A stretch of 64,000 bases of DNA from Raillietiella orientalis (lineage: Eukaryota), in assembly GCA_036172245.1 (NCBI GenBank), contig JAYWIR010000004.1:3224001-3288000 (forward strand), read 5' to 3'. Below, piece by piece: positions 1-64,000 of this stretch (position 1 is its first letter; each line of letters starts with the position of its first letter). The position numbers and the translations under genes were made by a program. The notes below the pieces were generated by a model, which saw only the letters and a program-made list of their open reading frames with translations, had not been told where the DNA came from and made no database searches.

Positions 1-480
1 TCATCTTCTTGGTGAGGCAGAATAGTCGCATTTTAGGGCGGTCGCCACTGATTGCGAACTGCTCGCAGGCATTTATGGTTATCCTTGGTCTTTCGGAAAT
101 CCACTTCCTGGTGTCCCAAGGGACGCGCAGGAAGCACGGGATGATCTTGGCCAGTTCCTCTCTCCAAGTTTGCTTACTTCTAGCCACTATTTTGGTGGGT
201 GTTCAGTGCCTGCTTGCGCTCTCAAGTGGGATCGATGTTTCCCCACTGCCCTTGTTTGCCTATTTGGGCAGACATCCAGCCTCTCGAATTGTGGAGTAGC
301 TGCGAGTGGGCTTTGTGCGCCACATAAAGCCACTCGTCCATCCCATTTGGTGGCAAGATCCAGAATTTGTCGCACGTCCTGCAGATCCATGGATTGCTCG
401 AGAGATTTCATCCCGGTCCCCCCCTTGTCTCGAGGTCGGCACAGCAGTCTTAGCCTGCCCCGCGGTTTAAACTCCATGAA
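1..480 (-). mobile_element. Degenerate non-LTR retrotransposon (L1/Tx1-like) ORF2 fragment, post-RT region
   Basis: Minus ORF 187..477 has LLCRPRDKGGTGMKSLEQ, resembling the LCxPxxxGGLG motif after the RT domain of L1/Tx1-type elements. Protein-like sequence continues in another frame (QTWREELAKIIPCFLRVPW) off the window edge. GC-richer than the flank. Confidence 0.5.
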
Positions 481-2206
481 ACATCAGTTTTGCAAGCATA
501 TGTTTAAATGCTATAAGGTCCTCCAAAGTGTCCCCTAAGAAAGTATGAGTCTCTATAGCAATATGCATCATGTAACATAGGTATACGTAATTGAAGAGTA
601 TTTATTCAAAAATACTATATGACACCTAATATAATGAATATAAATATATCTTAGAATGAGAAAGTAGAGTACACTTTTTGATCTGAATGCTATAAATGTA
701 CAGAATATTATATGTTTAAGAGACTTTAGAAGACATGTGTTGCAAAAATATGATTTTACGTTGGCTCAGTTGGCTTAACAGGGAAGAAAATTTGATACAT
801 CAAATCATTTATTGATGAATGAATTTTCTTCAAGAATTTTTTAAAATAAAAATACAGGAAAGTCAAGTCAGATTATTTATTCTTGCTTGCTTTTTTCCTT
901 CGAGTCAAAAAATGTACTTTCCACAAAGGGGGATTAAGAGTTCATGGACTGTGTAAAATATAACTAGTATGAAGGAAATATAGTCATGAATGTTAATCAT
1001 TATCCCTGAACTGTTAGTAGCAGCCTTCTTATGTGATTTCATGTATTGCAAAGTACAAGAAAGTGTTCGAATAGCAAATATTAATAATAGTCTCGTGGTG
1101 AAAATGGTGCCTGGTTTCATTCGCTATAATAATTTGAGTCGATATGGTTGTAAAACATTGCTAATATGCCAGCAGTTAGAGCTGCACTTATCTTGGAATG
1201 CAGTGAACAGTTTTGTTTTCAGGTTTTTCTACTAGTTCAAAGAGGACGAAGGTTTCAAAATCGAGCGAGTTATTCTGCTATAACCAATCGATAAATAAGA
1301 AAAAGGAAAAGTCGAGGTCTTTTGAGGTGGCGAATCACTCCAAGAGAATTGTTCGACGATCCAAACTCCACCAAAAATGAAGCCGTGCACCTCCACTAAG
1401 GGACTCTGAATGCCACTCTGTGGTAATATGAGCCACTCAGCATGGGCATTTAAGTTCTCGACTTTCATTAGGATGTCGCAGAATCATCTTCTTTGTTTCC
1501 ACTTTTTCTATGTTCCACCTTGGAAACATAATAACATTACATAATTATCAACCTGAGCAAGGCGTGTATATATCATATTTGCATTTGTTCCTTTTCCTAC
1601 GGTGTTATTCTTTCGAAACATTTCCGACTTTTTTTCCTGAGAATGCATGATGAAGGCTAAGGCTAGAACTCTATTTCGTCTCGTGTGTGATAGATCTTGG
1701 ATGAATTTTCCGTTTCCAGTAGTGATAATAATGATAGTAACCAGTAAATTCATGCCAGTTATCAAATGTCCATATTGATTTCTGTGTAAGTGGGAGATTT
1801 GGGTGCAAGAAATACAGATGTTCCCCACGCCTATATTGAAATTTCTTCGATCGCGTTTTCGATGAAATTAAATGTAAATATGACTGAGGAACAAATGAAA
1901 AATTATGCCTGTAATATAAATAATGGAAAAAATTAATGATTTATAAACATGCGCTATTATCAGTGTACATGTCATTCTTCAGAGAGGTTCACTTGCTAAT
2001 GCAGAAACCATGAAGTATTAGGCTTGATGTTTAAATAGCAGCTGCTACAAGCTAATGTACAATATCTTTAAGATGTTACATTACGTTTCATTATTTATCC
2101 AAATAAGCAAGACTCAGCTGTGTTAATTCGAAAATATGGAATTTACAACGTTTTATACAAATTAAATAACAAAAACAATGAAGAGAAAAAAATTTATTTT
2201 TTTAAA

Positions 2207-5200
2207 ATGGCTGTTTTGTCAAGCAATATTGTAAAAAATAAACCTTCAACTATATTTGTGCAGTATAAATTATTTATTCATGTATTATTATTTTCTGCAA
2301 TCCACGTGTATACGAATGAATGTTGTCAAAATGTTAAACACTGTGATTTGGAGAACTGTGTTAATTCTACTTGTACCTCTACAACCGACTGGAATGAAGG
2401 TATCTGTCGTTCATCCCAAATTCGTATTAGGTATGTACTTTTTCCAATATTTTTTTCTATTGATTTATTCAATCTCAATATTCATTTTCATTTTATATTC
2501 TGCATTCCATCTCTCTCTCCAAGTATCAGTAAGTTAGAGAAGTGTAATTGTATCGGTATGATTGCAGTGTTTTGTGACAGTTTAATTGAACCATGTTTGA
2601 TTGATTTATATTGAATGTTTAGGTAATGACCATGTAAAAGGATACTGGTTCAATAAAATTGAAACAAACTGCAGCATCAAAAGAATCATGCCATCCTTAA
2701 AAATTTAATAATATTCCTTCATTTATCTGCATAATTAGTATGTTCATAAAAATTCCTTACAAGGCTGCATATGTAGAAGGTTTTGAGGTGTAGAAGATTG
2801 TGATTCTTACCTCCTGTGAAATTTTTTGGTTTTTCTAGATTAACTGACCCCCAAGGCTATATAACTGATGGTCCAGGAAATTATGCTGTCAGCACTCAGT
2901 GCTCATGGCTAATAGATAGTGGCAGCAAGAATAGTACGATTTGGATCCAAGTACAACAATTTGCAACTGAATGTGGATGGGACTTTTTATACATTTATGA
3001 TGGAATGAATGTATTCTCACCACCCTTAGCTATTTTGAGGTAGAATTAAAAAATAATTCATTGATTTTTTGCAATTCTTTCATTGTTTATCATTTAAAAG
3101 TTTACATTAAAGAATAACAGACCTTTTGGATAATGAATAATTGTGTTTTCAGTGGAGTTTTAGTGGATGAGAAAACAGATAAAGTGTGGGAAATTCAGGC
3201 AACTTCTGGATATGCATATCTCTATTTCTTTAGTGATTCTGTATTCAATATGAGTGGTTTTGATATATCTTACAGGTAAAGTATTTCAAAGACTTTAAAA
3301 AGAACATACTTAATGTACATGATTAATTATATTTTGATTATGTTTTTTCAGCTAACTGAATCTAGAATCTAGCAACTTTCCTCACCTTGCATTTAAGCTA
3401 AACAATAATATAATTATAATGTCTAAGAATAATGAACTTTCAAGGGAAGGTAGTTGTAATTCATTCTTGAATTAAATATTTTTAAATTAGTTGCAAAGCT
3501 TCAATTTCTTTGAGGCTGCAAATCTGCAAGTCAACATATGTTTTATATTCATATTTGTTTCTTTTCTTTTTAAATGAGATGTTTAAATTTTCAAATGGGA
3601 TTAATTACAAATCTGTTGAAATCTGTTGTTTTTACTGACAACAATATACATTTCAAGGATTTTTGATTTGAAATATAACAATTCTAGAGTTTTTTAATCT
3701 CTAATCTTGAATTAGGTTGGCTAATGTTTTTGGCATTTTTTATGTTGATATGAGCTTTAAATGAAGTGATACATTATATAATTGTGAAATTAAAAGTTTC
3801 ATTTAAGTAAGCTGTATTTAGTTTTCGTGTTCTGTTGAACTTTTGCATAGCTAATGAGTTTCGGTTTCATAATTTCATTAAATTCCCATTCTGCTCCTGC
3901 AGCATACTTCAGAACCTGCAACATTAAGACCTTACAGTGGCTGCTTTTTAATATGTTTGAGTAGTTTTGCATGTAAAAAATGGAATAACTTGAAAAGCTA
4001 AACGACAGATCATGCAGTTCATATGATACATTAAGTGTTAAGATGCTGATAGTTTTGGGTATTGGGTTCCATGACAAATAAACAATTGTTATTTGAATAT
4101 AAGTACATATACAATAGATACTTATTGTGTATTCTATTGCTAAGCCTTCACAAATCATTAGTATTTGTAATCTCATAGTTTACAGAATTACATGCTGGTA
4201 AGAAAAATGGATTTTCTAATGATGGCCCAAATGTATGACATGTTTTAGTATTTAAAATCAAAATGCTCTTTCATTTTGTAAATTGAACATTTTGGGCTAC
4301 CACCTATAGCTGTTGACAGTGTTAACTACTGATTTTGTGAAAGAAATTGTGATAATATGGTGCAATTTTTACTGGGATAAATTTTCCAAGCTTTTATTGT
4401 GTAGCTGTTATCTTTTTCATCTATTGAATGTTCTTGAGAAATTCAGTGTATGAAATAAGTCTGCAGCAATTTATAGTCTTGAGCAATACTGTGGAGCAAA
4501 AATTGATATCATTTTTCGTTGTGTTAATGATTTCCAAATTATGCTTTAGGAGTATTTAGTTATTTTACATTAGGTGCATTGTTTTTTTGAGAACCATATG
4601 TAGATGCAAATGTTCATTTCATATTCAGCCATATTGTAATACTGACACCAGGTACATTTCTTCTTGATCAAGGGTGAGCATTTTATGTTTCGGTATTTTC
4701 TTTGGGTAAAGGGAATAGGAGTAGATGACGAATCTCGTTTTTTTATCTTTGAACTGTAGAATGAAAATCACGAATTTCTTGTTTTCTGTAAAATAAACAT
4801 CCATATGGACAAACATCGCCTTTTGTGTATAGCGTGTTATTAAATTAAAAACAGCTGCTGAAATTTGTAAATGTAGCCTAATACGAGTTACATGCATATT
4901 CTTATCAGTTCTGTAAGTAAATAAACATAATTATCCCTTGTGGTCGATTTCTTCTATCATTAAAAACTAAATACTCTAAAGTTGGTTCAAGAACACATGC
5001 AACTTTATTTTTGTAAATCTATGATCAAGACTTTGAAAATTCCAAGCACAGACAAGTTTTCTGTCCTTTTTATGTGCCTTCGAGGAATCATGAGATATCT
5101 GTTGAGGTCTTTTATATGTAATTAATTGCTTATTATTGTTTACAGCGGATAATTGGAATTGAAAACTGCAATTGCTCTTGTAGTATCTCATCCTAAGTGT

Positions 5201-8200
5201 TTCTGAAGAATTTGATTGGTATGTGATCTCGGTTCAGGAATGTTATGATTAATTGTTAGAATTAATATTTTTTTTTGTTTTTTTCGTTTTGGAAGTTTTC
5301 ACATAATTTGTTTGACATCTGATCCTCATATGATACGGATAGTTCCGCAAACGATCAGGTTTGGAGATTTTTACATTTGTTCTCCATATAATTTATTGTT
5401 TCCCTCTAGGAAAATCAATAGTAATTAATAAGAATGCAATTACATAACAACTTATTTTTTAGCATAAATAGTTGTCCAGCTGGACTTAGAGGAAAAATTT
5501 GTTCTGGGAATGGTGTCTGTATTGCTGGACAATGTACATGTAATTCTGATTTTACTGGCATAGCATGTGATGTTGCTATTTGTCCTGGAAATTGCCATCA
5601 GGGAGCATGTGATAAACTACATCACCAATGTGTTTGTGATGCTGGCTATACAGGTGTGTAGATGCATTTGATAAGAATACCAACATAATTATGTTTGTGT
5701 AGGAGTGGATTGTAGTCAGAATGTGCATGGAGGAGTTTGGGAAAGTATTATCCCCACATCTTCATTTGTACCATCTCCTCGTGCATCCCATGTTCTGCTG
5801 GAGTATCAGCATTATTTATTGATTGTGGGAGGATTAACTTTTGAAGTAGGTTTAGTTCACTGAGATCTGCAGTTTGTGAAAGAGTCAGTAGGTAGAAGAA
5901 CAAATGCATGTCCACCAATTTAATGTACAGTCTGAACAATGGTTCACCTTTTCCGATAAACATAATACTCATTCTGCTGTTAGTCCTTTGCCACGTTTTT
6001 TACATTCAGCTATCTTATACAAGGTTTGGCTATTTTTTATGAATGTTGTGAAATGCCAGAAATGTTTAGAATTATATTTTTGTTTATGGTGGTTCACTTC
6101 TGAATGGCACTGCTGTTAATGAAATCTGGCAGTTTGATCTTGCTGAAGGATTATGGAAGCAAATAAATACTGTGAACAAAGAGTGCCAAATTAACTGTGA
6201 TCCACTGCATGTTATGGGGCATTCAGCAGTCCGAGTGGATAAGCGGATGTTAGTGTTTTTTGGTTATTCCCCCTTATATGGTTATTGTCATTTTGTACAA
6301 GAGTTTCATCTAGGTATCAAGGCTATTAAAATGTGCAGCATACAAATGGATGTTCTGTTCATCAGGTTCTATGGAATGGAGCATTGTTGAAACAAAAGGT
6401 GCTATAATTTGGGGAAAATTTGGCCATACAAGCATCTATGACGAACACAGTGGCAAGGTATTTGTGTATGGTGGTTACCAATCAGAGGGAAGAAACCGAA
6501 ATCGCATCAGTGCTGATCTCTACTCATATGATCCTTGGTCCCGTATCTGGTACTTGTTTGTTAACATGGCCACATCTCATACTTTCTGTAGGATTCTACT
6601 GACACCTAGCAAGCAGGGTGCCTACTTGCACATAGCTGTGCTCCATCATGGACTCATGTTTGTTTTTGGAGGCAATATGCAAGATTCTGATCCTAATGAA
6701 CAAGGTCATTGCTATTCATCCCAGTTTCTTGTGTATGATACTGTGTGCAATTCTTGGACTATCATGCCAGAACCAAATCTTCTAACCAGTAACAAAGGAC
6801 GCTTTGGGCATGCAGCTGTGGTACATCATGGATCGATATATTTTCAAGGGGGATTTTCTGGGATTCTGGAAAAAGATTTGTTGCATTATACTCCAGGCAA
6901 CTGCTCCTTCTTTCATACCAAAGAAAAGTGCTTAAGTGTTACCTGTGGAGATAAATGTATCTGGGATGAAAAATCTCAGAAATGTTATCATCTAACTGAT
7001 AAACTACCATCTGATTCTGCATTAGTGAAATGCTATCACTCCCCTACTTCTGAAGTGCATGTATCCCTGTGTTCTACTTTCACTTCATGTCAGACATGCC
7101 TGCATACTTCATTTGGATGTACTTGGTGTTTAGATACTTGTGTATATGGCTCATGTCCAGAAGGAACTATGGGAACTATTTATCCCAGCCACTGCCCATG
7201 GCGTATCTCAACCCATTGCATGCGTTATCAGAATTGTCAAGCATGTCACTTGCAGGAATATTGCAGATGGAATGAAGATGAGTGTTGTGCTGGTCCTATT
7301 CCTAACAGTATAGCTAATGTGACTAGTGTATCAGAACAGCAGGAACGGTGTGTGCCACCCTGTAGTCATTTAACTACTTGTGGTGAATGTATGTTGGTGG
7401 GCTGTTTGTGGTGTGAGCATCCACAACGGTGCATCGAGAACAATGGCTACTTGCCTTCTTTTTTGTATGGACAGTGTCTTAAATACACTACAAGCTCTAG
7501 CCATTGTCATAATATACCCACAGGTAGGGAATGATTTGAAGCTATATAGATAGGCATTAGGAAAATTCTCGGTCAATTGCATGTTTGTTCTTATTAGATG
7601 GAACACCTTGCAATGCTCATCAGACATGTGAAGATTGCTTAACAGATACAGTTTGTGGATGGTGTGATGATGCATCTGGAACAGGAACTGGAAAATGCAT
7701 GGAGAGTAAATTGAACAATATGACTAGCAACCAAATGGCTTGTCCAGCTCACCGCTGGTTTTATACAAGTTGCCCTGGTAAGCCTAATGCACTTTTGGTA
7801 TGTATGATTGTGTTGTAGCTTGTCAGTGTAATGGCCACAGTAAATGTGGAGAAGATGGACATTGCATACAACCATGCCATGATTTAACAGAAGGACCTAT
7901 GTGCCAGTACTGCCAAGCAGGCTATTTTGGGAATCCTTTGAATGGTGGTAACTGCCAGGGTAAGTGGTGGTATTTATTTATTTGACTGATGGAATTGTTG
8001 ATAGCTTGCCAGTGTAATGGCCATGGAGATTTGTGTGATCGTGAAAAAGGACGTTGCCTCTGTACTATCAAGGGGATTGTAGGTGATCAGTGCAATCGTT
8101 GCGATACACAAAGTCATTATTTGGGAGATCCACTGAATGGGGGAACATGTTATTGTGAGTGCACAAACAGATGTATCAATAGTTGTCCTCAGATGAACTC

Positions 8201-9110
8201 AGTGTAGACTATCAGTTTACCTTCAATCTCTCAAAGGAGGAAGATCGTCACTATACAAAAATTCATTTTCGTAACACACCTAGCAAACCCGATGTAGATA
8301 CGGAGTTCTATATTTCATGTTCAGTGGCTGCACGGCTTAACATTTCCATCCGTCAAGGTAAAGTACCTGGGAATTCAGTGCTTTATGTATGTTCATTTAC
8401 ATTTCAGGAATCAATGCTAGTGAAAAATTACTATTTTCCAATATTAGTTGCGAGAGTTTCCGTGTGCGCTTCTCAAAGAATGATTACCATTTTGGTACAA
8501 CCGAAAATACTACTTTTTTTGTTTATGTATATGAAGTGCATCCTCCCCTTCTCATAATGGTAGCCTTTTCCCAACATCCTAAACTAGATCTGTGGCAATT
8601 TTTCATCACATTCTCGACATGTTTCTTAACTCTACTGATTATAGCAGCGATTTCCTGGAAAATCAAACAGAAATGCGATCTCTATCACCGTAGACAACAG
8701 TTGTTTGTGGAGATGGCAAAAATGGCCAGTCGTCCTTTTGCTCACATCAGTTTAGAATTGGATACAAGCCAAGATTCCAGTTGTTTGCTGGAAACAAGTG
8801 AGCAACATAAACAGGTCTGTATGTGGATAGCGATACTTTGTTTTGATAGTTTATGTAGGAATTTTCCGGTCCTGTTGCACTTGAGCTATGTTTGGATAAT
8901 AAAGCAGCAATTTTATCTTTAATAGTGCAACAGCCTCGAGGAGGAAGTCCATATACTCCAGCAGGCCAGTCTGGATTAGCTATTGCCTCAGCATTGGTAA
9001 CAGTTGTAAACCCAAAAAAGATGACTGCTGCAGAGACAGTGCATAAAGAAGACTCGAAAGTGAAATATTCAAAAATTGTTGTTGGTACTCAAGCTGGTGT
9101 ACATCTTTGA
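2207..9110 (+). CDS. ATRN: Attractin / attractin-like membrane protein (CUB, EGF, kelch repeats, PSI, laminin-EGF, TM, conserved cytoplasmic tail; no C-type lectin domain seen), ~1222 aa, 15 exons
   Basis: Manually spliced GT-AG exons with consistent phases: 2207-2430, 2839-3039, 3153-3275, 5463-5653, 5703-5845, 5892-6023, 6070-6313, 6366-6549, 6592-7523, 7598-7777, 7819-7959, 8005-8154, 8193-8357, 8408-8814, 8859-9110 (3669 nt). Hallmark motifs: TDGPGNY..QFATECGWDFLYIYDG, TSGYAYLYFFSD, CQCNGHS, DYQFTFNL, QFFITFSTCFLTLLIIAAISWKIKQ, EMAKMASRPFA, GLAIASALV. Confidence 0.95.
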
Positions 9111-9453
9111 TGTATCCTAAAATATTTTTAAAGTGTTTGCATATTTGCAATGAAGATTTATGATGTAATTATTGATTTATGTGGCCAATTTATTGTGTCT
9201 CAATTTGATTCTTAGTTATTCATATTTGACGATATGCTAATTATTATTTATTGTCATGGTTTAAGTAATATATAATTTTATTCTTTTTTGTGGCTTTTAT
9301 CAGTTATGAAATGGTTGTTTATATAGCATTTTCAAATACACTGTATGAAAGCAAATTGGTTGCCTTGCATTCATTAAATGCAAAATTTGAATTAAAACAT
9401 TAGTAAAAAATTTTCATATCCAATTTAAGTATAGTAAGTCGTTAGTACAAATT

Positions 9454-9459
9454 AATAAA
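9454..9459 (+). promoter_or_regulatory. Candidate polyadenylation signal of the attractin gene
   Basis: AATAAA ~340 nt after the stop codon in an AT-rich 3' region; ATTAAA variants also lie slightly upstream. Confidence 0.4.
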
Positions 9460-12341
9460 AACTAATTTCATGCCAAGACGTCAAGTATGGAGAAACTGCC
9501 TACCCAAAAATACGCTTTTAACCTTTTCTGCCAATATGCACCATCTGTCCAAGAAATGTTTCATTGTTTGTTTTCAGAATTTAAAGTAAAATGTTTTAGG
9601 AACTTTTCTTCATCGTTTCATTTTAGAAATGAATAAATAATCTTAAATATGCTTATTTCCATTGAGCTAAAATTTTTAAAAGGCTCCAACTTCACATGAA
9701 ATCATTCATGTGGCTTTCATATGAGAACATGGCTAATCCCATGGGAAGAAAATAGATTGCATCTCTTATTCTTCTAACCCCAGAAAAGAGTACATGCAGT
9801 TTACATTTCCTGTATTGCTTATTTAATGTACCTTGTTCTTCAGACATGACTTTTGTAAACAAAAGCAGTAATGAAACTTTTGAAAATGGATCCAAAACAA
9901 ACTGCATGCAAGTAAAGTACTGCAGAGCTTAATGGTTTTATTTTTTATTTTTTCCTGAACAATCATAACAAAAATCTCAGCATTACAAGGAAATATGGAG
10001 TCTTGCATCAAGATTGCAAAAAAAAAAAAAATGCACTTGATTGAAACAAACAAAATTTCAAATGGCACAGAAAGCATCTTGGATGCAATTGTTCACAAGA
10101 GAACTGCACACTTAGAAAAGAGGCACACAAGAACAAGGAATCACTTTTTTTTCTCTTTACAGCAGCTGAATAGAAAATCTTAAATTCCTTGAAGCATTAA
10201 ATATGTAGGAACCATGCAAACATTAAGATATCACTGTGGAAGATGGCTAAGATAAATTCTTCTGACTACAACTGGTGTAATGATAAAATTTCGATTCGAA
10301 AGACTAAACCATCTATAAAAAATTTCAAAATTCTCAACTCAGAATCTTTCCTCTTGTCCATAGTTCAGCATGTTCTTTTTTTTCCACCTGATAATGAAAA
10401 GCTTAGATACATACTGTCTACGTGAACATTAAAATGGTGAAAGTTACTTTTCATTTGTCGACAAGCATCTTGTGCGATTGCGTAAAAGTTGGAAATTGTT
10501 CAGTTTTTATCTGAAAAATAAGGCCTTCAAAAGCACATCAAAATATTGTTTGAAGGATGTTTGGCTTTCATGGATACAACGAATGGTTGCATTTCAGCTT
10601 CAGCATTCTTAGGGCCATCACATATATGCTGCAATGTCAATTCGATTGGTTTTTCATACCTCTTAATGTCTGATGATTGTTTTCTGTTTGGTATCAATCT
10701 ACACCTTAGAATTTCTTCAGAACATCATGAATGTATTTCGATGAAAGCGATTTATGGTGAAAAGAAACATTGCTTTAATGTTAAAGTCGCCAGTTTAAAA
10801 GCTCAAGCCCATGAAAAGAGTAGTCATGAAAACATTCATATGTGTCCAAGAGTAGAGCTTGAAATGAGAAGCATCATCTCAAGCTTACTTAACAGTATAA
10901 CAAAAAAAAACAAAACCAGGGATTTTTTCTGAATTTTTGAGAATGTGATTAATAGTTTTACATCATCCAATGAATACGGCACGCTTTTGCTTCTTTTCGT
11001 CATTCTAGCGCGTAACCCAGTTACATGAGGAAAATAAACCAGTTTAAAAACAATTATTCGGAAACTTAATCACATTTTCAATAAGCAAGTTAAAAATTTG
11101 TTTCCATATTGTCCATTTTTCGTTATCGCCCATTCCATTCCAGACGTTTTCATTTTCTAAAGCCGTCCAAAAACTAATTTGAGTGTAAACATCTAACAGA
11201 AGCATCACTCTTAGCAGGTTTCCTCCATTACCATCAGAATTATTTTGATTTAGACGTGTAAACGATACCGCACCCAAGGCGTCAGATTTTTATCGTTGGA
11301 ATGGCCTGAAAAAAAAAAAAAAGAAGAAACTCTTCTTTCCAATCGAGGCATATAATTAGTTCCTTAATCGATGTGCTATTCTCAAAAAATGTCTGAAGTG
11401 TGTTTGCCGCGCTTACAACATAAGTCTGGTATGCTCGGGAACGGAATTGTTCTTCAGATATACTTGTGTGCATTTACGAAGCTATTAAAATCAAATATAA
11501 CTGATTGATTTACAAAATACTTTCAGCACTACTACTTATACCAGTACGACAAGGTAGCAAAACACAAAAATATTAACTGGTTAAAAATATTAATTAAATA
11601 ATATTAAATGGTCTTTTGGAATCGCTTTTGAAACAAGAGCTTGCTTTTCTATTAGATTTTGATTGTGATGAAACCATGTAGTTCGACAAACGTTGATTCT
11701 ATTAAACCTTGACAAAGTCGACGGTTTACATGTCCAGATGTTCATCGTGTTCATCGCTTAGAAATGTTCAACAAAGATCGAGACCAAAGCACGATAACTA
11801 AATATTTCAGCATTTGAAATCTCAAGTGCTTATGATGTTCTAGAAAGTGGTCCCTCAATGACTTGTAGTGTCCATTTCTAAAAATCAATTTGCTTACCGA
11901 AAGCTTTCCATGGAACTAATTTCAGTTCTTAAAGTTGTATTGAAAAAGTGATTTTGTTAAAGTCCAAATAAAAGTGTGCTCCCCTCGCTTCTCACTGTTT
12001 ACTTTGGCAAGGGATCAAAGAATTTGGAATCGTCTCTCAATGCTATAGCAAAACCGTCGACTCGTCACAAAGACGAACAATTGGCAACACTACTTTTTGG
12101 GGGTCAACAAAAACTTTTTACAAATTAGTACATCCAATGCAGAGATAAGAATTTTCACAGAGTTCGCATAAATTTTGTATGCGCTCTTCGACATTCGGTT
12201 ATTGCTTGAGGACACAATTTTCCCGTCTCACGACATTCTTCATAACAGAAAGAAACAAGAAATACTATTTTGGGAAATCTCCCTGGAGGTCTAGTACGTA
12301 GTGCCGTTCTCCCGTAAATACCGCTGCGGATGCTCGGTGAC

Positions 12342-12413
12342 AAGTAGTACGTTTTACTACGTGGTAAAACGTAGTAATAGTACGTTTTACTACTTTAAGG
12401 ATCTTGGCAACAG
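12342..12413. repeat. Nested palindromic motif cluster next to a TTGGCAAC transposon-end-like motif
   Basis: TACGTTTTAC occurs at 12348 (+), 12364 (reverse complement) and 12381 (+). It is bracketed by the inverted pair AAGTAGTA/TACTACTT and followed by TTGGCAACA at ~12404 (also at 12081). Confidence 0.6.
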
Positions 12414-14336
12414 TTTCTTGGTTTTCATTTCCATTGCTTGAGATAAGGAATTGATGGTAGCCTCACGACCCTCGTCAAGAAGCACTGTTGCATTAAAAAA
12501 CGATGGTGATCACTCTTCAATAATTTTTGCACAGAACCTTTCATCTTTCTGCATAAGTATACGTCTAGATAAGATGTATGGGAAGTGAAAGCCCACATTT
12601 TTCGTATTAGCAAACTTGCTCCGGAGAGCATTTCATGAAAAGAGGTTGCTGGTGAAATCGTTATAACACGTTTTATATATGAGAACTGTTAGCAAATGTG
12701 ATATCATACAGAGTTTTCTGTGGCCTTCCTGGGAGTTTACCATTTACCACCCTCAATTCCAACAACGTTCACGTGTGGACACATGTAAAAAGCACCTTTG
12801 GAAGTGGGCTGTGGGCTGTATGTCCTTCCAAGCATGTAAGTAGACATTAAATCAAATTGCTTGTTAGACATTTTCGCACTTGAGGAGTGATGGAAGGAAA
12901 GGGTAATACGTCATTAGATGAATACAGATCTATTCAATCTCAACACTAGCGTTGAAAGTATAACGAATGAAAATGCTTCTTTCTAGTTAAAAATTCCTTT
13001 AATAACATTAATGGAGGCAACATTTGTTCCATAGGCTTATGAAATTAAAAATGGAAAAGTAAAACTACGAACTAAAACCAAAAACCTCTAATAGAAATGT
13101 GCATAAAAGGAAAAGATGAATTTGAGAAGCTTTATTTTCGTGATTTTTTGCAATCTTGACTATCATTCTGAAAATATAGTGCAATTGTATTGAAAAATTT
13201 GCTTATTTTCATCTCGATATCGAAAACACGATAGATAATAATTTTGCTTGGTGCCTTTTTTTTTTTTTTTTTCAATGCTCGTTTCCTAACTGTTTCCTGC
13301 ACCATTAGGATTACTTCGAGAATCACATAGGCATAACAGATTCACACATGAAAAACTGAGAACTAAGACAGCTCTCTATTGAATTGGAGAGATTCTCTGA
13401 AGAAATAACAAAAAAAGACAAACAAGCAAAACTTTTTTAAAATGCAGACAACACGATTTTACATCATAAAAAACCCTTGATGGACATCAGGACCGTCACT
13501 TCGAACGACGAGAATATATTAGGAGCTGATTCTAAGCATCCGTTACTGAAATGTGTTGCTGTTTTTAATCTGCTCCTGTCATTCTTGCTTTCCAGCATCC
13601 CTGCATCTTATTCGAGAGCTCGAATAGAAGGGGAACTCAGCCGGGTGTAGTACATTCTGAGTACATATGTATCTACATCTCTAGACTACAGCTTCCACAT
13701 TTCTCTGGACGTACGAGACTGCATTTGCATGCAGGAACATACATGCAGAGATGACTCAAGAAAACGTCTAATGAAACAAGAATACCGTGTGGTCACTGTT
13801 TTTCTTTTAGTTCACAAAATCGAATCCAGTTGAATGTATTTATGCTTTGTTTGGGTGTTCACTGCATGGGCGTGGCATTTGTTTATGCAAATATGGTAAT
13901 GTAAAGCGGATGAAAATGATGAGAAAAGCACTTCTAGATCCCGTGGAAATGAAAAGATATAAAGTGAGATGCTAGTTATCGAGCAGAAAGGCAAGATTTT
14001 ACGAAATTGCCTCTCGGGGACTTGGAATCTCTCCTTTAATGGATTACGAACAATTCTGAATTTGTAATTTATTTAAACATGGTGCAATTATTTGGGACCG
14101 GTCGAAATGACCGAAAGAATCCACTTGTTATTATGTGTAATTTGCACTCCCAATCTAAGTGTACCATGAGCTGCAATTCTCGTTCTACAGGAATACTTCA
14201 TAACATAATCGTTCACATATCGACCTCAAGAATGAACAAGCAGTAATAAGTAAATCCAAACATGTACGAATATAACTACTGCAACACATGTAGAGTTTTT
14301 ATTTTTTTCACAGATATTTTTTCTCAATTTGTTTGA

Positions 14337-14372
14337 TGTGTGTGTGTGTGTGCGTGCGTGTGCGCGTGTGTG
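14337..14372. repeat. Imperfect (TG)n microsatellite
   Basis: TG run with interspersed CG units, directly visible. Confidence 0.9.
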
Positions 14373-17300
14373 TTTTTTTGAATAACCTTTCACTTCAGGA
14401 AATGCTAGTTGTGCTTCAGTTCTTTGGTTCATCCAAAGAAGCCTTGAATGATATCGTAAAGAGAACAAAGATGTCTTTCCAGCTCGCCTTCTTCACCTCT
14501 GATGCTGTTGAACATTTCATACGTTGCGTCGACAACCGAATGAATGGAGTTGTTTGAACTGCCGTACTGTTCCATCACTGCCTCCTGGACTGAATCCATG
14601 CATTCCTGGAACTGATGAAAACCACGGTCTGGTGTCCCAGTTTGGGAGCTAACGCACTCACGTCAGCGTTCATTTTGTCTTGGACCTCCAACAAGAAACT
14701 TTCGTCATCGTGCCATTTGCAGTCAAGCTCGCGAGTAATGTCCTGAAGCCCCTTGGCCAGTTCTGATTCGCTTGTGGTAAGCAAAATTGTTGAATCGAGA
14801 GAGGAACAGCTATGAAAAAGACACAGGAAAAAAAAAAAAAAAAGAAAACAGTGCTGATTTGGATTTATGATTTTCAGTACGCTTTTTCGCTATGCAGAAC
14901 GAAAACCAAATGCAAGCATTCTTGTAATTCTTTTTCATAAACGTCGATTCGGCCGAGGCATTCTAAGCATGCTTGCACGCTTTGCTGGTTGGTTTGACGG
15001 ATCTTCTGGTAAATGGTCAGGTCACTGTTTTGAAACAGACGAAGTGTGTTCTCAATCTACGGAAGAAAGATACATGCGTGAGAGTTTTATGCCTTCCTTC
15101 CAAAAGTCAAATGTAAAACCTTTTGAGTCAAAAAACTATCTCGGGAAGCGACACTCCAAACATGAGAAGAATTCAAAGGAAGATTCTTTGAAAAGCAAAC
15201 TCGCTTATTGGAAGTGAAGAAGACCCTTCATAAAATGTGCATAATCATACTTGTTTTTCTTTTGAAGCTTATCTAGTGTAGGATTTTTTTTTTTTTTTAG
15301 GGCGTTTACGATTCGAGGTTTTCAAATTAAAAGGTAAAAAAATACGCATGCTCTTATATGGATTCTCTATCGAAGGATCTCTATTCTCTATCCGTAATTT
15401 TGCAGTACCACGTTCAAATGATCCAGCAGTGCATCTTCCGTGGCTACCTCGAATAGTTTCATGACGCTCCCTTCTAAACATACCATTCGTTACATACAAT
15501 AATTTCAAAGATGTACAAGAATCATTTTGATGTATTTATACAAAAGAAAAAGAAAAAGTACATAAGAATACGATGAAACTGATCCTGAAAAAGCTTTATT
15601 ATTTAGTCAAGCAAAAACAATTTTGCCACATACAATATGCAGTTTTTTTTTTTTTTTTTTAATGAAAAAAAAAAAAAAAGGTTGCAGATAAAATGCATCT
15701 TACAAAGATGTGAATTTCTTTGGAATTTCTCGATAAACGTCATTACATTTTCAAGTGAAAAACAAAATTCGGCTGAATTTATCGACTGATCAGCGTAGTA
15801 GAAATCACGCATCGCTCAGACACTTCCCTGACCAATAAACCAATGCAATTCTGTATCATTGATTTTTCGTTTTCCTCTGTCAAGGAAGGGCGATGTTCTT
15901 AAGAATTCCAGAGGAAAAAATCGGATGTCTGCTTGAGGACCCTTATCGGCAGCGTCACATAACTGTGATCAAAGTGCTGTGAACCCTTGAAAATTGCCTC
16001 AAGCAGTGTTTGATTACGAGGTGTTGGATACGTTGCAGATTGTCTCTTAGAAAACGCACCCCAGAACCTGCATTCTACATATGCACTTACACTTTAATAA
16101 ATAAGATCAACAAACAGGTAATGAACCTAGTTGTGCAACATGTGCATAAATAAAGCATATTATAATGAAGCATCCATGAACCATCCGTCACGGATACTTG
16201 GATCGGGAAAGATTCGTATGAATCCTCTTCCTTGAAATGGAGCTTCACCGACTGACCCGGACGACAGCACAAAAAGCGCCAGCTGCTCATGTGCAAAGAA
16301 CCTCTTCATCCATCTTCCTCTTCATCCATCCCATCTCGGAAACTTCCCAAGCACAAACTCCTGCTCCATATGCTTCGGAATCAGATTCAACTCTTCGAGT
16401 GGAAAGTGCCGGGTTTCTCGTGGTTCTCTTCAGGCTGATGCAGCTGCAGAGAGCCTGCAAGGCAGCCAAGGGATGTAAAGGTCTGAGTGACTCATAGTGT
16501 TTGCAGTTGTGAGTGAAGTGAGGCAAGTTTAGGTCTTGAGTTGGGAATCGGGTGGAGGTAACTCTCTCATTTTAGAATCCTCTCTTTCAATAAGAATTCC
16601 CAGCATTCGGTTCCTTCGCCGAGTCATATCAACATCCTGTATAATTTATTCGCTCAATCGCAGTTACAATATCATTTAAAGTCCTCTTTTACAATAGATG
16701 CTCTGACTGTCTGGATATGGTCCTTGAAAAGGCATGCTTAACGATTCTAACTGATGGGTAATTGGCGCCCTGGTGATTAAAATTTTCTACATTAGGAAAA
16801 TGACATCTTGGAACACTTTTTGCGATTTTTGTTTGTTTGTTTGTTTTTTTTCGAAAGAGAATTACCATCTTCAATATCATCTTATTGCTTGCGTGCTTCG
16901 TCGTCTTACAAACACACACAAACCAGTCCTCAAGATGCACCACTGAAGCTTCTCATTTCCCTGCGAGATGATAAGTCGAGTTCGCATCTTTCAGCATGGA
17001 TTTATTACCGCTCTTCTGCTGAACCACCGAGTGATGGGACTGCTCAAGAGCCAGTGGCTGCCTGGAAACCGCATCCTGATAACACCGGTGAGGGGTTCGA
17101 GTACCGAACATTTTCTCGGATGCTGCATCAAAAACACCCGTTTTCGAGGATACACAGTTAAATACTTTTTCCTCCCATATCGGAAGGAACAAAAAAAATT
17201 AAGAAAGAAAGCCTGTGCCTGAGAGCAAACTGTCGAGCTAAGCAACATGTCAAGGCAGCATCCCGGAATTGATTTCGCATAAAATCGAAACAGAACCAAA

Positions 17301-20300
17301 CTGTCACCTCTTTTATGTAAACATTTCAGAGTTACTGTGATAAAAAAAAAAAAACATTGGGATAGTTGAAACGGGGGGGGGGGGAGAAAAAAAAATTGCT
17401 GCATTGACCTGAGCTGCCAAACTTTCTCTCATCTTCTGCAGCCAAATGCCATCGCTTCCACGACGTTGATTGATTTCATCCAAGATAATCTCGAGATTCA
17501 CTTGCAAATCTTCCAAGGAACTTCCTGGAATCGTGCTTTCACACATAATGTATGTCGTTACTTGTTATGCTGTTCGTTGCAAAGAAAGAAAAAAAAAATC
17601 ACTGCAATCCAATAATCTTTTATAATGCATATCGAATGTTCAATACATTTCGAGCACGTGAACTCGGCTAATTACAGCCAAACATGGAGTGTTGCATCGC
17701 TCATGTCACCCAGACAGGATTACGAAACATTTTGGAAGAAAAAATGGTACCACCACACTGTAGGTAATATTTGAATTTCAAAATAGGCAGTCAACGGACA
17801 ACTTCTTTGCCTGTACAGATGTTGGGACAAATTCAAATAAAAGAAATCATTTGTGCACTCGTGACATTCAACACCATTTAAAAATTGAATTACTTAATGC
17901 GCATACGTGCAAAACTTCCCAACCGGTCTATATCACATAGAATATTGTGATATAGATGATAGAACAACCGTGTACTGTTCACGTTTTCCCTGACGATACA
18001 TCGTTGGATTCCGTGTACAAATCAGTTATGGAAAACCTCAACGCTGCGTTGACTGTTTTCAGATGTTTGCTGCTTATTTGCGTCAATAAATGCTGCATGC
18101 AAAACCTGAACTGAAATAAAAGCAAAACACGATTGAACATGATTGCATTCCTTTTGCTTTCCTCTCTTCCTGAGTACACTCAGATTTTTTTTCCTTCCCC
18201 CCTTTCTTTTGCAAACATCTGGACATATGCATCCTTTCGTTTAGAGGAATTTGGGCCACATCATTTGGTAATGAATGCTTTGGGGATATTGGACTGGAAA
18301 AAGAAAAGCAAAAATGATCGGCTTCTTTGAAACCTTTGAATTTTTATTCTTTCGCAGTGAAGGGGAATGCCTGAAGCATCATGAGATGTTTGTCAGAATG
18401 GGAAGTCTTGAGGCGAAAAAGTACAGCAATCTGTTGCCCCCGTTACTCGGCGAAATTTTCAAAGGTTGCTGGTCTTAGAAGTTCATCATCTCCAAATCTA
18501 GGATGCGTCTTTCGGAGGAAAAAAAAGGAAAAACCTCAAAGAAACAAATCTGGTTCTCACGAACCTGACGAATTTTTACGCTGTGTTAAGAATTCCGCAG
18601 AAATAGCTTGAGAGTGCTCTTGTAGCCTGATTTTCGATGTGCGAACCAGAAAGGGAACTCAAGAAGAAAGGTATGCAAAAAAGAAAAAGGAAGAAGGAAA
18701 GAAGGGAAAACAAAAGTAAACCCGAGAAGAACGTGAACTGGACTGATGCCACCATTCATATCTCACCTGTCAACTTGGTCGGAGAGGATTTCTAATTTCT
18801 TGAATAGGAATGGGGAAAAATAGATAAATAGTGGATGCAGATTTTTTTTTTTTTATTACTGACGTGTTTAGGGACTCCACACTACCTAGTGAGTGCAGAC
18901 GCACTATTGTGTTCTTCCTTATCGACAGCAGACCTTGGTTGATTAGTTCACTGTTTTACCATCTCGGGAGAGAAGGCCCCCAAGGTCTTACACCTAGGAT
19001 CGGTCCCGGACAGGCGGGTGATGGGAAGCGAAGCTCCGCTCTCTCTGAGGCAGTTGAATGGAAGAGGGGAGGCTCGTGCTGTCCTTGTGGGAGTTCCCGT
19101 ATCCCATCCTGACACCCACTGGATGACCCCGAGCTGCGCAACTCCTCGAGACATTTTCTCTTTGGCCACAGGCACTACCATGAAACGAGAGCGCCCCGCG
19201 AGTCCTTGGAGGAGGAGGGGATGAACGGGGAGCGGAGGGAAGCTCTGTCAGAGGTTATCTGGACTCTGGTTCAGTAACAGAGCCGCCTCCTCCCATTTCC
19301 AGTGGCTCACGATCGAGACCAGCGCCGGCACCAGGGGTCCCCGGTGCCGAAGCGTACTCGGATTGCCTTGCGCATCCCATGGGATATCCTGGAATCTGCG
19401 CCGTGCGGGACGCTGCGCGAGTTCCGCCGATCAGAAAGCCAGAGCGCCCTGGGCGTGCGGCTTGCGCCCTGCAACGCAGAGTATGGACTGCACGGGATTG
19501 GTGCAGATGCCACACGCACTTGTAGAGCCACAGCACCTGATCCTCCACTCCAGCGGGGATGGAGCTGTCTCCAGCCTCCAAGGCGAGATCGGCAGGAAGA
19601 CTTTCGCCTCCTCCCGACGCTTCCTGGCTCCCCGATTCTCCGTGGTCTTCTTGTGAGGCTGCTGGAGATGCTCCCAGTGGGAAGCAGCGTCCACGGCATC
19701 GATCACTTGAAAGCCTCAGTGGACGCTGGTGAGTTGAGAACATTACAGGGAGGAGGAGGCGATGCCGCTGGTGCTTCCCTCCCCCACTCTCCTTTTGCTT
19801 CAGCATCTTTTCCGAATTTCAGATACCAAGATCTCTTTCTTTTCGTCCTCGAGAGATTGCTTCCAGGGCCACTCGCGTAGACGGAGGAGAGGCTGCTGAG
19901 CTACAGCAGTCCTCCGGCTCTTGTCGGTCTCTCTCTGGCTCCTCCGAGAAGAACGCGAGCTAGGTCTCCAACTCCGTTGGCAACGAGGTAGAGGCACATC
20001 AGCATCCTCCTCTGTGGGAGGCGAGGAGGAGCTCAGAGCCAGGCAACACAATCCAGGGAGGGCGTCCCCAGCTTCTCGGTGAGGTCTCTTTCTTATTTCT
20101 TCGGTCTTCTTCCCATCTGCCATCCACCAGCTCCAGAACAGGAGAGAAGAGAGGGAAAGTGGCCGCTTCGACCCTCACACCGTCTGCAGCGAACCCACTA
20201 GAAATCGGCCTGTTCAATAAATCCGCCTGGTTGGACGGGCGGCTTCCTTCCTGGAGATTCGATCTCCCCCGGATGCTTTGGCAGGCCGCAAGAGGCGCCT

Positions 20301-21649
20301 CCCGCGGAGCGCGAAGGAAACGCGGCTTCGCTCGCATCCGGGGCGCGGGAACCATCTGCCGCCCCACGCCGCGGCGCGCCGTAGGCAGAATAAGGTTCCT
20401 CCGGAGACGACGACTCTGTGCTCGGTTTTGGAAGATGCGAAAGGTAGTGCGGGAAGGAAGGAGGAGAGGCCGCGAGGTAAGATGAAGGGGATAGGGGAGG
20501 GGAAGGGAGCCATAGGAAGTCGGAGGCAGGTTGCTCTGCGGCACTCGGCGATGGCCCTCTCGAGAGACCCGTAGCACCAGAGTAAGTGCTGCCGCAGTCC
20601 ACAGGGGCGCGGGGTTTGCAGCTCCCCTCAGAAGCCTGGGAGAGCGCATTTCGACGCAGGAAGCAGGGAACAAGGAAGGTAATGGAATCCGTGAAGAGAC
20701 GGAAAGGCCATCTTGCTCCCAGCTTGTCCGGGAAGGCTCAGGTCCAGCGACCTTTCGTGCTGAAGAAGGGATTCACCGAGAAGGTGACGTGCGCGCGCAG
20801 GCAGGGAAGATGAAGTATAGCTCGAGAACTTTCGTTACCGTGAGGGAAGGGGGGGGGGGGGAGAACGGCATCAGAAGCTCTTGGTTTGAAAGCTGCGGTC
20901 TCTGCTGTTGAGAGCGGCAGTCGACGTTTCCAAGTACTCGGAGGAGATGAAGGAGGAGTGGATGTGAGAATCACCGACTTGCAGATGGTTCTTCGTTTAG
21001 ATGAGCTCCCAGGAGCACTCCTTGCTAAGGGGGGAAGTTCATCTCTCACTTGCCTCCTGGAGTGGTGTCTCTGTCCGGGCTCGACCGCAGCTTCTCCAGA
21101 CCATTATCGGGTTTGGCGTTTCTCTTGGACGGGAATCAACCCCAAAGTCGTCGGGAACGGACCCGAGAGGAAACGCAGGATTTTTTGGGGGGGAGAGGGA
21201 GGGAGGAAGAATTTTTCCGATGTGGAGGGTAGGGTAGGGGAGGGAGTCCGATTGCAGACCCGGAGAACTCTGCGTCCTTGACTTCTGCGCGTGCTAATCG
21301 ACGCCTGGGAGGTGCCATCTGAAGGAAGCACCGAAAAACGGGCTGCCTGCTTGGAGAGGAGGAAGGGGGGGGGGAACCCTGACCCTGAGATCACGCCCCG
21401 CGGAGGAACCCTGCAGGCAAAGAATATTCAACACGGCGCTTGAGGGATGGAGGATGTTAAGAAAGGAGGAGGAGGAAGTTGCTTGTGGCGAAGAAATCAT
21501 CAGACGCGGCAGCGGCATTTCCGTCGCCTCGGGCTAACTGAGGTCCAGAAGGTCGTATGGTTCAGCTCTCGTCCTCCTCCTCCTTTTCCATCGCTGAAGA
21601 GAACCGGAGAGTCAGGGCATCCCTTCCTGGGGCAGGTGGCGCGCCGGAG

Positions 21650-22250
21650 GGGCGGCGTTCAAGGCGACAGTTCCGCACAGGGGCGGCGGTGCAGGGAGTT
21701 CGCAAAGAGCCTTTGGTTTCCCAGAGTGAGACTGAGGTCCCAGGGAGGAATCGCCGGACAGGCTCTGGTGAAGGTAGTGGGAACTGCCTGGAGAGACGAA
21801 GACTCTCCGGCTCCAGCTTCTGCCTTCCCTGGATATCGTGCCGTCCTCCGATCCTCTGTGGCTACCGGGAGGACAGGAAGAAACGCCACTCCAGGGCGGA
21901 GGTTGCCTGTCTCGGGAGACGTCCGCATCTCAGCATCTCTTGAGGAGGGAGAGGTCTTAGACTCGTACTCCTAAGAGCCGCCTGTGTGTCTCTCTGTGCC
22001 TCCAGGGCTCTAGAGCTTCTGCTGATGGTCGACGCGACCTCGGCTCGCACGAGCGTCGTTGAGGACCTCAGAAGTTCACTAGTTTACCAACTCTCATGAC
22101 TGCCGGAGGTTTAAACGCTCGCTGACCAGGGCATGTGGGAGACGAGTGGAGGGCAGGAGGGCGTCTTAGCGAGTGGTGAGCAGACTTTTTATCCGGGGAT
22201 GCGTGGTCATGAGCGCTGTGTGCCTTGCGGCAATCTGGGCAGTGCGAGCT
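21650..22250 (-). mobile_element. Possible highly decayed DIRS-like (tyrosine recombinase) retrotransposon fragment
   Basis: Minus-strand fragments in the expected order: RIPG*KV (RNase H HIPGxxN-like), EVASTISRSSRA, and PAIPPWDLSLTL (PxWDLxxVL-like). Motifs are short and weak. Confidence 0.25.
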
Positions 22251-23130
22251 TGTGGTCGAGTACTCCTCCTGGACTCAGGGAAGCTTCGAGGTCCTTTAAG
22301 GATGAAGAGGAGAAAAGGGTTATCTTGATGATGGCGGTGGTAGGAGCAAAGGGGAATTGGAGAGAAGGGGGAGGGAGAAGTGGGTGGAGCCCACGACGAC
22401 GCGTTGGCGCTTAGCTGGAGAACGTGCGGATGCGCGTCTCTGGTTATCTCTGCTCCCAGCTGCACCTCGAGGCTCCTGCAGCTTTCCTCCAACAGGAGGG
22501 AGCCCTCTATAGCCCGAATTGCTGCACCGACTTCGGGGCACGCCGTGATTTCCTTTCAGGTTCCCGAGGGACGGGTCGAGGCGTCTCGAAGAATCGGCGG
22601 AAGTAGTGCGATCGGAGGTTTGGGCTGGAAGCTAAGGGAAGGGAAGGAGGGAGAGGAGGAAGAGTCGGAGGTCTCCTCCCCCCCTTCTTTGTCCGTCGTG
22701 GACAGTGGGAGGATGCAGCCGAGTGCCGAGTTCGAACAGGGGAGGACGTGGTTTGCATCGTGGAAGGGGGAAAAGGGAAGAAGGCGGAAATGATCGGCAC
22801 CGCGCAAGACTCCCTTCCCTTCCTTCCCCAAATCCTGGAAACTCAAACTCATGTTGAGAAGTCTGTGTATGAATGATATAGATGAAGACATGATGCTGGG
22901 GGCGGTCCCCCGTGGTCCGGAGGGCGGGAGACGAACGGACGGAAACGCCTCTCGGCAAAGGAAACTCGCTCGCAGTCCGGTCGATGCTCCCGAATTCCTT
23001 TTTTTTTTTTTTCCTTTCAGCTCATCTGATCGGGAGTGGAGAGTTTCCCTCCCCCAGAAGCAGGAGCTCGTCCTGCAGGGGGAGGGAAAGGCGACTGTGC
23101 CGGGCCTCGGGGATGGGTCGCCGCCGCGGG

Positions 23131-26100
23131 CTACATGGCCGTGTTGTCGTAGCAGAAGTCGTCCTTGGACTTGTCCGGAGACTGCTTGACGCACTCGTCC
23201 GGAGGTCCCCAGTCGTCCTTCGGCAGGCACGATATCTTGATGTCCTTCATAAGGAACAGAGAGGATGCGTTGTCAGAGTGAGGGCCAGGGCTGCGGCCTT
23301 TCCCCTCTCCAGCATCTCGTTCCCAGGAAGGCGACTGCTCGTCCTTCGGTGCGTCTCCGTGGAGACGGGGGTTCCTACCGTCCCGCCAGCGTCCACCGAG
23401 GAGACCCCACCTCCCGTGCGCGCGCGCGAATCCGCAGGAAGGGGGAGAGAGGAGGGACTCCGAGTGGTGGGAGAGGATGAGGATGAGGACCATCAGAAGC
23501 AGCAGGGACCTCCCCTCTCCTGCGAGAGAGAGGTAGGAATGGGAGTCGCATACTCCCCGTGTCGATGTCAGGGGCATCCGATCCAGGGGGAGGGAGTCGT
23601 CCTTTCCTCCCTTTCCGCAGTTTCCTATGGGGCTGCCATCGAGGGCGCGTTGACCACAGCGACGCGCGACGCTGAGACTCTTCGCAGTTTCGGTGGCGGC
23701 TGGGGTGAGGAGGATGAAAGGAGAAGGGAAGGATAAGCGGACAACAGATGGGCCACGGAGACCTTGACCCCTGCGCGCGCGAACCGGTTGTTGCCGTCCC
23801 GAGCGAGAAGACCACGTTCCTCTCCCGGTCCTCGTGCGTTTTCGCCGCCTGTTCGCCTCGCGGACGACGACGGAAAAGGGCATAGGTGAAGCAAAATCGT
23901 CGCATGACCCGAGACCTCTTTTCCCGACCTCCCTCCCTCCCCTCACTGCGACCCACGACGTGATGAAGAGGACCACAAGCGCTGCATACGGGGCAGGAGA
24001 ATTCCACCCTCCCTCCCGTTTCTGGAGGGATGTTCGTGTGGGCGGGATCGGCGCCGCCACATCCGGGCCCACGAGGATGGGGAGAGGGCGGCTGCCCTCC
24101 GTTCCCTCTCCCTCTCGCCCCGGGAACCGGGTGACTGTGCATTGCCACGGAAGAGAAGACCGACCGGCTAGTAGAGACGCGACGGCCCCGGCCGCACCTC
24201 GGATCCGTTGCCTTGGAAACCTGTCCCGGCCGCGCTCGCTCGTGGAGGGAGAGCGGACGGCACTAAACGCCTGATTTCGTCCACCCGGGAGGGTCGCTTC
24301 CAAGAGTTGCTGCATCCGAGGGAGGCTCTCGCGCCCGAAGCTCCGAAGTCGCCATCCGACCCCCTCCTCGCCCTTTTCTCCCCTCCTCTTGTGTGGTTTC
24401 CGAGAGGACCTGTTCCGAGAGCCTTCCTCTCTACTCTTACCTCTTCATCTCTTTTCCTTTCGCGACGGTTGGGAGCGGAGGGAAGGCTGGAAAGGGCTGA
24501 TCAAGGCCTCCTTCCCGCTCACCCTTCCTCCCCATCTCAGGACGTTCGACCTTGGCAGCCGAGAGCTGAACTCCTTGACCAACAAGGGCGAGTATGAACA
24601 CTGCGTGAAGAACAGGTCCGATCGGGGGAGCCTCCGTCTTCCCCCAGGGCAGAGAAGGACAGTTGGACGCGGGGTCAAGCGACGGGACGGCATGCAGAAG
24701 GAGGAGAAGAGAAGCGACTGAGGACGAAAGGGACAGCTGGTTTCCCTCTCTCGAGGTTCGTGGGATCCCAGCTGGAGGAAAGGACCGAATATGCTGACCA
24801 GAGTTCCCCACAGTCCGGGGTGCAGAAGAAGGGTCGGCTACGTCCCCAAAAGAGAAGGTCCTACTTCCTCCTTGAGAAGGTTCGAGCGTAGCCCGCGGAG
24901 GTTCCCGCTGATCTGACAGGGAGAGAGAAAAGAAGATGGAAAGGTGGAAGCCCCAGGAACAGCGCCTGGAGGCAAGAAGGAAGCGATGGGGAAAATCGGG
25001 AAGATGTGAAGCGCGGATGGAGCGGACAGCTTCAATCTCAGCTCAAGCTCGGGACCCGAGAAGTCCCTTCTCCTCCCTCCCCACGCGCGCCGAAAGTGCG
25101 GCGAATGAGAACAGCAAAGTGAGCGCCTGCAGACTGTCCTCTGGCATGAGTAGAGCGGCTGGGCAAGACGGCTGGGTGTACGAAGCACAGGCGGCGGTGC
25201 AGGGTCTCAGTTCGGTCTCGTGAGAACCGGCACCCTCTCCCTCTTCCCAACCCCTTGCAGGCACATCGAGGGTTCACGCCTCGACATCTTTGCTGCTTCC
25301 GCACCACGAAAGCCGTGGAGCCACTACGACTGAAAAACGAGGCGACACTTCCCTTCCTCCCCTTCCCCTTTTCAAAAGCGCGTGCGCGCGCGCGTTCACT
25401 CCAGAATCATGCGGGACGCATCGCGGGCCAAGGTGAACGATGGCTCCAACTGCAGCGCTGGCGGCTGCCGAGGGTAGTCGACTTTCTTCAAATCGAATCC
25501 CCAGGGACCTACACGATGACACCTAAAGGCCTCGTCCCAGGGCCTGCTGCTCCGAGCGCAAGGAGCGAGGGAAGTAAAGCGCAGGAGGGAGGGAGGTGGC
25601 GGGGCGTGGGTCGCAACAACCCGCCGGGAGGATCAGATACTTGCCCCGGTTCTGCAATTCTTATACAGGACAACTAAGGCCCATATAGGTATCATGATGA
25701 CCTCTACTGTGACCAACAGCCATCCGATCATGTGCGCCCATGGCGGGTACTCGATGCCCCCGTAGGTGGGGGGTTTCCAGTACAGGAACGAGATAACGAG
25801 CACTATCTGAAACGATGCGTGTGGTGCCATGGAGGCTGCTTGCTTCGTACCATTATTCCCAAGGGAGTGATGACAGACCAGCAGAATCTCCAGTACCAAC
25901 CCGGTCTGAACCGGAGCATCAGATGAAGGTCGTCGCAGAAGCGGTTTGCTCCATACACCCAGCTAATTGTGGAAGCTTCGAAAACTGCTATTAACATAAT
26001 TGTGACACCCCCTCCGTAGGTATCCATTATATCCATGACAAACTGCCCACCCTTAACGAAAGACAACAAGAATCAGCAAAACAAGCCCGACAGCAACAGT

Positions 26101-26690
26101 GCCATTCATTTTTCAACATGTTTTTTTTTTTTTTTTTTTTTAAACACGTCGAACACGCGGATCCGTGCCCGTCTGTGAGCCGCACAGATCACCATGCGGA
26201 ACACGGAAACGTCATCAAGAGTGGCGGAGTAAAAAAAAAAAAGTGCTCCCAGGCACGACCTAACCACGAAAGGGAGCATGCACCACACATGCAGGCAGGA
26301 AGGCAGGCCCACGTGTTGGGCTTCCCTCCCGCGCAATCGAGAGCCATAAAGCGGGATATCAGTTCCGTGTCTGTTGCAGCATTGTATCTCGTTTGTTTGT
26401 TTACGTTTTTGTTTCCCCTTTTGAAAACTCCCTTTACAAACATCAAACGACCCGATCCTGTGAGGCGAAAGCGATTCAGCACACTTCCGGAAAGTCATCC
26501 TGCCGATCCGCACTCTGACGGTGGATCCAGAACAGCCTGAGACGGAATCCATTTTCCTCAACAACTAATCCAAAAAGATTAAGTGACACCAGCAGTAAAA
26601 AAGAAAAAGTCCAACATGCACCTTCGTGCGAGGGTTTAAAACTGGCATGGGATGGATATGAAATTCGATCTTTACGTCAAAACACACACA

Positions 26691-26733
<43 letters not shown>

Positions 26734-29700
26734 GGATGCGGACACACAAAAGAGGGAACAAGAAAGGTGTGCCATGACTGAAACGGAAACATTTTTTCAA
26801 CGTATGAATGGAAGAGTTGTGGAAAAAGAAGGAAGAGAAATGCTGGATGCTGAATATCTTTGGATGCCGTGTTCAGCATGATAACTAAAGGAGAGGGATA
26901 TTCCCTTCGCCTATCCTGTTCACCCTGCTGCGGGATGCAATCGCGGCAGCTTGTACAACACGAAGTTTTTCCTACTCTCCGATAAAAACAGAACGTGAAA
27001 GCAGAAGAGGCTAAGAATACAAATGGTTGACAAGCGGATGGAAGCAAGTAATGCTTCCTTATCAAACTGCCTAGGGTAGCTGGTGATACCAAGAGTTTAC
27101 GTGAGGACTCCTGGATAGTCGACCAAAATACTGATGCTGTGGCCTGGAAGACCGTCAGCTCATTTAACGCCTTCTCTGCATTCCTTTTCAGTGTGCTCGC
27201 AATAATTTAATCGGTCAGTTCTGTTTCTTGCATGATCAAACCAAGGTCAAGCATCCAACCATCTCGTGCTCACATTCTAGAGCTACTGAACCGTTTAAAT
27301 AGCTGATAATTGGCATCACTACATTACGTGCGTAACGCTTTGCATGATCTCTCGACGCTCATACAAAGAAACAAGCTGTGAAGATCACAGCGTGTTTCTT
27401 TTTTTCACCAACTGTTGCCAACCTTCGTGAAGCTTGGATGGAAAGGCTCTATAGTAAATAAACAGCTAGAAGAATCTATTTTGAAAGCAAATTTATTCAA
27501 GCGTGCAGTTCTCGAAATCTGAGAGTTTCTTCCAGCCCATATGACTGCTATTTATATACTGAATGTTTAGATGAAGCTCGTGTTAAACTCGAATTATTCT
27601 TTTCAAGAGGAAAAAAAATAAATAAAAAATGAAAATAAAGCTCACAAGCAAACGCGATGTTTTCAGGTATGTGAAAGTATTTTTGGCACGAGAGGCAGAT
27701 GAGATACCGGCAAAATATCCATTAATGAAACTGTTATCATCGAGCATCCGAAACCGTCAGGCATTAGAAGAGTCGCGCGGAGACAACTAGATTATGGTTC
27801 CGTTGTTATCAGCGTTAGACGTTGCTACCGGCGCCAGACGCATGAATCGAAACACGCACTGTCGCCCCAGCAAAGTATCCACAGAGAGCAGATTCTGCTT
27901 CAGTGCCATTCATCCCTTATCGAACGCTTATGAGTTTCCCTGAGAAGGAGTTTGCAGCACCCTTCCCAGATTTTCTGCACGAAGCGGCGCGAACGCCTTT
28001 CTGATAAACGCAAGGCTGCTCGCCTGGTGCGATGGCTGGAGCACCCGGAGAGCAATGCCGGAGGACGCCCTCGATCCTTCCGACCAGGAGAACGAGGAGC
28101 GTTCCGGGCAGTTGCGGGAAGCGCAACCAGAATGCTTCTCCCGCGTTCTCTACGACCTGGAACACATCTAAAACCGCTTGAGCTGGTCTGGCGTTCGGGA
28201 GGGACCTCGGCCGCGGATACCCCCTCCCTAGCTACCCTCAGCGAGTGCGCCTGCCGGCCTGCCAGCTACCGTGGGGGCACCGCAGCGTTCGGGGGAAATT
28301 CCTTTGGGATACTCACTTCGAACAACGTTGGCAAACCAAGCAAGAAAAACCCCAGGCAAGCGACGAGCGCTAGACAGGACTTGTACGACCGAGCGCGCGG
28401 GTGCTTGTCCTTGATCGCGCTGAGGATCGACTCCACCATGCCAAACTGCAAGTCGAAGACCTCGGTCATCGTAGAGCAGCTCTGGTCAACAGCCTACCTG
28501 AGAGCTGAGCCCTAGGGTGAACAGCATGCAGAAGAACAAGGTTGCCCAGAGCTGGGGTACTGGAAGATGACTCAATGCTTCAGGATAGGTTACGAAAGCC
28601 AGTCCCTGACCTATCCACGGGAGAGCAGGGGGGAGAGAGAGAGAGAAAAAAAAAACAAGTGTTAGAGTCTTGCTGCTTGGGGGCATGGGTTGCCTCACCT
28701 TCTCGGGCAACTTTATCTATAGGGATATTGTACACTACAGACCAATTTCCCAAAACACTAAATATCACAACGCCGGCTAAGAGCGATGTGAGAAAATCCA
28801 TCACACTTACTATCATGGCGTCCACATGCACTTTGTTGTGAAAGTCATTATACGAGCCGAAATTAATCAAACTACCCCAAGATATCCCAAGGGAAAAGAA
28901 CACTTGCTCTAGTGCTTTGCGCCACACTTGGGGATTGTAAAGTTTTTTCCACTCGGGAATGAAAAGGTATTTCACTCCTTCTATGGCTCCTTCCAGAGTC
29001 AAGCCTTTGACGAACAAGATGAACAGGATGACGTAAGGGAAGGTGGACGTGAAGTAGACTGCCTGGAGATGCGAAAAGGATGGGGGAGGGAGGGAGGGAG
29101 GTTGAGCAAGCCCCCTTGGCAACCTTCGAGTACGAACCTTCCCGGAGGATTTGATGCCTTTGAAGAGACCCATGAAGAGGATTAACCACGACAGCAAGCT
29201 GCAAAGGATGAGGAAGGAGCGAGGCGAGCCGATGTCCCCGAAGGTGGTCAGGCCTTCTATCTGCAGGCTCAGAACGTACTTCCTGGAATCGAGATAACCA
29301 AGAAGAGAGGGAAGAGGAGGATGAGGAGGAGGGAGAGGAGGAGGTCACGGGGCGAGGGAGCGGCCCGCGGTCACTTACTCCCAGAACTGCTCGCTGGACG
29401 ACTGAAACCGGACCGCGGTGCAGTTCGCGTTCCCGGAGCCGCTGCCATCCTCGCAGCCGCCCTTCACCTCGCTCATGTTCCGGGTTCTCACGTAGCAGGT
29501 GGCGTTGCTCGCGCCCCACCAATCTTCGCAAGTGCTCCAAGGCACGGGAGTCTGCCACGAACAAAACAGATAGAAAAGAGTGTACGCCATCAGAGTATTG
29601 TAGTACACAACAACAACGGAGGTCGACACCAGCATGGACATTCCTATTCCTGGAATGGGATACGCTAGCAGCAGGGGTGCCAGAGGCGAGCTACGCGATT

Positions 29701-31778
29701 TCTAGAAAGCCGAACGGGTCCTTCCCCTCCCCTTCATCCTTTTCCTCCTCGCGGCGGGAAGAGGACTTCGGACGCACCTCGGAACAAGGGAGCCATGTCC
29801 CACACTTTGACCGGTCCCCTCTGGGAGAACTGTCCCAAGGACACTTCCAGCAAGTACAGGGGTTTCCCGATTAGGAACACGAAGATGACGTAGGGCAGCA
29901 TGAAGGCACCTGGAACGAGAGAGATTTGCGTTTTCCCTCTCCCCTGCTGATGCAGTCGGGGGAGAACCTTTCCTTATCCCGTCCGAGGGGAAGGGGAGGA
30001 GGCACCGAGGAACTGGCCTTTGCTGGTTTCCCGGGGAACGGTTCCCTGGGCTTGGGACCGAGGCGATCCCGGTGGGGACCTCCGGCGGGGACGTTTCGCT
30101 TCTCCCCCCCCCCCATCTCGCCGAGAAAGGGGTTTCGGGAGATGCCCGGAGGGACCACACCTCGCTGCCTTTCTTCTTCCCATTTTCTCGCTTGATGCGT
30201 GCCTCCCATCTCAGGGGAACTGGGAGAGAGAGAGTGAGGATAAACCCCACTTCCCTCTTAAGCTTTCTTCGGGGGGAGGAAAAGAATCTCGAGGTTAGAT
30301 TTTCTCCTCCCAGGCAACGAACGCGTGAATACTGCTGTCAGGTAGCGGGTGGCGAAGAGGGCGCGAGGCGAGGTGCCTGGAACCTCGGGGACCTCAGAAG
30401 ACGAAGACGAACGATTCGACCGGAGGGCGTCGCAAGGAAAGGGATAGCGGCGAGGAATTTTCCGAGAGAGCTCTTGAGAAGAGTGAAAGGGGAGGAGGTG
30501 GAGGAGTGCAGCCCTCTCCCAGTCGTTCCCGACGACCTCCCTCCTGCGCAGGGCTCGGTCGAAGGAGCCGATGCGGGAACGAATGCCAGAGATGCCCCCA
30601 CCTCAGAGACCCCAGAAGGAGGCGCTGGAGGTCACAGCCCTAATCCCTGACTCCCTACTTTGTGGAGGAGCCTCCAGGTCCGTGTCACTCCTTCCCGCCC
30701 TCCGTCGCCGTCCGTCGTCGCCACATCCGCCCTTTCCCAAACTGGAGGTCAGGCGGATGCGACTGAGGGAAGCAGCGGCGGCAGGGAGCAGCCTCTGAGA
30801 GCCGAACCCTGAATGGAAGGAACCATCTAAGGCCCGCACGGTCGAGGAGGAAGAGCACGAGCGCATCCATGCTTCATCCTCATCCTCCCTCAGGGAGGAA
30901 TGGGTAGAGAACGCCACGCATACTCCCTGAGGCGCCGCTGCATGCAGACCGAGGCGGGTCAGGGGATCGCTGGGAAAGTGGGCATGCAACATCATCTTTC
31001 TCCTCTTCCCTGGTCACTCGATCTTCCCTGACCCTCCAGGGAAGAGCGTCCGTTCGCTTCCGTCTCTCTGCCGTCCCGGAATTAATCCTGGAAGGGATGG
31101 TGGAAGGGACTGCGAGGCGAGACAGAGAGGCAGCAGCAGCAGGGTCCGGCAGGGGTTTTGCCGCCTGGAAGCCAGTGGGGGACGAAGAAGTGGGGCCGCT
31201 CGACGGATTCTCGCGCGCCTGGGATCCCCACCTGGAGACGTTCCGTCTCCGCGTTCGACGGGGGTGCCCGCAGCGCTGGGACCTCGGAGCATGGACCTGC
31301 CCTCCACCCTCCCTCCCTTCTCCATCCCCCATCCAACCGGGCAAGTGAGAAATTGAGCGAGAGAGTCGGAGCCGGCAGCAGCCGGATGGCAGCGGTCGCC
31401 TGAGCGACCGCCGCCTCTTCCTGAGCTCAGTGCCCCACCCCTTGCAGCGGCAAGCCGAGGCGCGAGGCGCCTCAGCGCCAATCGAGCGCGGAGCCAGCAT
31501 GATGGCGGACTCGCTCTGGGAACGGGAAGGGAACTCCCCCTCGCATCCCCGGAGGAGACCCAAGCGTTTCCCTACCTCCGCGCCGCAAGAGCGCGACACA
31601 TACCTCCTCCGTTCTGGTAGGCAAGGTACGGGAACCTCCATATGTTTCCCAGGCCGACGGAGTACCCGATGCAGGAGAGGAGGAACTCCCACTTGGACCC
31701 CCAGTGGCCGCGGTGCTTATCCGGCTTCCCTTCTTTCTCGTCCTTCGGCGAGACAACGTGGTGGTTGGCTTCGTTCAT
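23131..31778 (-). CDS. SLC6 sodium/chloride-dependent symporter (SNF family; amino-acid/glycine/proline or nutrient amino acid transporter-like), ~601 aa, 10 coding exons
   Basis: Exons 31778-31604, 29909-29778, 29649-29379, 29282-29138, 29062-28699, 28610-28498, 28445-28317, 26051-25851, 25806-25645, 23244-23131 (1806 nt, phases consistent). Motifs: [78 protein letters not shown]-terminal PKDDWGP...YDN. The N-terminus could extend via an upstream exon. Confidence 0.93.
26682..26732. repeat. Compound (CA)n(GA)n microsatellite in an SLC6 intron
   Basis: Directly visible CA run followed by a GA run. Confidence 0.95.
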
Positions 31779-33188
31779 CGTCTTCTCCGGTGATGCGAGG
31801 AGCCAGGAAAAAGACTCTTGGGAGCATGTAACGGCTCAATTCCGTCCCCTCGGCGTCCTGGAACGGCCGTGCGTCAAAGTCTTTCCCCCCTTCGTGGGCA
31901 AAGTGAAGGGGGGAGAGGAGCAGACCGACGGATCGCGGGAAGGACTCGTCCGGACGCCGGTAGGGGCTTCCGACCAAGCGCTTCGCGTATAAAGGGTCCC
32001 TCAGGGGCGCTCTCCTTCCCAAGATGGCGGCACTCTCGAAGCAACAGGTCCAGACCCATTGCGCTCTCGGCCTCTCCATTCTTCCGAAGGAAAAGGGACA
32101 GCTGTGCCCGAGATGCCTCCCCGATGTCTTTCTCATGCCGAGGCAGTACGCCTGAGGGATCAAGAGGAGGCGGACCCGCAGGTCCCCCTCCTCCTGACCC
32201 TCAGGAGCTGCCCGTCACCCTCAGGATACGTTCGTTCTCTTGGAAGAGTTCCCGAAGCGGATCGGGAATTCGCACCATCCTCTGGGAACCTCAGAGTCTG
32301 TACGGGAAGACGACAGTGGGGATGGGGACAGATATGCGTCTGCTGAAACGGCGACCCACCGCTCGTGCAACGTTCCCGCGCCACCCCTCTCGAGAAGGTA
32401 TTTCCTCCGTCCTTCCTCCCTCCCCCCGACCAGAGTTGAGTTCTTTCGGGAGAACCCTCCTCTGCAAAGGAGAGCGCAGGAAAGGCCGAATCCATGTGGT
32501 GACTCGCAGGGTCGCGGAGAACGATCTCGCAGGACAACCAAATGAACCTCTTCCCCATCGGCAGGAAAACTGGAGCCTAGCTCGCGCGCGCGTTTCTCCT
32601 TCCGTTTGGCGGTTAGGGGAAGGGAGGAGGTGGCAGGATCACCCAGTGGCCCCATTTCGTGGACTCCTTCTCCTCCCTTTCAAATCAGGTTCTTTCCTTG
32701 CACCTGGATGCCCCTCTCCCCTGCCTGCAGGGTCCCGGCAGGGCCGCGGACCCTGCCGGTTTCGACCCAGGTGGCCATCCTTCCCCTTGTGCACGGGAAA
32801 GTTCCTGGATAGCTGAGATGGCCGGTACGCGGGGAGCGCGCAGCACGGAAGGGTCACGCCCTCTCCCTTTCCAGGACGACCCGGGGCGCATCCCCCAAGC
32901 CGCGTGCGTGAGACTCCGCTCCTTCCAGAGTGCGCAAGCCGAGCGCTCTCGGATCCCGATGGAGGAGAGGGTGTGTGCGCTAGCTTCCGTCCCTTCCCTC
33001 CCTCGTGAGACCGAAGTCCGGTGCCTTCCCATCCCCCGAGCGCGTTCTTCTTCGAAGGGACCGAGGCGGCAAAGTAGGTAAAGTAGCAACGGTAAAGGGC
33101 AGTAAAGTAGTAGCGGCGGCAGGGGCGGGGAGAGACTGCCGCAGCCGCAGCCGCTGCACTCGCTCGCTCGCGCGCGCGCGCCACCTAC

Positions 33189-33365
33189 CTCTGCGTCTTC
33201 TCGGCACAGCCGCTGCTGTCTGCTACCACGTGCGTGAGACTCCGCTGCGCGAACCGGCGGCGACTCGGAAGCGCGCGCCTCTGCTCCTCGTAGGGCGCGC
33301 TCGTGCCAGGTGAAGGCTCCCAGCAGCCACTTCCCGCCAGCCACGCGGTCCAACCAATATAAAGG
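33189..33365 (-). promoter_or_regulatory. Putative promoter / non-coding first exon of the SLC6 gene
   Basis: Strong minus-strand donor AG|GTAGGT at 33189/33188, a CACGTG E-box at ~33226, and a CCAAT/TATA-like AT patch at ~33354-33363 inside CpG-rich DNA ~1.4 kb upstream of the ATG. Confidence 0.3.
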
Positions 33366-35299
33366 CGGAGATATGTTGCAACTCGGAGAACCGGGACGGG
33401 CGGCAAAGAGGCAGAAAGAAGAGAGGAAGAGAGGGGGGAGCGCTCTCCGCCGCCGCCGCCGTGCTCATCGTCCTCATCCGCACCGTCGGGACACGTCGCT
33501 GTCATCGCCTCGGCATCAATGTCAGCAGAAGCTTTCTCTCTCCCGCTCTCTCTCAAGAGAGAGAAAGAGAGAGTGGTCCGAGACATTCGGGGGGGGGGAG
33601 GGGGGGAGCTGCAGCTGCCCACCCGCTTCGAGCGCCCGCGCTCACTTGCTTCTCCCTTGCACGACCCGTTCTGTTTCTCCCCACCCGGTGAGCAGGGAAC
33701 CGCGACGGAATCGTGCAGCGAGCGTGTAGGAGAGGAAAGAAGTGGCGGGGGGGTGGAGGAAGAGGAGGAGGAAGCAGGCGGAAACGTCCGGAGTCCCCCT
33801 CCTCCTGCCGCCAGTGCGCGTGAGTCCGCGCGCTTGCCGCTGGCACGCGGACGCACCCGTCGCGGAGGCGGAAGGGGGGGGGGGGGATTTCCCGACGCGT
33901 CACCTCTGGCCGCGTGCAAGCGCTCTGCGGCAGCTCGGGCAGCCGGAGGCGGATGAGAGGAGCGACACAGTAGGACCCCCCGGGAAGGGAACAGGAAGAG
34001 CGCGGGACAGGAAGGAGGGAGGAGAGGAAAGGGAAATCTCCTCCCTCCCTTCCCCCTCCCTCCCGTTACTGGGGCGGTCCCTGGGGCCGAAAATCGCTCG
34101 ACCTGCGCAAAAAGGAACGGCTGCCATCTTCCCGAAAGGAGGATCGGGGTTTTCCTCATCCTTTCATCAGTGAGCGCGCGAATGAGGGCAAGCATTCGCG
34201 TCCGCTTGCTGCCCCCCACCCCTTCCCTGCCAGACGCCGTCTGCGCGGTTCGAGCAGGCGATCATACCGTCGATCCCTGTCGGAGAAAATCGGCGCTGGG
34301 AGGCATCCTGGAGCTCCCGAGAAGGCAGTCGACCCTCCCTGAAAAGATTTCAGCGGGACCCCTCCGCTTCGGGCTCTCCGAGACCCTGGAACGTGCGTGC
34401 TTCTGGCTTCTGACTCGACCGCGGGATCCTCCCCAGCTTGGAAGTCAGCTCACCGGTCGGACGCCTTCTCCTTGACTCCGGGGCACCTGCGGGTCGGCTC
34501 GAAGCCTCGAGACTCGCTACCCTGCATTCCCTCCCCTTCCCCTTCCACCTGCACCCGTGCCCTCCATCACCTATAGCGGTCCTCTGCAAGGGTCCCGGCG
34601 GACAGGTGGTTCTTCCATTTGCGCATCCGCCCGCAGCGGGGAAGACTCGAAGGCACCTGAGGCGGCGGCGGCGGAGGAGGAGAAGGAAAAGGCGGGAAGG
34701 TCGTAATCTCCTCTTCTTCGAACCGCACCACTCGGGTTTTGCCCCGCGATACTCGCGCACTCTGGCGCGCGAGGCGGGCGGGTCCGGGTCCCTTCGAGGC
34801 CGGGCCGGCACCCTGGCCCTGCTTCAAAGTCGGGGGAGGGGCGCTCCCCTACGTGGACGCGTGGCGGCACTGCACCTGTTCCGGAGGCGGCCGACGGTGG
34901 TGATCCTGGAAGGGAAGAGAAAGGAGACGCGCGCGGATGCGAATAGGTCGGGTCGGGTCCGAGTCTCACGCACTCCACGACTGGCGATTCGGGAAGGAAT
35001 CGGAGTGAGGAACGCGCTTTCCTGGAGGCAGTGAGGGACTCTGGAAAGAGGAAAGCGGGAAGGAAACCGAGCCAGGTGGCCCCTAGCTCGCTCTCGTCAG
35101 GAGGCAGAGTCTCTCGGGATGCTGAGCGGGTGGGTGGTCGTGCCGTCGACGCGCGTGCACGCGCGAGACGACGTCAGTTGGAGCAACCGTGCCGTTCGCC
35201 TGCGCTGAGCTGCGCAAAAGCGCGGCGTCGGCTCTCGGCCAACCGCCCCTCCTAGGGCTACAGGAGCAAACGCGCACTGAGTTGTGGACCCCGGGTAAG

Positions 35300-35950
35300 G
35301 GGGGAGGGATGGTGATTCCTTGATGGCCCGGGAGAGGCGCCGGCAAGCTCTTCCCAACGGGCGCTGGGAGAGGGCGTCAGCTGTGAGCTCTCGCGTCCCG
35401 GAGCACCGTCGTCGCCGCAACGGCAGGCGCGCGTTCCGCAGTCGCAGAAGAAGGGCGACCTGAGGGTGTTCTCGCTGACCAGGACGCGGCTATGCGAGGC
35501 CGACCTTCCCACTGACCCGGCCGCTATGAGCACCAGCCGTCGGCGGTAGCTCTGCCGTCGAAGTCACCCGCCGCCAGAGCGAGGCGCGTCTCTGGCGCAG
35601 AGCCATCGCTCCAGAGATTCCAGGAAGGAAAGGTAAAGCAGCGAGCTCCTCAGGAGGAATTTCGACACTTATCCCGTTCTTATCCTTCGAGTTTTTGTCT
35701 CTCCGAGAGCGTGGACTCGCAGGAACTCCCGTAAGGGGAAGGGAGGACAGAGGAAGCGATCCCTCAAGAAGGGCCGCTGCCATGCCAGGATGGCAGCACG
35801 GGAAGGGGGGCAGGCGGGCAGACCGTTTCTCCAGGAAGGCGCCGAGAGAGAAGCAAGAGTGGATGAGCTGCCACGGAGTCCCGTAGATTCCTCCCGGATG
35901 AGGAGCTCCGGGAAAGCTCCAGACGAGGCGGTGGACGGGAGAGACCTACG
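35300..35950 (-). mobile_element. Possible decayed Penelope-like element (RT thumb / linker / GIY-YIG region)
   Basis: Collinear minus-strand fragments: RNGLP (~35820; NGYP-like), LPFLPGISGAMA (~35620; LPYxxGxS-like), PFFCDCG (~35445; IPCxCG-like). Spread over different frames. Confidence 0.3.
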
Positions 35951-35956
35951 CGATCA

Positions 35957-36017
35957 GCAAAAACGGAACGTGGGACGAGCCAGCCCCCACTCGGCTTGCC
36001 CCACGTTCCGTTTTTGC
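35957..36017. repeat. Hairpin with perfect 18-bp inverted arms
   Basis: GCAAAAACGGAACGTGGG (35957-35974) and CCCACGTTCCGTTTTTGC (36000-36017) are exact reverse complements; inner CGAGCC/GGCTTG extends the stem. Confidence 0.9.
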
Positions 36018-37199
36018 GGACGCTACTCGGTATGTGTAGCCAAGGGCAACGTTGGCGGAGCATCCCGCTGGCTGCATGACCGACCGATGACCGCACACGT
36101 GGGTGCACCGGGAAGCAAGTAGGCTCTCTTTTTCTTCTCAGTTTCCGCTTGTCGCTGCGATCCACGTGGGGACGGAAGGTGGCGACGCAGACGAGCGCAC
36201 TCTTCCTCCTCCTCCCTCCTCGACTTCGCCCCGCGGTGGACAGGCAGTCTGCGAGTCGTTAGGCCAAAGACTCCCCGCAGGTCTCGCAGGGAACGTCACC
36301 GCGAATGGGTGGGTGGGGTGGGGAGGAGCTGACCGCAGGGGAGGAAGAAAAAAGAAAAACTAAAGCCGAGCAGAAAATGAGGGTGGACGCGGTCCACACT
36401 CTGCACCCAGTCCCCCCCCCTGCCGCCTTCTTCCCCCGCGCCGGGGATGAAAAAAATCTTGCGCCGCTGCCACAGAACAGGGATGAACTGACCCTCATCC
36501 CCGAAAATCACCCAAGCAATTTACTTGTCCGTCTGTCGGCGCGAAGCAGCGTCCCTCTTGCTCTGCCCACAGTACTCTCAACCCGCTCCTCCCCGGTCAA
36601 GGTTTGTTTACATTTCGCGCTTCCCGTTCTCCAAAGTCCCGACGGAGGAGGGGGGATTTCGCCGGAGGCCGCACGCCTCTCCAAAGCCTCTGCCACCGCC
36701 GCCGCGCGTCGTGCGACCCTCCTGGCTTCCCTTCCATTCCCGAATGCACTCGCTAGGAGGGTGAGGGGGAAGGTTCGCATCTCTTGGAGGAGGAGGAGGA
36801 GGACGCTTCGATTCTCTCGTGGTGGTTCTCGTCCAGCCCGTGCGCGCTCGCGCGCCCGAGGGCTTCCTCAAGGTGCGCCCCCGTTCCAGCCTCGGGAGAA
36901 ACCGCTTTTGCTTTCCAGCTCTGGGCAAGGCTCGGGCGCTCCGCCGCCGCCCTGCTGTAATCCATTCCCGAACGGGCGCTGAGCTCCGGGAACGCACCTC
37001 GCGCGGCGGCCGCGGAGCCTTCTAGCGGAGTCGACGCTGCACGCGCGCTCGTCAGGCGTCCGGCACCGAGAGTGGAGGCTGCTGTCCCCTCGAGTTCGTC
37101 CGGAAGCTCGCGCGCGTAGTCCCACGGGATGCCCCTCCTTCCCAGGAACCGCGAACGGGAAACCAGGATCGAAACTTCGCGGGAAGCGACTTTCAAGGG

Positions 37200-39400
37200 G
37201 AGGAAAATTTTTCCACAGGGAGCAGCTGGGCCACCATTGCCACAGCCAGAGAGCCGGAAGACCGGTCCACTTCCCTGGGAGACGCATCTCCCCCAACGAC
37301 CACCCAGCAGCAAAGATCAGAGGCTGTGAGAACTGATCCCTGCGCGGGATGCGAGTGGCGTAGCCGAATCAGGAGCGCACCCGTTCACACTGCTCTCTGC
37401 AGGACGTCCCATACCGCTTGCCATCGCGCGCCGCTATCTTCTTGGCTGCTTTGTCCTAGCGGGATGCTCGCAGACGGACCAATCGAGCGCGAAGAAAGTG
37501 CTTGTTCTCCCGGTATCGTCCGGGAAAAGCCAGTCTCTCGGCAGGAAGGGGGTTGGTTCACATCCCGAGGTCTTTTCAACCCTTTCTTCGCATTTGCGTG
37601 GTCCGATTCTTTTCCCGCTTCCTTCCCTCACACATCCGCTCTCCCCAACTTCATCTGCCATCGCAGTTTCCTGGCTGTCACCGCGGGAAACCTCACCACC
37701 CACAGGGACGTGCCGACCTTGTGGCGCAGTTTGGTGTGTTCCACGCCACGCATGCGCATCTTTTCAAGATCCAGAAAGATTCGTGGTAAAAAAGGAAAAA
37801 AAAGGAGAAAGTAGAAATAGGGGTGAAGCATGGTGAGGGTTTGAGGGTCCGATGACCTGGAATCGGTTGTCTGTTGATTTTCTCCTGCTCTGTCGCTTCC
37901 CTGGACGGAGGCCTTACGGTGCCACCAGGCGCGCTTCATCTGCTTCGTCATCCACTCTGTGGGATTCCTCGGGGAAGGAGGCTTTGTACTGCTTACCATC
38001 AACGGTACTGCACATTGGTGCAGCAGGTGGACCTCCTTTTCAGGCAGTGGGCTCGATCCAGTTGACGTGCCGTCGGACGACGGAGATGCTGTTCGCTTTC
38101 CCACCGTCAGTAATCTTCTCAAACAGATGCAGGCGTGGAAGTCGAGAGCGGAGGAGAGGAGAGTCCCCCATTCTTCTCCGAACCGAGGCAAGCGGTCCGA
38201 AGGCAGAGGGAGAGGGCGAAGAGGAGCTCCCAGCTTTCCGGAAAGGGAGAAAGAGACAACAGAGATATCAGCTGACGTGAGGGTGGGACCTCATCCCAGC
38301 TTGGAAGGAGCTCCGGAGGAAACTACAGCGACCACGGATCAGAGATGAGTAAGATTGGACCAAAAGGGAGAGAAAAGAGACAGTTCGTGAAAACAAATCA
38401 GGCGGAGGCGCGGAGGTGTCCCGAGAGCGGTTCGTAAACGCTCGAGTGATCGGAGCGGAAGATCACTGCAAAATAAGTATTGATAAGGAACTGCTGATGG
38501 AAAGAATGGACCTGAAATCATAAGCTGTTATCTCTCCCCTCCCATCTATCTCGCTCGGCCGCCGCCACACAAACTGCCCTCTCAGATCGCCTCTTTGCAA
38601 TCCTCCAATAGTTTGAATGACCGATTAATTATGCCTCGCATCCCTCACGTAACCGCTGATCAGAAAACAACGAGGATCGGGGAAACTCGGAACGCCTTTT
38701 GCGAGTTCCGGAAAGTCTTCCGACAAAGGCTGAGGAAGGGTAGGGGCGTAGTGGGGAAGGAAAGGGAGGGGACCGACTGAAGGGTGGGGGAGTGTCTTTG
38801 CTCTCCTGCTTCTTTCCCCTCCTTTTCGCTCCTCTTCCCTCTCAGACATCTCGAAGGTGAACGCATGCACTCCGTGAGGTTTTCCCGAATCCCGCTGTCG
38901 TGGTCCTTGGCAGAGAGCTTTTCGATGGGAGCGCACTCGACTTCCGCATCTGCGCGAAAAGAAAACAAACAAACAAACATGAATCCGGCAAAGCGGACAA
39001 GGCGAGACCAGGGTCGTAAAAGAAAGCGGGAAGTCCCAGGCAATTTCCCGAGAGACTTCGCGTCGTCCTCCTCAGGCGACTGCGTCGCTCAGCTGTTGGT
39101 GGTGGCAGCTCTCAGCTCTCCTGGAGGCTCAGCTCGTTTCCATGGCTGGGGACAAAGAGCTGGAGAAATAAGAACAGGCGTGGGTTTGCAGGCAGGTTAC
39201 ATCAACGCAAACTAGAGCAAAACTTGGAGGGCAGACGGAAGATGGATGCATCGTTCCAAAACGAGGAAAGGGGTGTGGTTCGTGAGTGTGGATGCCTGCT
39301 GTCCACGCCAACCACGATTCCCGGAAGTGGATCGAGATCGAACAACAGGATCGAGTGCCTTCAAAGACATCCAAAGCAAAGTCGAAGGTACATGCATCTG
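37200..39400 (-). mobile_element. Decayed CR1/L2-like LINE ORF2 relic
   Basis: Collinear minus-strand motifs: FRESWL (~39315; endonuclease ESWL), LSAKDHDSGI (~38900; SDH-like), VPL..PTEWMTKQMKR (~37970; PWxT linker), VSQGSGP (~37275; RT GVPQGS-like). Many frameshifts. Confidence 0.45.
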
Positions 39401-42400
39401 AGATCCCCTAATCAGTACTGGTTGGTAGAGAAGCATTAAATCAAATTGACTGCCTTTTCCGAGGCTCTTGGATGCTGAAAGTGCACTTGGGTTTCGCGCA
39501 CCTGATCGCTGAGTTGCCGCACGCTTCTCGTAGGATGGAATTCACCGAGGAGGACTCCTTAGCCGTCTTCGTTTTCCGTTTTTTTCTTCTGCTGACTTCG
39601 CCCTGAGCTGCTTGATGCTCTCGTATCTTCAGGTGAGCTACGCTATCCCAATGCGTCGTAAATTTGCTGTCCCAGTCATAAAGTCGATAGCAGCAGCAAT
39701 CGAAACGGCTTGTGAGGGAGCCGCACAGCTAAGCGCGGTGCAAGTTTCCAGGTGTATTTGCAGAGCTTCCTGTTCTCAGGTGCACTTTTCGGGGGTTGGC
39801 GCATCTGAGTAAACCCATCGACACGATGAGGACAAGTTGAGGAGCACAATCAGTGTTGCCCATGTGTATTTGCGTGTGTGCATGTGTGTTTTTTTTTTTT
39901 GAATTTGTTTTCTCCTTTCTTCCAGGAAAAGGAAACACGAATTCAGCTCAGTCTAATCCAAAAATTCACACATGAGAGATGAAAAACTCTCCCCCGAAAT
40001 GCTGATGATGCTTTCAATAACCGCACAGTCTCGATATCTGAACTCTTCCCTTCGAAAAGCGCTGCTTCTGAGAACTGCAATGGTGCACTCTCTTGATGGA
40101 CTTCTTTCGGAGGCCAGCTGACACAGCTGAGAGTCTCAAAGTCCGGTGTCTCTTGCTATCTCCCGAATCCTCATCATCCTTTGCCTCATGGCTCGTTGCG
40201 CAGGAAGACAAAATGAGGGTATGCAGAGTTCCGATGGAAGCGGCTGACGAGGAAGTTCACAGGACGACTGTCTTCAAAGACTTTGAGAATTAGCGAAGTA
40301 ACCGAAGAAACAATTCGTACAATCAGTTCCCTAAGATCCTTGGAACCATCCATTGCCAGGGTCTCAGTCGCTTGCCAGCCATTATGATGCATATAAACTT
40401 ATCTCTAGTAAATCTCTTTTTGTCTTTAAGGATCCGACGAAAGGCACCTGCCTCTGTGCGTTCAACTCTGTTGGCCGCAGAAATCAGCTTTTCTTTGCCA
40501 AACAAAGGGTGCTTGCATAATAAGAAACTCATCGTGGAAAGTGTTGGCAGGTCGCTTGGTCTGATCGCTGCTGCAACAGATTTTTTACACTTTAGTTCTT
40601 AGAATGTGGGTCATCCAACTGGAATTCGTCTTCAAGGAAGGTGGAAGAAAGCATGGCCGACACGGAAGGTGAAACCACAGCCACACGTCCCAGCAACGCT
40701 GCAAAAGAGAACAATTGCTCCCTCTTACCATCCTAAGATCAGTTCATTCGTATTTTGTGGGTATCGAGAGATCTGGGTCGAAACAGACCACAGCCCTCCA
40801 TCACCTGCTCTCTGGTTATTTTTGTGGTTTTGATTTCGGATCGGAAACTACACGCTCGCCTTCTGGAGTGTGCCTCGTCCTTCTTTGTGGTTGATCTTGA
40901 AGAGGAAGGAGTCTGTGAATGCCAGGAAACATACCTGCCAAACTTTTCTTTCTCCCTCACGTGGATGTTCGCTTACTGCCCCCAAAAATATTCATGTTGG
41001 CTGTTTATCTGCTTGCCATCTCTCACGTGCAACAACTACTTGCCTTTCTTTCCCTGTGCGAACCCCATAGTAGTCATAGAATAGTGGAGGAGGACCCAAA
41101 TGAATGCCGTGGCCATCCTCGCATCAAATAGCGTTCCATCATCTTTCCTCGTGGATAGTCGGGGGGGAAAAATAAGGCTATTAAAAGTTGAGGAAAAAAC
41201 ACATACACACGAGCTCATTTTTGTGCCACAGCACGAGTGCCTTGCGTGACACCATGCGTTCTTTGAGCAAACGCGAATGAATCCCCTCTGGAAACATTCC
41301 GTAAACGCAGATCGATTTCTTGACTTCCTCGTTTTCAGAGGAGAACTGCTCGGCCGCGGAACAGAAATGTCTTTCGCCCAAAAGCTTGTTCCTCGTGTTG
41401 TTCAAGTCCGCAGCCGTAGGCACACTCCTAGATGAGCACTTTGTTGAGACCCAGAATTACTGCCTTGGAAGTTTGGATCCACAATTAAAAAATCGCGTTC
41501 CAACTCTTGAGACTTCCTGAGAATGGGGACGCTTCAGAAAGAAGGATCTGTGCACCTTCGAATGCGCGTGCCATGATCCATCGGGAAGCCAAGGTTGGTT
41601 GCAACATCTACCGATCCTTTCGTGTTTCTTGATGACTCCTCTCGATTCATCTCGATTTCTGAGCTTGATGCCCTCTGGGCGATAATTCGTGCTCAGCCTG
41701 CTTGGGTGCACGATTGAAATCACCACGCAAAGCGCTCTGACACCGGGTTCACTTAACTTGCATCAACCTGCCCCATCTCCGGTTACCCCGAGCTATCACC
41801 CTAGCCGTGAACTCATCTTCTGTCATCTGGTTAACTCTTCAAACGAAAGCCCCCATTTTCCGTGACTGAGATCGCATCGTCAGTCAGCCGTGACTCCCAA
41901 ATCTTCTTCCTTATCGTATTGCTGGCCAATGAAGGTTTAAGGGTTAGTGGAAGGAAAACTCAAGGGAAGAATTGTCCATCATCTCCACGGTGCGGGCTAC
42001 TTGGTCATCTGGACATTGGTGATGATCTCATGCAGTCCACACAGTTCCATTTGCAGACCTCCTCGGAAAGCTTAGTCTTCCGGACTCACTGCAGCCACCG
42101 AACGAGATTCGAACTCGCTTCTTCGAGATCCAGATACGCAGGCTCTCGAGAAATGCTGTCTGCAGGAACATCCCATGAGGGAAGCAGGTTTTCGTCGATA
42201 TTTGCTCCTGTTTCTCCAAGTTCACTCCAGGATCGCTACTTGAAAACGAGCAACGCTTTCCAAGGCTTCGTGCGGGACTTCTCGAGGAGCCAGGATTCTT
42301 TAACAAAAATGTTCTTCGGCTTCTCTTCTACTCAAGGACATCGGAGAACATCAGGGGTAATCCTTTCGGTAATCGGGATCCCTATCGATCAAGATCTGTC

Positions 42401-43452
42401 TCAGCTCCTGGAAGTTGCAACTACCTTCAGGGTGGTTCTCTCTTTCAGAGAGACTGTCCTGGAGTGTATGGAAAACACTCTACGGTAAAACCTCAGTATC
42501 TCTTGTCTTTTTCCTTTAAAGCTGTTTCTTTTCTGTCTTCCACCTCTTCCGCGGTGGAAGGAAAAGGCTTTCGATCTCTCCCCTCAGGCAGCCAAGCAAC
42601 CTTTCCACGTCATCTCCAACCTTTCTGTCTTCCTTTTGTAGGATTCCAGCCTCCTCACTGAACTTCCGTTGCTCGAGTTCGCTCCCGCAGCTGCTCGATC
42701 TTTCCTGAATTTCTCACGATCTAATCAGCAGCACTCTTTTTTCGGAGGCACGTGACCAATGTAACTAGTCCAAGCATCATTCATTCAGCGGACTCTCAGA
42801 TCTTCCGCAACATTTCCTAGATTGCTGCACAGTTCCATTTTGAGAGCTTGAAACACCGAGCTGGTGGCCACTTTCACGAGATGGCTACTGTTCCTTCCAC
42901 TGTTGCCCAGAACCGCCTCTTCGGCGCAGTAGTCGCTAGCTCCTCACTCGAGCCAGCGACTTGCAGCTTCCATTCTTCGTACTCATAACCTTCTCTTCTG
43001 TGGATCCATCCCGAACGACCACACTATCAGTTCCATTCGGATTTTGTGGAAAAGCTCGAGATCGGTACTCCTCGCGCAGACATCTGATTGCATGACCTGC
43101 TGGTTCTACCCTTAAGCTTCGATCTAGCATCCGCCTTCAGTCCCTTTGTTCGTAATCACCTTGGTGACGCAGACAGAAAGAAACTGCAACGCTCATCAAA
43201 GCTACCAGGACTCCAGCAATCGAAAATGATTCAGGAGTCTCAATCTAGGCACACACGCACAAAACCCCGTGCAATTAGAAGATCCCTTTCGCCGCGGTTT
43301 GGTTTCGCTGACTTCCGGTAGGGGGGGAAAGTCTCTCGCTTCAACATGCAATCGCAATAGCGACGCTCGAGTTCAAGCAGTAGCCGTTCCTTTTCGATCT
43401 GGATGCTTGCAAGTGGATCGCCGCCAGCGGCATCATCATCCCTTCTTGAGAA

Positions 43453-44421
43453 TTTCGGAGGCTCCTCCACGACGTGAGCGACGACCCTCACAATGCTTCC
43501 AGCAGGAATTCCGGCAGCGCAGCGCGTCCGAGCACGACCTCGAGTCACGCCGACCCCTCTCTGGCGCGCCCCCCGCCTGCTTCTCGGTAAGTTTCCCGTC
43601 CCCTCAGCGTCAGCGCTCGTAGCGGCGTCGAGCGGGATGGTCGCGTTCCCGCCGTGCGCTGTGCCGCAGCCTCAGGTCAGGCTGCAGATGTCCCCGGAAC
43701 GGGCTGGCCGGAGGCTACCAACTACCAGGGTAGCTCTTTTGATCCGAGTCACGAACTCGTCGCAACTCTCCGCGGTCGTCGTCTGAACGCTGAAGAATCC
43801 CCTCGGGGCTCAATTCCGGAGTTCCTTTCCGTTCCTGTCCACCTCGTACGCGCAAGGGTCGCTCCTGATACGAGCGATGGTCCGCTCAGGCCGATGACCT
43901 CACGAGTGAAGCTGCGAACCGGAGAAGGTGCTGGCTGGCCCGCGCGAGTCGGGCAGCAGCGAGCATCCCGCAGCCGGATACTGCCCGACGCGGGAGCGTT
44001 CTTTCCTGGACACGAGCTTCTGTTTCGCTTCGGGTCCAGGGAGCTGTGCTCAGGCCCGAGGCGCTTTCCTTTCTCGATGAGCGTTCGGACCGTCGAGTAC
44101 CCCAACGTCACGACGGGTCTCTTCCTCTTCGCAACGTCCGCGCTTCGGCCGAGTTCTTGCGGACACCGCCTCCTTCCTGCCGCCCATCGTCAGGGGCTTA
44201 GCCCGAAGTTCGAGCCTTCCGGCGCAGGTCCGCCTGCGAGCGGTCGCCGGGACCCACAACAGGGCAGGCACCCCGCGGACGCCGCATTGGACAGGCGGGG
44301 GCGGGGCGGGGGCTCCCGGTGCGCGGAGCCGCGACGAGGATCCGCTGCTCCGTCTCCCCGGGTGCCCTGCTCCCGGCTTGCGGATCGTCGAGGCTCCGAC
44401 CGACGGTCCCTTGCTGGTGAC
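43453..44421 (+). repeat. Left arm of a 969-bp inverted repeat
   Basis: Reverse complement of 47473-48441; the ORF track gives identical peptides on opposite strands (43493..43786+ = 48108..48401-, 43749..44111- = 47783..48145+). Confidence 0.97.
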
Positions 44422-44849
44422 GGACTAGGAGTCGTGGGTAGGTAGGTGCTTCGCTCGAGAACGTGGCAGTGGTGCTCACCAGGTGCTTACGTCAGATAGG
44501 AACCGAGGAGCGTTTCTCCCCTCCTCGTCTGGGGCCAGGCCGAGCCTGCGTCAGGGCCCTAATAATCGGCTTGCAGAAATCGAGCAATCCCGAAAACGAT
44601 GGAGCTTTGCGTAAGCTGGAAATCTCTCGGCTGGGTGCAGAGCTGAAGGAGGAGAGGTTGTTTCGGAGCCTGCAGGGAAATCTCGTCACCCGGACATCGT
44701 GGAAGTCTCATTCGAGTGCCAGCGAATCACGCAGCAGAAGGAAGCCTCACGTTCCAGCTGGTCTATTCTTATCGGAAAGAACGGGCGAGTTGAAATGCTC
44801 CCTTCGAAGAGCAAAACCCTGCACCGAGGCAATGAGACTGCTGGCTAGA

Positions 44850-45800
44850 CACGTATGAAGAGACTGGGCACTCGTGAAGTCAACACCCAAGTCCTAGAAG
44901 GCTGGACGTAACATCGGAAACGCACTCTTGCACGGCCAATGGATTTTTAAGGGTTCCTACCTCAAGGTCCATTATTAAGGTCAAGACTGCAAGGCGGTTC
45001 CTAATCGAATTCTCATGGGATTTTCCAACCCACTCGTTGTAACTAGCAGTTGTCTTTCCGCTCGCCGAGGGAAGCAGAGAGTGTCTCAGCAGTGTTTCAG
45101 TAGGGTAATGTTTCGGTTTTGTAATCAGAAAGCAAAGGGTCCACGCATCATCCTTCAAAAACACTCAGACATGCCCTTGAAACGTTCCCGGTGCTCGTGG
45201 ACCCTTCGATGATGGACTGGCTGAGTGTTTTAACTCTTTCCCCATTATCGGGCGCTACAAGCGGAAACACAGTAACGAAAACAGTGGCGGCGGCTTTCCC
45301 AATCGTGTCCACGGATCCATTAGCTTGCAGAGCAAATATCTTCGCATCTTTTATATGGTCTTCGATGTGGTTCGATAGCGTTCAACTCATCGCTGATGCG
45401 TCTGTGCTGCTCGGACGATCTCTGGAAGGAATCCTCACTGTTTCCCTGTCATATCACAGAGTTTTTGCAAGTTTCCTGCAAGTGGATTGGGTTTCTCTCG
45501 CTCTTCTCAGCTGCTCTGAGCCTTGCTACATTCTGCCCACTAGCAGACAACCCGTCGCCGTAGTATCTGCTTCCATTTTTGGTTCTAAGCAAGCAGAATG
45601 CCTGCCGTTCTCTAGAGCAGTGGCGCATAAAAAAAAAGTCAACAGCTTCAACCGATAAGGAAGTCTTTGCTTTTCAAGTTGAATTGTTTCTTCCGCCAGA
45701 AAAATGTCTACAAAGGCGTGACTCTTGAGGATGTAGCTCCTCCTCAATCCTTGCGCGAGGTGGCGAGCCCAGCTGCTATAGTTGCATTTCTTGTTGATCT
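44850..45800 (-). mobile_element. Decayed hAT-superfamily transposase (Charlie/Buster/SPIN-like) inside the inverted-repeat spacer
   Basis: Minus frame ~45440-45270 reads IPSRDRPSSTDASAMS*TLSNHIEDHIKDAKIFALQANGSVDTIGKAAATVFV, resembling the hAT FALQxDESTD..A...FV catalytic region; upstream SSWARHL resembles the zinc-finger LxRHL. Multiple stops. Confidence 0.55.
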
Positions 45801-47472
45801 CTCCCTCTTTTGAGGAGTGCTTTCAGAGCCATGTTGAAACTCCCGCGTGCTGCTGACTTTCTTTTTTCCTTTTTTTTTCTAACCGGATGACTCCCAAACT
45901 CCCCCCAGCATCTACATGGTCTCTTTCTGGCCTCATTTCTTCATAGCGGTTCGGTTAAACCATTGCGAATAGATGGAGGGCACTTGACATGGTTCCGTTG
46001 CGAACAAACGAAATCCCCACGCACGAATGGGCAAACGATCCTCATCGGACGAGGTCTAAGGAGACGTCTCATCCTTGGCTTCTTCTGTCTCTGGCATCCA
46101 GAGATCGAACGCACCTGAGAGGGCATTCAGTCCTCGAAATGCGCGTTGGGGTGGGCCACTGTGGGTAGCGTGTCCATTCTGGTCGCTCAGCTGCCGGCTG
46201 AGCGCAGATAGGCGGCAGGAATGAGAGAAGTAACCGCGTGGCTACCGAAAAGGTCCCTGAAAAAAAGGCGAGTGCAACCCATCAGACTGGGCGGAAGTGT
46301 GCGTCATCGACGCTTTTTATTGGTGCGATGGATTTCCCCGCACGCTTGGAAATCGTTCTTGACTCACTGATGGCATATGTACACAAAGAAACGTGTTGAT
46401 TCGTTCAGATAAACACAAGAACGGACGAAAGTCGGCAGGTAAACACTAAAATGGATCACTCCACATGCAATTACAGTGTATGCGGAGGGTAGTTGTGGAA
46501 CAGGTGCACGCGTGGACGACCGCGCTCGGACCTACTTAGGGACGCGCTCAATTTCCCCGTCTGTCAACGACGAAGACTAGCTCCGCTGCACAATGGGAAT
46601 TCCAGAGACGTAGCAACCGTGCGCTCTCGCGAGCGCCAGTAGCGTGGTCGCAGGCGCGACCTTGAACGACACCTGCCTCTGCTGTTGCCGCTGCCGCCGG
46701 TGTGTTCCTAGAGCCTTCAAGGAAAACAAGGAAATGACCAGCACACCGCGAAAATCTGCGTCACTCTCAAGAGAGGGCTTCTGCGGAAACTCCCGGCAAG
46801 GCCTTCGGGACGCCTCGAACCCTATATAGAGGATTTCGACCTCAGGACTGGCGGCTCTTGTCCCTGGTCTCTGGCGTCCATGCTTATCCTGAGCACATTG
46901 CCGCCTCTTTTCCACGGGGGAGGTTAAGAAATGTTGACCATCATTCTTCCCAGCGCCGTGGAGAATGGCATAGGAAAGCCTCGTGTCTTCTGTGTTTCTC
47001 CAAGCGGAACTCCGTTTCCAGCCAGATCCAATTTGGGGGATGAAACAGCAGCACTCATTATCTTGGACGTATCCAAAGGGATATGGCTGCTTCTTTCTAG
47101 AATAGAAGGGAGTCGAGGGAGAGGAACTTTTTTTTAATCACCGATGCAGTGCATTAGAATCCACAAGGATGGAAAGAGTTCCCCATCTCCCTCATCTCTC
47201 TTTCTTGGAAGGTGCAGCTAGCATCTGAGAGTGGCAATTTTCTTCTGGAGCCGCACACCTAGGAGCTGCATCTCACGTGCTTTCAGGATTCGCTTCCGGG
47301 TTCACTCACATCCTCCGCCCTGCCTTCGTGATATGCGCAGTATGGTTCTCTGGGATGCGCGCCAACAGGACCGAGAACTGCGCGCGCCTCCGACACCTGG
47401 GGCAGGAGGCATCCGCTCGCGCTTCTCAGAGACGGGAAGACCCTCGTGGTGCGCACGCGCGCCTCCTCGTTT

Positions 47473-48441
47473 GTCACCAGCAAGGGACCGTCGGTCGGAG
47501 CCTCGACGATCCGCAAGCCGGGAGCAGGGCACCCGGGGAGACGGAGCAGCGGATCCTCGTCGCGGCTCCGCGCACCGGGAGCCCCCGCCCCGCCCCCGCC
47601 TGTCCAATGCGGCGTCCGCGGGGTGCCTGCCCTGTTGTGGGTCCCGGCGACCGCTCGCAGGCGGACCTGCGCCGGAAGGCTCGAACTTCGGGCTAAGCCC
47701 CTGACGATGGGCGGCAGGAAGGAGGCGGTGTCCGCAAGAACTCGGCCGAAGCGCGGACGTTGCGAAGAGGAAGAGACCCGTCGTGACGTTGGGGTACTCG
47801 ACGGTCCGAACGCTCATCGAGAAAGGAAAGCGCCTCGGGCCTGAGCACAGCTCCCTGGACCCGAAGCGAAACAGAAGCTCGTGTCCAGGAAAGAACGCTC
47901 CCGCGTCGGGCAGTATCCGGCTGCGGGATGCTCGCTGCTGCCCGACTCGCGCGGGCCAGCCAGCACCTTCTCCGGTTCGCAGCTTCACTCGTGAGGTCAT
48001 CGGCCTGAGCGGACCATCGCTCGTATCAGGAGCGACCCTTGCGCGTACGAGGTGGACAGGAACGGAAAGGAACTCCGGAATTGAGCCCCGAGGGGATTCT
48101 TCAGCGTTCAGACGACGACCGCGGAGAGTTGCGACGAGTTCGTGACTCGGATCAAAAGAGCTACCCTGGTAGTTGGTAGCCTCCGGCCAGCCCGTTCCGG
48201 GGACATCTGCAGCCTGACCTGAGGCTGCGGCACAGCGCACGGCGGGAACGCGACCATCCCGCTCGACGCCGCTACGAGCGCTGACGCTGAGGGGACGGGA
48301 AACTTACCGAGAAGCAGGCGGGGGGCGCGCCAGAGAGGGGTCGGCGTGACTCGAGGTCGTGCTCGGACGCGCTGCGCTGCCGGAATTCCTGCTGGAAGCA
48401 TTGTGAGGGTCGTCGCTCACGTCGTGGAGGAGCCTCCGAAA
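47473..48441 (-). repeat. Right arm of a 969-bp inverted repeat
   Basis: Reverse complement of 43453-44421, same length; the + strand at 48097-48159 reads FFSVQTTTAESCDEFVTRIKR (retrotransposon gag-like). Confidence 0.97.
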
Positions 48442-51400
48442 ACCACGGCCAAAGAGGGGAGGCAGGAGAGGAAGAAGACTGTGGAAACTCCTTCTACATC
48501 TGCTTGCATCTGTTTCCAAAGGCGATCTAATGTACCCAAATCGGAACGAAATTTCCTTCGTCCTGGAGAGCTCTCATTGCCGTCGCTATAGCCTGCATCC
48601 GGTATCCTTCGTCCAGAGGCCGTACAAGTCTCCGGAAAAGACTCCTCCTCTGCAATGAGACTTCGGAAACGATGCCTCCCTATCCCGTCGCTGATCCTCC
48701 AGCTTCATGCCTAGAAGAGCTGAGGGAAGTTCGCGTCCTGCAAAAGAGAGAGCAGGCGAATGCCCACCGCCTGCCGCTCCTTGTGTCCTCTTTGGGCCCT
48801 TCCCGATCATGAGCTCCTCCGGGTTGACTTCGGCGTGCCTTAGGTCATGCCTGCTTGCATCCTGTGACCACGCGTCGGGGCGGGGAGTAACCTTTTCTCG
48901 TTACCAGAAGACTACTCGTGTCCGGGAAGGTACGTACTCGAGCACCTGCGTCTTCCCATATCGTCCGAGAGAAGTTGGTGCGGGTGAGCTCAGTGACCAC
49001 AGGGTACCCTTCGTCGGACCCTCCCGTCCCTTCCTCTGTGGCCTGCCGGTTGCCCACCCTTCCAAAAATCGTCCGGGATGAACCCTCAATTTTTGATGGG
49101 TGATGATAATTACGATGGGTAGCGTCATTCCGCGTGAAATAATCATCAGGATTGATAATCGTCTGATAAATTGACAATTCTGACTCTGCATGATTATTAA
49201 GTATGAGTAATTACATCTATGTACATTCTCCCGGCATAAAATGGATAATAGTATTCTGAATCTAAGATCTATGGTGATCACAGATATGTAGAATGGGCGC
49301 GATACAACCTGCATGCGTTCTTGGTGTTTGCACTTGTTCGTGACACTTGCGCCCTCTCCCGAGAGTCCCCTCTCCTGCTCTTGAAAACAAGCGGAGTGTT
49401 TCGCCTATGCCGGAAGAGACTTCTGCGGGTACAGCAGGTGCCGGGCGCGCCTGTCCGGGAAGAAACCCATTGCCACGAGCACCCTTTATCCCCCACCTCC
49501 TTTTCTCCGGAGCTTCCCGCCCGAGTTTCGACCGGAGGGAGGAACGCTGCGAACTTTCCAGGATCATGCTCCCAGCTGGCGCCCTCGTTTCAGGGAGCGG
49601 AGGAGCTGACCACAGCTCAGTGCCCCTCGCCGAGAAGGTCCGACCTCGAGAGACCTTCTCCTCCTCGCCCCTCCCGGAGGACCCTGCCCCTTCCGACCAG
49701 GCGCGTCGCGATGGACTTGGCTGATCCTTCCTAAGGCAAGCCGTCGTCACTCCGTCCCTCTCTTCCCGGAGTCGATCCGTCGGGTGCAGGCGGAGGTCTG
49801 GAGAGGGCCGCTAGGAATGAAGGATGCGGGGGACACCTGAGGGAAGCTAGCGAGGTTTCCCGTTTCCGGGGAGGGGGAGGGGAGAGCTGGATCTCGTTCC
49901 CCTAGGGTTCAAGGCCGTCGAAAGAGCTTTGGCGTGTCTCCCGCTTCACTCGGACGAGGCCTTATGCAGGCGCGGGCGTCCATGTTCGGTGCCTCAGCGT
50001 TTCATTCCCCTTCCCCTTTCCCTTCCGGCAGTGATCCGCTTGACCTTCGCTGGTGGAAGGGAAGGGAAGCGGCAGGATGCTGACCACCGCCTTGTGCGCA
50101 TGACACGACCCAGGGATCCATTTGCAGTGCCGTCTCTGTATTTCTCTCTGCAATCTGTACGCTCGTCCAAATGAGGAGCATTTCGACTCGTCATCCAGCA
50201 TGCTCTGCCCCTGTTCGCTCCTTTACTCGCCTCTGTCCCTGATGATTGCCTCCTCGTCTAGCCTCCCCCCTTCCGTCTCCAGAAGGTTTGCAACCAGTTT
50301 GAGGGGAAAGCGAAGAGGAAACGCCTGTTTCCTTGGGAGGGTGTGGTCGGGAGCAGGCGTGTAAGATGCGCACCCGCGTTCCCTCAACCGTGCGCGTGCG
50401 CGCAAGCGCGGCTGTCCGTCGGTGGTCCTTCCCGAAAGCGCTTCCGGCAAGCCGAGCACGTTTTCAACTGCGCCGTGTCCACGTCTTCGTTGTGTGCTAG
50501 AAATGTTTGACGGAAGGGGAAGGAGGGGGGAGGGGGAAGCTGAGAGGAGCGGGGAGAAAGGTACAGTCAGTGACGTCAAGGGACTCTCCTACTTTGGATC
50601 GTTCCATCCACCCAGTTCCCTGGACGAGTCCGTATGCAGCCCAGTGCCAGCAGCCACGGCAACCGTTGAACTCTCCCTGCTGCCTTCAAGGCGAAGTCGC
50701 CGTACGAAGCTCAGCAGGAAAATACAACGCGACTGTAGCATGACCTTCTTCTTGAGGAGGACAACGACATGGCCCCGCTCAGCGGATTTTAGGATGCAGC
50801 TTGCCAGAATCCTGCACAGATGCAGAGGACCCCGAGGAAATAACGGCGGTCTCCCTCCCTTGCCCCTCCCCCCTACATAAAAAACCATGCATTTTTTTTC
50901 CATCTCTCTATTCGATAACCCTTTCCATCCATCACTAATGCGGACCGCACTGACAAGTCAGATGGCTTCTTGCCAGCTCACAAAGAATTCTTCGGACTTT
51001 GGCAGGAACCACTATCCCGCTATAAGTCGCTTTATTATTATTATTATTGTACGCTTGTTGTTGCAGGCGGCAATAAATGCCTTGGAGTCATCGTAGGGTA
51101 CCTAAGCGCAGGAGACATCGAGTGTGACAACCCGCCCCTCTCCTCAAAGCATCGATTAAGGTCAGAGTTTTGAATCGACCCTGGGAGTCGGCTGCTTTGA
51201 ATAGCTCACCAAACTCCACCAGCTCTCAGCGCTTTTGGATAGCTCCTTAGGTTTGGTCGACGATGTTCCCCATGTCTTCTGATCATAGAACAGGAGCATC
51301 TCACGCAATGGTTGAGAAAGTATGGGAGTGACTCTCCACGAATCTACGTGCGGTGTACTCCCTTTTTGGCAGGTGTCGCCCGCGCAGATATTGGCTGCGC

Positions 51401-51769
51401 AGGCCGCGGGTAGCAAGGACGAATCGACGGTCAGCGATTCCCAGATGTGCTGTGTCGAACAGGGAGGAGTTCAACGCATGCGAGGGTGTCGTCCAACTGC
51501 TTTCCCTTTATCCGGGTGCTTTTCTGGAAAAAAGTGCCATGCTCCGCTTTTCTGGACCGCACACAATCTGCAGGTCGATCTGCCCTTAACGTGTGGTCTG
51601 AATGGAAATTCAGCCAAGGTCATTCTTGGATCCGAGGATCGAGGATCCGAGCCTCCTGCATCTGATAAAAAGCTTGCCTTCCCACCACCCGTGAGCTCCT
51701 CGTGTCGCCTACTTTGCTTGCTCAGCTTCCTATCAATTTCTGAGGATTGACACCTGGTTACGCAGGGAC

Positions 51770-54700
51770 GTTTATTTATAAAAAATTAAACATACAAGTC
51801 AACTGCAGGACGCTTGGTCCTGCCATGCTTTTACGAAAAGGAACCTGCCGAGGACCAGCGTGCAGGCCGATGAGGTTCGTCTCCGCAGCAGAAGGGAAAG
51901 GGATACAAAAAAAATTGGGAGGTTTCGGGAAGGGATCACCGGATGCTGGAGCGCCCTCCAGCATCCGGTGCCTTCTTGCCCTCTTTTGCATTCTTGGCAG
52001 GGTGCCGACAAGTTCCGGCTGTTTTAGGATCCCCAGATGGCGTCATCTTGACGTTGTCCTCATGAAGAGAACGGCAAAATAGATGGTGTCCCTATCGTTT
52101 TGGATTCCTCTGGCGTTGCTGCATGCAGCCACGATCCCGCGTAGGCAGCAAAGGCAAGCTGCTGGGGATGCAATGCGGCCGGCGTGAGGACGCCGCGCAG
52201 GAAGAGGCTCTTCAGAACGTCTCTGGGGGTTGCCCTCGGGAATTTGCAGGGATGCGGCAAAGCACAGAGGGCAGAGGACAGCACAATCCATGCGCAGGTG
52301 CGAGAGAGACTCTCTCTCTCTGCACCTGCTGCAGTTGAAACTTCCATCCCCCTGGGTATAATGGTGTCGGCGAATTCCTTCATGTACCACCAGGAACGCC
52401 AACTCCTGCCACTTTGAAGAAGGGGACTTGCACTTTTCCAGCACTCTTGAGGCCACTATACCTCCACCGGAGGGATTTGCAGTAGCTCTCTCCAGCGTAG
52501 CAGTCCTTTTTGGGTTGGAAGCGTCCTCCAGGTCGCGAGTTGTCCACGCATGAAGAAGTTTCTTTCTGTTCTCAATCGTACACGTCACCTTCCACTTTGC
52601 CAGAAGGTCGCTGTCTATTGCTTCCCGTATGGAGGGCAGCACTGGGGCAAGAGGGCTGAATGACGCCCAAAGCAGATTCCTGGTATTGCCCGGATATCCC
52701 TCAACGATTGACGAGCATATCTGCTGGATTACTGAGGATTACTGAGGATAGACCCTTAACCGTAGGTGGTGTTTGAATTCTCTTTGCTACTGCTGCACTT
52801 GAGAACCGTGGGAGAAGTCTTGGGCGGCTTGGAGCAGCTTCAGAGATATCGGACTCTGTCTGGTGGATGAGGCAGCTTCTCGGAACATCCCTTTGGTCGA
52901 TGAGACATCCCTTCGATCATGCATCTTCCATACCGGAGCGGTGCAGTGATGAGACGAGAGGAGTGCACTGGTGTGCGTCGTCCTCACAGCACCGACAGAG
53001 GTCTTCCGGAAGGAAAGAAGCGGTCGAGAATGGCGAACCTCCGTCTAGGAGAAGGAGGAGGGAGCGAGAGCAGTCGAAACATCGCGATTCTTCTCAATAG
53101 CTCCGACCGAGCGTCTTCCACGCCTCGAGATACTCTCGCAAGGATATGGAGGCATCCAGAGACGATTCAATCCGCCACAAACCCGGTTCCAGGATGCGGG
53201 ATCAACTCCACAACGCATTTCTCTTTGGGTGGCTGCAAGAGACAGGGTTCCGACAGGTACAGGCGTTGAAGGGATAGTGCGGACGTTCCTGCGAGCACCA
53301 CGGTTTCCACTGCCATAAGATGGGCCTGCATGTTTATTTTTTATATAAGTAAAATTCTTGGCGCAACCGGGTGTCAAACTTCCATAGGATAGAAGCACAG
53401 CGAAGGATGGAGCAGCAACCGCGAAAAGGAGTGTCGGTTTAGCGCCTCTAGTTGATCTTTCAAAGCGAATCCTAAAGCACCATCCTGTTGAACATCGTCG
53501 TTTCTTCATTAGCTCCCCCTTTCTCTGAACGGACTCGAAAATCGTGGCATCATTAGCGACACTGTACAGTGAGTGTTGGAGCAGGAGACACCGACACGGT
53601 ACACATCTACTGGGCGATGCTCGAGGGTATCTTGGAAGAGCTACGGAAACTCGGAGCACGCCAATGGATGGAGTCTTGGTCAGCTGCTGGCGTGACCAAA
53701 GTTCTTCGAGCACCTAAACGCTGGGGGACTTCTTGTGCTCGCTGCCCCTGGGGAGATGTTTGCATGTGCTACGTATTTTGTGCAGTCCAGTGTCCGCGAT
53801 TTCTGATTTGAGCCGCTCGCACCTCGTTGGTCACTGGAAACCATTCCAGAGAAGACGCAGCATCTTTTCCTACAACTCCAAGGGAGGAATGACTCTGCTG
53901 AGTTTTTTTTTTTTTGAGACCAGAAAGTCACGGAGAACTTGAGGATTTTGGTAGTTTCCTGAGCTGAGATCAGCCTTCCTCATCGTTAAGAGATGCACCC
54001 CGATAGCAGGACGGACCCTGGTCTTCCGTTTCCAAGGAAACTTTCTTCTCTTAGAGCAGTCGGGAGTGTCCCCTTATGCACCTTGCGTTGACGACGGGAA
54101 ATTTGTCAGTCAGCGGAGGGGAAAAAGAAAAAGTGCCAGGAATCCCGACATGCGCCTCCAGGTGGCGTTTGATGCTCCGGATGAAACAACGTTCTTTACA
54201 TTCTTCGGATGCTGCTGCTGCTGCTGCGCGAGATTCGACTTCCAGTTTCTCTTCCTCCCCCCTCTCAGACCCTCAGATCACGTCTCTCTTCAAAGGTGTG
54301 CAGCTCCGGCCTAAAAGTGTTCTGAATGCTTTTTAATCTTCGGATGCCCTGAGCACTGTCGACTCGAGGATCACCGGGAGAAGAACGAAAGCTGAGCTTC
54401 CGCAGAAGAGCGAATTTCCTGGTTCTCCTGTGGTGGGTGCCGTCCCAAGAATCCAGGGAATCGTCTCCTTCCCTTTCTCATGGAGTCCTGGATTTGGATC
54501 GAGAGGAGGATCCGTCGAAAACCCCACGGTTCACAAGGGGGAGGGGGGCGAGGAGGGCAAGAGGTGAATGGGGTCTGGATCCTTCCTTCTCCTTTTCTCG
54601 AACAAGGGCGTGCTCAGTGATCCGAAGGGAACGCCCCGCATCTCTCCCTGGCCTCCCTTAAAGCCTTCTTGGAGTATCGTCCTTGCTCCACCCCGTTTCC

Positions 54701-57250
54701 TCCACGTCCTTCCTTCCTTCCTACCGGAACTCCTGCCGCCGGACTGGAGAGAGGACTTGACGGGACGGAAAGAGTGGCAGCGTCTGGAGAGACTTGTGTC
54801 TTAGTAGCTCCTCATCCGTGGCTCCTGCCTTCGCTCCAGCTTGCTTCCCTTCCCGACTGATGAATCCTATCGCGCTTACTGAGTGGACTTTGCGTGGTTT
54901 CTGTTTATCCTGGTTTCAGTGAGGAGATCTCTTCCCTTGCGCGCCTCTCCCGCTGGTTTGCGGGGCTATCAGGAGGCGCCTAACTCCTACCTGTCTGGAT
55001 CAGTCAGGGAGAAGAAAAACGCCCCGAAGCATCGACTGAGGATAGGAGTGAAACGGATTTCGCGCGCACTGCAGTTTCCACAGCAACTGAGTCGAGAACA
55101 TTCAGAGATACACTGCGAGTGCACCCTGCTTTCCATTTCCCTCTACTATTTCATCCTTCTATGATACATCCTTCTGTGCACTTCAAGCCACTCTTCCCGT
55201 ATCTACCTCAGTACTCTCTCAGTTTCTCGGTACATGAAAGTACTTATCGTACATGAGACTCCGGGAGCACACGTTTAATAGATGCATGGCAGCTGGAGGA
55301 AGCGCCTGTGTTTCCCGTGCTTTCGAAGCCTCCGTTTTTTTCCTTTTATGCCCTTCCTTCTCCACTCTTTCCCTTTTTCTCATCTCTCTGGACCTGTTTT
55401 ATGTAAATGGACGTCAGTGATGACACGAGAGGACTCTGCCTGGAGGTATCGTTGACATCTCTCATGGGAACCAGAGGCTTACGTGTGCGTATTCTCCCCA
55501 GTTTCCGGGAGAAAAGAAAGAAAGGGATGAGAAGAACAATTGAATCCAAGTGGGAGGAAACGGCTTCATCAGGGAGGATGCAAGCTCGCGAGAAAATCGA
55601 GAGGTTTGGGCTGCGTGTTCTCGATGGTGATGATTGTGCGAGGGTGGATCGAGCAGCTCTCCTGCTAAGAGCTGGCTCAGGAGCTGCTAAGAGGCCGCCC
55701 CATCGAATAGTGATTCCCCGTCCTGGAAGGAGGGAGAAACATCTTCTTCGGGAGCTCCGGGAATCACGAAAGCCTTCTCTGCTCCATCTTCCCTCCTATC
55801 TCATCTTCGGCATCTTCCAGGCATCTGAAAGCTGAAAGTCACTCTCCTCCAGCTTCCAAAAGGTGCAGGTCCTCTTCTACTCCTCCTTCCCTTCTCTCGT
55901 GTCCACAGGTCCCGGAGGTAGGAAGGCTACACCATCGAGCAAGACCAAGGAAGCGAGGGTACAGAGCAGAGCTGCCTGGACGGAGGTTCTCTGCTCCAAG
56001 AAACAGCACTTCTCCCAGAAAAAAGAGGAGTCGGTGGAGAGAGATTAGATCTGTGTCAGCATCCCCTGTTCTTCATGTATTCGCATGCTAAGGGAAGCTC
56101 TTTCCGCGCTCGCGGTGCCGCGGACAGATGGACTCACCAAAAGCCCTGCTGGATCACAAAGCCATCCTTCCAGAGGACATCAGCTCTTTTGGCGGTACTG
56201 CCGATGGCACCAGACAGGGTATGCAGCTGGGAAGCCGGAAAGAGCGAGTAGGGCTCTTCCTGGAGATTGAATTGTAGTTGGGGTTCAGTCCCCCACCATC
56301 CTCCTTTTCCTCCTTCTTTCCTCTCCCTTCCCTTTTCTGAGATCCTCTCCTTGTTTCCGAGATCCGTCATCAAGAAGGCAGAGATTCTCCTCAAAGAAGT
56401 TTCCTCTCGAGAGGAGGAGATCGGTGAGAGGTCACCGGAAGAATTGGCTTTCGTTTTCTCTTCTCATTTCTGTCCCCCTCTCCGTGGGTGAGGAATGAGA
56501 AGAAGAGTTTCTCTCTTTTCCTACTCCTGGTGCACATTTATCCAGTCTGTCTGCTTCCGCGTACCAGGGATACTGAGTCCATCATGTGTGCTGCAACCTA
56601 TTCTCCACATCCTCCCCTTCTTCCTTTTCCTCCTTCTCTTTCTCCTGTTTCTTTTTTCTCTTTCTCTACCCTCTCTACCTCTTCCTCCTTCTCTTCCTAC
56701 TCCTTCTCTTTCTCCTCTTCCATCTCCTCCTATTCCTCTTTCTGATCACCGATGACCTGCTGAGACATGAGTTTGCTGCTGTTAGACTTGTCCTCAGCAC
56801 GGGCTCGCGAGTTGAGACCTCATAACAGCGCTGCGCTTGCGAGCATCCGAGGATCATTCGGGTCCTAAGCAACGCTCCGGGAGCCAGATAGCCCTTGAAA
56901 CCGGTGTTCTCCAGTACCAGATCGGAAACGAACCCCATAGGACCCCACGTCTTCATTGATCTCACTTCTTGCCGAAGACACCGGGAGAGAGAGAGCATGT
57001 GCGCTCGAGGCAGTATTGCTTAGGTTTCCTTTCCCTACCTGACCGCGAGCCCAGTGTAATATGCGTCTCCGAACTTCCTCTAATCCCCCTGTGTATGCGG
57101 GGCGTCCCTTCATGTGGCACTTGTGATTGCAGGAGCGCGCAAATGTCATCCTGTGAGTCCATCCTCCTCATCTGCCCGCAGGTGTGCCGTCTCTACATAT
57201 CTGCATTGTCCGCTCCCACGTGAGTCGCCTCTGCGACGTCAGCAGCGGGT
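51770..57250 (-). mobile_element. Near full-length decayed L1/Tx1-like non-LTR retrotransposon
   Basis: Minus-strand order: ORF1-like (MILGCSQAQRCY, ~56830), endonuclease-like (NLQEEP...KRADVLWK, ~56270-56170), RT-like remnant (RGAKPTLLF, ~53440), C-terminal zinc finger (KWQELAFLVVH...CSRCRERESLSHLRMDC, ORF 52043..52642), and AATAAA at 51771-51776. Confidence 0.6.
56606..56743. repeat. CT-rich (polypyrimidine) low-complexity tract
   Basis: ~140 nt almost entirely C/T, with CTC/CTT units. Confidence 0.9.
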
Positions 57251-60200
57251 CCTATGCCCCCTTCCCGCATCCCTGTGGAGCCCTCCTTCTCTTCCGACCG
57301 GGAGTCCTCACTCCCGGCTGAGCACCCCTGAGCCAGGGAGCAGATGTGAGCCGCGCGTTGCAACAGCGCGTCCAGAGCCCGGACTCTTCGCGTCCCAGTT
57401 ATCAGCGGCTCCTCCTCCTCCTCCTCCTCCTCCTTCGTTGGGAAACGATGGCGACCGCGCGCTTGCGCCTCTCTTTCTCCCTCCCCCTCCTCCACTTGGG
57501 GACACTGGGGAGGGGGGCTATTGCAAATTCCCGGCCGCCGCTGCGATTGCGCAAGTGGACCGAGCCCGCTACTGCGCATCGCGCAGCGCACATCCTTCCC
57601 GGGGATCATAATTTATGGCATTCGTTACCCTGTGGCGCAACGCGCCATTATCACTCGAGGGAGCGGGGAAGGGAGAGGGGAGGAGCGCCGACGGCAAGCG
57701 GCGTCCGACCGGACGACTGTCTGCGCGCCGAGGAGGGATGGCGACGCTCCCTCGTTCCTCCTCGGTAGAGAGGAGGAAAAAGCCGTGAGGACGGGGGACG
57801 AGGACGGGGACGAGAACGGGGCGGGGTGGCATCCTGGGGGCGGCGGATATTCCCTCCGCCGCCGGGATGCTGAAGGAGGAGACATCCAATGCCTCTTCTT
57901 CCTCCCCTCCCCCCGCTCGCGGGGTCTCGCTCCTACCCTTGCTCTTTCCGAGTGGGGTCCGTACTTGCAGGACAGGGAAGAATTTTTTTTCGGACCGCCA
58001 TTTTTCCAGGAGGGAGTTCCTCCTCCAAGGAGCTAGAAGTGCATCTCCTCCTTCTCATCCTCCTTCCCTTTTCTCCCACATGATCACTCTAAACAAGAAA
58101 AGGAGGCTGCTGACGGTCGGGAGCCACTCTCCCTTCAAGAGACTCCGCCGCCAATCCGGAGGAGCAGGCAGTCGGAAGAAAAGGGAATGTGGGAGGGGAG
58201 ATACAGAGGAGGAGGAGCCGGGGGTTCCCTCCTCCCAGACTTCCTGCTCTCCCTCCTGCTGGCTCCTGTACTTCTACTGCTGCTGCGCCTACGCTCCTCT
58301 CCGGGAGCCAGGAGCACGCAGCTCAGGGGGAGGCGTGGATCCCTCTCCTGCTCGAAGGAGAGGCGTGAGGCGGCAGGGTCCATCGCTCGAGGGAAAAGGC
58401 AGCCACTGGACCGTCGCCCCGCGATCCGTGCCTTCTTCCCTCCAGGAAAAAAAAACAGCCCTACATCTAACCCAACCCATCAGCGATTGCCAACTCCACA
58501 CCCTACACACGGTTATTTAGCTCGGGTCCATCAAATCCCCTACGATTGCCACCCTCCTTGTCCTACCCTCGAGGAGGAGAAATGGGGTGTTCCGGCGCTT
58601 CCCTCAAAAGAGTGCATCTGCGATTCCCGGAAGATCCCTTGTTCCCCTGCCCCCTCTAGGTGCAGACTGCTGTCTCTTCGAAGCGCTCTCACCTCGTTCC
58701 ACTCTCACCCCCACCTCCGCTGCCCAGTTCCTCTTCCTCGGTGAACCTCGTCCCCGGTCGCCTGGGCAGACTCCACTGCGCGGCGGCAGTTCGGAGGAGA
58801 AAGTGAGGGGGAGGGTAAAGGAGAGAGTTAGCCGGGATTCACAGGCGAACAGACCGGCTAGGTGCTCCCTGCCTCCCTCGGAGGGTCCTGAGGTCGTGTG
58901 GAGCGTCTCACTCCTCCCTCCTTTTAGTCATTCTCCTGAGGCGGAGGTCGCGGAGGGCAGGTGGAGGGAAGGAAGGGCGAGGCGTGGGAGGAAGAAGGGG
59001 AAAGGAGCAGTTGACCCTTTCCTACCGGAAATACGTATCCAAGAGGGGCTCCCCTACGCGCCTAGACCAGGGCAAAGGGAGACTGAGCAACGGAGGGCCG
59101 GGAAGATATGGAAGGAAGGAAGGGAGGAGGCACAGGGGGATGAAGTTGGGCCCCTACCGAGCATCCCATTCCGGAAGTGCTCCTTTTTCCTCCCCTCTCT
59201 CCGCTTCGAACTCGCCCCCTCCTTTCTCTTGCCGAAGAAGTTCATCTTCCTTCGGGAGCAGATCTCGAGACTGCCTTCTGCCGTTCCTGGGAGCTTCGAA
59301 CAGGAGCGATCGGGCACTTCCGGTGGACATCCGCTCCTCCATCTGGGATTGCAAGATAGGAGTCCCCGATCTTCCGTGGGGAGGGAGGAAAGGGATGGGG
59401 GTAGAGGTGCTGCAATTCCCTTCTTCTGATGTGCCTTCTCTCGGGACAAAAGGACGCAGGATCCCTCCGCTGTCCCCCCCTTCGTCCCAGCTTCTCTTTC
59501 CGAAGTACAGGGGAGTCAGGGATGAAAGGAAGTTGTCCTCCTGAGATTTGGAATTCGTGAGGCTCTTCCAGAAAGCGCGCGGGAAAAGGGGGAATGGGAG
59601 AAGGGCGACCTCATGGCATCCCTTGCACTCTCCTATGAGTCTGCGCGCTCGAGGCACAGGACTGATTCCCTCTCCCATATTATCCCGGGCACCTGGATGG
59701 CAGGGGAGGGGAACTCCTAGGGACCAGTTGGGAGTGCGGAAGGGGTAGGTGATCTCAAGTGGGACGGTTCCTTTCTCTCCTTAAAGGAATGCTCCACGCG
59801 CGGTTCAGAGGAGACTCCCAGAAACGGAGGACAGGATTGCCTAAGGAACGAATTTTCCGGGAAGACCAGGGGAAGGAGAAGAAACGTAGGCAGAAGAGCG
59901 AAGTGCAGAGCCCCTCCGTCACGGGGCGGCTACCCCTCTTAGATTCCCTCCGTGTTTCAGTTGGGAGGGTGATCGACCCTCCTCTCCCGGACTGGGAGAC
60001 GCCGAAAGGAGGACATCGGACCTCTGTCCTCCACCGCGGCCGGAAGCATGTTCTAAGCGCCTCAAGGCAGCCCCATTGCGTGCAGCGCGCGAGGGGGTCC
60101 GCGCCGGGAACTCCCCCTCTCTCGCGGATCGCAGACCGCTTGCCGCCTCCATCGAAAGGCTCACCCGCGCGCTCCAGGCAGCACCTCTTAGGAGGCTGCC

Positions 60201-62949
60201 TGTGATGGGCGACGCTTCGGGCAGCGCGGCTTCCGTGTCCAGCTTAGCCTCCACGACCTCCTGGAGACGCCGGACGAGACCAAGCAAAGGGGCGGGGACT
60301 GCCCGCTGAGATGCGGGAGGAGAGAGAGCCTGGGGTGACCCCACGGGAGAGGGAGCAGAGAGGCGGGTGCCGAGATCCCCGGAAGAAAGGAGTGCAAAGA
60401 CCCTCAAGAGCTCAGAAGCAAGTTGTCCCTGCACGGAGAAATTCAGGATTGACTTCTTCCGCGTGGAGACCTCAGGAAGACAGCAAGCCAGCTCCAGGAG
60501 CAGCAGGAACCATCGCGTCGAGTCCCGCCGGATAGCCCACCGGCCCGGCGGCACTCCTGGAATGGGTCTCTCTCTCCTCCAGGCCGCATACGTGTTCGGA
60601 TCCGACAGATGGCGTCTCTCGCAGGCGGCAGTTCACGGGTGCCGACGGCGTCCCTGAGGAGACAGAGCGGCTCCGGCAGACCCGAACGGCTTTTGCAACA
60701 GGGAATGAACTTTGGTGGCAGCAAGGAGCATGCAGGAGCGTGGAGACCGAGCGGAGGAGGCTGCGTCCCCGCGACCGGGGAACGCGTCGATCCTCATGCC
60801 GCTCCTCTTGGAAACCTTCGGCCAGGAGCAGAAGAGACGTGGAACAAAACGCATTCAAGGATCGCCGTACACGAAAGACTAGAAAAAGAAGGAAAAAAAA
60901 ACAGGGAACGAAGATTAACTGTTCCCCAGTGCTCAGTTTCTATTACGTATATTATGCAATAATTGGATTTAATTCAACTGCTGATTTCGCAGTTCCATCT
61001 ATCGCGTAAAACACACGTATGTCATTAATGAGATGGATTGAAACGTGCTCATACGATAGTCGACATTAATATAATAATAACGGAGAAAGTAGGGCAAGGA
61101 AGGCGCATTACTGAACGCCATGTATGCCTTGTTGATGATTTTGTGTAAGGCTGCTGGACGGCTATCCTGTGTAACAGGTTCTTCGCCAGAATGTAATAAC
61201 AGAGCAGACCCCCAGGCTCCGCTCTATAGCAATCCGCGTTATACGAATCCTAGGGGTGGATGATGCGATGGGATTGACAGATGGCATGCAATGTATCTTG
61301 AAATGTTATAACAGAGGAAGACTTGAAAACACAAAAAAAGATCAAACGTCAATTTATTTATTATTTGACTTAAAGTGGAAAAAGAAAAAAAAACTATTAG
61401 AGTTTTGTTGATATTCAATCCATATGAACAATTCGAGGGTTTCAGCTCTACCATTCCTGTGGTTGAAATGCATCTTGTCGAGCTACCTGATTCAGGAAAA
61501 TTTGAATGAACTAGAGTTCACCTTCTCAAGTCATGTGTTCGTGTCCTTTTTTTAAAACAAACAAACAAACAAACAGACGAACTGACACGAAGCATGGACT
61601 GTTGTACTGCGAACTGTACCACAAGATCAGAATTCATCCACAGCGGTGTACGGGGGTGGCGGATCAGCGGCGCTATCCGAGGGCTGACGCTGCTTTTCGG
61701 CCGAGTTTTGCAGATGTCTGCGGTTGTCACAGTTGCATCCTGGAAAAGTATCTACACCTTCACTGATACCATAAATAGAATGCATATAATTGCTATTCAT
61801 GGATGCCGATTTCATGGTGTTCTATTATTCAGAGGGTGCCTTAAAAAAAGATGATGGAAATCCATCCCATTCAAGTATTCGAATCAACGGAAGGTAAAAA
61901 CCAACAGGACTTCTATCCAGTCCTGAACCAGGAATTCTATGCAGTCTATTAAATAACCGGAAGGTCGATCGGTGCTTTCGCTTCACTGTGAACACGACAA
62001 TCAGCTTAAGAACCAGGTTGGGTGGAACATTTCCATCGCAACTAGGAGGAGGCTGGCTGATCTCTGCAAGTGTCCACGCGATTCGTGAAGGCAGATCCAT
62101 GGATGGCGGAAACTCCTCGGCCCTTTGGCAATAAGTATCAGCATGGCGCAAAATACACGAGAGCGCCGTGTGCGGCATCTTGCGCTTCAGCTGTTGGGCG
62201 ACCACTTTTAAGAGTCCTGCAGTCCTGCGCTCAGGAACTTTAAGGGACCTTCTTCGAGTGTCGATATGATTGGGAGCAGTTATGCTAATAATAGAACCAT
62301 CGCCAACGAAAGGTCTTGTGACTGGCTACCAAGATCAAGGGAACTCTCTAAAATCTTGAGGGGGAGGGGGGGGGAATGATGTCCGATAAATATACACATG
62401 TGAAGCTCACTTGAAGCACCTACATTTGAAGCACATTTGAGTCGCGTGCCCCTCTAATTTTTTAGCAACGGCTCTGGAAACAGCGAGAAGAGCAGGGACC
62501 GGGGACCGGCGTTCCAATCTGCCTCCAAAGGAGTGCTCGTCCGCAGCAGCAAGAGCGTGAGTCGTGGGATACCTGTGATCCTGGAATCTGGAGAACGACA
62601 AGGTCCATTGCTGAATGAATTGAAAATTCCCAAGAGGCAGACAAATCGCATTAAAAAAAAAATGGCGTGCTCGAACGTCCAGCATTTCCATGATGCGTAA
62701 TGGAAGCGTTGGAAAGATCCCCTCCACTCAACCCCTTCCGCAATGAAGAAACCTTCAAGTATCACTGCCCTTTGATGACTCAGCAACGACTGTCTAATGT
62801 TCCCAGGGGCTGAGTTTGGGGGGTTACAGATGCGAGCATTGCCTTGCCATGTGTTTAGCGACGCCTCGGAAAGCACTGCAGCTCCCTGGCGGCGCCAGCA
62901 ACGGGAGGCGAATATCCGACGACCGTCCACTGATTCCCTTCAGTCTGCC

Positions 62950-63650
62950 ACGACCGAATCCTTGTCGGCGATCTGCTCCCCTGCTGCAGCTGTAAGGCGT
63001 GGCCTCAGATATGAGGCTGCACGCGGGAATTCTTCGGAATGAAAGTGAGGGAGCTGCCTTGACGGTCCAGCAGGTGAACAATCTACGCTAACGGTTCCAG
63101 TGTGTTCCAGTGCCCTTGTGGTATCTGCCAGAAGTAAGGATCTTCGCTCCAGAGAGAGGATTCCAGACAAACCTACCGACGAGTCCAAAACTGAAGGAAG
63201 AGAAAGGGAAGCGAGGAACCTCGCCTGGGATCACGACCCCTTCCTAAGTAGTTCCGGAACGGGCGATTCCTGCCGTCTGGCAGTGGATTGTTCGCCTTCA
63301 TCGCACGCGTTCTCACAGGATTGGAGCCGATCTTGAAACGTGACAGAACATTCGAAACACTCTCTGTACGATTCCTTGTCTTCCGTTCCGGGATGGTAGC
63401 ATGAAGCACAGCGGTTGCACAGCGGCGTCTGGAAATACACGAGATGCACAAGGAATAATGCACGGTGGTCTCAAATTTCCAGCTGCTCGTTCGTCCAGAA
63501 ATGAGTTGGTTGCCGCTTTGAAGAAATGGATCGCAAGCTCACGAGGCAAGACGATGATGACCACGAGCAGAGCAACGATAACTTACTCCTGCTGTCCCAC
63601 ATCCGTTCTGGAAGGATCCAGACTTGCCCCTGGATATGAGATGCACTTTC
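62950..63650 (-). mobile_element. Decayed hAT transposase (ZMYM1/Tip100-like)
   Basis: Collinear minus-strand motifs: SRTDVGQQE*VIVALLVV..PRELAIHFF (DETTD..EQ-like, 63615-63520), IHCQ (~63280; HCxxH-like), TCWTVK (~63065; TRW-like). Stops and frameshifts. Confidence 0.45.
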
Positions 63651-64000
63651 AGGTTCCCGTTAGCGTTGCCCAGGATTCCATGATCTGCTCTTTGGAACAG
63701 GTTGTTTCGGTGTTGTGACAGTTCCACACCAAGATCTTTTTGCATGGATCCCTGGATCCTCTGCACTCCAATATGGTTATCTGGAGGTGAAATCTTCAGC
63801 TTCTGGGCCCAGACGTTTTGTTTTTTACCCATCGAAGCCCTTTCAAACTCTCTTGTTTGCTCCAGATACACTAGATGAGTTCACGTATCCCGCTACCTCA
63901 TGCTTGAAGAAAGAAAACGCTTTGAGTGATCACAAGAGAAGAAAGGAAAGATCAATCGTTGCAGATCAATCAGTGCAGATCGTTCTCATCATAACGGCAC

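What the first reader, a model, noticed from the sequence alone, without database searches (positions are those of the whole stretch)
9481..17546. Apparent pseudogene of a motile-cilium central-apparatus gene (CCDC180/CFAP76-like) hidden in 'intergenic' DNA
Seen: spliceable minus-strand exons encoding coiled-coil sequence, with in-frame stops (16322, 15388, 14429). At 14429 the homology-like text continues in another frame (LLWMNQ). The neighbouring attractin and SLC6 frames are intact, which argues against general sequencing error. Knowledge: CCDC180/FAP76 belongs to the axonemal central pair; the match to it is from memory. Inference: the gene is decaying, which could mark recent loss of 9+2 motile cilia, flagellated sperm or male function in this lineage.
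Basis: partly seen in the sequence, partly recalled or inferred. Interest (0 to 1): 0.72.

Follow-up and report, generated by a model that had tools for sequence, protein, structure and literature searches.

The report
Decaying extra copy of ciliary gene
The stretch holds the worn remains of a coiled-coil gene that is probably a spare copy of a flagellar scaffolding gene, and because an unbroken version and its partner genes sit elsewhere in the same genome it is an ordinary dying duplicate, not a sign that this animal has lost motile flagella.

Summary
A real gene remnant lies on the minus strand. At 15473-14090 six exons join through five GT-AG introns into 222 open codons; the parse of 15.6-14.2 kb beats 60 of 60 simulations. 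The three cited stops exist but do not show decay: 15388 is intronic on that path, 14429 is out of frame, and 16322 lies off a 94-codon frame. Decay is better shown by the flanks (16.7-15.6 and 14.0-9.2 kb), which have no exon chain above chance, and by two well-spliced small exons with in-frame stops. No tool tied the locus to CCDC180 (0 of 53 Pfam queries); that match is recalled, and the tests were insensitive. HYDIN-, SPEF2-, CFAP74-, CFAP69-, DLEC1- and RSPH4/6-like genes have open frames where looked at. Verdict: probably an old, decaying duplicate; no evidence for loss of 9+2 cilia. The scan holds no earlier CCDC180 note, only a like case for SPATA17 in another genome.

The parts
17409..17546 (-). 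Candidate first exon: ATG at 17546, 46 codons, donor GTCAAT
   Evidence: Sequence; donor score 5.7; most of it picked unaided by the parser
16290..16571 (-). 94-codon open frame spanning the cited 16322 stop; no spliced link to the core above chance
   Evidence: 16.7-15.6 kb parse reached by 28 of 60 simulations
16322..16324 (-). Cited TGA, in a frame with two further stops upstream; lies in the first copy of a 14-nt direct repeat with 16-nt spacing (16330-16301)
15409..15473 (-). Core exon E (65 nt)
15057..15408 (-). 352-nt GT-AG intron holding the cited TAG 15390-15388 and a second TAG 15369-15367
   Evidence: Donor 4.9, acceptor 7.7; the later donor at 15345 that would make the stops exonic scores -1.0
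14881..15056 (-). Core exon A (176 nt), followed by a 71-nt intron with a weak donor (1.0)
   Evidence: ESM recognition value 2590, above the 2300 mark
14662..14809 (-). Core exon B (148 nt), best coiled-coil-type composition peak of the region
14612..14661 (-). 50-nt intron GTGAGT...TCAG; explains the apparent B/C frameshift
   Evidence: Donor 6.8; 0% of attractin and C22 exon bases are spanned by an equally good pseudo-intron
14523..14611 (-). Core exon C (89 nt)
14443..14522 (-). 80-nt intron GTATGA...CAAG that moves the frame to LLWMNQ; a stronger donor at 14496 (54-nt intron) would leave TGA 14431-14429 in frame
   Evidence: Donor 3.2 against 6.6; equally good pseudo-introns span 8-12% of real exon bases
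14387..14442 (-). Core exon D (56 nt); holds the cited TGA 14431-14429 out of frame
14090..14224 (-). Exon F after a 162-nt intron; open to a TAA just past 14090; its 3' end is unknown
   Evidence: F was set by hand; the parser chose another exon here
11232..11305 (-). Probable dead exon: strongest acceptor of 14.0-9.2 kb (12.3), good donor (6.1), in-frame TAA 11292-11290
   Evidence: the region as a whole is not above simulation
10339..10510 (-). Probable dead exon pair 10510-10448 and 10387-10339 around a 60-nt intron, phase-compatible, with in-frame TGA 10453-10451
   Evidence: Acceptors 8.0 and 8.4, first donor 4.6, second donor weak at -2.6; pieces chosen by hand
9481..9544 (-). Candidate last exon ending in TGA 9483-9481
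   Evidence: assignment to the gene is recalled resemblance only
5463..9112 (+). Neighbour: attractin, last 12 exons, unbroken, tail to tail with the locus
25633..29650 (-). Neighbour: SLC6 transporter exons, open where examined

Best explanation
The locus is an old, intron-containing second copy of a CCDC180/FAP76-type central-apparatus gene that no longer makes a full-length protein. The working copy is on contig C22. With that copy supplying the C1 projection scaffold, the window copy lost constraint: its 3' half has decayed to background while about 220 codons of the front half keep exon-intron structure. Shown: the spliced core, the lack of an exon chain elsewhere, the open C22 gene, open partner genes. 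Inferred: duplication, redundancy and order of decay. Recalled and untested: that the window copy belongs to the CCDC180 family.
For: Core parse above 60 of 60 simulations; 16.7-15.6 kb reached by 28 of 60 and 14.0-9.2 kb by 46 of 60, no better with stops allowed (12 to 39 of 40). Two small well-spliced exons carry in-frame stops. C22:2949440-2936424 gives 17 exons, 16 GT-AG introns, 1142 codons, no inner stop, 51 and 56 stops in the other frames, with DUF4455 6-133 at its front (E 9.8e-6) and DUF4456 149-190 near its end (E 0.21), the domain pair listed for FAP76/CCDC180 in PMC6548120 (table passage). The window DNA is single-copy. Partner genes open. Recalled: human CCDC180 resembles the window in order at about ten places from 16.6 to 9.5 kb.
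Against: No family, structure or homologue search linked the window to CCDC180. Window and C22 are not alike above controls in six comparisons (best guided result 16 of 200 shuffles), so paralogy is not shown. An open 222-codon core is odd for a long-dead gene. The C22 model was parsed by hand, guided by recall; one acceptor scores -3.2 and no start exon was found. No reads or RNA could be laid.
Confidence: 0.6

Rival explanations
1. A live, shortened gene: exons from 17546 to about 14090 are spliced into a 300-400 residue helical protein like the front half of CCDC180, and only the old 3' half is dead.
For: Open 222-codon path with five GT-AG introns; the 50-nt intron is convincing; ATG exon with a good donor.
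Against: No chain above chance links 16.7-15.6 kb to the core; the A donor is weak (1.0); the stronger donor at 14496 puts TGA 14429 in frame.
Confidence: 0.17
2. The remnant comes from another coiled-coil gene and the CCDC180 likeness is a product of helical composition and memory.
For: 0 of 53 Pfam queries and 0 of 7 PDB queries hit CCDC180-type entries; no similarity to the C22 gene.
Against: The same tests miss the intact gene: 0 of 11 C22 exon pieces, 2 of 19 C22 queries, 0 of 3 PDB queries. Two readers recall the same family independently of tools, over a collinear 7 kb.
Confidence: 0.15
3. The gene is whole and the breaks are assembly errors.
For: Reads could not be checked; long homopolymer runs are frequent in the region.
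Against: Attractin, 370 bases away, has no break in 1039 codons; C22 has none in 1142; indel errors would not erase exon signal over 4.8 kb.
Confidence: 0.05
4. One reading: the only CCDC180 is dying because the lineage recently lost 9+2 cilia, flagellated sperm or males.
For: Hydin_ADK gave no match and CFAP54_N only a weak one with a stop (E 0.057). Partial loss of the motility machinery is reported for Daphnia (PMC10425847, passage). Partner genes were checked only in part.
Against: Open C22 gene; open frames in HYDIN-, SPEF2-, CFAP74-, CFAP69-, DLEC1- and RSPH4/6-like loci; fap76 mutants still swim.
Confidence: 0.03

Closest known systems
CCDC180 / C9orf174 (CFAP76), Chlamydomonas FAP76: DUF4455 (PF14643) plus DUF4456 (PF14644), C1c projection of the central apparatus
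   Same: Long helical coiled-coil type sequence; recalled collinear likeness from front to tail. The C22 gene carries both domains in order. FAP76 = CCDC180 per PMC6548120 (table passage); long filament on C1 contacting C1d/C1e per 10.1101/773416 and PMC12297659 (passages).
   Different: The window copy gives no Pfam match, has an open path of only 222 codons, and no detectable exons in its 3' half; it is not measurably similar to the C22 gene.
Unprocessed (duplicated) pseudogenes
   Same: Keeps introns; carries premature stops; a working relative exists elsewhere.
   Different: No DNA or protein similarity to the working copy is left, so the duplication would be very old; part of the frame is still open.
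Unitary pseudogenes marking loss of ciliary motility (lineage losses in nematodes, Ixodes, partly Daphnia; PMC10425847, passage)
   Same: A ciliary gene in decay in an arthropod.
   Different: Here a second open copy and open partner genes exist, so it is not unitary.

Membership tests
CCDC180/FAP76 (window locus) | DUF4455 (PF14643) in the front half | tested here: inconclusive
   No match in any window query nor in the genome search; but single exons of the intact C22 gene also fail (0 of 11). The spliced protein could not be scanned.
CCDC180/FAP76 (window locus) | DUF4456 (PF14644) near the C-terminus | tested here: inconclusive
   No match; the genome search missed the C22 domain too.
CCDC180/FAP76 (window locus) | Collinear similarity to an orthologue | tested here: inconclusive
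   Against the only family member in hand (C22): not above controls. No outside orthologue could be fetched.
CCDC180/FAP76 (window locus) | Open frame of about 1100-1700 residues | tested here: not met
   Supported open path is 222 codons; 14.0-9.2 kb has no exon chain above simulation.
CCDC180/FAP76 (window locus) | Location on the C1 microtubule | not testable with these tools
   Needs localisation or an axoneme proteome.
CCDC180/FAP76 (C22 gene) | DUF4455 followed by DUF4456 in one open frame | tested here: met
   E 9.8e-6 (24.9 bits, under the 30.4 cut-off) and E 0.21, in order on a 1142-codon spliced frame; both are partial, sub-threshold matches.
Duplicated pseudogene | Disabling changes inside exons | tested here: inconclusive
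   The three cited stops can be bypassed; two other stops lie in well-spliced exons chosen by hand or by the parser, in a region not above simulation.
Duplicated pseudogene | A working paralogue in the same genome | tested here: inconclusive
   An open C22 gene exists, but its kinship to the window locus rests on recall.
Unitary pseudogene marking loss of 9+2 cilia | No intact copy and parallel decay of partner genes | tested here: not met

The most novel reading that the evidence does not exclude
The front half is a live, truncated paralogue: a crustacean-specific second CCDC180 that kept only its DUF4455-like arm, with small introns (50 and 80 nt) newly cut out of former coding sequence so that the frame stays open, and that may modify the C1c projection of an unusual sperm axoneme.
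Probability: 0.12. Interest if true: 0.45.

Novelty: new member of a known kind. Interest (0 to 1): 0.16.

Why it matters
As it stands it matters little: a decaying duplicate is ordinary. Its use is as a caution. In a genome with 38-80 nt introns, apparent stops and frameshifts in a fast-evolving gene are often introns, and a claim of organelle loss needs the whole gene set, which here argues for a retained central apparatus. If the core proved to be a live truncated paralogue with introns gained from exon sequence, it would be a small but clean case of intronisation. If the animal belongs to a group with aflagellate sperm, the intact central-apparatus set would itself be the more interesting question.

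Tried and rejected
Sequencing runs: none was listed, so no reads were laid. Pfam: 0 of 53 window queries gave DUF4455/DUF4456 (6, 1 in 24, 15 in 27, 2 in 52, 20 in 58, 1 in 60, 8 in 83; three of them were off-frame slips). PDB by sequence: 0 of 7 window and 0 of 3 C22 queries hit a central-apparatus protein (51, 117, 118); whether the copy holds a CCDC180 chain was not shown. Representative search gave two tandem-repeat artefacts. Word-based searches: 6 candidates for exon A and 234 for the C22 front, none at E<=10. ESM Atlas: no usable hit. Metagenome hit L008 is a bacterial-type frame, chance. Single-sequence model of the C22 front: helical, pLDDT 62, no Foldseek match. Third-copy candidate C6:473298 (E 0.24) lies beside low-complexity sequence and was judged chance. 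My first reading of the C22 hit as antisense noise, and then of C22 as frameshifted, was wrong: the breaks are introns. My first reading of the B/C break as a homopolymer frameshift was dropped for a 50-nt intron. A transposon or recent segmental copy was rejected: only short poly-T/poly-A hits elsewhere. SPAG6, SPAG16, CFAP46 and CFAP221 were not searched. Two paper searches on sperm type in Branchiura, Pentastomida and Ostracoda found nothing.
Full report
Setting. The window is G000:C4:3224001-3288000 of a 210-Mb animal assembly in 491 contigs. Attractin matches arthropod and mollusc proteins at 32-35%. A mitochondrial contig reads trnY, trnW, cox1, a gap, cox2, trnD (ARAGORN); a trnL2-like sequence after cox1 was seen by eye only. 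That order is pancrustacean with trnK displaced, as in several non-malacostracan groups (PMC1590035, passages). Earlier scan notes call the genome ostracod-like (unchecked). Introns are short: 38-74 nt in attractin. This matters for everything below.

The observation. To test the pieces without homology I built splice matrices from 44 donors and 44 acceptors of six other genes and a parser that chains stop-free exons. It recovered five consecutive exons at 15470-14387 and most of the ATG exon. The 15.6-14.2 kb core scored 31.3 against 6.2 mean and 16.6 maximum in 60 simulations; with a generic amino-acid model 17.6 against 16.9 maximum, the reversed sequence giving 16.6. The whole 18.7-13.9 kb scored 78.0 (0 of 60 simulations) with the coiled-coil model but 44.9 (15 of 60) with the generic one. 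The core is helical by periodicity (7 of 1000 shuffles). So a gene remnant is real.

The cited stops. Joining 15473-15409, 15056-14881, 14809-14662, 14611-14523, 14442-14387 and 14224-14090 through GT-AG introns of 352, 71, 50, 80 and 162 nt gives 222 codons without a stop. The 50-nt intron is convincing (no equally good pseudo-intron in attractin or C22 exons); the 80-nt one is less so (8-12%), and a stronger donor at 14496 would leave 14429 in frame. The stop at 16322 sits in a frame with two more stops upstream, while another frame is open for 94 codons across it. The three stops therefore do not show decay.

Where decay shows. The stretches 16.7-15.6 kb and 14.0-9.2 kb give no chain above simulation (28 of 60 and 46 of 60), nor when stops are allowed (12 to 39 of 40). 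The best acceptor of the 3' half (11305) opens a 74-nt exon with an in-frame TAA, and a phase-compatible exon pair around a 60-nt intron (10510-10339) has an in-frame TGA. These are suggestive only, since the region is not above background and the pair was chosen by hand. Assembly error is unlikely: attractin has no break in 1039 codons and SLC6 exons are open. No sequencing run was listed, so reads were not checked.

Identity. No tool tied the locus to CCDC180: 0 of 53 Pfam queries, 0 of 7 PDB queries, and blanks. These blanks carry little weight, because the intact gene described next is missed in the same way (0 of 11 exon pieces; 2 of 19 queries; 0 of 3 PDB queries; no homologue at E<=10). 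From memory, human CCDC180 resembles the locus in order at about ten places between 16.6 and 9.5 kb, including the stretches with the 11292 and 10453 stops. This is recall and comes from no call. I put the family assignment at about 0.8.

A working copy elsewhere. The DUF4455 search of the genome gave one match, on C22 (E 0.0024). Its two stops lie in a 45-nt intron. Pfam gives DUF4455 6-133 at E 9.8e-6 and, 12 kb further on the same strand, DUF4456 149-190 at E 0.21; this pair defines FAP76/CCDC180 (PMC6548120, table passage). Read by hand, the locus gives 17 exons and 16 GT-AG introns, 1142 codons with no inner stop, and 51 and 56 stops in the other frames. Caveats: the parse was guided by recall, one acceptor is weak, and the start exon is missing; the first exon found begins 61 nt after the stop of a PSMD5-like gene. 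Window and C22 are not similar above controls (chain 450 against 401-470; 77 against a control mean of 84; best guided result 16 of 200 shuffles), and the window DNA is single-copy. If they are paralogues the split is old.

Partner genes. Of nine other central-apparatus or radial-spoke families searched in the genome, five matched over the cut-off (Radial_spoke, SPEF2_C, HYDIN-type Ig, CFAP69, CFAP74), two matched under it in open frames at fitting places (DLEC1 Ig, SPEF2_D5 17 kb ahead of SPEF2_C), CFAP54_N was weak with one stop and Hydin_ADK gave nothing. Spliced pieces were open: 86 and 145 codons of a HYDIN-like gene, 162 of RSPH4/6, 167 of SPEF2, 283 of CFAP74. The CFAP69 read-through holds two stops ahead of its match that I took as intronic but did not test. 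Only parts were examined; SPAG6 and SPAG16 were not searched.

How it most likely works. FAP76 forms a 32-nm filament on the C1 microtubule that links the C1c, C1d and C1e projections; mutants swim at about half speed on curved paths (10.1101/773416, passages); mouse CCDC180 lies along C1 and binds ANKMY1, GRK3 and CFAP99 (PMC12297659, passages). The C22 gene can supply this part (inferred). The window copy is then redundant and decaying, the 3' half gone and the front still parseable (0.6). Rivals: a live truncated gene (0.17), another coiled-coil gene (0.15), assembly error (0.05), loss of 9+2 cilia (0.03).

Literature seen. Passages of PMC12297659, 10.1101/773416, PMC6548120, PMC10425847, PMC1590035 and PMC6771690; search listings only for the rest. 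Searches showed no paper on CCDC180 duplication or loss in arthropods; the library lacks most subscription journals. No supplements were opened; that of PMC10425847 may list CCDC180 presence across species. That ostracod sperm lack a flagellum and branchiuran and pentastomid sperm have one is recalled; searches did not confirm it.

Verdict. Real remnant, weak cited evidence, untested family label, refuted inference. New member of a known kind; interest 0.16.

Noticed in passing
G000:C22:2949440-2936424 (L004, L005), minus strand: Open 17-exon CCDC180-like gene whose first found exon starts 61 nt after the stop of a PSMD5-like gene on the same strand; no ATG exon in between. A donor inside the last PSMD5 exon (2949640, score 3.8) appears to be in frame with it, so a fused or nested transcript is possible.
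   Followed up: partly
G000 contigs C2, C5, C8, C16, C18, C27 (L010-L018, L027-L034, L052, L053): A very divergent but open set of central-apparatus and radial-spoke genes in a crustacean-type genome. If the animal belongs to a group with aflagellate sperm this retention would be unexpected.
   Followed up: partly
G000:C8:491576-491794 (L009): Weak CFAP54_N match with one TGA; a decayed or intron-split CFAP54 was not resolved.
   Followed up: no
G000:C282:1-3086 (L038): Mitochondrial contig: trnY-trnW-cox1, about 500 nt non-coding before cox2, cox2 abutting trnD. The cox1 search gave 43 matches, most in large nuclear contigs (numts).
   Followed up: partly
window 16330-16301 and 15392-15362: Two of the cited stops lie in short direct repeats (14 nt at 16-nt spacing; 10 nt at 21-nt spacing).
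   Followed up: no
window 12397-12345: Short near-palindromic repeat built on GTAGTAAAACGTACT.
   Followed up: no
window 1-64000: GC rises from 29-41% in the first 18 kb to 55-65% at 20-38 kb; housekeeping genes sit in the AT-rich part.
   Followed up: no
window 6550-6591: A 42-nt attractin intron without a stop in frame, which hides inside the 406-codon open frame.
   Followed up: yes
L007:3752-4357 (G000:C22), minus strand: Mariner-like transposase remnant upstream of PSMD5 (by eye).
   Followed up: no
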